From positions 1-64,000 of the forward strand of contig MCFE01000338.1 of assembly GCA_002104905.1 (NCBI GenBank): a stretch of DNA of 64,000 bases. The letters are read 5' to 3'. The notes beneath the pieces were generated by a model that was not told the origin of the DNA, ran no database searches, and saw only the letters and a list, made by a program, of their open reading frames with translations. The DNA comes from Basidiobolus meristosporus CBS 931.73. Taxonomy: Eukaryota > Fungi > Basidiobolomycota. How positions within the stretch are numbered: the stretch's first letter is position 1; each line of letters starts with the position of its first letter. A program made the translations under genes and the position numbers. Below, one piece after another: positions 1 through 64,000 of this stretch.

Positions 1-456
1 ACAAGTGTATAGGTAGTGATTGGCAGAACAAGTGGATATGTGGTTTTCACCTCATGATATATTGAATATAAAGAGTATTTATATTATGACATGGTGTTGG
101 CAGAGCAAGCATGTAGAACATGTTTAACAAGGCCCCAAAAGCATGTAAGCAAAGCTTGGGGCTGTTTGGACAAATTTCAACTTTTCATGCTTTAGGTACC
201 TGATGTTTGGTAAGAAGATTTCAAGTAAATCTTGGCAACAAATTTGGTCAGAAATACCTAATATTTGTAGACTGTTATGTAGATGGCTAATTCAGGTGAA
301 TAATTAGGTAATTACAATAAGTACCACTTTTCCATTTTACAAGCCATTGAGTCAAGACCACACAATCTACTTGTTCTCTAGATCACCTGCAGTGGCTCTA
401 AAACTCTTACAACAGTGATTACTGGAGCATTTTTAATGTAATAGTACTGATTACTG
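1..456. mobile_element. CpG-free AT-rich segment, possible decayed methylated repeat/TE relic (family unidentified)
   Basis: No CG dinucleotide in positions 1-456 (first CG at 457-458), TG/CA-rich, reading frames broken by stops. No TIR/LTR or transposase motif recognised. Confidence 0.3.
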
Positions 457-799
457 CGGTGCAACTAATAATATACTACATAAGGGTGCACACTAGTATA
501 CAGCTGGGTAGAGTCTTCGCAGAGCATATAAAGTTTCTTAAAGGCAGGGTAAGTATCCAATTTATATTCATGAGTTATATGTGTTTGCTAACAGTGACGA
601 GAGTACTTGACTCCTTACTAGCCTCGGTAGCTGCCAATGCTTGTCTAGCTTCCAAGTACGGTATGGTGATATCCAAGAATTCCATCTCTTAATAACAGCA
701 AATACTTTGAATTGAAAGAATATGGAGCGTAACTGCTACACAAAGTAGATGGAAGCTTTATTGGCATAGTATCATTTACGAGGACGGAGCAATCATGCA

Positions 800-1516
800 T
801 CAGTATCCAACCTTCTTAGTTGACAGGGCAAATACGTGAATGTGACCTTTGATACCTTTCTGGTAGGGATGGACGTCATAGACTTCTTTAGCTGTGGGGA
901 ACTCTACATAGGCAATTTCTTTGCTAGGATCAAGATCCACTTCGGCAATGTAAATTCGAACATCACCACCATTGGTTGCAGCCAATCCGTTGATTGCAAT
1001 CTTGTTCCCAGGTGCCAACTCAATTTTCCATTTCCAGTCCGAGGAGCCCACTCTCTCCACCTGGGTGGTACAATCCGTATAGACGACCTTGAACTTCCCA
1101 CCAAAGTTGCCCATGTCGCTTGACAAGAGAAATCCAAGTCGAGTGGCTCCCGGTACTGAGGTAACCTTAACCTTTTGACCACCTTCGATCCAGTTATCCT
1201 TCTTGGCTTTACCCCAATAAGGCAGAGTAAACTTGTAACCATTTACTTGGACAACTTTTCCGGGACCCCAACCAACTTTTAACAATGAGGAAGCCTTATA
1301 TCCAGGCCCCCATTTGGCCACTACATCAAAGTTTGCGGGGTCCGTTTTCTGGTCTAAAGAGATGGCCTTATTATTGAATGGAGCTTGAGTATTGGGCGCG
1401 TCGCATCTCTTTTCCTCCTCGTAAGACTCCCCATAGCCTCCCTCTTCACCATAATCACCACCTAGTACAAGCTGAGCGGTAGCAGCAAGAACAATCAGCG
1501 AGTATAGGAAGCGCAT
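800..1516 (-). CDS. Secreted 238-aa protein: signal peptide, acidic propeptide ending in KR, then a beta-sandwich module resembling accessory domains of actinobacterial glycosidases
   Basis: Intronless ATG ORF; hydrophobic N-terminus MRFLYSLIVLAATAQLVLG; EEEKR dibasic site; motifs FNNKAIS, ANFD, GATRLGFL, SDW, LDPSKEIAYVEFP, HVFALS. Family match from memory. Confidence 0.8.
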   Translation of the reverse strand: MRFLYSLIVLAATAQLVLGGDYGEEGGYGESYEEEKRCDAPNTQAPFNNKAISLDQKTDPANFDVVAKWGPGYKASSLLKVGWGPGKVVQVNGYKFTLPYWGKAKKDNWIEGGQKVKVTSVPGATRLGFLLSSDMGNFGGKFKVVYTDCTTQVERVGSSDWKWKIELAPGNKIAINGLAATNGGDVRIYIAEVDLDPSKEIAYVEFPTAKEVYDVHPYQKGIKGHIHVFALSTKKVGY

Positions 1517-3004
1517 GTCGATATATGGCCAAAGAGGAGGGTCGGGAGTGAAGGATTCGGTGGGAGGTAGCCCTAAACCAGGATTGAACTTCCCTACTTA
1601 TACTGAACTGGAAGCTCACCAATATGAGACAGTGTAGCATGCTACGTTGCTGTTTTTATCAGCATTGCGGGTAGCAGGAGTAGGAAAAGTGGTGCTTGCA
1701 GGAAGCATTGAAGGAATGTGAAGATACATGTTGGTCCAGTTGAATATGGTTTCGAAACTGTAAGGCTTGATCGAGTCAATGAATAGACTTTTGATACAGT
1801 ATGGCCAGAATAGGGGTAAATCTACCGCGTTTGAATCAGGTTATGCCGGTTTCAGGGTTAGCTGGCCAATAGCAGAAAAGGGTCGTTTGGTTTGCATTTA
1901 GCGCACCAGTGTGGTCAGTATCAATTGTTAGAATGTAAAGGGTCCCTCAGAGCGTGAGTGCCTCTTCTGCGAGTACCGCGACGTGAACTTGTCCCTGAGT
2001 CTGAGCCTGAAAAGACGGTGGCCTTGTCCAGAAGTGTTCCACATTCCCCTGTTTATTCCTGGTGTGTAACTTTGAGGTGAGGACCTTTCCCTCTAACACC
2101 CTCCATGATCTCAACGGTGTTGTACCAGATGTTGGAGAATAGCCCCCTCTCAACAGACGTCACAGTGAAGATCAGTGAGCCCACCTGGTTATAGCCTGTA
2201 GTTGAGTGGGCGTGCTGCAAATCTTTGTATTTATAACTAAATCATTACATCAACTTCATCATTTTGATCATATATCGTGAAATTTACTATTTCCTGGCAA
2301 AGCTCCTCACTAGGATTTGCTTCACAAATTTTCATGTTCTGAGCACCTGACTCGATGGTGAAAAGTTGTCCAAAAGCGCCTCAGCCTTTACACAAATGCT
2401 TTTGGACCTTCCGGGACATATCCAGTACAATATCTTATGCCAAGACCATGCCAAAGTATATACTAACACATGTATATTGAATAAATCAATAATTGAAAGC
2501 TGTATAATTTATTTGATCTCCTAAATACCTCTAAAACCTCCAAGACTCTCACAATGATTCGAAGTATTATCTGTAGGCCAAACCATCCTTATACATGATG
2601 AATATGTGAAGCACTAATATATAAGGAACTCCAAGTGAATGGCATACATCAAAAGCTATAAGCTGGAGAAAGATGATTTATCAAAGTATTGTAGATACTT
2701 GCTTACACTCATATTACTCAAATACCCTATGTTTTTGCTTAGCTCATTGCTAATCACTAGGCCATTAAATCAAAGGTTCGGAATATCCTTTGGTGCCCCT
2801 ACTGCTTTGTACCAGCGCCCCAGAACAATTAGCGCGGAAGTATTCTTTGAGTAATCGTGGAAGACAGTTGACCACGATACATAGCACCATCCACTCGACC
2901 GCATGCAACGTTGTTATCAGGAGCAACAAGGAACACGCTGAATACGCTATTAATGTAGCTGTCGAAACCAGCAGTGCACTTTTTCAACATATATGCTTCT
3001 CGTC

Positions 3005-3083
3005 TTCTTCATTCAATTGATTTTGCCATAGCATGACTCGAATTCTTCATTCAATTGATTTTGCCATAGCATGACTCGAATTC
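3005..3083. repeat. Perfect 38-bp tandem duplication (2 copies plus 3 nt)
   Basis: TTCTTCATTCAATTGATTTTGCCATAGCATGACTCGAA at 3005-3042 and 3043-3080. Confidence 0.95.
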
Positions 3084-3239
3084 AATACGAGGTCAACATG
3101 ATCTAGAGATTTTATTCGCCTATGAGATCAAAATAATCTCTAGTCGATGATGGATGAACACAGTTCCCATGTTTGTGACAAATTCAAATGCATGTGTATT
3201 GGACTCTGATGATAACCAAAGCATAGGGTTGAGAAAACT

Positions 3240-4502
3240 CTATACCTTAAGATTGAAGAACTGATCACGAATCTGTATAGCTCGAGAAACTCCTTCAACG
3301 AAGACACCGTCCATGCCAAGCTCGAAGAAGTAACCAAGCTCTTGGCTACGAGTGAAGGTAGCGCATTTTACAATGCACCCAAGCTGGGAGGGCTCATGGC
3401 CATCATAGAATGTATAGCCAACTGCACGTAGATTACGCTTGTGGATTTGATCAATCAGCTTACGAGGCTGGATGTAGCCTCCATGTTGTCTCACCACCTT
3501 TTGCTCGATTTCAATCTTCTTGGACTTCAAGATATCCTCCATGTTCGAGTAGAAGAACTCCTTCCAGGGCCCTACATATGTGGCAAAAGTGGCAATATCA
3601 TCCAGTCCTTTCGGTGTCAAGGCCAGACCATTGGCCATGACCAATACCAGGACATCGTGGTCAGAGTTCTGACCCAAGTATCTGGCAGATTCCACTTCAA
3701 AATTCTGTAATACCACATGACCACGAGGAACGGCAACATTGTCATCGCGGATGATATGGGTGGTATTCTTGATCTGGCTTTGATGCCGAGGGTAGCCGAA
3801 TTTCTCAAGCGTATCCAAGACCAGGTTTTCGAAGTAATGGGGCGTGTGGCTTTGTAATTTGTTGTTGTGGTCGGGATGCTTCAACTCGGGTACAATCCCT
3901 TATTAGACAATGATCAGGAATGATTAGACCATGCGTATTCGTTGTACTATCAAACTGGGCTTACCAATTGGACGATTGAGCCTAACCGAAAGGTTTTGCA
4001 CAAGCGTGAGGTACTCCTCGAAAGTAGGCATTTCGAAGATGTTGTCGAAATAGAGTGGGCGCACCCCCACTTTGGCTTGGCGAACCTTCAGGGTCTTAAG
4101 TTCGGCTAGGGTGAAATCCTCAATGAACCAGTTGTTGGTGAGTGTGGTTTGGATTCCATCCAATACGTCCGTCAGGTTACGCTTTCTATTGGCAAATTCC
4201 GGATGATCAGCGATGTCTGTAGTGGCCGATAGCGACAAATCATGGTTACAAATCAAATGGCCATCTTTGGTGAGAGTGAGGTCTGGCTCCACATAATCTG
4301 CACCCTCGATAGCTGCCAAGTAGTAGGATCCCAATGTGTGCTCTGGCATGATTGCTTTTTCGCCCCGATGACCAAAGACCAAACTTGGCTTGCCATCCAA
4401 AGTCTTCCACTTCTGAGAGTGACGGTATCCAGTAGGGGCTGCATTCGAGAAAGAAAGCGCCGAGATGGAGAGAAATCCTGCAATGGCAGTCTTTAGAAGC
4501 AT
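3240..4502 (-). CDS. Secreted glycerophosphodiester phosphodiesterase (GDPD/GlpQ family), 2 exons
   Basis: Signal peptide MLLKTAIAGFLSISALSFSNA; GHRG, EHT, EPDLTLTKDG, NHD motifs; intron 3964-3899 joins RPIG|IVPELKHPD. Confidence 0.92.
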
Positions 4503-6491
4503 TGTTGAGAAGATATGGAACAAACCTCGAGAGCAGCAGTATTTATATCTTACTAATATTGCTTAACCGCTGCCTTTACCCCAGTCAGGTCAGTTGGTGG
4601 CATCAAGTATAGATTCAACAGAACATCCTATTTAGCAAGACTTATACAAGATTGGGGCAAACAGTGCCTACGTGAGAGTGAGAAGAGCCCACGTGTTGAA
4701 GGCGTGTTGATCCTCAATTTCTAATCATGGATTGAGTTGTCACTTAGCTATACAGCACATTAGCGAATCAAGCACAAGGAATTTGCCATTCACCACTTAT
4801 ACAACGTACAAAATGGATTGTTATTGATGGCTGATTTCCATACCAGACACCTGGATGATCGCCTTAGCTCAAGTGGAGGACACACAAAAAGCCTTACCAA
4901 TTCTACACAATGTTTAACAGGAGAAACCTTCATTCAAGAAATGGAATGTGATTCAGAAATCCACACGAAAGCCACCAGTTGCTGTGCGAAAGCACCTCTA
5001 CATCGGAGGAACCAGTTAGGTGATAAATATTGAGACCCAACCAAGCACATATTACCAATTAGGCTTTATTAAGCTAGAACTTACTAAAAGTCCTGGCCTT
5101 CCTAGGCGAATCCATTCTGTACAGATGCTTGATGTACATCACCGTTGGTGGCTGAAACAACTGTAAAATTTTTCCCTTCTTTCTGACAAACTTTAACTCT
5201 GATCTTTTCATTTCTCGCATATCTTTAAACCAGACTGACACCCTTGAGCATCACGTGATCCAAACTCGAACTAATCATTCAGGATTGATCAAACACGTTT
5301 CCGTAATCACAGTACCTGATTTACCCGATCAGCCTAAAGGATATTATTCCCAACGGTTTCAAGTACAAATTCAATGCGAAATTAATGATCAGGTAACCCT
5401 TAAATAAGTAGTCCGGGTTCCGTTTGACAAACTAACAAGAAACCAGTCCTGAATACTCGTGATGTTGCATGGCCATGGCCATAGCCAAGCTCTTTATTCT
5501 TTCTTCAGTAATAAAATTGGGATTATTATTATTTGTTTACTCCAGCCGGCTTTCACTCGCCCACAGTATTCTGTTACAACATCTGCCAAGTTTTCAGTTT
5601 CCTGGTCGATTCCACCTGAAGGATTCAAATAACGTTTCATCTCTGTGTACACCATGGCTCCGCTTGATTTGGGCAAAAGCGAAAATGTCTCTTGTGGGTT
5701 GGTTTAGTTTGGAGAATTGAAAGTCAGAAGCCAACTTATTTTGGAAAGGAGTAATTTGCCATCGTAACCTATTTCAAGCTGAATCCCAATGGGTTTGGCT
5801 TGATGTTACACACTTAATTAAAGAGGTGGTTTGTTCGGAGTTCATCCTGCTTTATCGAGTAGTGAAGTTACATATGTGCAATGTCTACAATCACATTGTT
5901 GCAAGTATTGGTTCTCGGTAGGTACTGCAGTTAGTAGAGGCCTAGTTAAGTCTAAAAATGCAGGGGAGCTGCTGTGGGGATTCTTTTATCGAAACTGGAA
6001 AGTGTATGATTTTTGTGTTCCATGCATCTCGGGCAGTGCGGGATGGACCTTATATAAAGACAAGCAATGAGGAAATCCAAAAAGCTGAAGTATGCGGGTA
6101 AGCTGTGCAGAAAAGCAGGTCTTTTTCTTATAGCTATTTTTACTGAAGCCTCAGACACGATCAAACGAAGCACTCAGGGCCGGATCTCTCCTCACTACTG
6201 CTTCTGTTGACTACTTAACGCTTGGATTTCCCATCCCATTTGTATCATAAATCTTCCTGGGTATCACCACTACTCCCTCACCTTGTTGCTTTGTTTGAAA
6301 GCTCTCCGGTATCGGATATTTATTGGAAGATATATATAAGGATCTATCTGTACAGCCGGCGCTTGCAACCCACTTGGATCCTTTTCTCCTCTCCAGCAAC
6401 GATTTGTTGAATAGATTGAGGTTGTTTTACCACTGAATCACATACCACATCAAGCGTGATCTTGTGTTCGTGAACGTTGTTAATATTCACC

Positions 6492-7559
6492 ATGAGCATC
6501 TCGAAGATGTTTAATCTGAAGAAAAACAAATCTTCAGCTCAATACGAAAGGGTTGGCCCTCGTCCCGACAATGGCTACTCGTTTTTTTCGGTCAGGAAGA
6601 TCATTTTGCTACAATTGGGAGTGCTACTTATTGGAGCAATATTGTTCAGTCTGGTCTTGTTACACGAATTCAAGGAGGAGATTTTCTGTGATGGAGGTAA
6701 GTGTATCAAACAGTACGGTCTGGCGAAGTAACCTTACTGACTGACTTTTCCAGAATGCCAAACAAATACCAATCCCAGCGATTTTCGGTATACTATCGTT
6801 ACTGCAGCAAGCTCAAACCATTTTTGCCCGTTGCTCGGATTTCTTTACTCCCTTCACGACACCAAGATGTTCTTGAAGAAATCGGAGCTGCCTAGAATCG
6901 TGGTATACGATCTCAATTTGGGGGAGGAGGAGCGCTCCAAATTGCAAGTTCTGAGGGAAAAAGGCTATCTTCACCAATTGAAGGAGTTCGATTTCGCTAA
7001 ATATCCTCAATTTTGGGATGTAAACAAGAGCCGAGGTGAATATGGCTGGAAAGCTGGCATTATCAACGAAGTTGCGGACGAGTTTCCTGGGACAATCCTT
7101 TGGATGGACTCTGGAAACCGAGTGTTTCCTCACTTTCTCCGCAAAGCTGTAAAATACGTCGACGAACATGGATTCTGGAGTCCTGTTAGTAGCGGAAAAG
7201 TCAAAGACTATACGCATCCAGGAGTGTTTGAATACTTCAAGGATCAGATGACAAACTATGCCGAGCTCAGGAACTGCAACGGAGCACTGATTGGCATCAA
7301 TTCTTTGAACCAAACGGTCATGAATTCCCTTGTTCGCCCTTTCAAAGAGTGTGCCTTGGTCAAAGATTGCATTGCACCGAAAGGCTCAAGTAGGGCCAAT
7401 CATCGTCAAGACCAAGCGATATTGACTTATCTAGTTCATGTAAACGAATGGCGCTGTAGTTCAGAAGGTTGGACCGGCTTCTTGATCCATCAGGATGGAG
7501 ATTGTGAGGAACGCATCCAGCAACATGAGAGTCGTACGGCAAGTTTGAGAGGTGTTTAG
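6492..7559 (+). CDS. Type II membrane protein, DUF1647-like (GT-A-like), 2 exons
   Basis: N-terminal TM; intron 6697-6753 gives DG|ECQTN...TIVTAASSNHF; motifs VVYDLNL, YGWKAGII, LWMDSG, NHRQDQAILT. Confidence 0.75.
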
Positions 7560-8066
7560 AGTGGTTGCTGTATCTTTGTGAATACCCACCAACAATTATC
7601 TCTGACGCTATTTGTCTATAAAGTTCCAATTTGTCACTAGGAAAATTCAAATAAATGAAAATAACTTTTCAATTGTAAACAGAACAAACGTATGTCCATC
7701 ATCTTGTGTAAATGCTCAGTTAAAAAATCATGGCCTGATAGCGGCCCTCCAGATTAGCCTAATTCTTGATTAAATTAACCTGATGCATGGCTTGGCTCTT
7801 GTGGAATTTCTCGATCGAAGTGATATTATTTATATGGAAATCAATGCAGTATATTACTTTTAATCAAACAATCAGTTTCAAATATGACATACTACATAGT
7901 TGCCAAGCTTAGCCTACTGCCCAGAGTTGATCAGAATAAATTGATCATTACTGAATTCAATGACTGTTCCCTCGCCCGCAACGATTGCTCGTATTTTTTA
8001 CAATTCCAGCGGTCACTTGGTCATTATAACCTTTAACTTCTTTTTCTCGGCCAGCCTTATCTACAG

Positions 8067-9440
8067 ATGGAGCCGGAAGTTAAATCCAAAAAGCCAGCAA
8101 GTAGGTTTCTTTCGAAGTATTAAGTCTTCTTTCCGTTCTTTAACTCGCGTACTTCAACAGATACTGCTTTCAAGCAGCAAAGATTAAAGGCCTGGCAACC
8201 AATTCTCACTCCTAAAACTGTCCTCCCCACTTTGTTTATCGTTGGAATTATTTTCGCCCCTATTGGTGGTTTGTTGCTATATGCCAGTGACAACGTTCGT
8301 GACCTTACAGCTCTCGGTCTAGAGTGACTTTTATTGACATTACCTTGCATAGGTCAACGAGTTAACGATAGATTATACCAACTGTATCAATGCTGGTGCT
8401 ACTTTCCAAAATATTCCGAAATCCGACTTCTCCGCCTCTTTCAGCAAAGCTGGTCAAATGTCTGTACCCCAATATCGAGTAGAAAACGCATCGCTTCGTG
8501 GAGGAAATCCGAATGGCCTACCAGCTTACCAGTGCCACATTCAATTTGAAATCCCCAAAGATCTCAAGCCTCCAGTTTTCTTGTATTATCGTCTGACCCA
8601 CTTTTTCCAAAATCATCGTCGCTACGTCAAAAGCTTTGATGTTGAACAATTGAAAGGTTCTGCCCTCAGTGCCGGCACTCTGTCCGGAGGAAGCTGCGAT
8701 CCGTTAGCCGTTGCCGCGGCACCAACCCCCGAGGACCCAAATAGAAAATTGCCGATATATCCCTGTGGACTGATAGCTAACTCGATGTTTAATGGTAAGC
8801 ATAGTTATATCTCGTTGCCAGAAGGACGCACCAACTTACTTTTGCTATGACAGATACTATATACGACTTGACCCTTGACCCTAATGGCGCTAAACAGCCA
8901 TATACCTTCAGTGCCAATGGAATTGCTTGGAAATCGGACTCCGCTAAATACAAGAAAACCAGCTACAAACCGAATGAAGTCCTTCCACCTCCTAACTGGG
9001 CCAAACAGTACCCTAATGGAACGTACACGGATGCTTATCCACCCCCTGATATTTCCACTGACGAACATTTCCAAGTTTGGATGAGAACCGCCGGTTTACC
9101 CAATTTCCGAAAACTCTACGGCCGCAACGAAAACGAACCGATGAAGAAGGGGTTGTATGAGGTAACAATTGAGATGAATTTCGATGTAACTCGCTTTGGT
9201 GGATCAAAGGCTATTGTTATTTCCACGGTCTCATTCCTCGGAGGCAAGAATCCATTCCTTGGAATCGCATACATTGTCGTGGGGTGTGTTTGTGTCTTAT
9301 TGGGCTGTATATTCACTGCACGACACCTGTATAAACCTCGTAAACTTGGGGACCATTCTTACTTATCCTGGAATCAAAACAACGGGCCATCCTCATCTGC
9401 AGCTATTGGCGCGCAGGGCTTTAATCTGTCTGAACGCTAA
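8067..9440 (+). CDS. CDC50: CDC50/LEM3 family phospholipid flippase beta subunit, multi-exon
   Basis: Spliced KKPAN|TAFKQQRLKAWQPILTP; YYRLTHFFQNHRRYVKS, PCGLIANSMFN, VWMRTAGLPNFRKLYG, LGGKNPFLG. Confidence 0.95.
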
Positions 9441-9859
9441 GGCGGCCACGCACATATCCTTACTCATTCATTACCATTCTCAATCAGTAATGTTTCCTCA
9501 ACTGAATTATCCGTGTTTTTGAAAATGTTTTTGTGATTTCCTTGGTTTTCTCGTATGTACAATGAAAGTATTAAGGATTCCTTCTATCCTACTTGTTCAA
9601 CATGTCACCCGGAAGGATATAGATGAGGGATGGAAGCATTGTTCCAACTTTCTTTGTTGTTTTTCCTCATCATTCAATAGCTATCTAATAAACGTGAAAT
9701 AAAGGTTTCATAGCCAGAAGTGTGTTCTATAATAGTGGATTTATTTCAAGGCAACGAGACCTTGTCTTTCGCAACAAATTTCCTGGAATAAAAGGAATCT
9801 TGATGGGTAGGACTTGGATAAATTTGTTCCGTTTATATACTCCTAATTGTTCCATTCAC

Positions 9860-10510
9860 TTAACTGAAGAATGTGATCAAACTGAACACAAGAGCCAACC
9901 CAAGGCTGGGAATGATTGCTTGAGAATTTCCGCTTGACTGTTTGGCGGATGCAACCTGACCAGTACTAGGTTTCGCGCCAGCAACGCTGAGAGTGCTGCT
10001 TGGTTTGCTACTTCCACTTGCTGCGGCAGGAGCGGAGGCTGCTGTGGCTGAGTTGGTTGCACTGGTACTTGCGGCTGATGGAGTTCCACTTGCTGAAGAG
10101 CTACCAGCAGGAGCGGCACCACTGCCTGCGCCGCCATCAGTTCCAGCAGCAGCGATCTCGAAGTATGGGCTGTATGCTACATTTGGTGGGGAGCCAAAGC
10201 GAATGGCATACTCCTTGCCTGGGGGAATGGTGGCTGGGATGCTCCAGGAGTACTGACCGGCTGCTGAGTCGGTGTTGGGTGCGATGGGACCAACTAGCTG
10301 AAGGGCAGTCAAAGGACCACTCATAAGGTCGATGTTGAAGGTGGCAGGCATGGGTGACCCATCCCCGTTATCAGTCCAAGTGATGATATGAGTCGATCCA
10401 GCAGGCCAGGTGTTTCCCAAGGGACCGGTGATGGCTACTCCAGCATCGACATACTTTGCTGCGATAGCCAAGACAAGAAGAGCAGAGGTGGAGAAAGATG
10501 GAAGTTTCAT
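9860..10510 (-). CDS. GPI-anchored Ser/Thr/Ala-rich cell-surface protein with Kre9/Knh1-like N-terminal Ig-like domain, copy 1
   Basis: Signal peptide, ITWT..FNIDL..GQYSWSIP..YAIRFG..YSPYFEI domain, S/A/T linker, hydrophobic C-terminus. Confidence 0.85.
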   Translation of the reverse strand: MKLPSFSTSALLVLAIAAKYVDAGVAITGPLGNTWPAGSTHIITWTDNGDGSPMPATFNIDLMSGPLTALQLVGPIAPNTDSAAGQYSWSIPATIPPGKEYAIRFGSPPNVAYSPYFEIAAAGTDGGAGSGAAPAGSSSASGTPSAASTSATNSATAASAPAAASGSSKPSSTLSVAGAKPSTGQVASAKQSSGNSQAIIPSLGLALVFSLITFFS

Positions 10511-10896
10511 TATAATTCAGATGTTCAGTATGATATGGATTTGGTCCACACTGAGGGGAATTTTATATGGTTGACTGTCACCGACACAAAACGAGATTTG
10601 TTTTCAAACTACATGTATGCATGCATAACCACGAGAAATTACATGACTTGTGTGGAGAAAATTCCTATGAACCTTTGAAAACACCTTATGAAACTTGCGA
10701 TCTTAATTCTCATGATGCTAAACGTTAGCGGCAGGTCAGCTATTTGAGGATATGTATGCAGATGTCTGGCGATGTGAACGGCTCCTGCCAAGTAAATCAT
10801 GGTTTTCAAGAAACTGGTAATTATTATCTCAATTGATTAATTTATTTCATTTCTTTATCAGTGGGAATCAAGTTTGCTGCATCACATCTATACAAT

Positions 10897-11577
10897 TTAG
10901 GCAAAAAGGGCAGTTGCCGAGCTGAGCACAAGTGCAAATCCTAAGCTCGCGAACAAGTTTAGGGTGTTGCCGCTATTTTGTTTGATAGCTGTGACCTGTC
11001 CAGTTGGTGTAGACTTGACACCACTGATACTTTGAGCACTTGTTCCTAATGGTTTAGCAACTCCACTGGTGCTGGCTGGAGTAGTAGCCGATGTAGCTGA
11101 TGTAGCTGATGTAGCCGAGTTGGTTGCCCCAGTACTTGCAGCTGATGGAGATCCACTTGCTGAAGAGCTGCCAGCAGGAGCGGCACCACTGCCTGCGCCG
11201 CCATCAGTTCCAGCAGCAGCGATCTCGAAGTATGGGCTGTATGCGACATTTGGTGGGGAGCCGAAACGAATGGCATACTCCTTGCCCGGAGGAATGGTGG
11301 CTGGGATGTTCCAGGAGTACTGGCCGGCTGCTGAGTCGGTGTTGGGTGCGATGGGACCAACTAGCTGAAGAGCAGTCATAGGGCCAGTCATAAGGTCAAT
11401 GTTGAAGGTGGCAGGCATGGGTGACCCATCCCCATTGTCAGTCCAAGTGATGATATGAGTCGCTCCAGCAGGCCAGGTATTTCCCAAGGGACCGGTGATG
11501 GCTACTCCAGCATCGACATACTTTGCTGTGATAGCCAAGACAAGAAGAGCAGAGGTGGAGAAAGATGAGAGTCTCAT
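10897..11577 (-). CDS. GPI-anchored Kre9/Knh1-like protein, copy 2
   Basis: Near-identical N-terminal ~120 aa to copy 1; divergent linker with ATS repeats; hydrophobic C-terminus. Confidence 0.85.
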   Translation of the reverse strand: MRLSSFSTSALLVLAITAKYVDAGVAITGPLGNTWPAGATHIITWTDNGDGSPMPATFNIDLMTGPMTALQLVGPIAPNTDSAAGQYSWNIPATIPPGKEYAIRFGSPPNVAYSPYFEIAAAGTDGGAGSGAAPAGSSSASGSPSAASTGATNSATSATSATSATTPASTSGVAKPLGTSAQSISGVKSTPTGQVTAIKQNSGNTLNLFASLGFALVLSSATALFA

Positions 11578-11805
11578 GATAGTAAAGTGAATAATACAAG
11601 TGCTTGTAATTCAATTGATAGAAGTGATTTCCTCAAATGGAAGAAATCCAGCTATTTATATTCGAATTATCAAACAGGGCGATCAGCAACTCAAGAGATC
11701 GCCTGAGGATTGTTTTAAATCTGCATGAACACAAGCACTAAAATCGGGAAAACCTACATCAACAACATTAGCGTTACACTAAAGAGATTTCTCAAGCAAG
11801 CAGAC

Positions 11806-11882
11806 TTCAAGCACTGATTAATACTTCACAGACTTCCAGCATTTCTCAATGTCTCTCAGATTCAAGCATTGATTAATACTTC
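11806..11882. repeat. 22-bp direct repeat (21/22 identical) upstream of GPI gene copy 2
   Basis: TTCAAGCAYTGATTAATACTTC at 11806-11827 and 11861-11882. Confidence 0.85.
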
Positions 11883-12094
11883 TTAGACAGCATCGGTTGA
11901 TACTTTTCAAACTTCAAATGAGATGGTTTGTTTAATACTTTTCAGGGCTCAAATGGGATTAACACCTGTTTGTTACAGTATAAACTTTATTCAAAAGCAT
12001 CGTGCAAATTCGGAATGGGGATACGTAAGTGTTTTAACACTTTGCTGGGAATATTGGAAATATATATTCGTCTAACGTAGTTAGCTTAACACAT

Positions 12095-12694
12095 TTAAGC
12101 TAGTAGTAAGGTGGCCAAACTGAATACAAGTGCCAGCCCAATGCTTGGTATCATTGCTTGCGTATTTGCGCTTGATTGCTTGGTTACTCCAGTAGTCATA
12201 GGTTTAATACTACTAGTGATCTGAGTAGCAGCTGGCTTAGCGCCTCCATGTGAAGCAGTTGCAGTTGAGCCGGCTGCTGGTTTAGTAGCAGAAGTAGCAG
12301 CGCCACCACCGGCCCCGCCATCAGCTCCAGCAGCAGCGATCTCGAAGTATGGGCTGTATGCTACATTTGGTGGGGAGCCGAAGCGAATGGCATACTCCTT
12401 GCCCGGGGGAATGGTGGCTGGGATGCTCCAGGAGTACTGGCCGGCTGCTGAGTCGGCATTGGGTGCAATAGGGCCAACTAACTGAAGAGCAGTCATAGGG
12501 CCAGTCATAAGGTCAATGTTGAAGGTGGCAGGCATGGGTGACCCATCCCCGTTATCAGTCCAAGTGATGATATGAGTCGATCCAGCAGGCCAGGTGTTTC
12601 CCAAGGGACCGGTGATGGCTACTCCAGCATCGACATACTTTGCTGCGATAGCCAAGACAAGAAGAGCAGAGGTAGAGAAGGATGAGAGTCTCAT
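12095..12694 (-). CDS. GPI-anchored Kre9/Knh1-like protein, copy 3
   Basis: ATG at 12694 (MRLSSF) matches paralogue starts; same domain, shorter linker, hydrophobic tail. Confidence 0.85.
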   Translation of the reverse strand: MRLSSFSTSALLVLAIAAKYVDAGVAITGPLGNTWPAGSTHIITWTDNGDGSPMPATFNIDLMTGPMTALQLVGPIAPNADSAAGQYSWSIPATIPPGKEYAIRFGSPPNVAYSPYFEIAAAGADGGAGGGAATSATKPAAGSTATASHGGAKPAATQITSSIKPMTTGVTKQSSANTQAMIPSIGLALVFSLATLLLA

Positions 12695-13064
12695 GATAGT
12701 AGAGTAAGTAATTGAGGAGATAGTAGGTTTGAGGTACAAATTGACGAGTATCTATGATCATTTATATATATTGAGAATATGCATGATGTATTCTGATAAA
12801 CAGACTATCCACAAGACATCAACAAATTTATTTGGGATAACTATGCACATTTCCCGTGAACTAGTTCACATGCATTGCACAAGAAACCTCATGGAGAAAA
12901 GACGGCAATCGCCAGAGAAGTGTTGTAAGCATTGGTAAAACAAGACGATCTATATTTATTGAAGTTAATTGGGAAAGCTGCACTCAAGTGGGGAGATTCC
13001 GATAGGATATCTTGGTTTTTTACAATGTTAAATACTCCGATTTCTTCTACTCAGTCAAGATTGT

Positions 13065-14076
13065 TTAGTGGCAAGCAGCCTGTCCATCTTGCATGTGACA
13101 ACTGGTGCCAAGTGCACATGTTTTTTTGAAAGCAGTCGCACCTCCGTCGCCACAAACTTGGAAATCTGGGCCTCCTAAGCATTTTATTTCGCACAGCGCA
13201 ACTTTTCCCGGTAGCTCATCTTCACTCTCTGAATATGGTTCGTATGCTGACTTCGGAGGTGTAGGACTAGGCTGAGGCGATGTAACATTCTTTGCGAGTT
13301 TCTTGTGCCTCGTCCCCTGCTCATCGATATTCTTGTACTTTGTCTCTTGATCTTCGATGTTCTCTGCCGGAGCCGATGCGGTGTATTTCGGATGTTCACC
13401 TGAGCACGAACTAACGATTGGTCGCTTCTCCATGAGATCAGATCCATCGTAACCCCCATTGGTAAATTCAGGAATTTGTGCGTAATTTGGAAGATCAACA
13501 ACCAGATTCTTAGGCCCGCTAATGCAATTTCCACCGCCACCTTGAATGGTGATATCTGCACAGTTCATGTAATATTCACGATTGCCAGTTTTGTTTATCC
13601 AACTCCAAGCAAACACCGCCTTACCATTGGGCGCGTTCTTGGGTATGGGAACTTCGTAATGTCGCGAGGAGGACATGCAATTTCCCATAACGGTCTTCAT
13701 TACCACAAAAGTCTTTCCTCCGTCAACGGAGAGTGAAAATTGGCAGTGGCCTCCATTATGGTCTGCCCCTCCATCCAAATCTACCGAGATAGTGCCACCA
13801 GCTTGGTAAGTGGCGGTACTTGGGCCCGGCCCGTAACCACGGCAAGGATAAGGTAACTACTAGGAGGTTAGAACTGTGATATAGCGATATGTTAGTAGAC
13901 CCAACTATTACCTTGGCGCTGAGTGGAGAAGTCATGTCGTAGTCAATCTCATCCCCTTTGTAGGCGGTACTTAACTTGGATCGACGGGGAGCAGGGTTGA
14001 TCATTTCCATGTGAGCAGTAACCAGAATGCTCGATATGTGAATAAGAATGAGGCAAACTACAACTTGTAACGACAT
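13065..14076 (-). CDS. Secreted AA11-like lytic polysaccharide monooxygenase with linker and C-terminal Cys-rich (CBM-like) module, 2 exons
   Basis: Signal peptide then His1 (HMEM); intron 13911-13857; DHNGGHCQFSLS, WSWINKTGNREYYMNCAD; C-terminal Cys cluster. Confidence 0.85.
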
Positions 14077-14511
14077 GCTTCAACCAGTGAAAGAGTTGGG
14101 AATATATTATTGACGCGGTTAACCTCGAGGATAGCTCACCGCTTTATACGAGTGACCTTCACTAGTTGAACAATACGCCGCCCAAATACACAGCATGATT
14201 GTATTATTTTGATTATGGTCTCACTTTTATCCTTTATCTGTTTCTCGCGTGGATGCAGCCATTCCCGCATAATTCTTCGGCATCATCTCCCTACTTTCAT
14301 TATTTGATCCAACGCTAGCCAGACCACATGCAGTACACTCCTATTATATATGCTACTCCCAAGATTACTGGTTTCAGTGTAGCTCTTCACAATTGTGATA
14401 TCTACGATGCATTAGGATTATTCGACCACTATCGACAGTTTATACCTCGACTACTATTTCTGAGCGCATCCTTTATTTTTGGAAGGCGCCGGATACTTAG
14501 GGTTAGGACAA

Positions 14512-15497
14512 TCATCGGTAATGATTTTTCAATTCTCGCAATTTAGCCATAACTTCAACTGGCTCTGATTTCCCGACGTTCTGTTGAATTTTGGCGTCTG
14601 ACACACGCATAAATGGATTAAAGGCTAGCTCTTCACCAATAGTGCTTGGTACGGTGACTGGATTTGAGTTACACCAAAGGTACTTTTCCTTGAGTGCTGG
14701 ATTCTCTGGATCAACCGATAATGCGAACTAATACCAGTTGTCAAAACGAGGCGTAAACCGGATATCTAGGCATATGATTTTACCTTGAGGTTGGATTTGG
14801 TGTACTCATGTCCACAGTAGACTTTGGTTTCTTTGGGGAGCGAGGCCAATACGTTGACTAAAGAGTTGTACATCTCTTCGGCGGTTCCCTCAAAGAATCG
14901 GCCACAGCCACCTATGCAGTGATTTGTGAGTATTTGTATATAGAATGAACTTGATGATATGCTTGCTACCAATAAATAGTGTATCTCCGGTGAATACTGC
15001 CTTATCACTGTCGTCGCTAACAAAATAGCTAACGCTTCCCTTTGTATGGCACACGGTCATAAGGCACTTGACATTCAAGGTTCCAATCTATCGAGAAAAT
15101 GTTAGTGGCGTATATATAGCTGATACACTGGCCAAGAATAGGCAACCTTGAACTCTTCATTGTCTTTCACAAAGTTGGTTAACTTGTCAACCCGTTCATC
15201 AGCGCCGTACACGGCCAAGCCTGGTTTCAAGGATAAGAATTCCTCATTTCCACCAGCATGGTCCCTTATACAAGTGAAAAATAGCCGTGAGCAGGCAGAC
15301 TCACCCACATATATATGACTGACTTACCAATGGTGGTGGGTGGTAAAAATGCTGGTTAAATTCACCTTTGCTTCTGTGGCAGCCTTGATCACTTTCTTCG
15401 GCTCTACGGGGTCCACGGCGATGGCCTCGTTGGTTTTCTCGTCGATGATCAAGTACGAGTAGTTGTCTTCAAGAGCGGGAATGGCGAGGACTTTCAT
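14512..15497 (-). CDS. GLO2: Hydroxyacylglutathione hydrolase (glyoxalase II), multi-exon
   Basis: [22 protein letters not shown]|[33 protein letters not shown]. Confidence 0.93.
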
Positions 15498-15769
15498 ATT
15501 GAAGTTAGCAATACAATTGCGTCAAGAGGAATTTATCACTATTTATCTACATTTATTTCTAGCATTGACACTGGAATCGTGACTGATTGATAAATAGTCG
15601 AGAGGTTTCATCAACACTCCACTTTATTACATCATCCTCTCTTGCCACGCATGCTACACAAACCGAAGATTTACAAAGACCGCAACTGATTAATGCTTAC
15701 ATTTGCTAATAGAATTACACGGAAATTCGAGATTTTATGCTACAACTCCCTTAGCCCAGCACTGTACAC

Positions 15770-16840
15770 TCATTTCGGAATCAGCATTATACAAGTAAAT
15801 ATAGCACCCCAAACGACAAGAGTGGAGATGATCATGATCACAGATAACCTAAAGCGCGCCCGTTGGATTCTTGGATCAGTCTCTTTGTCCAACAGCTCGG
15901 CTTTCGGGAGCATCATGTAATAAAGTGGCCTGGAGTAGACTTTCCCAATATCGCAGGCCTCTTCGTAATCCAGCACTTCGCGTTTGCCAGTGAATTGATT
16001 CACCAAACATACTCCCTTGATATTAGTGATGTAGCTGATTATGACCCACGCCAGCGCGGGGAACACCGTTGCGCGACACCATTTTTCTTGCCGGGTCACG
16101 AACATCCAGATAAGAAGCCCACAGCATATGGCGAGCACAATGGTGGTGCGGATGATGCGCCACAGGACTGTACTTGGGGAGATGTTTTGGATGGCGGCAG
16201 TCCGAAAGTTTGGGATAGAGGAGTTGATCAGCATGGACAGAACTTCGCCAACTGCGTTTTCGAAGATCGCAGGGTTAGTGGTCTCACTCGCATCCTTTAG
16301 CAACTGAGAGCGAATGCTGCTCCCCACGTTGACCTCTGTTTCTGAGTGCAGGGTGAAATATTGCTCTATGGCTTCATCGACCTCGTCGCGGAAGGGCTGG
16401 CCCATGTCTCCGTAACTCGATAGCAGCTTTGACTTCATGCTCTTCATCTCGAAGTTCATCGAGGAGATTGAAACTCGGTTCAGGGCTGGCTCAGGCTTCG
16501 AGGGTTCAAGGGTGGAGTCTCTGCGATTGTCTCTCAGAAGATTCTCCTCGGATAGGGTGGGGTGCTTTTGTGGTCTAGAAGCGTGGTACATGGAAAGTTT
16601 ATATTTCGCAGGGGGAGGAGATTTTCCCTGCTGCTCACTGGGCAGAGAGTTGAATTTCTTACAGTAGGCCAGGTACCACTTGTAAAAGTCCAGATTCTCG
16701 ATGCTGTGCTCTTTGTGTTTAAGAAAGCGTCGAAAGTCGGTCAGACTGATGGGGGAGATGGTGTTTCCCTGGATGACCTCCTCGAAGAACTCCCTGTTCG
16801 TTTGCCTCTGTCTACTATCGCGCCTATTCTCCCTCACCAT
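15770..16840 (-). CDS. RGS-domain membrane protein (Rax1-like)
   Basis: Intronless 356-aa ORF; SLTDFRRFLKHKEHSIENLDFY and EVNV RGS motifs; three C-terminal TM segments. Confidence 0.8.
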   Translation of the reverse strand: MVRENRRDSRQRQTNREFFEEVIQGNTISPISLTDFRRFLKHKEHSIENLDFYKWYLAYCKKFNSLPSEQQGKSPPPAKYKLSMYHASRPQKHPTLSEENLLRDNRRDSTLEPSKPEPALNRVSISSMNFEMKSMKSKLLSSYGDMGQPFRDEVDEAIEQYFTLHSETEVNVGSSIRSQLLKDASETTNPAIFENAVGEVLSMLINSSIPNFRTAAIQNISPSTVLWRIIRTTIVLAICCGLLIWMFVTRQEKWCRATVFPALAWVIISYITNIKGVCLVNQFTGKREVLDYEEACDIGKVYSRPLYYMMLPKAELLDKETDPRIQRARFRLSVIMIISTLVVWGAIFTCIMLIPK

Positions 16841-17516
16841 CCTGTGTAGAACGGATAGATTTTCGCGGCATTATATAAAGAATTTCTTTGATACACAATG
16901 ATAATGAGAAGCGAATGTATTCGGAGTGTAACGTATTACAATTCACCATTGGAAGGATCTAAATTAATCAAGAATCCACTCATCGGTGCTTGTCTCAAAT
17001 AAACATCCAAAAGCAAGGCATATTTGGCTAGGTTTCGATCCGATTACACGTACTATCTGGCGCATCTTGTTGGTGTTGTGGAAATTGGTACAGGTTCGAC
17101 AACTTGACCACTTCACCCGCACATCAGCGCATGTCAAAGGGTGATCGCTGCACTTGGTCATTGGCTAAATTGACTCTCGTACAGGTGGATTAGACCTGAG
17201 TGATCATAACAGAACATGTTTGTGGAGGACAAGTTGCTATTCCAGTGTAGATAAATGAGCGATGTGTGGCAAGTTCAGTTCATACAGCCTCTTATGATCT
17301 AGGTGTTTCTCTCACGCATTAATAGCAGTTAAATCCGAGCTGGAAACACGAGTTTAAGCAACACAGCTTGCACAAATATGACGTCCTTATAATTCCCACT
17401 TTAATGAAATCTATGAATTTCTGCCAAATCCGCGATCGTTAGCCAATGGCTAGTTTCCGCAACTCCATCAATTCATATCCAAATATTTACCAAATTACTC
17501 GTCCAACCAACTGGTA

Positions 17517-19269
17517 ATGTCATCGTCCTCACGAAAACTAACAAGACTTCCAGAACATCTGTCACTCACTTCTTCACAATTGTTCAAACTCCAAAGTTTA
17601 ACGAACAACCCCGTGCTCACCTGTAAAGATCTTCTAGCTCGTACTAGTTATGAGTTGGTGGAAAGTTGCGATTGGGATTTAGCTGTGGCTAATCAGGTCA
17701 TAAACACAGTTTCCAAAGTGGTCGCGCCTACCTCGATAACGGTACCCAATACAACCGCTTCCACTTGGATGAGAGTAGTTTTTAATAGTTCGTTTCCTAC
17801 AGGTGCTTGACATGCTGAAGGAATCGCGTAACGAACAGTTCCCTGCTTTCCTTACTACACAATATCCAGAGCTGGACCTTTGTTTGCAGGGGGGGATTCC
17901 TTGTTCTTGTATAACCGAAGTGAGTATCCTTTCTACTGTAGAGGTCGACTTGAAATATTCACCTTATCTTAGATAGTCGGCCCCCCTGGCTCTGGTAAGA
18001 CTCAGTTTTGTCTATCGTTGGCTGTGTTTGCCTCTCTTCCGGTGGATTTAGGCGGACTTCTAGGTGGTGTGATATATATAGACACTGAAGGTGCCTTCAG
18101 TGCAGATAGGTACTTCTATTCACAGCACGCTTTATATTTACCAAGCTAACATTATACCATACAATCTTGATAAGGCTGGTTGAAATCGCCACAACCAAAT
18201 TCCCTCACTACTTTAATTCAGCAGAGAGCATAAATAAACTCACCAACTCAGTCCAAATATCGCACGTCAAAACCTCACAAGAGCTGCTGACCAAGTGAAT
18301 ACGTTTACCAAGATAGGCTTGACGACAACACAAACTTACCCGGATGCACTTGACTTCACAATAGATTGGAAGCGCTAGAATACATGGTGATTTCCCACAA
18401 TATCAAGCTTGTTATTTTGGACTCCGTGGCGTCCCTAGTTAGAAAAGAGTTTACCGGTGGCAGACCTCGAGGTAGTCACGAAAACTTACCCCAAACCGGT
18501 AAAAATGTGTTCGTCTCGGAGAGGAACGAGATGTTGATGAAGGAGGCGTCCATTCTGAAGTACTTACACCTACAACTTCTTGATGTAATCGTTGCGTATC
18601 ACAGCTAACTTGATAATACTATACAGGTATATTGCTGAATCCTTCCGGATCCCTGTAAGACCTTTCATCAACGACTCTTGACAGCCATTTGAAGCTCACG
18701 TTGCTCATATGCTAGGTCTTAGTCACCAACCAAGTCACCACCAAGATTTCTGAGGTGAATGTACTTGGAGTAGGAGCTTCGTCCAAGATGGTCAATCTGG
18801 ATGGTAAATGAGTAGTCAGATAGATACCTTGTTGACCAATGACTCACATGTAGTTTGCAATCTAGAGCCGCATGCGGAGAACAGTTTTGTGACGGCTGCT
18901 TTAGGAAACACGTGGGCTCACTCGGTTACCACACGCTTGATCGTAGAATACGTCGAATCTGCGGAGCACCTAGAGAAAGCCAACCTTCGTAAAATATCCG
19001 TGGCCAAATCACCCATTGCACCACATGGCGAGTTCCTGTATACTATAGGAAAGGCTGGGGTTGTTGGATTAGGACGTTTCAGCCCCGAAGTTGACTCCGA
19101 GCACGAGCATAACGCTTTCAAAAAAATCCACACCCGCGCTCCCAAGCGAAGCAGTAAGCCCTTGTTACTTGATATTCGCATCACACTCCCAAGATTAACC
19201 TCCCACTTTTGTGGCATAGTATACAACGACAGTGAAGCTCAACACACCATGATAACTGGAAATCGCTGA
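17517..19269 (+). CDS. RAD51B: RAD51 paralogue of the RAD51B type, multi-exon
   Basis: Walker A E|IVGPPGSGKTQ, YIDTEGAFSADR, Walker B LVILDSVASLVRKEF, VTNQVTT, AALGNTWAHSVTTRL, KSPIAP. Confidence 0.85.
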
Positions 19270-19301
19270 GTGGCGGTTTTTATTTCTCGTATAGATCTCA
19301 A

Positions 19302-20359
19302 CTATGCCAAAGTGTGGCATTTGTTGGTTGGTAGTGCTAGACTTGTGGCCCTAGAGCTTATTAGTAATGAGGAGTACCTCGGGAGATTCGTCGAATCGTA
19401 TTTCTCCAACCATTGTTGTATATCCGGATGAATCAATCTCACTGGCAATACAGAAATAAATTTGTATCTTTTATCATCAGCCATTTCAATCTTGGCCTTA
19501 ATGTGATGGCTTACACTCACGTATTTCCCATGGCAATCATAAGTTGGTGCAACACGCTTCGCTACAATTGGAAGGTTCAATATGGCCAACTGTATTGGGG
19601 CCTCCCCTGACTTGTACCTGACCACCTTACTGATGATTCGGTTGCACTTCTTCAACTCCGATCTTCCGTTTTGCGATCGCTTGAAGTATGCAACCGATTC
19701 ATTCAGGGTGGCGGTAAGCTTCCAGGAAAACAACGCACCCACTAATGACTCCAAGCGAAATGCAACATTCAATGAATCCTTCAGCGAGTAGTCGACTCCG
19801 TTTAGCATCACTTGATACCGTAGCATATCTCTCCATAGCCCATCCGCTATCCTGAACTCTTCGCATGCTGGTAGGACTCGGCGTATGTACACTGGAACCG
19901 AATTGGTCAAATTCGAATGGAACTTCATCGTCTCTACCACACCGTACAGCTGATAATCCACCTTTCCTAGGTGGGTTACCGCAGTCTGCTCAGACTGGTT
20001 GGGGATTTTTACCACGCATTCGTACGAATAATCCCCGGGTCCCAAGTAATATTCTGTACCCTGTCGCTCAAGGATGTGATGATAACTGGTATGTTTGGTG
20101 GATTTTTCTTCCCATAAGCCTAGATGGTGACTGGTTAATACCGTTCGATAGTTGTGAAGCGTGGCCCTTTACCTCCCAATCGCTTTCTGGTGAAGACCCC
20201 TTTGAGAGTCAGGTAAATGGAGCGGACTTTCAGAGGACGATGGAGTTTCAAATCTACGGTTACATGTAAATAGGATTCGGGACAATCCTCGTGGACCAGC
20301 ACTGTATTACTGAGGGTTCGTAGTTGTAAACATGGCTTGGTATGTCTAATCATATTCAT
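19302..20359 (-). CDS. Arrestin-like (arrestin N/C fold) protein, 2 exons
   Basis: GTAAAG..CATCTAG intron joins RKRLG|GLWEE; VDLKLHRPLKVRSIYLTLKG, GPGDYSY, KVDYQL, VSVSHHIK patterns. Confidence 0.65.
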
Positions 20360-21258
20360 GGCTTGTTCTGTACTTCTTCATGTGTGCAATCAGAAATCAA
20401 CGTAGTTGGGAAGAACTTCTTTTCATGCAGCCTTTTTATATGATCTAGAGAGCTTACTGCTAACCGCTAATTCCTCATCCCGAGCATGGTCATTATGAGC
20501 GACCTGTTATAATATTTCCCTACGTTCGCTCATGGATTGGGTGCGTATTCTCGATCCACTTGAAAAAATCCTAGAGACTTCGGCTATAAAGGGAAATCTG
20601 CCAGCTGGACTAATCTATCATTTCAGTGGTGTCCAATGAATTGGAAGATTGAAGTTGGCTAAGAATGATGTGATGGAATCCAGTAACCTCAAACGGATTG
20701 AGCTGTTATCAAGAATTATTTTCCGATCCACTCTACCCAAAAATGGTGGACGATTCAAATTAATCATTGGATCGCTGCATGCCGGTTGGGTGATGAGTGA
20801 TGGGGATCAATCTACTCGTGCCAACTTCAATCCAAGAGTGATTGGATGTTCAGTTGGATAGGCTGGTTACCCAAGCACCTTCTTGACAGTGCTGGCTGTC
20901 CATCACTACAAGAGTATAGTGCTGTGACTTGGTCTGGAACATGTGGCGTACCATTTGTGCTAGCATGGACGAAATGGTTCCGAAGCTCCAATACGCTATG
21001 CTAAAAATATCTACACTTATAGTCAGCACTTCGACGTTCCAAAAGGAGACGAAATAAAAATTTGGCAAACGCTTCACTAGCAGCCTTGGGAATATATGTT
21101 GGCCGCTATGTAGTGGGCCAGCCTAGTCAAGGCCACTTCTTGCTATCGGAGTCGTTAAGCGAGGGGAAATACGTATGGTACAGATGGTCATGTTTATTGT
21201 CTAATTGATTGCGAATAATAAACAGAGATGTGGATGATATTACAAATAAAAAACCGCT

Positions 21259-24200
21259 TCAAATCTTGCAAAAACTGAATACTTGAGCTAGATCAACGTA
21301 GCGCCTACCGCACTTACTTAGGTACTTATTTACTTGATCCTTCATACGTGCCGCATCTGCTCTATGCGTTGTACATAAGGCCTGGATTTTGGCTTCAAAC
21401 TCAGTTCCAGCTGCATTCTTCCGGATTTTGTCTTCATCAAACAAGCTCTCATAGTACTTCAATTGAGTATACAGCTCAGTGTCGCTGTATTGATATGCCA
21501 CGGTTCCTTTGTGGCGCATCAAGCAGCGGCGTCCGTAGACTGACATGGATTTGGAGCGATGTCCGCATTGGGGATCCTCACATACCAACCATCCTTCATT
21601 ATACTGGCTAATATGGGTACGAATCGCGAGCTTCAATTGGGCAGCCAGAGAGCCGAGAGAGGCATACTTGCCACAAGAGGGATTGGGGCATTTGAATCCG
21701 GACACCACACTGCTGTCTTGCACCACTGCGGTTCCAGGAAACTCGTACACTTGATGGCAGTGTCTACACTTTGGAGAAAATCTGGTGGCATTTTTGAATC
21801 GGTCGGCATCAGGAATTTGAGAATCCAGTGTGGTGAATCTTTCGTTCGAGGCTCTGGCTGCAGTACTATGGTACTTGGAAGAATCAAGTCCTAGACAATG
21901 GGCAATGTGGGCGGCATCTGTGCCCTCAATGGGATCGCATAATCTGGCCACTGGGGGATGAACCTGTTGGTTCAGATACCACTCAATATCGATCGTCAAA
22001 GGTGAACCTTGACGTGTGACATCGTCAGGGTGGTATGCTCTTTCCGCATAAGAAGATTTCGTAGACTGGTTGTCGTCAGAGGCTCGGCAGATGACGAAGG
22101 GGACGGTGTCTCCAGCACGAATACTGATTCCCTTGGATTTCATCCGCAATGCCACTTGAACGTGAGGCTGGCTCTTGGCATCAGCGTAATCCTCGGGGTT
22201 TTTCGTAAGTCCCTTGTTGATGATGAACTTATTGATGGGAGTAAGGCCGTTGCGAACCTCTTCCCCAATCTTTACCAGATACTTGTGTATTCTTTCGACC
22301 GCCTCCTCCCGATTATCTCCCGAAAAGATTTCCTGCAAAACGAAATTGGATACATCATGGGAGAGATCGCACCAATCACGTCGGACCAAATCCAGACCTT
22401 TGGTCTCCATGGTGGTTTCTTCTTTGCCATCCCGTTCCTCAAGCTTCAGCGCGGCGTACTTTTTCTTCTTGAGCAGGAGCATTCTTTTGAACACTCCGTC
22501 CATCTCAAGTTCCAATAGACGGTAGCGCTCGTTGACCTTCTTCTTGAAGTAACTTCCTATTTTCCGGACGTCCTCGAGTAATTCGGTGTTGGTGTTGATC
22601 ATGATGGAATCTGTATCACCATAGATTACATCCAGTCGCTCCGCTTCAGCCAAATCAACAGTGTTTTGGAGAATCTCTCTTCCCTTGGAGGTAATCAGCA
22701 TGGCGAGCTGTTTGGCATAGAAACGCGAGTGCGTAAAACCGAGACAACCGTACATACTGTTGGCGGTCAACTTCAAAGCCTTCTGCCGGATGTCGTATTG
22801 CTCTAGCTCCAGAGGAGAGGCTCTAGGGTTTTTCATTAGCCCTTTGACGGTCTTTCTTTTCTCGACTAGGGTGTGAATAAGTCTTGGTAGGACACCTTGG
22901 TCAATATCAGTATCAGGCACTTCTGGGATTTGGTCCGGGTCATTCTCATCCTTTCTATCCACTGTGGTGAAACAAATATTGAACTCCTGGATGATCGAGG
23001 GATAAAGACTATTGAAATCAAGAAGCAGCACGTATTTGTCGTATAAGCCTTTCTTTGGCTCTAAAACGAGACCACCGGTGTAAGCTGGCTTACGTCTACC
23101 GGTCTTACGCGTCTCTTGCTCTTCGTCCGGACCGTCGCCGTCAAGCTCCATGTTAACAACAGCTCTAGATTTACTATTGAATGTCTTGTCGGGGCAGATA
23201 TACTTGTTGCGATGAAACTCATGGAGTAGAAGGTATTCGTTTCTTTCAGCACGCGCACCTGTCATAGTACGAGACCACAAGTTACCGGCCAAATTGGTCA
23301 ACTGTTTCGTTAAAGGAAGTATCTGTAATCGGAACATGAGGGAGATGGTCAGATATGCATCAAACTCGCAGTGCTTGAGGATGTACATAAGGTCCCGGGA
23401 GGAATTGAAATAATACGGGATCTTCTCGAACTCAATGTTCTCCCGGTTAATCTTCAGTTCTGTCTTGGCCAAGTTAGATAAACTATAACTAGTTGCTCGG
23501 ATCAAATCTTTCGTTGCCAGATACGTGTCGCAAATAATTCTCCCGCTCACGATGGCTTTCTCGGCGTATGTAGAGTCGCCCATACCGCCAGCGCCAGCCT
23601 GAAGCTGAGGCCATTGGGTTCTTCTTAGTCTTCCAAGACGCGACCAGTGATCAACTTTGTTTGCTTTCATGCGGTGTAGAAGCACATCCAAATCAAAGCC
23701 TACAAAGTTGTGCCCGACGATTACATCCGGATCGGCCTTGTGAATAATGGCTACCGTAGAGAATTAGAACTCATGTTGTACTTTCCTAATGCCTAGTGCA
23801 AAAATTACCAATGAGATAGTTCAAGAGCGCTCTCTCAGTTCTAGAAATCTCCAGCTTCCACTTTTGTTTTTGTACCTGATCGCTGAACCCGACAGGGTAT
23901 GGCATTTCATTAAGCTGTCTGACCACGGTGTACTGAGAGCATGGAAGTTTGTCCATATATGAGGTGCTGTCGATTGGGACTTGATCATATACCAGGGTAC
24001 TGGCCATGACAATCTCATTAGCATGCTTTTGGGTGTTCATGACCGTTTTCAAGCTGAGACTCAAGACTGTTAATGGAGGAGTAGGCTTCATGTTGTCGCA
24101 CTCTTTCACTGGGTTGACTTCTTTAGGATTATTCGAGGTAACCTCCAGCTTGCACCAGGACATCTAAATCGACGCAGAGTCAAAGGAATGCCAGTCAATG

Positions 24201-26153
24201 CATCAACAATCGGAAAGTAAACTTACATTTCGATTACTGAACTGAGGGTTCTTGATTTTGAGCCAACAAGGGCCCATGATGTTCCTTTTGATGATAAATG
24301 ACTCTAGAGCACTTGTATTTGTGCCAAACACCCTCTCAAAAGTCTCCCCGGTCAGATCGCTTGGTAGTTGTGGAACTAGAAGGGAACCACCGATTATGAG
24401 AACCATTCATCTAGATGAGCAAATGATTGAAAGGACTTACGGTTATAGGAATACACGACTTTCAAGTAGTCGGATTCAGCGGGTACGTCCATGATTTCAA
24501 ACGCATATTTACGGACAACCTCCTTTGCTCCCCAAGAACTGATGTTGTACTTCGAACAGACTTTACGGAATTCTTGGTACACATCAGACATGGTCACTTC
24601 GACATCAGTTGGATTTCCAGCGCCTAATGATCGGATGGTTCAATAAGAAATCCAAAAAACATGTGTGCTCCATCTGTAACTCACTGTCAATCTTGGTTTC
24701 CCGAGGGAGGACAAATACGTTTCTTTCAAGATTATTAACAGCCAAACAACAGCTTACATATGCATTTGATGAGCGATTGAAGACCTATGTTGAAGAAAGG
24801 TTAATATCCTGACATCCATGATGCACGGGGATTTGACATTGCATTAACCTTTCCAAAGAAATAGAGGGACCCGTTCTTCTCAAATACATCAATCCAATAA
24901 AGATCCAAAGTGCCATCCTCTTCCAGAACATGATCATTGAGTGAGCCAGCACCATTAGTGAATTCAGACTTTGGTTGTGTGGGTTGATCCATATTTGACG
25001 AGATCTTTTCCTGAATCTTCATCCAGGAGGTTTTGTCCTCCTCAGTCTCTGATTTGATTTTAACTGGAGAGATGGGCTCAACCTTCACATTCGAAATAGC
25101 CTCAGCTTTAACTTTCTGGTCGGTAGACTCGACCCCCTCCATGGTATCTTCCAAATCATCATTGAAGTCGTTGAAGTCGATATCTTGGAATTCAGCGAAC
25201 GCGTTTTCCGCCATGCTGCGGAATGTGGAGCGTTGCTCGATGCCGCTGCTCTCTTTCTTTGCAGGCTAGGATATTTGCACTTGAATAAGTATCAATCCTT
25301 CAAGATCACCCGAAATTGATAGGCTTACCTGAACATTGCTCTGCCACGTCGGAGTGGTATCCTCTTCCAGCTTTACGTCAGGCAATGATATATTCTTTGT
25401 TTCGCTCTGATTACCAAATAGCGCCAATTGCTTGATGTGCTGTGAATCGGTCACGGCGGTGTTTAACTTTTGTTTTTTTAGAATACGAGTGTTGACACTC
25501 GAATCCATATCATTCAGCAGGGAGTTCATGAATTCTTGCTCGTTAGCTGATGAGGTAACCTAAGTTGGGAGCGTTGAGTAAGTAATAGAAGGTTTTGGTA
25601 AAATCGCCAAGGATAACCTACATTTTTGGCTGCAGAACCTATGCTTTGGTGAGCTCTAGTGAAAAAGGGGTTGATTTTCTCTTTCTTAATCTTTCCCTCC
25701 TTCTTACTCTTTGAACCTCTCTTTCTCTTGGGAGTTCCTGAGGTTTCGAGAACGTTATTAACCAAAGCACGCAGAAAGTGAATATGGGTTTATGTTACCA
25801 TTATTCTGTGTAGTATCGTTGTCAGAAAACTCATCGGAATATTCCTCTTGGCCCCAATCTTCAGTACCGTGGTCAACATAACCACTGCCGTCGTCGTCCA
25901 CTACGAAATCCTGCTCTTCCAAACGAGATCTCACTAATTTCGAGTATTCTTTCTCGTCCACTTCGTCATATATGATGTCTTCTTGCACCTTTTACGTATG
26001 AGATCTGAGCAAGGATGAAGGGGACAAAGTTAAGTAAAAAGCGTTTACCTCGTACGTCTTTATTCTAGATTCGCCTCTCTGTTTGAGCTCACGAAGCTGT
26101 GCATATTTCTCGCCCTTGTTTTCTCGAGTCCGAAGGCGTCTCTCGTTAGTCAT
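21259..26153 (-). CDS. POL1: DNA polymerase alpha catalytic subunit, multi-exon
   Basis: N-terminal [16 protein letters not shown]; [34 protein letters not shown]; C-terminal Cys zinc domain. Confidence 0.98.
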
Positions 26154-26823
26154 ACTTTTAGGATAAAGCTAGCGCCCGCTACTGGTATCAGTCAGGTAAC
26201 GATTATTCAGTTCACCAAGTAGAATAAGAAACTTCCAGTGTTGGTGAATTTTTCAACGAGTATCATACACCACAGGGTTGGGAACCAGCAGTACACACGA
26301 TCTTTTGGAATTCAGTTCGTATTGTTATTGTTTACCCAATCCAGTCGAATTCAAGATGAAATCAAAACAAACTACACACGTTGGACTTGCAAATCAACTA
26401 ATTTCAAGCCAATCTTCACACTATACTTGTATGATCATTTAATGCAGGGATTGAAATGTCCGCGAAATAGTCAAACCTAATTATACCGCTGAAATATAGG
26501 CTAGGTAAATGAGGATCTCGCGATTAAATCTGGGACTCCAGTATCAGCAGATGTTTCTTACTTAAAAACATCCACTTTCTTAAGAGTCCGAAAGTATGGC
26601 TAACCATCGCAACTTGCTTCTTTTTATCTGAACACAAGTGATGATTCATTGGCTGTGGGCCAAAAGGTCACCTGATTCTGATCACGATGGGGGTTGGGTG
26701 CTCTAATTGGTATACTCCCCACACCCACATACGAAATTTTTGATCTCATGTAATCGTTCATTGTGGCTTAACATTTCCGTACCATAACCCGAGGTTGCTG
26801 CTTCGCAAATACAAGTCACCATA

Positions 26824-27513
26824 ATGCAGTGTCTGTATCGTCCTTCCTTCGGCATTCTCTCTCGCTACAGCGCCGCGCAAAAATCCGCGACCCTCGGTTT
26901 ATTCAGGAAATTCTCCAACACAGGTGCACGTTTATATGGGGAAGATCATACACCGCTAGTCAACATTCTCGCCCGAAAGGCCTCTTCACCTGCCATCGAT
27001 ATCATAGGCATTGATACTTTTACCCTAAGCGACGGTGAGAAGATCCAAGGTCCTATCATTATCTTAAACGGAACCGTCTTCGAATGGAACGTTCCTTATG
27101 GTAAAAAGAACGATGCCAAGCCTTTCGACACTTGGGTACCGGAAATGTTCAAATTGTTCGAAGTGGTTTCTCCCAAGCCTGGTAAATAAGTGGCATATGG
27201 CTTTAGCAGAAAGAATTTCTCGTCTAACTCACTAGATACTACAGAAATTTTGGTCCTTGGAACTGGTGACGATTTAGTACCTTTACCGGAAAGTCTTCGA
27301 CAATATCTCTTCAAACAAGGAGTCCAGATTGAGATCCAGAATACTGTACGAGTAATCCTAGCTCTACCTGATGTTGAACCGATATTTATTAACTATTGTT
27401 TTTGATAGAGGAGTGCCTGCCAAACCTACAACGTTTTACTTGATGAAGAACGTGCCGTTTCCGCGGCATTGCTACCTAGACTTCGATCTGTAAAGCTTGA
27501 CAAGAAACTCTAA
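26824..27513 (+). CDS. NDUFAF3: Mth938-like complex I assembly factor (NDUFAF3), 3 exons
   Basis: Mitochondrial-type presequence; GPIII..WNV, P|EILVLGTG, T|RSACQTYNVLLDEERAVSAALLP. Confidence 0.88.
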
Positions 27514-27709
27514 TTGTTGCATCTCAGTCATTATCTTCCACACCTGATAGTATTGTACACGTTCAGAGAAAACTTTCGGATTTTCTGGCATGATCTCTCG
27601 ATCTTGTGTGATGTTAAATAAAATCTAATTAAAATTTATTATTCACAATTCCAAGACCACCAAATCTCGTAAGTAATTACCAATGAGTACATAGGAATCA
27701 ACATATTGA

Positions 27710-28574
<865 letters not shown>

Positions 28575-28857
28575 TTATTTTCGTTATTCTGTTTTAGCAA
28601 TAGCTGATTGGCGAGGGATTTCTTAACCCTGTTGTCGTGAAAGCTCCCGCAGTCAGTTGGTCATTCGTTCATTAATTTATATTAACGATTACCAGGGCGC
28701 TCAATCGAAATATGGATTTAGGTTGATTAACTAAGAATTGACTTGGATATTTGACAACGAATGTGGTGTATTGTTTTGTTCGAAAAAATCTATCAATATT
28801 GACATCGTCCATAGATCAAAACAAACAAATACTGGGTGCTCCAAACAACTGCTTTAA

Positions 28858-29706
<849 letters not shown>

Positions 29707-30800
29707 TCACATGGTTCATCCTTACGTGCTTAACCAGCACTTAGTCGATTCAATTCGTAATCTAACTTTTGAGCACTCTTCTTCGTGTAATTAGAATTCA
29801 TCAATTTATAAATTGTATTATTTCAACACATGGCTTACGTAGTTGGGTTTGGAGTCTTAATGATACTGTTTATTGACGGATATTTCTGCAAATGTACATG
29901 GGGTATTACCGGGTACCAGGTGGCTTGTAAAATTGAATGTTACTGTGAATCATCAACGATTGATAGTTGAGAAGGCTCGATAAGATCTACTTCACACCAT
30001 CCTCAATATCATACATACTGAGTCTAGGCCTGCTTTTGACTCGCTTCAAAAACCTATGCCGCAATGGTATCCAAGCTTCATGTATTTGGGCGCACGTTGG
30101 TTACGACCGGTTAGAATTTCTGTATATGGATCCTTTGGGGTTAGCAAAGCAACAAAGCGACGGGAAGCCTGTTCCCAACGAGAGACACCTCGAACCTCCA
30201 CCACGACATGGAGAATGGTCAACAGAATCGAGACGACGACAAATAGCGAGGAATCCATGTTGATGCGAAGTAAGGAATTTATCTTTGAAGAGCAACATTG
30301 TTCACGAGTTTTATAGTGTTTTGGAAAATTCCGATTAAGAACTCATTGGGTAAGGAGTGGTGGTCACAAGGAAACGGAATAGACCATTATAATGTTGGGC
30401 TTTGCCACAATCCATCACGAAATGATTGTGTGATACAGGTGGTTTAGGATGATTTGCTGCATTGCCAGTGCTTACCTACCACCGCCATTACTACTGACCA
30501 TGCTCACCACCCCCTATTTAATTTGGGTTATTTTGGCATCTCATGCACCGGATTGTTCCTTATGCAACGCTGTTATTCTCCTCATGCACTCCGTTGAAAG
30601 CGTGAAGAGGTATCATTGCCACCGTCTCCCCTGCGATCATTGGGGCTGTTAGGGTTTAGTCCCGATTTACCCCAGGTGGATTCATTGCAGTGATTGAAAT
30701 AGATTTGGAACATTGAACGGTCTTGGAACGCGAAAGGCTATTCACCAAGATATCAAGGGTAACTTTATATACGAGTATAGTCTGTGTACAAAATGCTAAA

Positions 30801-31705
30801 TTAATTGTCTGGTGTACGATTCCAATCTTGCTCGACTTTTTGGATTAGTTCCTCACGATCAAACTTGCGGACTTCAGTGGCATCACGCCAGGTGAGCAGA
30901 GGGTCGGTGAACGGCATCCACAGGCTCTCAAGGTCGTATTTTTTACGGGATTCTGAAGAAAACAGTTGAACGACCATCTTTGAAAGATCGATCAATGTCC
31001 AGTCCTCACTGTTTCGTCCCTCAACGTGGATATGTGAGGGGATCGACTTATCGAATGGACGGTGGCGCTTGACCTAGACATTTCGTTGGTTAGTATGAGT
31101 CGACCACACCCAAACTCCCCAGGAGTCGTAACAACACTCACCTTGCGTAGTAATTCTTCAGCCAACGAGTCCAAGTGACGAGCGGAAGTTGCTTCCGCGA
31201 CAATCATATAGTCTGTCCATTCACACTTTCTGCGCATATCCAACACCACAAGGTTCTGTGCTTTTTCTTTTTTCAGGAAATCGACGCATTTCTCCAACGT
31301 CAACAGTCCATCCTCGGCGGTGATTTTCTCCTCGCTCGTATCGTATCCGCCCCCGGGCTGCAGGTTTTGGGCCTTACGCTGCCAAAGTGGTACGAAGCTG
31401 CTTTTGTCTCCGTCGATTAGCGGAGTCTGCTCGTATTCAGGGTCAACAAACCAGTCGTCGTTGGCATTTTCTTGGTCCTCGTCGTCGTCCTGTAGAGCGA
31501 ACAACTCGGGAAACTCTTCCGGGTTTAATGTTTCTAATTCCTGCTCTTTTGAAACGGGGTCTTTCGAGTCCGTATCCTGTGTGGTGGTTTTCTTGGTGTT
31601 GAAGAGTCTATGCTGGAAGGGTGAAGGTCTCGTAAAGGTAGCCACTCTTATCCCAAGAGTGGCTGTTGTGAATGGGGAGGGAGCCCTGAGGAAATTGCGT
31701 AACAT
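30801..31705 (-). CDS. Mitochondrial RsfS/Iojap family protein (MALSU1/Atp25-N-like), 2 exons
   Basis: Presequence; KAQNLVVLDM, DYMIVAEATSARHL, intron then EGRNSEDWTLIDL..VVQLFSSESRKKYDLESLW. Confidence 0.85.
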
Positions 31706-32065
31706 GGGGATATGTGCTATGTGAACAGGTGAATAGATGGATTTGATACAATTCTATGAAAGGTTTCCTAACCACAAAGTATACTGCAGAACGGACCAAA
31801 TAACAAAATTCAATTCAATGAAAAAAATTTCCTTGTCCAGGTAGCAGTAGATTAAAATTTTGATGTTTTACTCGGGCCAATCATGAATCCGCAATAACGC
31901 TTTCTTGCCATAAAAGTCTCTACACAGTGGTTACATGCGTGACTGCAAAATGAGAAATGAGCTTATCTGCTCCAGCGTTGATTCAAGCAAGTGAACGCTC
32001 GATTTTTATTGAAAGTGTAATTATGACCAGCAGGATAAAATACCTGATTTGCTATGAACATGGCT

Positions 32066-32516
32066 CTAGTTGATTTTTACATCAGCGCAGTTGACATAGT
32101 TCTCGTTAGTAAGTTGGGCATTCCAGTGGAATCGAAGCACGCACTGCTCACAGACAACCCCCTTGGGCAGTTGCACAGATAGTGCTTTGGTCGCCAGTAC
32201 GCTCAGCACAATTCCAGGTATGGATTGTCTTGAACCCGGAGTCTGGGTGGGTTGACAGGTCAATGCTGCAGCTACCCTTGTGTGCAGCACCAATTTCCCA
32301 GCTAATTGAGATGCTGGATCCGGACTTGTAGGCTGTGCTTGGTTTACCAGGAGGGTTACCACCACACGGCATGCTGTTATTTGGGCCACGGGTAATGGTC
32401 AGTCCATTGCCCTTATCACCAGGAGGGGTTCTTACTTCAGGTTTGCTCATATAGCCATGTCCCAGAACGTGAATGATGAACGAAATCAGCAAAGTAATGA
32501 CGAAAAGTTTGGTCAT
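32066..32516 (-). pseudogene. Small secreted His-brace LPMO-like protein, copy A, +1 frameshift at 32181
   Basis: Signal peptide then HGYM; near-identical to 33038-33499 from EVRTPPG onward; extra base in AGC-ACT-ATC vs AGC-ACA-TCT. Confidence 0.75.
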
Positions 32517-33037
32517 ATTTCTTGGTGTCTATCCTTGTTGTAGTTGAATGGCAGGTCAAATTGATGAAAGTGGCTTTATATAATATAGCAGCGTACCCCG
32601 ATCTGATTACAGACCTGACAATAAGGATTGCATCTGTTGCAACCGGTATGTAGAAAGTATGATGACCTGAGACTATTACATAATTGATGTGTCCAACGAG
32701 ACTTCACATTTAGATAGCGAGGAGTAGTAGAGGTGCATTTTACCCAGGAAATATCATAAACCCCTGATGGTCCTTTGCTCAAGTGAAGAATGAAACTTTC
32801 TGTAGATGAAGATTGCGATGAACGCCATCTGATTATTAAAACCGTTTCTATCAATGATGTCATCTTCTAACCATAAACTAGGTTCTTATTTTGACAACTA
32901 GCTGTAGACGTTAGTGTAGAATTCTCCCCATGGGATGGATTTTATTTGCTAGAGAAGGTCAGGATACAATGAAATTCGGAATCATGTCCAGCAAGATGCC
33001 CAAAGTGACGGTTGGTCTTTACATGACAGGGAATGCT

Positions 33038-33499
33038 CTAGTTGATTTGTACATCAGCACAGTTGACATAGTTCTCGTTAGTAAGTTGGGCATTCCAGTG
33101 GAATCGAAGCACGCACTGCTCACAGACAACCCCCTTGGGCAATTGCACAGATGTGCTTTGGTCGCCAGTACGCTCAGCACAGTTCCAGGTATGGATTGTC
33201 TTGAACCCGGAGTCTGGGTGGGTTGACAGGTCAATGCTGCAGCTACCCTTGTGTGCAGCACCAATTTCCCAGCTAATTGAGATGCTGGATCCGGACTTGT
33301 AGGTTGTGCTTGGTTTACCAGGAGGGTTACCACCACACGGCATGTTGTTGTTTGGGCCACGGGTAATGGTCAGTCCATTGCCCTTATCACCAGGAGGGGT
33401 TCTTACTTCAGGACTGGTCATGTGTCCATGGGTTGCCACTTGCACAACAAGGACAGCAATAGTGAAGAATGCTAGGAGTATTCTGGAGATGGCAGCCAT
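33038..33499 (-). CDS. Small secreted His-brace LPMO-like protein, copy B, intact
   Basis: Signal peptide then His1 (HGHM), PCGG, AAHKG, CEQCVLRFHW, ENYVNCADV; 6 Cys; ~130-aa mature domain. Confidence 0.85.
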   Translation of the reverse strand: MAAISRILLAFFTIAVLVVQVATHGHMTSPEVRTPPGDKGNGLTITRGPNNNMPCGGNPPGKPSTTYKSGSSISISWEIGAAHKGSCSIDLSTHPDSGFKTIHTWNCAERTGDQSTSVQLPKGVVCEQCVLRFHWNAQLTNENYVNCADVQIN

Positions 33500-34461
33500 T
33501 GTGATAGTAAAGCTCTTTTGTGATGTTCTAGAAGAATTTTACAGCTTAAATAGCTCAAAGTCTTCTCCATGTTGTGTGAATTCAAACCCGATCCCTACTT
33601 TGCCCATTCATTTCATACAAGCTGCATTCTTGATTTCATATTGGAGTTAGAAATTTTGGTCGGTGTCCCACTACTAATTTTGGAGGGACCGTATTACCCT
33701 AGCACTGAATCCTAACACGGAATCCTATTGATCGTTGAAAACTGCCTATTCCTCATCAAGGCTACAATGTGATATTTAACTGGTATTTCTCAGGATACTG
33801 TCTTATTTTAATGTTTCTTTCACGCAGGTGCCTTGTCTCACCTTGCATGTGATCGGTTTAATACTTTATGTGAGGTATCGATACTATTTGGGTGTCACGG
33901 GGAAGGTAAAAATTAATCGCCGCAAGTCATGGTAAGAATTGATCCAATGTTGTGTTTCAAGGGAACAGATGTTGTAACATCCACACCATCAACTTGATAA
34001 CCAATTAGCTATACCTCACTATCACCAAATACTTTATTCTGGCTTATATTTAAATCGAAATGCTAGATTGTATGATACATACGACTTTACTAGCAAAGTA
34101 CTAAAAGAAGTAATCAAATATGTATATATTCAAAACGATTTGCTCAGTTGTAGCGGAGAAAACACCGAATAGTGTCACATATTTCCCAAGTTCCAGTTGG
34201 AAAATTGACCAGAAGTCTAGCTCAGACTGTTCTGTATAAAGTCCTCAGGATTCAGACTATTTGTACATAATAAATACTAGTCATTGCACCACTATCAAGC
34301 CCTGTCCTTCAACACTGATGGTATTTCGAGTACGACACCATGACGTCAATATCAAACTTTTTTAGACAGTTCGAATCGAAAGAAAATCCCATATCAATTC
34401 ATATAGACTTGATGTCGCATTGATCACTTCAGTATTCTTTCTACGCTAGTGACTACCAACA

Positions 34462-35413
34462 ATGACTACTGCTCCAGTTGTAATCATCACCGGCGCATCC
34501 CGGGGTATTGGTCGAGCCATCGCTCTGGACGTCTTGAAACTCGGTGGAAAGGTAATGGCTGTTGCTCGGTCCGAAGCCGAGCTCAAGAAACTACAGGAAG
34601 AAGCTGCCAACCCAGAATCCGTTGCATATTTGGTTGGCGATCTTACTGAGGATGCGGTGGTTAAGAAGGTCGTCGAAGAGACAATCAGCAACTTTGGTAG
34701 AGTCACCTCTGTTGTCTTGAATGCAGGGTAGGCGGCTGTTTTTAGAAGTATCACCCAAACGAGTTTTTAATGAGGTTGGAAATGGTAGAGTCATCGAGCC
34801 AGTGAAATCAATTGCGACTAGCTCTATTGAAGAATGGAAAAAGTAAGAGATCTTGTTTCGTTTGTTGAGAATTTGAGGCTGAATTCAACCTTACTAGACT
34901 TTTCGACATCAACTTTTTCTCCGTGCTGTCTCTTGTGCAACAGTCCCTACCTCACTTGAGAAAAACAAAGGGTAACCTTGTGATGGTGAGCTCGGGAGCA
35001 GGGTACAAAGCCTATGAAGGATGGTCTGCCTACTGCTGGTAATATCGTTATCATATAGAGTTGTTGGTTGCTAATTGGCGCTAACCAAATGTATATTGTA
35101 CAGCTCAAAAGCCGCCATCAATATGCTTGCCTTGAGTGTTTCCAAAGAAGAGACTGACGTCAAATCGATCGCTGTTCGTCCAGGTGCGGTTGATACAGAT
35201 ATGCAAAAAACTATTCGCGAGCTAGGTGTGGGTAACATGGCCGAATACGACTACTCTCGCTTTGTCACAATGAAAACAACCTCTACTCTGGTCAAGCCAG
35301 AAGATTGCGGCTATGTGATGGCCAAGCTGGCAGTTCAGGGTGTTCCAGCTGATCTCAATGGTGAATTTGTTAGCTGGGACGATGTTGCTTTGAAGGACTA
35401 CAGAAGAGAATGA
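34462..35413 (+). CDS. Short-chain dehydrogenase/reductase (benzil/sepiapterin reductase-like), multi-exon
   Basis: ITGASRGIG, LNAG, MVSSGAG, AYC|SSKAA, VRPGAVDTDMQ. Confidence 0.9.
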
Positions 35414-35531
35414 GGTCGTAAAGAAATATACCATTTTTGAATCTGAAGTCCTGTTTGTTGAATAAAGGCAGTACCAATCTAATCTAGAATGACTCGAAGA
35501 ATGCAATCATTTATTTCTAGTGTTTAAATGA

Positions 35532-36247
35532 CTAAAGCTTGGATGCTAGGGTTCCTTCAAAAGTCTTCTTGAATGATTCCCTTTCAATAATTCTCTTGTA
35601 CCAAGCGCTTAATTTAGGATAATCTCCATCGCTGGTTAGAACTTGCCTTCGGGGATCACCGCCAGGTCGGAAAGTGGGGGGATCAAGAATAAATCAGCCC
35701 AAGTCAAAGTGTTGCCCATCACATAGGGCCCCGCTTCGTCCAGCATATCCTCAACTATTCTCAAAACCTCCTCCATCTCCTCGACTCCTTGTTTAATGCT
35801 GTCTTTGATATCATTTTCACTCTTGCCTTCATTTTGGAGCGAGAGACGAGGCTTGACTACGCCGTGCTCAACTCGGTTAAATACGAACTGGGAGATAAAC
35901 GAGATCCAACGGTTTAGAATGGCATTGGCTTGTACATTCTCTCTCTCGGGTCGAAGCTTGGATTTGTCTTGGAAGGCCTCCTCGATATAATTGGCGATTG
36001 CTACTGACTCGAACAACCAAAAGCCATTGTGAGAAAAGGAGGGTATGAATCCCAAGGGGTGGTGGGTTTTTGCACCCTCCGAGTGGGGGAGCTCAGGCTG
36101 TTGAACGAAATCCAAGCCTTTCTCGTGGAGCCTTTAAAAGGAGGATTAGCAGTCAGACTGTAAACTCAAATCCTTCCTACTTTACCCTAATGCAATAGTG
36201 CGCGTAAAAGTGGATACTGGGTTCCCGACAAGGATGATACTTGACAT
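35532..36247 (-). CDS. Glutathione S-transferase, 2 exons, apparent 1-nt deletion near 35640
   Basis: STFTRTIAL, HPLGFIPSF, LFESVAIANYI, TLTWADLF; C-terminal YPKLSAWYKRIIERESFKKT lies in a shifted frame after PEGK. Confidence 0.85.
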
Positions 36248-36640
36248 GACTTCAATATGGCTAAGATGCGAAGCAAGGCCAACAAAAGGCACAATGGAAG
36301 TACTGATGAGATAATCGACCATTGTGACGTAAGATCTCGATAGGATCACCCCTCCATATTGATTCATTGGTATTTGGATGGAGGTCTTGGTGTCGGTTGC
36401 ACCCACGCATTCCACATATCGGCCTAAGCCAAGGGACTCCTCCCTGAATTAGGACGTTTTCACTGACACATTAATCAAGATATATATGGGGATTGGGCAG
36501 AGAACAATGGAGCACTTCCCGCTAAGCCATCTGCTTCAGGTCAGCTTATGGATCGGTATAAGCCAAATCTCCACCGTTCAGGGTCTTGTTACCTCTTCTG
36601 GCAGGGCTTTAACAGAAAGGTGTCGGAATTTTAATCTTTA

Positions 36641-38183
36641 ATGGAGCTGAATCTCCTTATCAATCGAGCAAAAGCCCTCCTCCAGCCTTATAACTCGTCT
36701 ACGTCGACAGTAGAGCCAGTAATGAGCCTTGAATACGGATGTGAAGCGGCATCTCATAAAAAGACATCATCGTTTACTATTGGAGATTCTTGCATTCTTT
36801 GCTCTCCGAACTTCCCAGAGACATCTGCTTCAGAATACTACTGGAGAAATCTTCTCAGCATGTCGTCGGTCCGTGCGCCACCATCACCCGACTCCACCGC
36901 AAATCCTCAACAAGACATCGCACCTGAGCCTAGCTCTTCTAAATCCAAACCAAAAAAAAATAAAGCCAGCTCCGAAGCCCCCTTTACATCCAAGTTTTCA
37001 ATCCACGAATCCCCTGATATTCCTAACTCATTCTCCAGTGCTTTCAGCACCTTCTCCCTGAACTCCACCCACCAACCTCCCAACTCCAATGCCACTCCAG
37101 AGAAACCCTACGCCTGTAACCAGTGCGACCAGACTTTCAGCCGCCACCATAACCTCAAGTCGCACTATTTGACGCACAATCAGGAGCGTCAGCATCAATG
37201 TACAATATGCCATCACTTCTTTAGACGCCAGCATGATCTCAAAAGACATTTGAAGCTTCACACTGGAGAGCGCCCTCATGAGTGCGAAACATGTGGCCGG
37301 ACCTTTGCCAGATTAGATGCATTGAATCGCCATCGGAAAGCCGAAAGCGGGACTGGGTGCAGCACCTCAAAGAACCGGGGGAAAGTGGCGATCGTTCCAC
37401 ACGACGCCTTCTCTTCTGAGCCAGCATCCAGCAGTCTTCACCAGCAAGATCAGAAACAGCCCCCGCTCCGGATCGCCACATCAATGCATCAATCCAGCTC
37501 AACGGAGTATATTTTCTATCACCACTCTCCTCTTGACCACGATTCCTCCATTGAACTGAACTCCCCCACTATTCCCTCATCCTCATCACAGCCACCGGGT
37601 GGTCCTACATTACCAAATCCAGCCTCTCCCCAATCAATGCAAATATGGCAGGTGAGTGGTGACTCGATTTTTCTGGTTATGCACGCTGCACTCACAACCT
37701 CTCTTCCTTTTCCCGCTCCAGATGTACCAAGCCCCCCGAGAAGCTACACCTGACGGCATCTCGCATTCAGTCCATCCCAATCGAGCCAGTGTGGAGGACA
37801 GGCATCTTTCTGAGAGGGAGCACTCCTATGAGCTGCAAAGGGGCTCTTCGGTCTCCACTTTATCGGACGAGGAAGGTAAATCTGGCTACGACAGAAGTCA
37901 TCTCTACTCGGAAGAGTACCTGCAGGAGCGAAACAAGTATCTTGAATCAAGAGTGAGCGAGCTGGAGCACGAAGTAATAGCTGAGCGGAAGCTGCGGAGG
38001 CATCGAGAGTATCTCGAGGAGCGTGTCCGAGAACTGGAGATTGAGGTAAACCATCTTGTGTACACCGTTGGAAACCACGCAGACTTCTCAACGGCCCAAA
38101 AATCTCTAGAAATCGCTGCTCAAAAGCCTACTCATCGAAAGAAGGGACGAGTCCAACGCCACGCAATACAAGCCTTCCTTTGA
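36641..38183 (+). CDS. C2H2 zinc-finger transcription factor (3 fingers) with C-terminal coiled coil, 2 exons; start uncertain
   Basis: CNQCDQTFSRHHNLKSH, CTICHHFFRRQHDLKRH, TGERPHECETC; intron about 37650-37720; heptad-rich YLESRVSELEHEV region. Confidence 0.88.
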
Positions 38184-38704
38184 AAAGAAGCGAAAATCCA
38201 CCTGATTTGAGCCGCTTGGATGCATAGATTTAATGCAGAATGTGAATAGCAAAGCTTATAATTGATTAAGCTTAGTTGATTTTCCTTGTAATATATTTTC
38301 CCTTCTATATATAAATATGCATGGTAATCTGGACTCTACGGAGCAGTGGAATGGGGCCATCATGGCCACTCACCAAAAATGATTGTTTGCACATTCAATC
38401 GGGTATTCCAGCGTTTCCGAAATCTAGATGCTGGCAACCAACACAACGCCTTTGCAGAACTGAACATACCTGGATAGCGACGTAATTGTTGTTCAGATTG
38501 GGTTGTTAGCAGAGCGGGAAACAAGAGCTATTAGCTGGTGATGGGGCTAAATATAGCGCTTGGCACCAGGGGTCTCTGATTGGTTCCGAGTTTAGAAAGA
38601 TTAATTTCGTGCATAGGTCTGAATCGGTTATATCCAACAAAATACAACCGGGACGATATATATGTCGTGAAGCACTAATCGCACGCTACGTTATCCTTGA
38701 AAAA

Positions 38705-39661
38705 ATGAAGCCTTCTTTACAGTGCTTTACAGCCTTGCTAACGATAGCCTCGGTTTGTTCCCAAGACTTGGCTTCGAGCCTGGGTCTGACCTCTAGCTGG
38801 CAGCCAGCCATCAACTCCGACAATCCGACCGACTCGAAAATCGGCAACTGGAATTTTGTATCGTCAACCAAGGCGTCGCTAGACAACCTGAAAGTGGTCG
38901 TGGACCCAATCACCAACACCACCCAAAAGGTCTATAGCGTATTTTACCCCAAAGATAGTTACAGTTTAAAATCCTCGCCATTAGGTGGTGTCGAATTTTT
39001 CTCCCAGCCATTCGTGGGGCAGAACTTCGACCGCGCCTTACTAAGTTACGAAGTTGGTTTCCCAGCTAGCTTCCAATGGCAGAAAGGCGGAAAGCTTCCT
39101 GGTCTGTTTGGTGGTGATGCTAAACAAGGCTGCACTGGTGGTGAAGTAAGCAATGGCGACAGCTGCTTCTCTGCGCGGTTGATGTGGAGAGAGCGCGGCT
39201 CTGGGGAGGTCTATGCGTATATTCCCAACAGCAAAGACCTCTGCTCCAATCCCCGAGCCACTTGTCGTGACAAATATGGGGTGTCGTTAGGGCAGGGTTT
39301 ACCGTTCAGTCTTGGAGTTTGGAATAAGGTTCAGCTCTATATTCAATTGAACACGCCAGGGAAAAGCAACGGTGTTCTGAAATTGTACCTTAACGACAAA
39401 GAGTGGATGGAGATGTCGGGCATGGTTTTCCGGAAAACTGGAGCATTCGCCATCAACAACGTGCTGTTCAGTACGTTCTTCGGTGGTGGCGACCCCTCTT
39501 ACGCCACACCAGTGGATACCTATACTTACTATCGTAACATCCAACTAAATGTTGGTGACCCGGTACAACTTAGCTCAGGTCACTCCATTCTAGGCACAGG
39601 TCTGCATACTTGGGCATCCCTTCTGTCTGGGTTAGCGGTGTGCTGGTGCTATTTACTTTAG
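38705..39661 (+). CDS. Secreted polysaccharide lyase family 14 (alginate/glucuronan lyase-like), probable GPI signal
   Basis: Signal peptide MKPSLQCFTALLTIASVCS; GGKLPGLFGG, FSARLMWR, EVYAY, FSTFFGG; hydrophobic C-terminus; intronless. Confidence 0.88.
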   Translation: MKPSLQCFTALLTIASVCSQDLASSLGLTSSWQPAINSDNPTDSKIGNWNFVSSTKASLDNLKVVVDPITNTTQKVYSVFYPKDSYSLKSSPLGGVEFFSQPFVGQNFDRALLSYEVGFPASFQWQKGGKLPGLFGGDAKQGCTGGEVSNGDSCFSARLMWRERGSGEVYAYIPNSKDLCSNPRATCRDKYGVSLGQGLPFSLGVWNKVQLYIQLNTPGKSNGVLKLYLNDKEWMEMSGMVFRKTGAFAINNVLFSTFFGGGDPSYATPVDTYTYYRNIQLNVGDPVQLSSGHSILGTGLHTWASLLSGLAVCWCYLL

Positions 39662-40348
39662 ATGATTCAGTTTCATTTTCATTAGTATACCACTACCCTA
39701 CTACCTCACTACCCAATGTAACCTAGTTATCCCTAACTTAATTAAGCGTTTTTGTCTAATACCTGTGCTTGAGCATGTGGAGGTTTAAGCAACATGCAGA
39801 AATAAACTTGGAAACAAACACCATCGGTGGGTTTGATATGTATCACTTCACCAAATATGGGCAACACAGGTCGGTGTGGACAGAGCACGTTGTGATGGAG
39901 CACATGTGCTGAGCCCTAATAACGCTTCAGCCTCATCGTCCATGATCTAACATGGAGGTAAAGCCAAGCTCATGCATTGTAAAATGATCCCTCTTCCGCC
40001 CCTATCAGTCTTGAACAGCGTAATATCGATAATCCGATAACAGACAGGATTATCCAATAATCGAGGGTATGCTGTGACTCACCAAATGTCAACGTTTGAC
40101 ACTGATTTCTTGCGTTACCTTTTGACACTCCATTGCAGATTAAGAGCGATTTCAAATGGCTAGGAAATTATATTGCAATCTAAGTGAGATTGTACTTCAA
40201 TCACATTAGAGGGGGAAGACATACTCAGGAGGCAGTCACGTTTGATTGAGGGGCATCAATAAGGCAAAAGCGGAGTAAGGGATCCGACGCGTATATATAG
40301 CAGCCATCATTCCACCGAGTCAGCATCATTCATATTTTTTCTCTGAAT

Positions 40349-41627
40349 ATGTCCACTCAACAATATAACTCTTATGCGCTACCACTTATCGAGGATGATA
40401 TTTTGGAAGTTATCCGATCCCATGAGCGTGAACGAAAGCTGCTGATGATTCCTGGTAAGCAGGCGGTGGTCATCTGTTTTGAATCTCCACCATTTCTAAT
40501 CTATCTAATGATACACAGGCCCAATCGAATGCCACGAAGATGTCCTTGAGGCCATGCAAACTGGTGCCACTTCACACACTGATCCGAGCTTCATCAATAT
40601 TTTTGGTGAATGTTTGGAAATGCTCCGAGTAGTGTTATATAGCTCTGGCCAGCCATTTGTTGTTTCGGGATCTGGTACCCTGTCCTGGGACATGGTGGCG
40701 AGCAATCTAGTAGAGCCTGGGGAAGACGTGTTGGTCGTAAGCAATGGCTTCTTCGGCGACAAATTTGCCGAGTGTTTAGCCGCTTATGGTGCTAGTGTCA
40801 CCAGCATTGCTTCAATGCCACTTGGATCTACGGTCGCGCTGTCGGAAATTAAAAAAGCCCTTCAACGACGAAAGTTCAAACTTGTTGCCTTAACCCATGT
40901 TGACACAAGCACCGGAGTTATGTTGGATATTCAATCGGCCGCCAGCCTGATTCGTACCATCTCCCCTGAAACCTTGATTGTTGTTGATGGTGTGTGCTCC
41001 GTTGGATGTGAGTCGATTCGAATGGACGACTGGGGTTTGGACATCGTTGTCACCGCCAGTCAGAAAGCAATCGGTGCACCACCAGGGCTGTCACTGTTGG
41101 TGGCCAGCTCACGTGCCATCGAGACGTTCAAAACACGCAAATCACAGCCCCAAAGCTACTTCGCAGCATGGCAGCGTTGGATCCCCATTATGCAAAGCTA
41201 CGAGGCGCGCAAACCATCGTACTTTGCAACACCAGCGGTGCAGCTGGTCATGGCTCTGAACGTAGCCCTCAAAAAGCTACTGAACTACGGGATGGAAAAA
41301 AGTTTTGCAAGACACCAAGAGGTCAGCAATCTGGTCAAGGACACTATCCAAAGTTGGGGATTGGAATTGGTTTCCAATTCGAGGGCCTCTTCTGCAAATG
41401 GCCTGACTGCGGTCTATTACCCAGGCGGTATCCAAGCCACAGATCTGCTACCGAAGATGGCCAAACGCGGTGTAATGATTGCTGGCGGCTTGCACCCAGC
41501 TATCGCTACCAAATACTTCAGAATTGGCCACATGGGGACCTCAGTAATCCAGCCAGATCGACTCCATATAGAAACGTTGCTGAATGCCCTGAAGGACTCT
41601 CTTCGCGAGTGCGGTTTCACTTTCTGA
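40349..41627 (+). CDS. AGX1: Alanine-glyoxylate aminotransferase (class V PLP enzyme), 2 exons
   Basis: LLMIPG|PIE, GSGTLSWD, THVDTSTGV, VVDGVCS, TASQKAIG, YFATP, FRIGHMG. Confidence 0.93.
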
Positions 41628-42391
41628 AAACTCCCCTGTAATTCCATAATATAATGTCAACTCTACTATGAACCGAACAATAAATACTACCGGAAATCAA
41701 CCGAAAATCGAAATGTTTACCACCGTGCAACCGCCCTCTCATACAAACATGAGCATTGACTCCTGAAATGCGCAGTTCCAATTAGAAGTAGTCATGCACC
41801 ATATATATCGATCGCAATGAACCTCTTCCATCGATTTCATGCAGCATCTGTGTAATCTTCGATGGTTATTTTTGTTGCTGAATGATTGGATCGAGTACCT
41901 GATGTATGTATTTTGAGAACGGCCAATGATGCACAGGGATTCCAAGGATACGTGGTGTCATTGGCCGTATATAAATTGCGGTATTTACTTCCATTGTTTA
42001 CACTTGAGGAGTGATCCAGAAGAACATTATCTTTCGGTAACTCTTAATCAATTAAATGTTACATCATCGTTGGAATCCCTTCATTAATCGTAGGATGAGA
42101 CCAGTTAATAGGTTAGGTGTCAAACCAAGGTCACAAATTCGTAATTTTTCCCTGCCTTATTCGTATCCTGATTTAGTCTGACCTGCCAATTGTTTACCTC
42201 TTCACCCCTGTTGCAAAAGCCAGTCGTACAAACGATGTCTTTGTTTTGATTCTGGGCATGGGTGAGGGAATATTTATTGCTCATAGTTTACCACAATCCC
42301 CTTATCCTTGATCCATCCCAGTAAATCAGCAATCCCTTTGACTTTTGTTTACGTTACTGACTTGAGCTTTATTAACCCTGCTGTTCAACAC

Positions 42392-43345
42392 ATGTCTACA
42401 TTTGCCATGTCACGTCCCCTTACACCCAGCTCCAGACATCCCGACCTCAAGGCTTTGTCACCTAAACATCATCGACAATGCTGGACTTTACCTCCTCCTG
42501 ACCGGTCGATATCTGCAAATGGACTTGATTCCAGCTTAACCCTTTCCCCAACCAACCAGAGATATGAACGCAAAGCTCAAACACCCGGAATTCGTCCCAG
42601 TCTGTCGAATAGAGCTTCCTCACCTCACTCGCCAACCAAAGCCGACCTTAAGCTCAATCCCAATTCCCAGAACCTGTACCTGGATCCCAATGTAAGGAAA
42701 GGCCCTTCGGTTCTCTTTAGCCCCGGGAGCCTTGCCCAGAGACTTGAGGCGCAGCCCCCTCTTGCTACCCGACTGATGAGAGATAGTGAAAGACGGGAGT
42801 TGGAGAAAATAGATGTCTTCTCCCCCAAACCACGTGATCGTCGCCCACTTATAGAAGTGACCAGCACCACACCAGTTCGTTTCAACAACGGCGCAGCTCT
42901 CAAGCCCGAAGAAAAATCCGGTGTCCCATCTTCTCCTTTCGTCAAGTGCCTACTTTCCAACACCCCCATCAAGCTGCCAACCAAAATTGCCGTAGAAAGC
43001 CCAGCGTTTGGATTCAACAATCCACCTAAGCTTAGGCGCTTATCAATTACAGCCGATTCCACCCAAGATGCTAAACAGGCATCCGAAGGAAAGCCAAGCA
43101 TGAACCAAGATGCATGCGAAGCCCCAGTTGAGAAGTCCACAAGACCTCTACCAAATGTACATGGCAAGGTCGAATTCGAAGTAGCCAGCTCGCCTATCTC
43201 GCCTTTGAGATATCATGAAATACCCGAGCAAGGAGATAACCAGCATGAGGAGATGTCGAATCTGCTGTCATCTTCTCCGGTTCGGGATATAGAAGAGGAG
43301 GATCCGTTTATGTCCTGCAGTAAGCGTCGAAAGATATCTGAGTAA
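42392..43345 (+). CDS. Uncharacterised Ser/Pro-rich disordered protein with C-terminal basic NLS-like motif
   Basis: Intronless ORF of >300 codons with ATG at 42392; many SP/TP sites; KRRK at C-terminus; no recognised domain. Confidence 0.7.
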   Translation: MSTFAMSRPLTPSSRHPDLKALSPKHHRQCWTLPPPDRSISANGLDSSLTLSPTNQRYERKAQTPGIRPSLSNRASSPHSPTKADLKLNPNSQNLYLDPNVRKGPSVLFSPGSLAQRLEAQPPLATRLMRDSERRELEKIDVFSPKPRDRRPLIEVTSTTPVRFNNGAALKPEEKSGVPSSPFVKCLLSNTPIKLPTKIAVESPAFGFNNPPKLRRLSITADSTQDAKQASEGKPSMNQDACEAPVEKSTRPLPNVHGKVEFEVASSPISPLRYHEIPEQGDNQHEEMSNLLSSSPVRDIEEEDPFMSCSKRRKISE

Positions 43346-43607
43346 TGATTTGCTTCGAGCAGATCGATCCGATCCGCATTGATCGACAAATTCACTGACG
43401 ATTCTTGTAAAATACCTTTTCCCTCGCTGATGTTCATACATGGCCATACGTAAGCAGGCCACACAACCATTATCTGTTCAGAGTACAAATTTATGTTCAA
43501 TATATATATAATCCTTACATAAATTGTAATTAAATAAATCCATCTAAACCACACAGTCTGTGAACGATTTCAGCAAAGTGGGCATTGCCAAGAAATGCTC
43601 AATTTAT

Positions 43608-45165
43608 TTACCGGATGCATATCAAGAAGCAGCCTGCTTCGGGCTGCGATGGAAAGAGATCTGGAACAAAATGGGGTGTACTAGAACAATACGATCTGCT
43701 TTCCTTTGGAAAAGCCGGACAATGCTTTGTCCACGACGTCAGTGAATTTCTTGAGCATATCTTGCTCTTGATCCTGTGGAAGGCACTCGGTGCCTGCTCC
43801 CCAGCTGATTGCTTCGTTGGGGACCTCCTTGAGTTTACCATCTCGCATCATATCAAGTATTTCATCCCACATTTGAGCACGCTCTTCTTTGGAATGCTCC
43901 TTGGACCAGCTGGTCATCCAGAATCCCGTGGCGGTGAGGTTTTTGAAAATGAAGATGGATGTGGGGAATGTCAACGGTTCACGGCTCATACCACCATAGG
44001 TGACCAGGGTGGCATTATTTCTACACAATACGATATGCCGTTAGATTTGAGGAGGCGCCAAGTCTGGACATGCATAGTCTCACCCTAGAAGTCTAGACAT
44101 GTCCGTAGTAGTCTTCCCGCCAACGCAATTCAATCCCAAACGAATAGGGCGACCAATGCTCTTAATTAAATCGCGGGTCTCTTGCTTACGAATATTTGTG
44201 TCGGCAATTACGTGGGTGGCGCCTAAATCCTTGAGCTTCTGTGCAGCTTCCTCGAAATTCTCCTCTGTTGAAAGAGTGTTATCAATCATCGAAGATTGGC
44301 GTAGGATCGGATTAGTCTACCTGTCACGAATAATGTTGATTGTCTTGATCCCACGGGCATGTGCGATTTGGATGACTGCCTGGCCAACTCCGCTGTTGCC
44401 TCCGTTCTGAACAACATAATCCCCTAAGATAGGTGTAAGCAAATGCCACGCTATGCAAGACTTCCGATGAATGCCCACCTTCTTTCAGTTCCACGAAGTC
44501 TTGCAGCATTCTGTAGGCTGTGCAAGGATTCACAGTAAGGGTGGCTGCCTGAATTACTGAGATTCCTTCCTTGGAGATTCGATGGATTTCTTCCGGCTGA
44601 ACGGCGGCGTGGCTTCTCCAAGTACCTTAGAAGTAGAAGGTTGAGTTCCTTTAACACGTATGGTGGAGAAACTCGGTTCCAAGGAGAAGGTTGTACTTAC
44701 CAAAGCCGGGCTTCGACGGGATCACCCAATCTCCGATCTTAAACCCTTTCACATCTGCTCCAACGGCAATCACTTCCGCTACTCCCTCATTTCCTCCAAT
44801 GGCTCCAATACCTGGTCGGAAGATAGGCTTGGCTGGGTAGCTACCTTCAATTTGGTTGACATCCGCTGGATTCACCGGGGCAGCCAGGAATTTGACATGG
44901 AGATCTTTTGAGGAGAGCTCCGGGAGAGGCTCTTGACGAAGCCTATTTATATCTCAATAAACCACGCTCGAAAGTATTAAACGGGGTGGACTTACTTCAA
45001 AACCTCTCTTGGTTTACCATAATCTTCGAAAGCAATGATTTTGGCAAAAGTCTGGTTAAGACGAAGCTGTTGATACTTGAACCGATGGCCGGACAAGGTA
45101 CGGAAAGCCAAAGGGTTTATGGTCGTTAATAAACTTTTCATTTTCGATAACGAGCCCACGTACAT
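43608..45165 (-). CDS. ETR1: Mitochondrial enoyl-ACP/trans-2-enoyl-CoA reductase (MDR family), multi-exon
   Basis: [61 protein letters not shown]. Confidence 0.93.
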
Positions 45166-45524
45166 GCATGCTCTTAATATCGTTGAAATTTGGCCCAAAG
45201 CCACCCAAAATTTCTTCTGCCAATCATATCCTTCGCTGGATGACCAAGCCTACTTTTCAACCCAACTCGCCCATTCTCACGAGAATCATCTCCGAGGATG
45301 TGCGGGATCGGGGAACGAGATATGGAGGCGAAATACCGCTCTCAAATGACGCTGCAGACGATCACTGTACCAATGATGATTACAGCGTGTTGCACCAAAT
45401 CTGCTACAGTTGACACCGTATATAATACGAAATAAGTCACAGCCGATATTTTTCGTGGGATTTATTTCTACATGATTGAAAAGCACTAATAATACAGAGA
45501 AGTGAACCAGTCGCTTTTTTATGA

Positions 45525-47294
45525 TTAGCGGTTCAAAGTGGGAGTAGTGGCTTGGCGGCTAGGTAGACCGTTCACCCTTTGTTTTCTTGATTCATTTAAC
45601 TCAACTGTGTATTTCCAGATATGCTCGTTCAATTCGGTTTGGCCGAAAGCTTTGGGCAACAAGCCTTGCCAAGGTGAGAAGGAACAGCATGTCACCCTGA
45701 GACATTAACTCCTGCCCAGCAGCGTAAGCCTCTTGTCTTCTCTTGACGAAATCTTCTTGCAATACTTGGGAGATGTGCTCAGGTATGTTGTAGTCAGTAT
45801 GACGAAAAGCCATCAGGTAAGCCCGGAACTTCTCCAATAAACATTCATCCACAGCGAATGGAGTCGCTGAGGTTGGCTCTAGCGGGACTACGCAATCCAC
45901 AGGCAAGAATGTTTTGGCATTGGACAAAACGATCAATCCAATGTTCACTGGAAACTTCATCTCGTAATACGGGAAAACGTAGGTCAGCTCCTGCGTCTGT
46001 AAAATCGAGTGCAGCTCGTTAATGTTGCGTACACCGGAGTCATTGAGGTTTCCTTCGTCAAGAGCCGTTTCATCGATCAGCAAGGTAGTCCCATCGGGTA
46101 CCTGGAGCATTCCGGATTTGAGGAACTCATCACTCTTGGGGGTAAATGAATTGTTGTTGAGCAGGCTAAGGGCAAGTGGCAAAGTGTAAAACTTCGGGAG
46201 GACAGATGTCAACACGTTGGCCAGATTGGAGGTGAATGATTTGAGTGGAACGCCACTCGAAGTAGCACCCTCCGGTAACGTATCAGGAACTTTGCAAATA
46301 TTGAGCGACAGATTTCCTAGACAAAGTCCGCTCTTACGTGTGTGAACGTAAGACATGAGCTGAAGCAACAGGAACTCGGCGGCTAGTTGATCACCGCCAA
46401 GAGACGAGGCTAAATATTCAATCAATTTCGAGCGAATACTCTCCGCTTCTTGGCGAAGCTCAGCCACTCGGCTTTCTGGAACGGTCTTTTCGTCGATTTT
46501 GCGGTAGACAATGGTGTGTAGGCATGGAACGGAAGTAGCATCAACGGGACTTTCGTTGACACCAAAGTCGGCATTCATTGTGTTCGGTGTGGCGGTGGAA
46601 GGAGTGGGTGGGGTGTAAACGCCGATGAATTCTACGATTTCTCCCACCTTGGGGCCTTCCTCGTTTCCATAAACCTTGACCAAGACCGGAAGGTGATCTT
46701 CTTGTGGAAAGGGATATCTTGATCGGATATTTGCTGGTGCCTCGTAGGTGTTCCCTCAATAGAAATTGATTGAGTCATCTCGCGAAGCTCTTCAATGCTT
46801 TGATCCTCCGATTTGGAGTTGGTGAACATGGTCTCCGCCTGGTTCTTCGCCCAAGTAGTCTCCCCAGGAATGGTGACGCAGAAAAAGAGTTGCTTCTCGT
46901 CCACGCGGTTATTGGGAGAGTCAAAGTGACGAACGAACTGTTCCGTTTCTTCTTCCAGGTCGACATCGGTAAACCGATGACAGTGATATACTTTTCCTCC
47001 GTTGCTCTTATCCGTAGACTCAAGTACGTCGATAAAGCATTCTTGGCCAAGGCTAGTATCCTGCACCATTCCCCGGAAACGGACCAGGGTGTTTCTCGAG
47101 AGTTGAGTCGTCGTTTGATATGTTAAAGAAGGGATCTGGCGTACTTTCTCCTCCGTGTTGAAGATGGAGTTAAAATACTCGGTGAAGCCACTGCTAGACG
47201 AACTATACTGCCCGTTGCCCCACGCGGCTTCAAAAACCTTTTGTAGCACTTCGAGCGGATTGTTGATGAATTCAAGCGTTTCTGAGGAGACCAT
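45525..47294 (-). CDS. MCMBP: MCM complex-binding protein (MCMBP/Mcb1), with two apparent 1-nt indels
   Basis: LVRFRGMVQD, GGDQLAAEFLLLQL, FTPKS..LKSGMLQ, TTLLIDETALDEGNLNDSGVRN; frameshifts at 46753-46755 (CCC) and 45646-45648 (AAA) restore ...RYPFPQEDHLPVLVKVY and ...FGQTELNEHIW. Confidence 0.9.
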
Positions 47295-47548
47295 ATTGAA
47301 TGTGAGCGGCAAGTGAAAGAGGTTTAGAGTGTAGCTTGTTGAAATAGAAGAACAATAGTGTTGTTTTGATTCTCATTAATGAAAACAAAAACAAATTTTA
47401 AAATTTCCACCACAATTTGGCCTCTATTCACGAATGTGTTAATCACAATTATTCATAACATAAAAAGGGATTTGGTATAGTAGAATAAATCAATCACAAT
47501 ACATTTAATCATCAGATACAGCGTTGTCGATGCAAAGCAGGCAACAGG

Positions 47549-48256
47549 TTACTTTGCTTGAGATTTGAGGGCAACACATTTGTGCTTCTTGTATTCCCAG
47601 TCGATAGGGTCAACGTAATGTCCCTCCCTGAAGCAGTTCTCGCAGTACTTGTCGTTGTCGCACTCAGGGCATTCTACAGTAGCGTCTTCGTTGCATATAC
47701 AGCACCAGTTCTCTTCTTCTTTCAGGTCGGAAATCGACAGGGCTTTTGGTGGCGGGCCCAGGGCCGATTTATTATGTTCTTTTGAGGGAGACGAGACTGG
47801 TGGATTCTCTTTCAGTTCGTTTAAGCGTGTTTGTAGGTCACTATCGACCTTGAGCTCGATATGCTTGTATTTATTATTAAGAGATATTTCTTCGTTGACT
47901 TGGCGAATTAAGGTATCTTCCGCTAAAACATCTCCTGCCAAATCTTCCCTTCCCACAAAGGAGTCCACTACCTTATCAAGTTTGCCGGTATGAGCCGGAC
48001 TCAGATTTGGAACATCAGGTGAGATACCAAACTGCGTAGAGAAATCCTCCTCGCTTAACTCTAGTTCATTTAGTAATCTCTCTACCTCGTCCTGATCCAC
48101 CGCGGAATCCGGAACGGTGAAAGAACTATTCAAGACTACTGGCTTGTGTCCAAATACAGTGTTGAATCTTTTTTGAAGTTCCTCATCAGTTTCTTTGTAG
48201 TCGCCACCCTTCTTGAGACTTGCCAAACGAGCTTCTAGATCTTCGTCCTTCGACAT
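47549..48256 (-). CDS. ZFYVE19/ANCHR-like protein (C-terminal Cys/His zinc module, no FYVE domain seen)
   Basis: DLEARLASLK N-terminus, coiled-coil linker, WCCICNEDATVECPECDNDKYCENCFREGH. Confidence 0.75.
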   Translation of the reverse strand: MSKDEDLEARLASLKKGGDYKETDEELQKRFNTVFGHKPVVLNSSFTVPDSAVDQDEVERLLNELELSEEDFSTQFGISPDVPNLSPAHTGKLDKVVDSFVGREDLAGDVLAEDTLIRQVNEEISLNNKYKHIELKVDSDLQTRLNELKENPPVSSPSKEHNKSALGPPPKALSISDLKEEENWCCICNEDATVECPECDNDKYCENCFREGHYVDPIDWEYKKHKCVALKSQAK

Positions 48257-48459
48257 AAGCAAAGCAATTTGAGGCAGGAATGAAAGTGACTGGAATAATT
48301 TCTAGTGACGTTTAGTATCCGCGAGGGGGGATATATATGGCAAAGTTCACATGATTTAGCCCAAGTTCAGGATTCTCGATTTTTTCCTTATTTTCAAGAA
48401 ACATTTAAATCTAAGAATTCCGGATCAATCCTTTCTTTTGAAAGCACCAAGTTATACCA

Positions 48460-49801
48460 ATGTCACAAACAAAGAGGAAATCTGACGAGGTTGATTATCT
48501 CTTTGACGAGGAGGATGAGGAAGAGCTTGTGCCTATCGAAGAGGATCACTCGAACGTTGATTTGGATCTTAGTAGTTTAGATACCAAGATTTGGCTGGTC
48601 AAGGTGAGGGGGTTTCCCATTTTGCCTGAGAATGCACCCTCGGACAATCTCATTCGAACAATCACCTTTCCTTAGGTCCCAAAGTTTTTGGCGGAGAAGT
48701 GGGATAAGATAGAGGAGGATGGTTTAGACATGGGCAAAGTGAGAATATTTGAAGCGTAAGTTTTATTCCCGTCTTTGCGGCTCTATCAAGTTTAGTGTCT
48801 GTCACCTGCTACAACGATTTCTCTTTAATTTTATGTGCCAGTCCACCAACCACTACTGGACGCCAAAAACCACCCAAAGTAACCCACCCTATCCTGTACT
48901 ATGATATTGTGAGGGCATTCAAACTTACTTGTGACTTTTGTTAGATTTCTCTGTTGATTCCAAATACGCCAACAACAACCGATATTCCTAGAGAGTACAG
49001 CATTCAGATCACCAACCAGCAGGTGCAAAATATGTACGTCTTCAAGGAGGACGGAAAGGCTGGAGGTAAGGGAACTGAGTATATGCGGAATAGGTGTACC
49101 TAATACTCGACTAACCGCATGAGCAGTTGCCGATTCGTTGGCCGGCACTGTACACCATGAGTGCGGAGTGGTACCAGTCTACAACGACGAATACCGCCGT
49201 ATTATGAGAGGCCGTCTGATGCAAGCTGGCAAGCCACAACGCTCGGTCAAAGTGTTGTCCGACAATGACAAGACCGCTATGTTACCAGCAGCACGTGCCA
49301 TGTCTGAATTTCGCGGAAACAGCTTCGTTAGTATCCGGCATGGCTGGGAACCTTTGAAACACTTGATTTACCTCCAAATCTGTTTGTAGAAAAAAGCGAA
49401 GCCCAACCCAGACTCCAAATCCATTCGTATGCCTCGAAACGAGCTTATGGATCTTCTATTCGAAGGCTTCGAGAAATATCCATACTGGACGCTCAAAGGC
49501 ATCATCGAGTACACGAAGCAGCCAGTGGTTAGTGAGCCGGTTCCTGACTTTGCTGATATTGCTTTGCCACTAACTTGGTTGACGTCAGTCGTATCTCAAA
49601 GAAGTGCTCAACGAGATCTGTATTCTCAACAAGAAGGGACCATATACCTCCATGTATCAGCTGAAGCCTGAATTCAAGAAGGCAGGGAAAGAGAAGAAAG
49701 AAGCTGATCAGTCAGGCGACGGCAAGGGCGATGAGCCGAATATTGACGAGGAGTTGGAGATGGATGACGACGACGACGACTTGGAAATGGTGGAGGTGTA
49801 G
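48460..49801 (+). CDS. TFG2: TFIIF beta subunit (RAP30), multi-exon
   Basis: IWLVK|VPKFLAEKW, MYVFKE, GTVHHEC, RMPRNELMDLLF..FEKYPYW, YLKEVLNEI, YQLKPEF. Confidence 0.93.
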
Positions 49802-50019
49802 CCGGACCTAACGATTGCGGAATATTTTCTCTTTGATGCATCTCCCTTCACCAACGTGTAATAGCTGAATTAGGCTACTTTCAGCAATATTAAGGTATGG
49901 GAGACCTGCCTATTTGTGCGAGGATGGGATTATCTCGTTTATTAAGGATGCTACTTGGTCAAAGTCTAATAAAAGAAGAAATCTACATATGTTACATCGA
50001 ATCGACTCCAACCATTCCC

Positions 50020-51566
50020 CTACATCACGAGCAACGTGTCGTAGTCATGCTCGCTGACCACAACCTCAATTGATTCCCCTTCGTTTTGAAACTGTTTCTC
50101 AAGCCTTGGTTTGAGTACGTGGTGAAGGTAGCTGCGTTCAGTATTTGGGTCTTGACCTGGCCACCCGAAAAGTTAGACTCGAACTCCAAAAAAAGGAATA
50201 ACCCAAAGTCCCCGCTTACATAGAATTACGCTCGTGCCCCTGGACGCAGCCATCAGCATGTCTTGACGGGACATTTCTCGAGTAAAATACACATCTGCTT
50301 TTACCGCGGCGAACACTGAAGGGTCTAAATAAACAAGAGTGAGGAGACGATAAAAACCGACACATCAGAGAAACTCCGCTTTACTTGAGCCGGCGTAGAT
50401 CCCGATGGTACGAATGTTTTGTGAAAAGACGCCATCCTGTTGCGCATGCCTTTGCGATGGCGCCACTCGTACATGCTTTACGCTGAGATTGAGTTTGAGT
50501 CGAGCCACTATCATATCAAGGGAGGTGGGGTGGCTTAACGTCAATATTCGGACCACTCCGGAGCCGTCGAGTTCTACATGGAATTTAGCTTAGATTGTGC
50601 AATTAATGAAGCTGCGGAAAACCCTACCGGTGGCACCAGGACTGAGGGCCATCGATGTGATGATTCCGTCTCCTAAAGCGCGACCCATCCAGTCACACAC
50701 TACGAAGAGCATCCATTAAGTTCGCGCATTATGTTACACAATATTGCATCCGTCACTAACCACCACCGTCACAATTGTCCAGAGCTGAGTGCGGCGAGTA
50801 CACTGATATTCCATTGACAATACAGTTCATAATCAACGCCTGGCGCTCATCCGCCATATTCAACCTCTTCAATGGTTCGAACATCGGGGGTCGATAAGAT
50901 ATGATGACTCCGACTTTGGGATCAGCTACAGCGTCATCTAGGACTTGTTTCGTCAGGTCAGTTGTCAAAATCACACGAGTAGCAAACTGACGAGTCTTCG
51001 GCGGCTCTGGAGATTCTAGTCAGTATAATGTTGCTAAGTGACTATGTGGTCCACGAAGAAATACCTATCAATAGTCCCACATTGTCCCAAGTTGTATCAG
51101 CGAGGGAAAGTGGGGCTATTATTTCCATGTGTCTCTCTACGCGAGATATCAGAGATTCGGAATTCGTCGAATTCATCACCAGATCGGGTGGAAATGTGAA
51201 GTGCTCCATAGATATCAAGGGTGGTGTAGGGCAGGATACCTGTATTGCGGAGGTTGGGGTTCGCGGGGTGGATGTTTGCGCATTCTCCAGCATAGAGCCT
51301 TCCAACAAAAGGCTCTCGTGCTTTCTAGGCGCAGACTCGTCTTGTGGAGGCAGCGTTCCAGTGAAATACTGGCAATTCTCCAAATGCTTTCTACAGTTGG
51401 CCTTCTTGTTAAGGATCTTCTGCTGAAAGGCCACCGTCTCCCCCTTTCTCTCCGCACAATATTTACATACTGCAAAACGATCCTTCTTGTTCGCCATCTC
51501 GTCTAACACTATGAAATGCTCGGAGAGTTCATGTCGAGGTCTACCGCGCTTTCTTACTTCTTTCAT
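50020..51566 (-). CDS. BED-type zinc finger fused to a NIF3/DUF34 domain with substituted metal ligands, 6 exons
   Basis: Exon 1 (51566-51065) runs from RGRP..HF..CKYC..HLENC into APLSLADTTWDNVGLL; later exons give TTDLT, SYRPPMF, YSPHSALD, GVCDW, HVRVA, TIGIYAGS, TREMSRQ, VILCQDPNTERSYL. Confidence 0.85.
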
Positions 51567-51874
51567 TTTTTAATACTCTATGGCTCCTTTTTCCTTCCAC
51601 TAAACTCTTCCCAGTCATTAACGCCTTGTTGCCGTCGCGGGATATCAACACACCAGCAGGCTCAGATGGAAGAAATTTTTGCAAATGCCGTCTCCACGGC
51701 TCGGAAATTAAGTTGCTAATCGAATTACTCATCCCATTGCCAACATGTTTCCAAATAGACAATTCCACAATATTCAATACCGAAATCGCGAGTTTAAATG
51801 CTCCACGAGTACCTAAGTTACTGGTATTGGTAATCTTCAATCTTGTCCATTAGCTGGTTATAGCTACTGAAGCA

Positions 51875-52862
51875 ATGACTGAAAACGCTTTGGTCCCTTG
51901 GAGGTTCTGTAATCCGTACGCCAACCAGAAATACGATCCGGTCAGATCGTTTATTTTTAACGGGCATGAAAGTAAGCGGGGTGTATATGTTGGTGTGAAT
52001 GACCGCTTACTTACCTTCTTCCAGTTGTCATACAACAGAATCAAGACCAGAAGATAGACATCACCCAAAACACCGGGAATATTGTGTGGGATGGGGTAAG
52101 AGTACTGAAATCGCCGGCGTGGTATATTGGCTAACTCTGAGGCCCGAGCAGGCTTATATTCTGTCGAGATTCATACAGAAGCATGTGAAAGTAAAGGGGA
52201 AGAGATGCGTTGAGCTTGGTGCCGGGACAGGCTTGGTGGGCCTCGTAACTTGGTCACTTGGTTTGTTAGCTGGCGACAAGTAATGGGCAGCGCCACATCT
52301 ACTAACCGACCAATTTGACAAAAAGGCGGAAAAGTAGTCCTAACAGAGATACCAGACTTGATAGAGCTGACACAGAAAAACGTCGAGTTGAATACTCGCG
52401 CCCTAGTTGGTGACCTTTCGGAAGAAGACGTTGATGTCAAAGTGCTGAGTTGGTACAGTGGTTGAGCGAAGATTCTTGAATGAAAGTGGTATTCAATCTT
52501 TACTACAGGGGGGATGAAGCCCAGATAAACGACCTGTCGCCCCCGTACGAAGTGATTCTAGGTTCAGAGATATTGTATCTAAAAGACTTCCACAAAGATC
52601 TGTTAAAGACACTTTGTCGATTGTCTGATTCGAAGACGGAGATCTATATGGTATATAAGGAACGAGGCTTGGGTGAAGAGAAGTTCTTTATGCTGGCTAA
52701 GAGGTTCTCCTTCGATATCGAACAGGTGACTACTCCCCCGCTCGCAGTGATAGCATCATTTTCCTCATCTCAATATTCTAGGTACCCAACGAAATGATCG
52801 ACGAAGAATTCCAAAACCAGCCGTATCGAGTGTTCAAGATGAAAAAGCTGGATGGGCCTTAG
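51875..52862 (+). CDS. SAM-dependent protein-lysine methyltransferase (METTL21/family 16), multi-exon
   Basis: TGNIVWDG|AYILS, VELGAGTGLVG, VVLTE, EVILGSEILY, YKERG. Confidence 0.88.
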
Positions 52863-53003
52863 ATCAATGATCGTTTATACAGGTTATTTTTGTAAGAACA
52901 AAGCAGCCGAAGTGGATTGACAGGAGTCAAACTATAGAAATTAAATTTTTACAAAAAGGAGCTATTTGACGTTCTAGTGAGGTGGGAAATAAGCCAAAAT
53001 CTA

Positions 53004-53934
53004 ATCTAATCTCTCTTCTTGAATCTTTTCTTGAAATGCTTCCTGCCTCCAGCTTGTTTGGTTTCTTGAACCTCCAAGAACTTGCGCTTGAAGTAGCGTT
53101 TGGAATCGGTGTCAGCCATAAGCTCGCCCAGGATGGTTTCCTTGCGCTCTCTGCGCGTGAGACGAGCAGAGTAGAACTCTCCTGCACCCTCGATGATGGT
53201 TCCAACCTGGGAAAGACGAGAAAGGTTGGTACGGGTGCTGGTACATGGAAATCATTGCAAAGGTGAAGAGTACCTGGAAGTATTTTGGAAGTTCTTTGCT
53301 GTTATCCTTCTTGTAATGACGCTTAGGATCCAAAACATTTCTCAGCTTGATCAAAGTCAAATCCCTCTTCAACTCGTCGGTGATATCAGGTGCGGGCATG
53401 TCGAACCATTTCGCGCCAGCAGTCTTTTCCTTTTCCTAATGGCATCCAGATTGAGTCAAACTAACTCATTGTTGGGGAACTACTTCAAACGCAATCGGCA
53501 ATACCTTGGCAAGTTCTTTTCTGGTTGGCAACTCAGCCTTCAATAATTTCCGAGTTGGGAGCTTTTCGAGTGCCTTAGTTTGCTCAGCAGAAGCATCGTC
53601 ATCTTCCAAGGCCACGGCAGTATTCTTCATTTTAGAGACTCCCTTTTTTTTGGTCTCGATGTAAAGGTTCTCTTTGATTTTCAATCCAGAATCGAGCGAA
53701 GGGAACCTGTTATCTAGTTAAAAAATCTGCATATTTATCAGCTCTAGAAGCTACGCATAGATACCTCATGAGAGAAGGTTTCGGTTGTTTTCTGTAAGGT
53801 GGAGATGGTTTAGAATCTGGGTGATTTGCAGTAATTAGTGGTGTCGCAGCTTACTTGTTTTCCTGAGATTTCAAGTTCTGAGCAGCTGCATTGAGCAAAG
53901 CATCCAATTCAGTATCCTCGAACAGCGCAGCCAT
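53004..53934 (-). CDS. FCF2: rRNA-processing protein Fcf2, multi-exon; start inferred
   Basis: KTAGAKWFDMPAP, RDLTLIKLRNVLDPKRHYKK, PKYFQ|VGTIIEG..EFYS.RLTRRERK. Confidence 0.9.
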
Positions 53935-54392
53935 GTTAACAGAAATGTACTAAGGAAAGTAGCAGTGTCGACTGGAGCCCAACACTTTAAACTCTGGTTA
54001 AATTCGTTTTCATCAAGTACACCATCTCCCAATGTTAGGAATTTTCTTTTTTTTTCTTTCTGGTCATAGTGGTAGGATTCATTCATGACGATTCCAGAAT
54101 ATTTGATTCCCGTCAAAACCCCCATTAGATTTATTCTGTTGTTCCCGAATAATTGAGGACCAACACCACCACACGAATATACAGATACCAACTTAGGGTC
54201 AAACCAGAGGTAGGAGTAACCAAATTCTACCTAGTCATTGCCCACGTATTGTCGTGAAATGTCATCTAACATGAAGTGGTTACTGAACATGAACAACATC
54301 CGAGGAGAACATGACTTTAATAATGCGAATAAAGTTGGAACAAAGTGAAGTGTTTATGAGAAAAAGACGATTTTCAGTATCTAGCGATTTCC

Positions 54393-54869
54393 CTAGAACT
54401 AAACGAGAAACCAACAACGAGGTGTTAGGTGAGGTGAATATAGATATAGACCAACGCCAGAAAAGAGAACGTGTACTCACATCAGCCAAAGTGTCCTTGA
54501 TTTCTCTAGGGCCACGGACCTTGTTGGTGCGAAGGGATTTGAGATAGGCAAGTGCGAGGTGACGGCAGTTCTCGTAGTGGTTAACACCTTGAGTTCTATA
54601 ACATTCACGAAGTTTCTTTTTGACGATTCTCTCTTCCATTAATTTAACCCAGTCCTCACGAACCCTTTGGTTACGAGCAGCCAAGACAGCTAAAGACAGC
54701 AAAATCCAAGCGGAGGCAAAGCTTGGTTACATGGATGCACTTCTCGAACAGAGATAACTTAAGATATCTGGCTATTACCTTCGCGGTCATCTTTGTCGAC
54801 CTCCTCAATTTCAGGGACTTTGGGGTAGGTTTTGTGTTCGGGGTATTTCCAGCTCTCAGTGGCACTCAT
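54393..54869 (-). CDS. Complex I accessory subunit, NDUFB10/12-kDa-like, 3 exons
   Basis: VREDWVKLMEERIVKKKLRECYRTQGVNHYENCRHL. Confidence 0.85.
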
Positions 54870-55267
54870 GGTTTTTGTAAATCACTTTGATGGGGAGGTT
54901 AAAGATATAAATAAAAAAGAAAGCGACAGAGTTTCTTTCGTGGTTGAGAAATAATTACTGGGCTCACCTTTTGAAAGCTCTCGCCAATTTTCCACCAAGA
55001 AGGGTATTTCATCTGGCTCTCAATTCGAGTAAAAGTTGGAGCCCCATAAGCTTCCCCATCGCAATATGCGGATCTGACTCACCCCATGACCTTGGGAGTT
55101 ATGCAAGAAATAATCCCACTTCGTCTATCGGTACATAAACATATTCAGGATAGATTGAAATCCAAGTCACGTTCTTTTGTTTCTTTTTTTCTCTCAAGAT
55201 TTTGGGTGTGAAGTATCTGGCTTTCGGTGTACAGTCAATCCCTCTCTATTTTTTGGAAACTCTCACC

Positions 55268-56290
55268 ATGCCTCGCCAAGACGACGAAGAGATCTCTTTC
55301 GAACAACTAGCTAGAATCCAAAAGGAAATCGGCCTGAAAGAATTCCACAAAAAATTCAGAACGAAAGCACAAGAGGAAAGTGACGACGACGACGACGACG
55401 AGGAAGAGGTGGACATCAACAGCTCTGATGAGTTTTCTGAAGAATCCGACTCCGCTCCCGAAGAGGTCACCACCTCCAAGAAAGGAAGAGGAAGCAAGAA
55501 GAAGTACTCAAGAGTCCCTCTACTTCTCTTCAACGAGCCTCGACTAATCAGTGTTCTCGGAATTTTCGTTTAGGCCCATGGAAGTCACTTCGAAGAGACC
55601 GGTCAGTCGCTTCAGAAATGTTGTAGAGGGGCCAAAACTAGTACGTGTTATCATTTATTCTGCCGCCTGTCTCGTTCTACCTGGACTAACCCCCTTTCTT
55701 CTACAAGAAAACTCGTGATCCCCGCTTCGATAACCTATCTGGAAAATTGAATGAGGAGATGTTTGGTAAATCCTATCAATTTTTGGAGAACTACAAGTCC
55801 GATGAGCTGAGAATGCTCCGTGAGTCCATCGCTAAAGAGAGAGATCCTAAGCAAGTGGAGAAACTGAAGAGTCAGCTTCAGAGAATGGTATGTTGATGGA
55901 AACCCCAGCCCCGTAGGAGCATGGCGCGCTGACAACCCAGTTCTTTTTAGCAATCCCAACAAGCGGCCATGAAGGAGAAACATCGCAAACAAGAAATCAA
56001 GCACAGTAGAAAGAAGGCCGAAATGGAGATGGTTTCCAAGGGAAAGAAGCCATTCTTCTTGAAGAGATGTACGTATTTGTTCAAGTACCCAATCCGACTC
56101 TTCTTATAACAGCCTGCTGACACCTTCCCTTCCAGCCGAGCTCAAGAAACTGGAGCTTGTTGATAAATTCAAAAATCTCAAGGAAGCCGGTAGCATTGAC
56201 AAGGTTATCGAGAAGCGCAGAAAACACAATGCCGCCAAACAACACAAACGCATCCCCTTCAAGAGAAGAAGAACCGAAGGCGATCAATAA
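55268..56290 (+). CDS. RRP36: rRNA biogenesis protein Rrp36, multi-exon
   Basis: ISFEQL, acidic tract, PMEVTSKRPVSRFR, RDPRFD, FGKSYQFL, KPFFLKR, KRRKHNAAK. Confidence 0.92.
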
Positions 56291-56682
56291 TCCAGCAGCC
56301 ATCTATGATATTCTCATTTGTATTTTAATCTTGTTTTTGAGCTTAGAAGAATAGCAAATATGCTCGGGAATGTTTAGCTTAATTTATTGTGTTGCCTCAT
56401 CAAATGTATAGTGAAGTAAAATAAGGTTCATTTGCTCTGACCATTGTTGTTTGTAATGCTTGGAATGTTGGGGCTGCGATTATTGATTACGACGGTGTTA
56501 GCATGTACGTAAGAATATATAGCTACAATTACCGCCAGCTCATACATGGCTGAGTAGACTAGAATATCTAGTGCATAATAATCCACGCTGTAGTAATTTA
56601 AACCAAGAATTGCCAACATAATGAATACCCCTCTTGACTGATGAAATCGTCAGTGACATCAAGCTCTGTGTATTACATTTCA

Positions 56683-56874
56683 ATGAGGTTTACCACCATC
56701 CTCTTGCTCTCGGTCTCCGCCGCATCTTTACTCGCAGCATCACCCATGGACCGGGTGACCACAAACGGTGTCAGAGAAATCCGCTATTGGGAAAGTGAAC
56801 AATCCCCGGATGGGATATCTGTGGAGAGCTCTGTTGGTAAGGATGGAAAGGACGGCAAAGACGGTGAATCCTAA
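56683..56874 (+). CDS. Putative small secreted peptide (63 aa) ending in Gly-X-Y repeats
   Basis: ATG, signal peptide MRFTTILLLSVSAASLLAA, C-terminal GKDGKDGKDGES. Confidence 0.6.
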   Translation: MRFTTILLLSVSAASLLAASPMDRVTTNGVREIRYWESEQSPDGISVESSVGKDGKDGKDGES

Positions 56875-57134
56875 CTTGCATTTGACGATGTGGCTTCTCC
56901 AGCTTCATAATATATTCATATTATTTTGGAAGATAGTTTAGTCCCAATTGTAGAGCAAATCCACGATAAGATCTACCAAAATAAACACTCCTGAAACCAT
57001 GGAGCGATGATCCTTTACTTATATCTTTGGGATGTTTCCAATAATCATATCGCTATTCTTATAAGGCAGCCTCTCTATACCTGGTTTCGTAGAAATGACC
57101 AGGCCCAAGGAATGCTCACGTTGATTCCTATTCC

Positions 57135-57607
57135 CTATACCTCCTCCAACGGCTCCTCCTCCAGGATCCTATTCAGCTCTGTGTATGAGCGATACTCTCG
57201 CCGAGACCGTAAACGAGCGTCAGCCGCGGCGGATGCTCCAAGGAAGACAGAACTACCAAGCAGGTTTGCCTTTATGAAGGAAAAAGGTGAAGTAAGCAAC
57301 AACTCGGGAAATATTAGCAAATAGTACTCTTTACGCAAATATCAAGCCAGTCGAATTGCTTATACGGCAATAACCCTTGAACAAACTCGCTCGAAAGGCC
57401 TAGGGCGAGCGCGGCGAGTGCGGCTCTCATAACATTTTGAGCCAGAGTGGGGGAATTTAGGAAGAAGTAGATAAGTGAAGTCAGGAATCCAAAGCAAAAG
57501 AAGTGTAGGACTTTGTCGTTAATCTCTACCTCCAGCCCAGGTGCGAAACCAAGAAATGCCATAAAAAGGCACCAAACTACGATGACCACGCCCAGAATCC
57601 ACCTCAT
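57135..57607 (-). CDS. VanZ-like small membrane protein, 2 exons
   Basis: NDKVLHFFCF, SEFVQGLLPYKQFDWLDIC|ANLLG. Confidence 0.85.
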
Positions 57608-57767
57608 TGACCGAAACGTGGCATTTAACAGCGTTAGGCTGCAAGCACGAAGCAATTCACGGCTTTAATACGTTGTGATCGGATAACGAGATTTCTGGAG
57701 CGCTCCAAACTATTCGCATAAAATTAGTCACGAGTGCTCGGTTTCGGATAAGCATTGGTGGTGACAG

Positions 57768-57849
57768 AATCTGAATAGCCTTAACCTCGAAGTTGACCTC
57801 TTGCTATTCAATAGCAGAGATCAACTTCGAGGTTAAGGTTATTCAGATT
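57768..57849. other. 82-nt near-perfect inverted repeat (hairpin/cruciform) in a divergent intergenic region
   Basis: Arms AATCTGAATAGCCTTAACCTCGAAGTTGACCTCTTGCTA and TAGCAGAGATCAACTTCGAGGTTAAGGTTATTCAGATT; 2 substitutions and 1 indel. Confidence 0.93.
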
Positions 57850-58134
57850 GAGTAGGTGGTTCAATGACGAGGAAAGCAAAGTGTTGACTTCAGGTCACGT
57901 GGGAAGCAATTTAAACAATGAATGAAAATGAACCAATCCAATCAACCCATGTAAGAGATCATGCTAGCGAGGACGCAAAAGAATCAACGTAATGTAACAA
58001 TCAGACACTCATCAGGGTCAAGCCCATACTTAGCAAGTTACTTTTCTAGTTTTGCTGTTGTCCTTTCTCTTTGCTAGGTTACCTCAAGAACAGTGAAGGT
58101 TAAATTCGAAACCTAACTCGCACATATCTCCATC

Positions 58135-58868
58135 ATGAAGAGTCTTACTGCTTTCGTGGCTCTTTTGAGTGTCTATATTACTCTTTTCTTGTCCACCTAC
58201 ACTCCAACCGTGCAAGCGACCGCTTTGACATACTGGGTGCCTGCTAATGATAAAGCTTGTTTTTATGCTTGGGTAGATGCTGAAGGAAAGAAGGTTTCCT
58301 TCTATTTCGCGGTAAGCTAAACATAGATTGGCCCTTGTTATTACCACTGCTTCTTGGAGTACTCATGAAAGCAATCTCCATCGAACAGGTGCAAACCGGT
58401 GGTAATTTCGATATCGACTACGAGATCTTAGACCCTAGATCACGCATCGTCGCCAAGGGCGAGAAGGAACGCCAGGGTGATATGGTATTCACTGGTAACG
58501 AGGTGGGAGAATACAGCTTCTGCTTCAGCAACGGCATGTCTACCTTTGCTGAGAAGCTGGTCGATTTCGACATCAGCGTTGAAAACGAAGTGAAGGCCAT
58601 GTTGCCCCATAGACAAACCTTGGAAGAACACCACACCAACCCTACTGAAGAATCCATTACCCGTATCGGTGGCTCTTTACACAACATTAACCGTATGCAG
58701 AAGTATTTCCGCACACGTGAGAACAGAAATTTTGCTACCGTGGAGTCCACCGAGTCCCGTATCTTCTGGTTCTCACTTCTAGAGTGCGCCCTTATTGTTG
58801 GTATTGCATCTCTCCAGGTCTTCGCCATCCGTATGCTTTTCGCCACCAACAAGAAGGGTCACATTTAA
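58135..58868 (+). CDS. p24/EMP24/gp25L family cargo receptor (GOLD domain), 2 exons
   Basis: Signal peptide, CFY, FYFA|VQTGGNFDID, YSFCFSNGMSTFAEKLVDF, QKYFRTRENRN, C-terminal TM. Confidence 0.93.
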
Positions 58869-59816
58869 TCGGTCCATCCGGTGCTTCCTGCTTATCTATT
58901 CTGTCAAGTAACCAATCTAGAGTCGACTTTAGTGGTTCTTCTTTTAGTTACATTGGGATCCTCTGGGCTCTAAAAATCGCTTACAATGTATCTTTCCCAG
59001 AACACTTCGTAATTATTAAAAAATCTCTTTTCATAATGAATAAGCTGCGCCAAAGCAGAGCACCGTCGGAGGGGCGTAAATAACTCACTCCACGTTAGCA
59101 TCATTTGTAAGATGTTGATTAGGTGAATGGGGGGGGAATCCTGTTGTACTACCCCAAATTGCCCAATAACCATCCAAGATCATTCGCTTAACTGGCTACG
59201 ATGCGTTCTACGATGCATATATGCCAAATCCATTGGAGAAGCAGGGAGTGTTCTGAATTTTGAAACCATCATTGGCTCGTTGAAGGTGCATCGGACGTAT
59301 CCGTGTGGACGAGAGTATTTCTCTATGCAAACTTTGCTCTCTATCTGGATGCACTCAACCTCTGACCAAACCCGTTGCTCCATGATACACAAAATCGAAT
59401 CTGCTGCAACACAAGTAAGAATCCTGTTTGGTTCCTTGAGGAAGAAGATGTCACACTCTAGACAAATTGAAACAGCCGCTTGACTGGTTGATCCAAACAG
59501 ATCGGCAATCTATAGCGACGTCAATGAGCATGATAGGACTATCAAAAAAGCTCGAACAAATCCGAGTAGCAGGAACGGAGGTCAAGGCAGGCGAGTGGCT
59601 GCATGATCGAGGAGTGGATTATGGGTGTCAACATTGGGTTTATTTCTGTTCGAGTTTTATGAGTCTGACAGGCAGATAAAGGCTAGAACAGCGAACTGCT
59701 CAACCAAATCGAAGTGGGAGGATTGAGAGCGGTAGGGTATGAGTTGTTGCACAAAAACGAATAGGAATATCAAAATGCTTGTTTCTTGTATGGTCAAGGA
59801 GATGGCTTCCGGGAGT

Positions 59817-60296
59817 TTATTGGTCTTGTGGGAGATGAACGAAGCCAGAACCCTTGTAACCTTCGGAGGTGATACCAGTGAGGGGATTGGCCTTTTGTTC
59901 CTTCATCCTCTCATTGGTAGCCTCTTGCCATTCCTTGGTAAGAGTATGAGGAGCAGGCTGTCCGGCTTGGCGAATGAGGTAGAAGAGACCGGTAGAGATA
60001 GCAAGAACTGCAACAACACCGTTGAAGATCTTGATACCATCACCCTTCTCCAAAGGAGCCTTACGAAGGCCGTGGGGGCCAAAGGCAAGCCAGTAGGCGG
60101 CTTGCTTTTGGTCGAGGCTCAAGGCCTTCCAATCACCCTTTTGGGCCTCAACGATCTTGTTGTAGATTTTGGCCTTCTCCTCTTGAGCAAGGGTCTTCCA
60201 TGAGCTACGGATGTTGTTCAAGGCAGGAGTGGAGGCAGTGGAAGCAGAGCGGGCGAAAGCTCTCTTGGCGTTAACGGAGGCAATGCGGGCGAACAT
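59817..60296 (-). CDS. COX5: Cytochrome c oxidase subunit IV family (fungal Cox5)
   Basis: Presequence; QKGDWKALSLDQKQAAYWLAFGPHG, TLTKEWQEATNERMKEQKANPLTG. Confidence 0.93.
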   Translation of the reverse strand: MFARIASVNAKRAFARSASTASTPALNNIRSSWKTLAQEEKAKIYNKIVEAQKGDWKALSLDQKQAAYWLAFGPHGLRKAPLEKGDGIKIFNGVVAVLAISTGLFYLIRQAGQPAPHTLTKEWQEATNERMKEQKANPLTGITSEGYKGSGFVHLPQDQ

Positions 60297-61050
60297 GTTG
60301 GAGAACTGCGAATGACGCGAAAAAAAAAGGCAAGGCAAAAGTCAGTCCACTGAGATACGTCATATCGAAACACTACAATACGGAGTCCGTTAAATTTCCA
60401 CCTACCAAATGATTATTCGGTCCGGTTGAGTAACAAAGAACGAAACAGCAACCCTACTCGTTTAGTAGGCTTTTCTACCCCTCCGATTTCCCCAGCTTTT
60501 TCGGCACCCTACTTGAATATAGAAATTTTTTCGACTCATCTACACTCAGGAACGCTATGTATCCATTGTAAAGCTTGATTCAATGGAAGGCTCTCTCGCC
60601 CCAATTTTTCGCCCTACTCCCCACCCTGAATCTCTCCCCCGAAATAGGGTAATGGCCCGACCTAGACCTCAGCATCCATTATCCAAATGATGTCACACCA
60701 ATTGGTGAGAACGGCCCTTCATTTCGACCATTTGCTGGCGAGGAAGACGATGATATGTTGAGGGTGTTTGCGGTGTTTAAGTGCAGTGGATGAACACTGA
60801 CAGGAGACGTCGATGGTGCCCACATATAGCATATAAACAAGTCCAATTTGGATTCGCGAGGATTTGAAATAGCTCTTGCACCAGGCCATTTGTGGAAGGT
60901 TGCACCAACTGTAATTCCCTTAACTGATGCGCTGCTTCATGCGGTAGCGACGAACAAACAGCCAAGTATTTGAAATCAAGCGCAACCGGGACGCGGTTAT
61001 AAGCGACGGATCCCTGAGCTGCTGCCCTCATTCCCAACTTCATTTTAACC

Positions 61051-61620
61051 ATGAGCCCCAGACAACACCATGTATTGACCTCTGAGGAGGAAAAGGAGCA
61101 TCGCCAACGAGTGACCGTTGCCGGACTTCAGGGGGCTGCGGCAGGGGCAGTCATTGGTTTGGGGGTGTTGGCCCTTGGACGACGAAATCTCAGTTACTTT
61201 CAAACCATGACACCTCGGTTGAGATCGTATTTTGTTGGATATGCTGTGGTGGGTGCGGCAATCTATCAGGGGGAGAGGGTTCACTTCCAGGTGCTCCGGG
61301 AGTTCCAGCAGGCTGACCTGATCGCAAGAGGCTTGGAATCGCCCAAGCCAGCAGCTGATTCGTTCGACTGGAGACAGTATGTTGCTGAGCACAGATACGG
61401 GATCATCGGAACCACTTGGGCTGTTGGCATGACGGCCTCGATGTTCTACTTGGCCAGGCAGAGATACCTAACCATGTCTCAAAAGATTGTGCAGGCCAGA
61501 ATGTACGCACAAGCCATTACTTTAATCAGTTTGACTGCCACCGCAGGTGTTTCCATGTCGAAGACCGAGAAGATCACCAAGAGAATCGAGGACGAAGCTA
61601 AGAAGCCTTGGGAGATTTAA
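61051..61620 (+). CDS. RCF2: HIG1-domain respiratory supercomplex factor 2-like
   Basis: N-terminal TM pair, HRYGIIGTTW, MSQKIVQARMYAQAITL. Confidence 0.88.
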   Translation: MSPRQHHVLTSEEEKEHRQRVTVAGLQGAAAGAVIGLGVLALGRRNLSYFQTMTPRLRSYFVGYAVVGAAIYQGERVHFQVLREFQQADLIARGLESPKPAADSFDWRQYVAEHRYGIIGTTWAVGMTASMFYLARQRYLTMSQKIVQARMYAQAITLISLTATAGVSMSKTEKITKRIEDEAKKPWEI

Positions 61621-61887
61621 TCCTCACCGTTCCATTACGCATGTATCATACCTATACCTCGATTTGCAATAACCATCAGTATATGCAGCCACATACAATA
61701 CTACATAATAGTTGTACCGCATCATGAATTATTAAACAAAGATTCCCATAATGTTGATCGATTCCCTCAAACCCTAACCCTGATTTCAATCCCTCCCCTG
61801 AAAAGAGTTTACCCACGTCTCATGAGGGTGGAAAATGTTCCCTTATGTTGGGATTCCCAGCTCGAACTCTTTTCATAGTATAGCAGG

Positions 61888-62502
61888 ATGTCTGACTCAG
61901 CAGCGCGAACAGTTGACCAACAACGCGACGATGAGGTCGTCAGAATACTGGGCTGTTTCAAGTTGAATCCCTTCGAGATCCTAAGCCTGGATCCCGAGAC
62001 CTGCACCAACGAAGACATCAAACTGAACTATCGAAAGAAATCGCTCCTGATACATCCAGACAAATGCCACCATCCGGAAGCCCAAACCGCCTTCGATCTG
62101 CTTAAAAAAGCCGAGGTTGACGCCAAGACCGACGAGAGGAAAGCCTTCATAACGAAGCTCCTTCTGGAGGCTAGGTTCGAAGTGAGCAAGGAGCAGGGGC
62201 TGAAACCGGATTCCGACAAGCTGAAAAAGGAATACAAACCTTTGGTCGAGCAGAAGCTGAAAAAGATCCTCATCGACATCGAGTGGAGAAAGCGAAAGCT
62301 ACAAAAACTCGAGTTGGAGAGAGAGGGCGCGGAGGCGTCCAAGAAAGAGGAGGAAATCAACGAGAGAAAGCGAAAGGTTCAGGAGCAGAAGCAATGGGAT
62401 GAAGGAAGAGAGGCGAGAGTGGGAAGCTGGCGAACCTTCCTGAACAAGAAAAGTAAAAAGAAGGGCGGGAACTTCAAGCCACCAAAGAGCGGCCCCAAGT
62501 GA
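61888..62502 (+). CDS. J-domain protein, DNAJC8/Spf31-like
   Basis: FKLNPFEIL, YRKKSLLIHPDK, WDEGREARVGSWRTF. Confidence 0.92.
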   Translation: MSDSAARTVDQQRDDEVVRILGCFKLNPFEILSLDPETCTNEDIKLNYRKKSLLIHPDKCHHPEAQTAFDLLKKAEVDAKTDERKAFITKLLLEARFEVSKEQGLKPDSDKLKKEYKPLVEQKLKKILIDIEWRKRKLQKLELEREGAEASKKEEEINERKRKVQEQKQWDEGREARVGSWRTFLNKKSKKKGGNFKPPKSGPK

Positions 62503-62992
62503 ATTGGAACTGAGCCTGGACTTGAGCCTTTGGTCCATGTATATTAGTGCTAATCTAATTGTTGGCTTATACTCACGTCAGTTTTCTTGTATTATATATG
62601 AAATTCTAATTCAATAAATGTTTTCCGAGTTCTGTTGGTATTTTAGAATGAATGCTGGTGCATTTCATATTATTTGCATGGAACTGAACCACCGTTCGAA
62701 GTTGCTTTCCATGGATGATCGTCGGTGATAATGCAGAGCTTCCGATGGTATACCTCTATGACGTTGATATAATGATCGATAATGTAGTCATTGTCATGAG
62801 CAGAGTATTAGGACAGTCGAGGCTGATTTCAAACGTTAATCTGGACTTGGTATTGTTGCCCCAGGTGACATCAATCCCTAATAGATCTCTCTTCACAATG
62901 CGTATTGATCTAATTGAACATCCAGCCAAGCATTGGTTTATAAAGCAAGCGAGTGTTAGGACAGTTGTCGCAATCATCGTTGCTAACTTAAT

Positions 62993-64000
62993 ATGTACCT
63001 CAAGTGGATTTGGTTGTTCTTGACTCTGAGATTTTCCAGTGAGGCGTTCCCTTTTACTCGTCCAACTTCGGGTATTTTTGGTGGGTCGGAGGTAAATCCA
63101 CCCTTCAGCTATCCCTGGATGGCTATGGTGTATGTCCGGACATCACAGACTCAGGCAACCTTCTGTGGTGGAACTCTGTTGGACAAGGAAACCATATTGA
63201 CTGCTGCTCACTGTGTAGATATGGCGGCCTCTCCCGAGGTGGTTATGATCCACCTCCATCGCCATAATCGGACACGCTCGGTCAATGACGAGCACGGTTA
63301 TGTAATCGGAGTGCGAGCAATCAATATCCATCCAGAATGGGATCGTAGGAGACTAATCAATGACTGTAAAGAGAGCACCTTTCCGAGCGGCTCCAAACGA
63401 ACCAACTCACTCACAACTTTTCATATGCAGATGCCGTTCTGAAGCTAAGCAAGCTCGCGCCTTACGGCAGTCCAATTCTGTTGGATGATGGCCAAGCATC
63501 CTCGCCTGGAGCCTTGGTGCGCACGCTGGGCTGGGGTAGATCGAGCGAACAGAGGACGGTTGACACCCTCCAACAAGCCAATCTACAGGTATTCACCAAC
63601 AAGAAGTGCGAGGCTTATTTGGGGGGCTTCGACTCTCGCGTTGAACTCTGCGCTGGCACCGATGCGGGAGACGAAAGTAATCTACCATGATGGTCACTTA
63701 CTCCGGAACACTTCCTAACCAATGGCTCAATCCATACAGACATATGCTTTGGTGACAGCGGTGGCCCGTTATTTCAAATTAATGATCAAGGGCTTCCCGT
63801 TTTGGTAGGCGTGACCAGCTTTACTCAGAACTGCGAACCAGGATTACCATCCGTAATGAGATTTCTTTTAGTGATCCTATTTACTCTCTATATTTGTAAT
63901 CCATTTAATCATTAGGGATTCGCTAAAGTCTCGGCTAGGAAGGCTTGGATTGAAGGATTCATGGTTCCGCCATCGTTCAACACGAGAGCCGAGCCACGAG
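62993..64000 (+). CDS. Secreted trypsin-like serine protease (S1A), multi-exon, 3' end outside window
   Basis: Signal peptide, IFGG, CGGTL..TAAHC, IND|..AVLKL, LGWG, CAG, GDSGGP, GVTSF. Confidence 0.92.

Follow-up and report, generated by a model that had tools for sequence, protein, structure and literature searches.

The 64-kb window, by which we mean the whole stretch of DNA analysed, is clearly a piece of eukaryotic chromosome, and it carries the catalytic subunit of DNA polymerase alpha with its zinc-finger domain, an RGS protein and C2H2 zinc fingers. On its minus strand, an ORF at 800-1516 opens with an ATG start and runs through 238 codons without interruption, and a protein identical to its product is present in the protein collection as P0001. 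The first-pass annotation of this DNA had described an intronless gene with a signal peptide, an acidic Gly/Tyr/Glu stretch ending in KR and a domain of about 200 aa, and all of these elements were found in the translation. The gene is laid out as follows:

800 to 1516, minus strand: complete intronless coding sequence, 238 aa plus the stop codon (800-802), from the ORF listing
1460 to 1516, minus strand: predicted signal peptide, residues 1-19 (MRFLYSLIVLAATAQLVLG), with probable cleavage after G19 or G20, by inspection
1406 to 1459, minus strand: acidic low-complexity Gly/Tyr/Glu linker or possible propeptide, residues 20-37, ending in K36-R37, from the translation
803 to 1405, minus strand: the module proper, a beta-sandwich, residues 38-238, from homology and the AF2 model

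By inspection, the first 19 residues have the make-up of a classical signal peptide, with a basic n-region, a hydrophobic core, V at -3 and G at -1; this n/h/c pattern is kept in six full-length Basidiobolus paralogues (alignment A1), and the protein is predicted to be secreted. The linker that follows, GDYGEEGGYGESYEEEKR, contains 6 E, 5 G and 3 Y and was modelled with a pLDDT below 50 (AF2, 9-sequence run). In the domain, every motif that the annotation had listed was recovered from the translation in the stated order, namely PFNNKAIS, PANFD, FTLPYWGKAKKDNWIEGGQ, PGATRLGFL, VVYTDCTTQVERVGSSDW, LDPSKEIAYVEFP and HVFAL. Since the domain runs right up to the stop codon, no catalytic partner can be accommodated, and the description of a free-standing module behind a eukaryotic signal peptide was upheld. 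The 238-aa translation has neither a C-terminal hydrophobic tail nor an N-x-S/T sequon.

The module is present in one copy in the window. The GC (0.47) and GC3 (0.47) of the gene are within the range of the window's other long ORFs and are host-like. A GDPD gene, located 1.7 kb from the module gene, occupies two adjacent ORFs on the same strand and is probably split by an intron. The CpG-free stretch reported at 1-456 was confirmed, with 0 CpG against 14 expected, and positions 35-443 were found to be part of a dispersed repeat. When the window was compared with the B. meristosporus and B. ranarum loci, no synteny was detected beyond the gene itself and the dispersed repeat.

Paralogues in Basidiobolus

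The annotation had also proposed that paralogues be counted, and a word-index search returned, besides the protein itself, seven relatives from B. ranarum and B. meristosporus with 51-82% identity, together with one GC-rich, bacterial-looking protein at 30% identity. The word searches found no relatives from eukaryotes other than Basidiobolus. The closest full-length relatives of the window protein share 73% (B. ranarum) and 68% (B. meristosporus) identity with it. The paralogue genes that were fetched, L044 of B. meristosporus and L046 of B. ranarum, are single-exon, and paralogues are located on fungal contigs of 78-194 kb. That the gene at 800-1516 might be an artefact, arising from bacterial contamination or misassembly or representing a dead, unexpressed ORF, is extremely improbable in our view, given that its surroundings are 64 kb of eukaryotic sequence, that its own GC and GC3 are host-like, that it encodes a eukaryotic-style signal peptide, and that intact paralogues in three genomes keep all of the family-conserved residues.

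Alignment A1 showed that the acidic linker varies among the paralogues in sequence as well as in length (about 15-45 aa). The pair of residues preceding the conserved Cys is KR in the window protein only, and is QV, KK (three proteins), PK or AK in the others. Thus, the Kex2-like KR to which the annotation had drawn attention is present in the window protein but is not conserved in its paralogues; Kex2-type cleavage is possible for this one paralogue and is not a family feature. Two cysteines set the Basidiobolus proteins apart from the bacterial domains described below:

1403 to 1405, minus strand: Cys38, the first residue after KR, shared by every full-length Basidiobolus paralogue but by none of the bacterial domains in alignment A3
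1070 to 1072, minus strand: Cys149 in the YTDC motif (alignments A1 and A3), candidate disulfide partner of Cys38

The partial paralogue P0004 keeps C149 only, and the bacterial domains in A3 have Gly at the Cys149 position, or Thr in one of them (YTDG / YSDT). Judged from these alignments, Cys38 and Cys149 probably form a lineage-specific disulfide, which is an adaptation that one would expect in an extracellular eukaryotic protein.

Bacterial relatives and domain architectures

Searched as a single sequence, the window protein gave no match in Pfam (E up to 10), NCBIfam or the PDB sequences. Weak 'Rib domain' matches inside the module came down to a short Y-x-D-G resemblance with no domain-level stretch passing, and homology to this domain was rejected. 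An exhaustive profile search of 1.84 billion cluster representatives (50% identity clusters) yielded 1,689 matches at E<=1e-3, of which 845 reached <=1e-10 and 93 reached <=1e-30. All of the named representatives among the 1,689 were bacterial (Ktedonobacteria/Chloroflexota, Actinomycetota and one Collimonas), the named sources including Dictyobacter vulcani, D. aurantiacus, Ktedonobacteraceae, Ktedonobacterales and Chloroflexota MAGs, Streptomyces and Micromonospora. A species-genome scan returned about 40 Ktedonobacteria/Chloroflexia, as well as Tengunoibacter, Ktedonospora, one Nonomuraea and one Collimonas, a taxon list that is biased towards Ktedonobacteria by the five close bacterial, Ktedonobacteria-like domains with which the scan was seeded. 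Fold searching of the ESM Atlas added further clusters, mainly from Actinomycetota and including one from Acidobacteriota, while a feature search of the same resource gave only weak unnamed bacterial clusters and no named ones.

Domain-by-domain rescoring placed the Basidiobolus proteins at about 300-405 bits, and no bacterial domain from outside the query profile scored above 143 bits. The sole protein scoring between them was P0009, which is itself in the query profile; the gap between 143 and about 300 bits indicates that no eukaryotic relative of intermediate similarity is contained in the collection. The best bacterial domains share 30-36% identity with the window protein over about 195 residues, and with the 1,689 representatives this bears out the similarity to bacterial modules that the annotation had anticipated. 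Nearest by identity were P0080, P0089, P0079 and P0026 (34-36%), all from Chloroflexia/Ktedonobacteraceae, and the actinobacterial domains of P0137 (Streptomyces) and P0241 (Micromonospora) had a similar 36% over shorter spans.

In an alignment of 75 domains, W161, P207 and H227 were invariant (75/75), and N49, D64, N108, G113, Q114, Y146, D148, D160 and F229 were conserved in at least 90%. The motifs listed above are therefore conserved columns of a large family and not chance resemblances, the clearest of them being placed as follows:

1175 to 1198, minus strand: D107-N108...G113-Q114 (DNWIEGGQ), a family-wide polar motif, for which AziU2 (see below) has GDNIRCEGQ, from the alignments
1034 to 1081, minus strand: Y146-x-D148 ... 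D160-W161 (YTD...SDW), conserved family motifs, from the alignments
827 to 838, minus strand: H227-V-F-A230 (HVFA) in the last beta-strand, with H227 also in AziU2, from the alignments

The fungal proteins keep every family-conserved residue (N49, D64, D107-N108, G113-Q114, Y146, D148, D160-W161, P207 and H227), and the window protein should, on that account, do what the bacterial modules do. Bacterial accessory modules such as those of the GH92 enzyme MBV9258041.1 from a Ktedonobacteraceae MAG and of Dictyobacter vulcani GER89960.1, which has six copies, belong to the same family and have the same motifs, but the bacterial copies are mostly situated in multidomain enzymes or surface proteins, whereas the Basidiobolus module is free-standing. 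Moreover, the bacterial modules contain a 'YRN' loop of 5-9 residues and have no Cys pair; this loop is deleted in the Basidiobolus proteins, which in turn have an extra insert of 8-12 residues before HVFA.

The association with GH92 enzymes named in the annotation was found in 14 of roughly 70 long bacterial matches scanned (10 among 53 in one batch), with the module C-terminal to the catalytic domain, as in P0079, P0091, P0117 and P0118. Other glycosidase partners were GH3 (with PA14, Fn3-like and NEW3 domains), GH76, GH5, GH113 and beta-galactosidase, and the non-glycosidase partners comprised GDSL esterases, M4 thermolysin-type and sedolisin peptidases, NPP1, IPT/TIG, PQQ-type beta-propellers and a Ser/Thr kinase. 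The Atlas clusters added GH27 with NEW3, GH29, GH76 and kinases to the list of partners. Many bacterial proteins have the module in tandem, with 2-6 copies per protein, an arrangement characteristic of binding modules that act multivalently. Most of the 'short' bacterial matches are fragments from short contigs, and a few small secreted or membrane-anchored forms (P0129 and P0103) look genuine. Together, the unrelated catalytic partners, the terminal position, the tandem multiplication and the use in kinase ectodomains are the signature of a substrate- or surface-targeting module, and by analogy with these architectures a non-catalytic binding role for the module is reasonably probable.

Fold and the link to AziU2/AziU3

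An AF2 model built from the 75-domain alignment gave a beta-sandwich with a pLDDT of 94.7 and a pTM of 0.92, and was used instead of that from an earlier run on 9 sequences, which was poor (pLDDT 65). Foldseek against the PDB matched this model to AziU2/AziU3 of Streptomyces sahachiroi (E 7.6e-9 to 2.7e-8, TM about 0.7, probability 1.00), and VIA-align superposed it on AziU2/AziU3 with a Z of 18.3 and an rmsd of 2.3 A over 169 residues at 22% identity, the next chain having a Z of 6.4. In addition, the 75-domain profile matched AziU2/Azi28 with an E of 1.7e-16 over profile positions 6-185, a relationship for which the single sequence alone gave no match. The motifs NN, DN..GQ, Y.D, SD, LP and HVFA are common to the family and AziU2, and AziU2 keeps N49, D107-N108, G113-Q114, Y146, D148, D160, P207, H227 and F229 (window numbering); W161 of the window protein is F in AziU2. 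By sequence and by fold, then, AziU2/AziU3 is a true homologue of the whole module, and it is the only characterised homologue found.

The AziU2/AziU3 structures (PDB 7WUW and 8GS1) are of the aziridine-forming complex of azinomycin B biosynthesis. AziU3/U2 was reportedly described as having no similarity to known enzymes, and Vzb10/11 of vazabitide A are said to be homologous to it. A review describes AziU3/U2, in functional terms, as an aziridine synthase working through displacement of sulfate (PMC12559475; the original AziU3/U2 paper is Kurosawa et al., JACS 2022, cited in PMC11726168). AziU2 and AziU3 are cytoplasmic subunits of a heterodimer encoded in a secondary-metabolite cluster, whereas the window protein is predicted to be secreted and is single, eukaryotic and without cluster context; its gene is not one of an adjacent paralogous pair of the AziU3/U2 type in an amino-group-carrier-protein cluster.

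The homology raises the alternative that the window protein is a small secreted enzyme, in which a conserved polar pocket would convert a small molecule or else a modified sugar, for instance an ester of sulfate or phosphate. Such a reading would account for the full-length profile match and close superposition on AziU2, for the retention in AziU2 of most of the conserved polar residues, and for a conserved set whose wealth of polar residues is unusual at a family identity of about 30%, but the 2-6 tandem copies and the C-terminal placement on unrelated hydrolases, kinases and propellers fit a binding module, AziU is a heterodimer of paralogues from a carrier-protein cluster and the window offers a single copy and no such cluster, and the conserved residues may equally be structural or bind a metal ion. 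On balance, we consider a catalytic role improbable. A comparably small likelihood is attached to the idea that the conserved polar cluster (N, D-N, Q, Y-x-D, D-W/F and H), as it appears in the alignments, might be a genuine active or ester-recognition site; if it were, the free Basidiobolus proteins would represent a new class of small extracellular enzyme, or, alternatively, the module would be a receptor for sulfated or phosphorylated glycans and not a passive carbohydrate-binding module (CBM). On that view, the domain would belong to a large unnamed superfamily with the AziU3/U2-Vzb10/11 aziridine synthases at one end and the very common accessory module of actinobacterial and ktedonobacterial hydrolases at the other. 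That the only structural template is an enzyme is nevertheless the main reason not to treat the designation 'CBM' as established.

Weaker structural neighbours of the model were jelly-roll CBMs of families 6, 29, 35, 36 and 32, with Z of 5-6.4. These share with the module a general beta-sandwich architecture and a glycosidase-appended role; however, they align over about 100-120 residues at less than 12% identity with Z in the background range, and have no sequence relationship to it. The bacterial relatives are modules in the CAZy sense, being contiguous and separately folding within carbohydrate-active enzymes. The module matches no Pfam CBM family, and no member with demonstrated carbohydrate binding was found in the PDB, Pfam or the literature. 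By analogy with the partner enzymes, a carbohydrate is a plausible ligand, and we regard the prospects for and against it as evenly balanced. A secreted binding or adhesion module with a non-carbohydrate ligand (a protein, a peptidoglycan peptide, a lipid or another polymer) would be in keeping with the M4/sedolisin peptidases, NPP1, GDSL esterases, PQQ-like propellers, Rib-containing surface proteins and Ser/Thr kinase ectodomains among the partners, but the commonest catalytic partners are glycoside hydrolases (GH92, GH3, GH76, GH5, GH113, GH27, GH29 and GH95-like) and the weaker fold neighbours are CBMs, and we judge a ligand of this other kind to be rather unlikely.

Origin and possible role in Basidiobolus

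Trees were built without an outgroup, using FastTree on 383 domains and IQ-TREE (LG+C20, quick mode) on 86 domains. The seven fungal domains were monophyletic with a support of 100, on a stem of 0.9-1.5 substitutions/site, and in the FastTree and IQ-TREE analyses this clade was attached with a support of 67 at most or to a backbone that lacked resolution. B. ranarum and B. meristosporus are each represented in both Basidiobolus subclades, so that the transfer and the first duplication predate the divergence of the two species. The amino-acid composition of the Basidiobolus clade deviates from that of the rest of the tree, and deviation of this kind is a known source of error in tree placement. 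Because of the long stem and the poorly resolved backbone, the clade is not shown to be nested among Actinobacteria. The claim of acquisition from bacteria is well supported by distribution, Basidiobolus being the only eukaryote in which relatives were found at the sequence level, but the nesting among Actinobacteria that was expected of it was not obtained. Nor did the actinobacterial donor proposed in the first-pass annotation find support, since the nearest domains by identity and by profile score are those of Ktedonobacteria/Chloroflexota. By identity, actinobacterial domains are indistinguishably close as well, and the two phyla are not told apart.

With eukaryotic sequence relatives found only in Basidiobolus, transfer from bacteria is the best reading of the data. 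Horizontal transfer into a Basidiobolus ancestor is supported by the contrast between a bacterial diversity extending over several phyla and one tight, genus-restricted and intronless fungal clade, by the integration of the gene into a fungal chromosome with a host-like composition, and by the readiness to take up bacterial genes that has been documented for Basidiobolus (PMC7466969). That study puts candidates for horizontal transfer at 2-5% of Basidiobolus genes; their median intron number is zero and their composition cannot be told from that of the host's own genes (PMC7466969), and the module gene matches this profile (Tabima et al. 2020) in being intronless, having a host-like composition and fungal flanks, and having bacterial relatives. 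The module family is not mentioned in PMC7466969, which is centred on secondary-metabolite genes, and the B. meristosporus protein IDs are absent from the supplements of a 44-genome survey of horizontal transfer (PMC11291939), which names Basidiobolus once, in its introduction, and may not have sampled the genus. A bacterial origin of the Basidiobolus module gene is, on this evidence, very probable.

One of the 30 nearest Atlas models belongs to a cluster that is 96% eukaryotic (Ascomycota), a GH29 alpha-L-fucosidase with a TM of 0.76 over 180 residues, and this cluster superposes as well as the true bacterial homologues in the same Atlas list. As far as this model-level match goes, fungi other than Basidiobolus may have the fold in a GH29 fusion, so that the genus may not be alone among fungi in having the module, and the Ascomycota cluster could be a second, independent fungal arrival of a bacterial gene combining GH29 and the module. 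It is short of the broad vertical distribution that is at odds with horizontal transfer. An explanation with no transfer into the fungus, in which the gene is an ancient eukaryotic one lost outside Basidiobolus or has passed from fungus to bacteria, can draw on this fold-level match and on the long stem, which keeps the tree from putting the fungal clade inside any bacterial group; we hold it to be very improbable, since bacterial diversity in at least four phyla and many architectures is set against a single genus-restricted, intronless fungal clade.

The sequence of events that we propose would begin with an ancestor of the sampled Basidiobolus species taking up the module gene from a bacterium. 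A eukaryotic signal peptide, an acidic linker of variable make-up and the lineage-specific cysteine pair would have been added to the acquired gene, which would then have duplicated into at least two subfamilies, each represented in B. ranarum and B. meristosporus. The signal peptide would be removed co-translationally to leave one soluble beta-sandwich domain of about 22 kDa, in which a disulfide probably adds stability, with a further cleavage after KR possible in the window paralogue. The module of roughly 200 aa would then act free as a non-catalytic, lectin-like ligand binder, for which glycans of mannan, N-glycan or cell-wall type, from microbial or fungal walls or from glycoproteins, would be the most probable ligands; a glycan ligand is suggested by the bacterial fusion partners, among which are glycosidases of mannan/N-glycan type, esterases and proteases. 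In the guts, dung and soil that Basidiobolus inhabits, microbial communities are dense, and a secreted module could serve adhesion, masking or competition within them. Taken in its entirety, the reading of the protein as a free, secreted, bacterial-type module, acquired by horizontal transfer and acting as a non-catalytic lectin-like binder of a glycan, is one that we favour slightly.

Basidiobolus is a gut fungus of amphibians and reptiles and an occasional human pathogen, and the module gene adds a genus-wide and later expanded case to the documented influx of bacterial genes into it. The family also draws attention to a widespread, unnamed bacterial domain, appended in soil bacteria to sugar-cleaving enzymes, which comprises 1,689 clusters (50% identity) and has neither a Pfam nor an NCBIfam model. 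The link to AziU2/U3 provides an evolutionary context for that enzyme and a first structural template for the module, and the fungal proteins, being free and small, lend themselves to identifying the module's ligand. Most likely, we are dealing with a bacterial accessory module that has been domesticated as a free, secreted fungal protein.

The CpG-free stretch beside the gene

The intronless gene at 800-1516 (minus strand) had been described in the first-pass annotation as adjoining a CpG-free relic at 1-456, and the lack of CpG was borne out by dinucleotide counts, with 0 CpG observed in 1-456 against 14 expected, while GpC (16) was not depleted. The results showed that window 35-443 is a member of a dispersed repeat family, with a further fragment near window 2477-2554 and copies at two other B. 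meristosporus loci, L045 (n = 3) and L044 (n = 1):

Copies of the dispersed repeat at other B. meristosporus loci
L045, about 4468-4713, repeat copy
L045, about 10832-11331, repeat copy
L045, about 15341-15667, repeat copy
L044, 824-1025, repeat copy

The repeat at window 35-443 is probably an old transposon relic, unconnected with the origin of the gene.

A glycerophosphodiester phosphodiesterase (GDPD) gene in the window

The window also carries a GDPD gene, which is laid out as two adjacent ORFs on the same strand:

3240-4523, minus strand, GDPD gene
3924-4523, minus strand, first ORF
3240-3884, minus strand, second ORF

The N-terminus of its product is secretion-like, and the Pfam GDPD match is confined to the first ORF (3924-4523), where it covers the N-terminal part of the domain model (positions 1-104 of 244). 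A short intron probably splits the gene into its two ORFs.

Paralogues, short-motif resemblance and fold matches of the module

Weak, sub-threshold 'Rib domain' matches were obtained within the module of P0010, P0016, P0019 and other Dictyobacter proteins, at positions 81-126 of the module-family profile and around the ..ItYtDGs.. strand. Homology to Rib was rejected, since no stretch passes at the domain level and the likeness looks like a short motif resemblance.

The B. ranarum paralogue P0008 (K7432_006013) has an N-terminal extension of 188 aa (residues 1-188), in which no Pfam match was found, nor a signal peptide at the protein start; either two genes may have been fused in the gene model, or the protein may differ in its architecture. 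At L044 4426-5957 (MCFE01000060.1), the B. meristosporus paralogue P0007 has as its neighbour, ~200 bp away and on the opposite strand, a gene for a GH18 chitinase that carries a CBM5_12 module. This proximity may be fortuitous, or it may point to a link with the cell wall or chitin.

In a fold search of the ESM Atlas, one cluster, drawn mostly from Ascomycota, consisted of GH29 alpha-L-fucosidases that include a domain superposing on the AlphaFold2 model of the module (TM 0.76 over 180 residues). The cluster may represent an independent acquisition of a bacterial GH29+module gene in Dikarya.

Follow-up and report, generated by a model that had tools for sequence, protein, structure and literature searches.

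Introduction

NIF3 (DUF34) proteins are among the most widespread families still without a defined function (PMC8469502). Roles as metal chaperones, transcriptional co-regulators and DNA-binding proteins have been proposed (PMC8469502), and catalytic activity has not been established for the family, for which a function as metal chaperone or insertase has been suggested (PMC8469502). NIF3 sequences are described by a set of Tier-1 motifs: (H/Y)H, HxxxD, Dxxx(T/S)G(E/D), the eukaryotic (M/L)xHH, and HxxxE-R (PMC8469502). Natural fusions of the domain are also on record. XP_026742495.1 of Trichoplusia ni joins a THAP-type zinc finger to NIF3L1, and RING–NIF3 fusions are catalogued as well (Reed et al. 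2021, PMC8469502). BED-type fusions and the genus Basidiobolus are both absent from the NIF3 fusion tables of that work (PMC8469502).

Here we describe a gene of Basidiobolus meristosporus CBS 931.73 in which a BED-like zinc finger is joined to a NIF3 domain with an altered metal pocket. The gene lies in a window of 64,000 nucleotides (contig MCFE01000338.1). It is a real and undescribed NIF3 variant. Literature searches returned no paper joining NIF3 with a BED zinc finger and none joining Basidiobolus with a zinc finger and hAT. The first-pass annotation, made from the letters alone, knew of no described protein with this architecture. That view stands for a BED-type finger, as judged from the fusion tables, but must be narrowed, with THAP and RING fusions catalogued and the same fusion from B. 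ranarum deposited at NCBI.

Results

Structure of the fused gene

Six exons on the minus strand between positions 51566 and 50020 encode a protein of 416 aa, and the spliced frame is open from the ATG at 51566 to the stop codon. A TAA lies in frame two codons 5′ of this ATG. Exon 1 (51566–51065) is a single open frame in which MKEVRKRGRPRH, HF..CKYC..HLENC, a P/S/T-rich part and IAPLSLADTTWDNVGLL follow one another, reproducing the first-pass reading of one exon that passes from an RGRP motif and finger through a linker into NIF3. The five downstream exons are joined in frame, as had also been proposed, across five GT..AG introns of 54–63 nt that are all in phase 1. An alternative donor for intron 3, as used in the public model, would give 413 aa instead of 416. 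The protein starts with a C-x2-C...H-x3-C finger (aa 1–70), followed by a P/S/T linker that is disordered and then by the NIF3 domain in full. The codon positions first reported for the YRPP and QDPNTE substitutions were recovered when read off the sequence, with the Asp codon of QDPNTE at 50149–50151; REMSRQ lies at 50263–50280. The features, in window coordinates, are:

50020–51566, minus strand: full coding sequence of the fusion; six exons, stop codon 50020–50022 (spliced translation and B. ranarum orthology)
51357–51566, minus strand: BED-like C2HC zinc-finger module, aa 1–70 (∼50 sequence relatives; 90% aa identity to B. ranarum)
51534–51551, minus strand: basic KRGRPR motif, aa 6–11 (read from the sequence; function putative)
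51465–51467, 51456–51458, 51384–51386 and 51372–51374, minus strand: putative zinc ligands Cys34, Cys37, His61 and Cys65 of the finger module
51159–51356, minus strand: disordered P/S/T-rich linker, aa 71–136 (low pLDDT in the orthologue model; 73% aa identity)
51174–51176, minus strand: internal ATG, Met131, the start of public model ORX91172.1
50023–51158, minus strand: NIF3/DUF34 domain, aa 137–416 (Pfam PF01784; orthologue fold model)
51007–51064, 50700–50760, 50574–50627, 50325–50384 and 50157–50219, minus strand: introns inside the NIF3 domain
50891–50893, minus strand: Arg206 in place of His in the eukaryotic Y-H dual-histidine motif, turning YHPP into YRPP (99% of 81 other homologues have His here)
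50777–50791, minus strand: H-S-A-L-D motif kept (His240, Asp244; both columns invariant and kept in the fused copies)
50263–50283, minus strand: T-R-E-M-S-R-Q for T-G-E-M-S-H-H, with Gly352Arg, His356Arg and His357Gln (homologue columns)
50137–50154, minus strand: Q-D-P-N-T-E for E-H-x-N-T-E, with His374Asp in HxxxE; Glu378 and Arg379 kept

Conservation of the fusion in B. ranarum

The first-pass annotation had suggested looking for the fusion in relatives, and B. ranarum carries it in a syntenic orthologue of 416 aa (KAK9721275.1, labelled 'hypothetical protein' at NCBI) with introns at the same codons. The order Methyltransf_16, NIF3, TFIIF_beta is common to both species, and the B. ranarum orthologue P0174 is 78% identical to the B. 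meristosporus fused protein. A metagenome scan for more orthologues matched 187 patterns and yielded no confirmed relatives.

Nucleotide identity between the two species is 62–75% in the exons and 40–48% in the flanks, and conservation starts exactly at the ATG at 51566. Synonymous sites are saturated, and codon-position differences were used in place of an exact dN/dS. The differences at positions 1/2/3 are 7/7/60% for the finger, 19/8/69% for the linker and 19/10/57% for NIF3, with dN of 0.07, 0.15 and 0.145, respectively. With this pattern, translation and purifying selection are shown for the finger, the linker and NIF3 alike. In amino acid identity the finger is the best-conserved part of the gene, and the linker holds a block, CPTPPLISMEHFTFPPDLV, that hardly differs between the two species. 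The NIF3 part is constrained by purifying selection to the same degree as neighboring genes. The earlier statement that the gene is not decayed is borne out by the constraint on all three parts and by the predicted fold described below. Both the conservation and the B. ranarum annotation suggest a single fused transcript.

A canonical paralogue in the same genome

A second, canonical NIF3, which the first-pass annotation had proposed to look for, is present in B. meristosporus (P0056, ORX-series). Its five introns match those of the fused gene in codon position and phase, and the fused gene arose by duplication of NIF3 at the DNA level with all five introns kept. The tree places the fused clade next to the canonical B. 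meristosporus copy as its sister, with support of 98/98; the stem of the fused clade is ∼five times longer (0.75 versus 0.14 substitutions per site). No canonical NIF3 of B. ranarum was found among the matches listed. A long branch and a changed pocket beside a retained canonical copy are what is usually seen when a protein changes its function.

Fold and metal pocket

Whole-protein analyses were run on P0174, the orthologue, and on P0002, the partial public model of the B. meristosporus gene itself. The Pfam NIF3/DUF34 profile (PF01784) scores 54.7 bits on exon 2 alone, above its cut-off of 23.4, and 107.4 bits on orthologue P0001; P0002 carries it too. In the AlphaFold2 (AF2) monomer model of P0174, residues 140–416 have a pLDDT above 90, whereas residues 64–132 fall below 50, the linker being disordered. 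Foldseek aligns the orthologue NIF3 domain to the NIF3 structures 2fyw, 1nmo, 3wse and 2yyb (E 6e-20 to 2e-12, TM by target 0.81–0.87). The two-lobed α/β NIF3 fold of the fused copy is thus predicted to be intact, in agreement with the first-pass view that it is otherwise conserved.

The pocket itself is changed. The 12 pocket columns read YHHDDGEHHHER in 77 of 84 homologues, and the signature YRHDDR(E/D)RQDER is found only in the two fused Basidiobolus copies among the 84. Four of the five conserved His residues are lost (to Arg, Arg, Gln and Asp) together with two Gly (to Arg and Asn), and His240, Asp244, Asp347, Glu353, Glu378 and Arg379 are kept, so that half of the pocket positions are retained. 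HxxxD is the only Tier-1 metal-pocket motif intact in the fused copy; the others read YR, DxxxTRE, MSRQ and DxxxER. Conservation reaches 90% or more at 61 columns across 81 other NIF3 homologues. The fused copy deviates at 14 of these columns and the canonical paralogue at 2, with a median of 1 and a 95th percentile of 6 among the homologues. Because 14 of 61 near-invariant columns have changed and the signature is unique to the fused copies, the substitutions are, on the homologue columns, far beyond chance. The first-pass annotation had allowed that such substitutions might be normal for NIF3 in this lineage. With a canonical paralogue in the same genome that departs at only 2 of the 61 columns, the His losses are instead specific to the fused copy.

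Asp is a good metal ligand, and with His374 replaced by Asp the site could still bind metal, possibly as a single-metal or otherwise altered pocket. The original description of the metal site as dismantled is therefore right as to the four lost His residues and too strong given six retained pocket residues and the gain of Asp374. It is possible, though in our view unlikely, that the fused copy still functions as a metal-binding NIF3, its site remodelled, and that the finger relocates this normal activity to the nucleus or to DNA. One metal might be held, for example, by His240, Asp244, Asp374 and Glu378, making the protein a targeted enzyme or chaperone and not a dead scaffold. The retained half of the pocket, the new Asp, the high-confidence fold and a level of constraint equal to that on neighboring genes would all suit such a protein. 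The loss of four of five His residues would not, nor would the two Arg and the Gly-to-Arg change within pocket motifs that show no other change from bacteria to animals, and these changes coincide with the ∼five-fold longer branch while the canonical copy was retained. We consider that the fused copy is probably a DNA- or nucleus-directed scaffold and not a normal metal-binding NIF3. The term 'pseudo-enzyme', used at first pass, captures the loss of residues, but is ill-defined because catalytic activity of NIF3 is not established (PMC8469502).

Identity of the zinc finger

A sequence search with the finger finds ∼50 relatives (E 3e-11 to 8e-4) in which C34, C37, H61 and H12 are almost invariant. 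The ligand pattern is Cys34-x2-Cys37-x23-His61-x3-Cys65 with His17-Phe18 upstream, its columns varying little or not at all across 51 family members, and it agrees with the BED pattern of C-x2-C ... H-x3-5-(H/C) with upstream aromatic residues. A G-(R/K)-P-x-H element falls within the conserved N-terminus of the family, and KRGRPR may be an AT-hook-like core and possibly also a nuclear import signal.

Members of the finger family occupy the N-termini of hAT-transposase-like proteins, as expected from the first-pass suggestion of a hAT-transposon origin. DUF659 is found in 5 of 54 relatives and Dimer_Tnp_hAT in one (5e-13), relatives also show typical post-BED hAT motifs, and UniProt names one relative a BED-type domain protein and another 'Transposase'. 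BED fingers at the N-termini of hAT transposases bind transposon DNA. Searching the 64-kb window itself by tblastn and by profile revealed neither another copy of the finger nor remains of a hAT element, and a word search of public protein sets with finger residues 1–80 matched the B. ranarum orthologue alone.

Pfam zf-BED (PF02892) does not match exon 1 at E ≤ 1, and because of this the label 'BED-like' rests on other evidence. The best finger relatives score 20.1 bits with that profile, below the cut-off of 20.6. A PDB sequence search with exon 1 and the finger-family profile gave only chance matches (vimentin, E6) and no solved BED domain. Whole-protein AF2 modelling without finger homologues rendered the finger poorly (pLDDT 53–71, all helical), and a separate finger model with a pLDDT of 74.6 was relied on. 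With this model, Foldseek places ZBED3 at rank 7 and ZBED1 at rank 15 with non-significant E-values of 7–9, and a VIA search gives equally non-significant Z-scores of 2.3 for ZBED1 and 2.1 for ZBED2, with only 15 chains at Z ≥ 2 among 48,161. In the Atlas, TM by structure to BED clusters is 0.54–0.62 and the feature score is 0.93; the best feature matches that have a Pfam family belong to the same family or clan as the top-ranked BED zinc-finger cluster in 10 of 10 cases, and the structure matches include DAYSLEEPER-type ZBED clusters. Taken together, the structure and Atlas searches give a weak but consistent indication of a BED finger. To be set against a DNA-directed role, BED fingers can mediate protein contacts too, and the ZBED3 structure matched here is of a protein complex.

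The first-pass assignment of a BED-like finger holds as far as the hAT-like relatives, the ligand pattern and the Atlas matches go, but not at the level of the Pfam profile. One could read the unmatched profile and the non-significant structural hits as signs of a C2HC or zinc-ribbon module that contacts protein or RNA, in a protein that would not be tethered to DNA, the more so as further weak structural matches are to RNA-associated C2H2-like fingers of SERRATE/ARS2, TUT1/TUT4 and spliceosomal proteins. We regard this as improbable, given the position of the relatives at hAT-type N-termini, where BED fingers bind transposon DNA, the UniProt labels and the uniform Atlas feature matches with their DAYSLEEPER-type structural counterparts.

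The internal ATG

The public model ORX91172.1 (P0002; JGI-derived) has 283 aa, begins at the internal ATG at 51176 and leaves out the finger; it matches query residues 131–167 at 100%. Because this model misses the finger, similar fusions may be under-counted in B. meristosporus. The unfused isoform that had been proposed from this ATG finds little place in the comparison, with B. ranarum having Leu in place of Met131 and the fused copies of both species having Glu where the ancestral NIF3 began with Met. That the gene yields mainly the unfused NIF3 of 283 aa, with the finger frame a 5′ leader or minor isoform, is very unlikely despite the public annotation, since the 130 upstream codons are patterned like translated, constrained protein (90% aa identity with silent sites saturated), no stop separates finger from NIF3 in either species, both annotated B. 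ranarum isoforms begin at the finger ATG, and conservation sets in precisely at the ATG at 51566.

Discussion

The interpretation that we hold to, with somewhat better than even confidence, is that the fused gene is a genus-level new version of NIF3 that arose by duplication in Basidiobolus, gained a finger, lost most of its pocket histidines and probably became a non-canonical scaffold directed to the nucleus or DNA. A common ancestor of B. meristosporus and B. ranarum duplicated NIF3 at the DNA level, retaining all five introns. One duplicate remained canonical; the other lost its start Met and had exon 1 extended in the 5′ direction, the extension supplying a BED-like C2HC finger of the hAT transposase front type, KRGRPR and a disordered linker of ∼65 residues. 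Along the same long branch, four of five pocket His and two Gly were replaced with the fold unharmed, and the whole fusion has afterwards been under purifying selection. Of the canonical dinuclear metal site, probably little or nothing is left, the pocket being occupied by Arg side chains, and the finger and basic motif probably take the non-canonical scaffold to the nucleus or to DNA. The fused protein may oligomerise as the rest of the family does, in which the toroidal hexamer (a dimer of trimers) is the characteristic form, and might assemble together with its canonical paralogue. DNA binding, loss of metal binding and any regulatory role of the fused NIF3 are inferences.

A more speculative extension, which we think doubtful, is that hAT-derived BED-like fingers are a general N-terminal tag in Basidiobolus, taking housekeeping proteins to DNA or chromatin. 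The tagged NIF3 would then be a metal-free subunit, bind DNA through as many as six fingers in each ring and recruit the canonical paralogue by mixed oligomerisation. If true, this would be the first natural case in which the scaffold role of NIF3 is separated from its role with metal, and it would tie NIF3 directly to DNA. Most pocket His residues have been removed from one copy and a finger of DNA-binding type joined to it, with the canonical copy kept at least in B. meristosporus. The pair of copies permits a direct comparison bearing on the NIF3 body without its metal site and on its possible action on DNA.

Compared with canonical eukaryotic NIF3 (yeast Nif3, human NIF3L1 and P0056), the fused protein has PF01784 and the same fold. 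It is 53–56% identical to P0056, shares its five intron positions and keeps WDNVGLL, SPHxxD and NTER. It differs in its 136-aa N-terminal finger and linker, in its ∼five times longer stem and in reading YR, TRE-MSRQ and QD-NTE where canonical NIF3 has YH, TGE-MSHH and EH-NTE. Like the T. ni THAP fusion, it joins a transposase-derived zinc finger of DNA-binding type to a eukaryotic NIF3, but its finger is BED-like/hAT and not THAP and its lineage is fungal and not insect, these being the points on which the two were compared. With the domesticated hAT BED proteins ZBED1/DREF, ZBED2, ZBED3 and plant DAYSLEEPER it shares the C-x2-C...H-x3-5-(H/C) pattern with an upstream aromatic residue and a hAT N-terminal origin, the structural likeness being weak. 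Unlike them, it falls below the Pfam zf-BED threshold and keeps the finger alone, joined to an unrelated host protein.

Gene structure and annotation

The fused gene, in which a BED-like finger and a linker precede NIF3, occupies 51566–50020 of the minus strand; it has six exons and encodes a product of 416 aa. Its five introns are 54–63 nt each, GT..AG and phase 1 throughout.

Exons of the fused gene and its neighbours
51566–51065, minus strand, exon 1
51006–50761, minus strand, exon 2
50699–50628, minus strand, exon 3
50573–50385, minus strand, exon 4
50324–50220, minus strand, exon 5
50156–50020, minus strand, exon 6
From ~51999, plus strand, Methyltransf_16 gene, divergent neighbour
Ending at 49801, TFIIF-beta gene, convergent neighbour

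An in-frame TAA lies two codons 5' of the ATG at 51566. Exon 1 is one open frame of 167 codons that leads from MKEVRKRGRPRH via Cys34-x2-Cys37-x23-His61-x3-Cys65 and a P/S/T-rich region to the beginning of NIF3, IAPLSLADTTWDNVGLL, and the finger–NIF3 fusion is therefore independent of splice predictions. The Pfam match to NIF3/DUF34 is strongest in exon 2 (1.5e-14); exons 4 and 5 give weaker matches, and exon 1 has no Pfam match. The observation made in the first-pass annotation was reproduced as a whole (gene structure, coordinates, fusion and pocket substitutions), with the YRPP Arg at 50891–50893, the QDPNTE Asp at 50149–50151 and an internal ATG at 51174–51176. The intron-3 donor is ambiguous (50574–50636): GTAGGG at 50627 gives 416 aa, and GTGCCA 9 nt upstream, used in the public model, gives 413 aa. 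This ambiguity sits in a variable surface loop whose length differs in B. ranarum too.

The public model, ORX91172.1 ('NGG1p interacting factor 3', 283 aa; P0002), begins at the internal ATG 51176 and is without finger and linker, so that a conserved 130-codon segment (51174–51566) is absent from it; comparable N-terminal fusions in the B. meristosporus genome may be systematically absent from public protein sets. The B. ranarum orthologue, K7432_003540, has two annotated isoforms. The 416-aa KAK9721275.1 (P0174), labelled only 'hypothetical protein' at NCBI, is the complete fused orthologue. The 354-aa KAK9721276.1 (P0001) arises by retention of intron 4, inside which it ends (L001:5182–5252, on the B. 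ranarum locus), and lacks the C-terminal third of NIF3; its presence suggests that the annotation may be transcript-informed. L001 is colinear with 46369–55022 of the window over ~9 kb, the common gene order being NDUFB10, Fcf2, Methyltransf_16, fused NIF3, TFIIF-beta, an ANCHR-like B-box gene and MCM_bind.

Coding constraint across the fusion

We judged translation by comparing the B. meristosporus and B. ranarum sequences, between which silent sites are saturated (pS ~0.8) and GC3 of the fused gene differs (0.54 vs 0.32).

Differences from B. ranarum at codon positions 1/2/3, and amino-acid identity
Finger: 7 %/7 %/60 %; 90 %
Linker: 19 %/8 %/69 %; 73 %
NIF3: 19 %/10 %/57 %; 76 %

DNA identity is 62–75 % in exons, 39–63 % in introns and 40–48 % in the flanks, and the onset of conservation coincides exactly with ATG 51566. 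Both species keep an open frame from finger to NIF3. B. ranarum has Leu in place of Met131, with which the public model begins, and in both fused copies a Glu occupies the site of the canonical NIF3 start Met. Together, the codon-position pattern, the conservation from ATG 51566, the open frame and these two substitutions indicate that the first 136 residues are coding sequence under constraint and run on into NIF3 without a break, which bears out the fusion itself. An unfused isoform from the internal ATG, also proposed at first pass, may occur in B. meristosporus but is not a conserved feature.

Residues 64–132 are predicted to be disordered. Within them, a block of ~20 residues, CPTPPLISMEHFTFPPDLV (aa 110–128; 51183–51239), is almost identical in the two species and may serve as a short linear docking motif.

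A probable BED-type finger related to hAT elements

Exon 1, used as query in a full HMMER search, retrieved ~50 relatives of residues 5–77 (E 3e-11 to 8e-4), with the module N-terminal in almost all; named sources include Glomeromycotina (Dentiscutata, Gigaspora, Racocetra) and oomycetes (Achlya, Lagenidium). Together they give the consensus G-x-x-x-H-x-L-(T/S)-x-x-F ... C-x2-C ... H-L-x-x-C, with Cys34 invariant and almost no variation at His12, Cys37 and His61. UniProt labels one relative a BED-type domain protein and another a transposase, and several carry the hAT motif typical after BED fingers. Among 54 full-length relatives, five contain DUF659, one a hAT dimerisation domain (5e-13), and in three zf-BED falls just below threshold (20.1 vs 20.6 bits). 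An AF2 model of the finger built with the family alignment (pLDDT 74.6) gave no significant Foldseek match, the ZBED3 and ZBED1 BED domains ranking 7 and 15. An exhaustive VIA search returned 15 of 48,161 chains at Z>=2, including ZBED1 (Z 2.3, 56 residues aligned), ZBED2 (Z 2.1) and other C2H2-like fingers. In the ESM Atlas, feature scores to 'BED zinc finger' clusters were 0.93 and 0.91, and structure TM to BED, ZBED1-like and DAYSLEEPER clusters was 0.54–0.62. Each line is weak to moderate, but because the sequence, domain and structure lines agree, they point to a BED-type finger that is divergent and descends from hAT transposases, as first suggested. Neither a second finger copy nor a hAT remnant was found within the 64-kb window, and a word search of public protein sets with residues 1–80 gave the B. 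ranarum orthologue as its only hit. KRGRPR fits the AT-hook core and may be an AT-hook-like element; the basic cluster could be a nuclear import signal.

With P0174 residues 1–75 as the Atlas query, a cluster of 704-aa 'arsenite methyltransferase family' proteins (65 members, 63 Zoopagomycota) aligned structurally to the finger at TM 0.63. Ascomycota clusters of DUF3237 and TENA/THI-4 proteins also gave structural alignments to it. Enzymes tagged with such fingers may recur in fungi.

The metal pocket is altered in the fused copies

Of the seven pocket residues conserved in bacterial NIF3 structures, five are His and the others are a Glu and an Asp (Reed et al. 2021, PMC8469502). The tier-1 motifs are a dual-His (Tyr-His in eukaryotes), Dxxx(T/S)G(E/D), (M/L)xHH (eukaryotes only) and a C-terminal HxxxE followed by Arg in eukaryotes (PMC8469502). 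The 84 aligned homologues span bacteria to animals, and 77 of them have YHHDDGEHHHER at 12 pocket columns; the window's fused copy reads YRHDDRERQDER and that of B. ranarum YRHDDRDRQDER, a pattern found in none of the other aligned sequences. At 61 columns the remaining 81 homologues are >=90 % conserved; there the fused copies deviate 14 (B. meristosporus) and 16 (B. ranarum) times, compared with 2 for the canonical paralogue and, among homologues, a median of 1 and a 95th percentile of 6. Both share His to Arg in YH, Cys to Tyr and Gly to Asn in CAGSG, Gly to Arg in TGE, His-His to Arg-Gln in MSHH, His to Asp in HxxxE, Gly to Ser in TERG, Pro to Ser/Thr near the C-terminus and Glu191 to Asp; His240, Asp244, Asp347, Glu353, Glu378 and Arg379 are retained. 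The loss of pocket histidines is thus paralogue-specific.

The AF2 model of the B. ranarum orthologue has pLDDT above 90 across the NIF3 domain and matches NIF3 structures including YbgI and HcgD (Foldseek E 6e-20 to 2e-12, TM by target 0.81–0.87), indicating that the predicted NIF3 fold is intact. With these pocket replacements, the canonical dinuclear site of the fused copy is very probably gone, and its metal binding may be lost or reduced.

In alignment A3, P0102 (Pneumocystis oryctolagi NIF3) has AYRRCSDPVIF in place of the family YHPPIF; this probably reflects a splicing error in the public model and not another instance of His loss.

Origin by duplication

The B. meristosporus genome contains a second NIF3, P0056 (281 aa, contig MCFE01000063.1), which is fully canonical. 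Its five introns match those of the fused copy in codon and phase; the duplication therefore occurred at the DNA level, and these common positions rule out retroposition. In the NIF3 phylogeny (28 proteins, maximum likelihood), the fused copies group together with support 100/100, and the canonical Basidiobolus copy is their sister (98/98). Their common stem measures 0.75 substitutions per site vs 0.14 for the canonical copy, and the fused terminal branches are only 0.14–0.15, a pattern that indicates a burst of change after duplication, then constraint. No canonical B. ranarum NIF3 was among the matches listed, which carries little weight because that assembly is fragmented.

Comparison with known NIF3 proteins

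The first-pass annotation read the gene as a possible pseudo-enzyme DNA-binding regulator. The fusion, the hAT/BED ancestry and the paralogue-specific histidine loss stand; DNA binding and a regulatory role are what these features would suggest. By sequence, the protein belongs to a known family and appears restricted so far to one genus. The curated list of NIF3 fusions includes THAP-type and RING-type zinc fingers and has no BED-type fusion or Basidiobolus entry (PMC8469502), and our literature search found no paper connecting NIF3 with BED fingers. Several functions have been reported for NIF3: yeast Ngg1/Ada3 is a described partner, NIF3L1 is reported to move into the nucleus with Trip15/CSN2 as a co-repressor, archaeal and bacterial homologues are reported to bind ssDNA or dsDNA in vitro, and a role as metal chaperone or insertase has been proposed (PMC8469502). 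The fused copy gives a natural handle on this unsolved, universally conserved protein.
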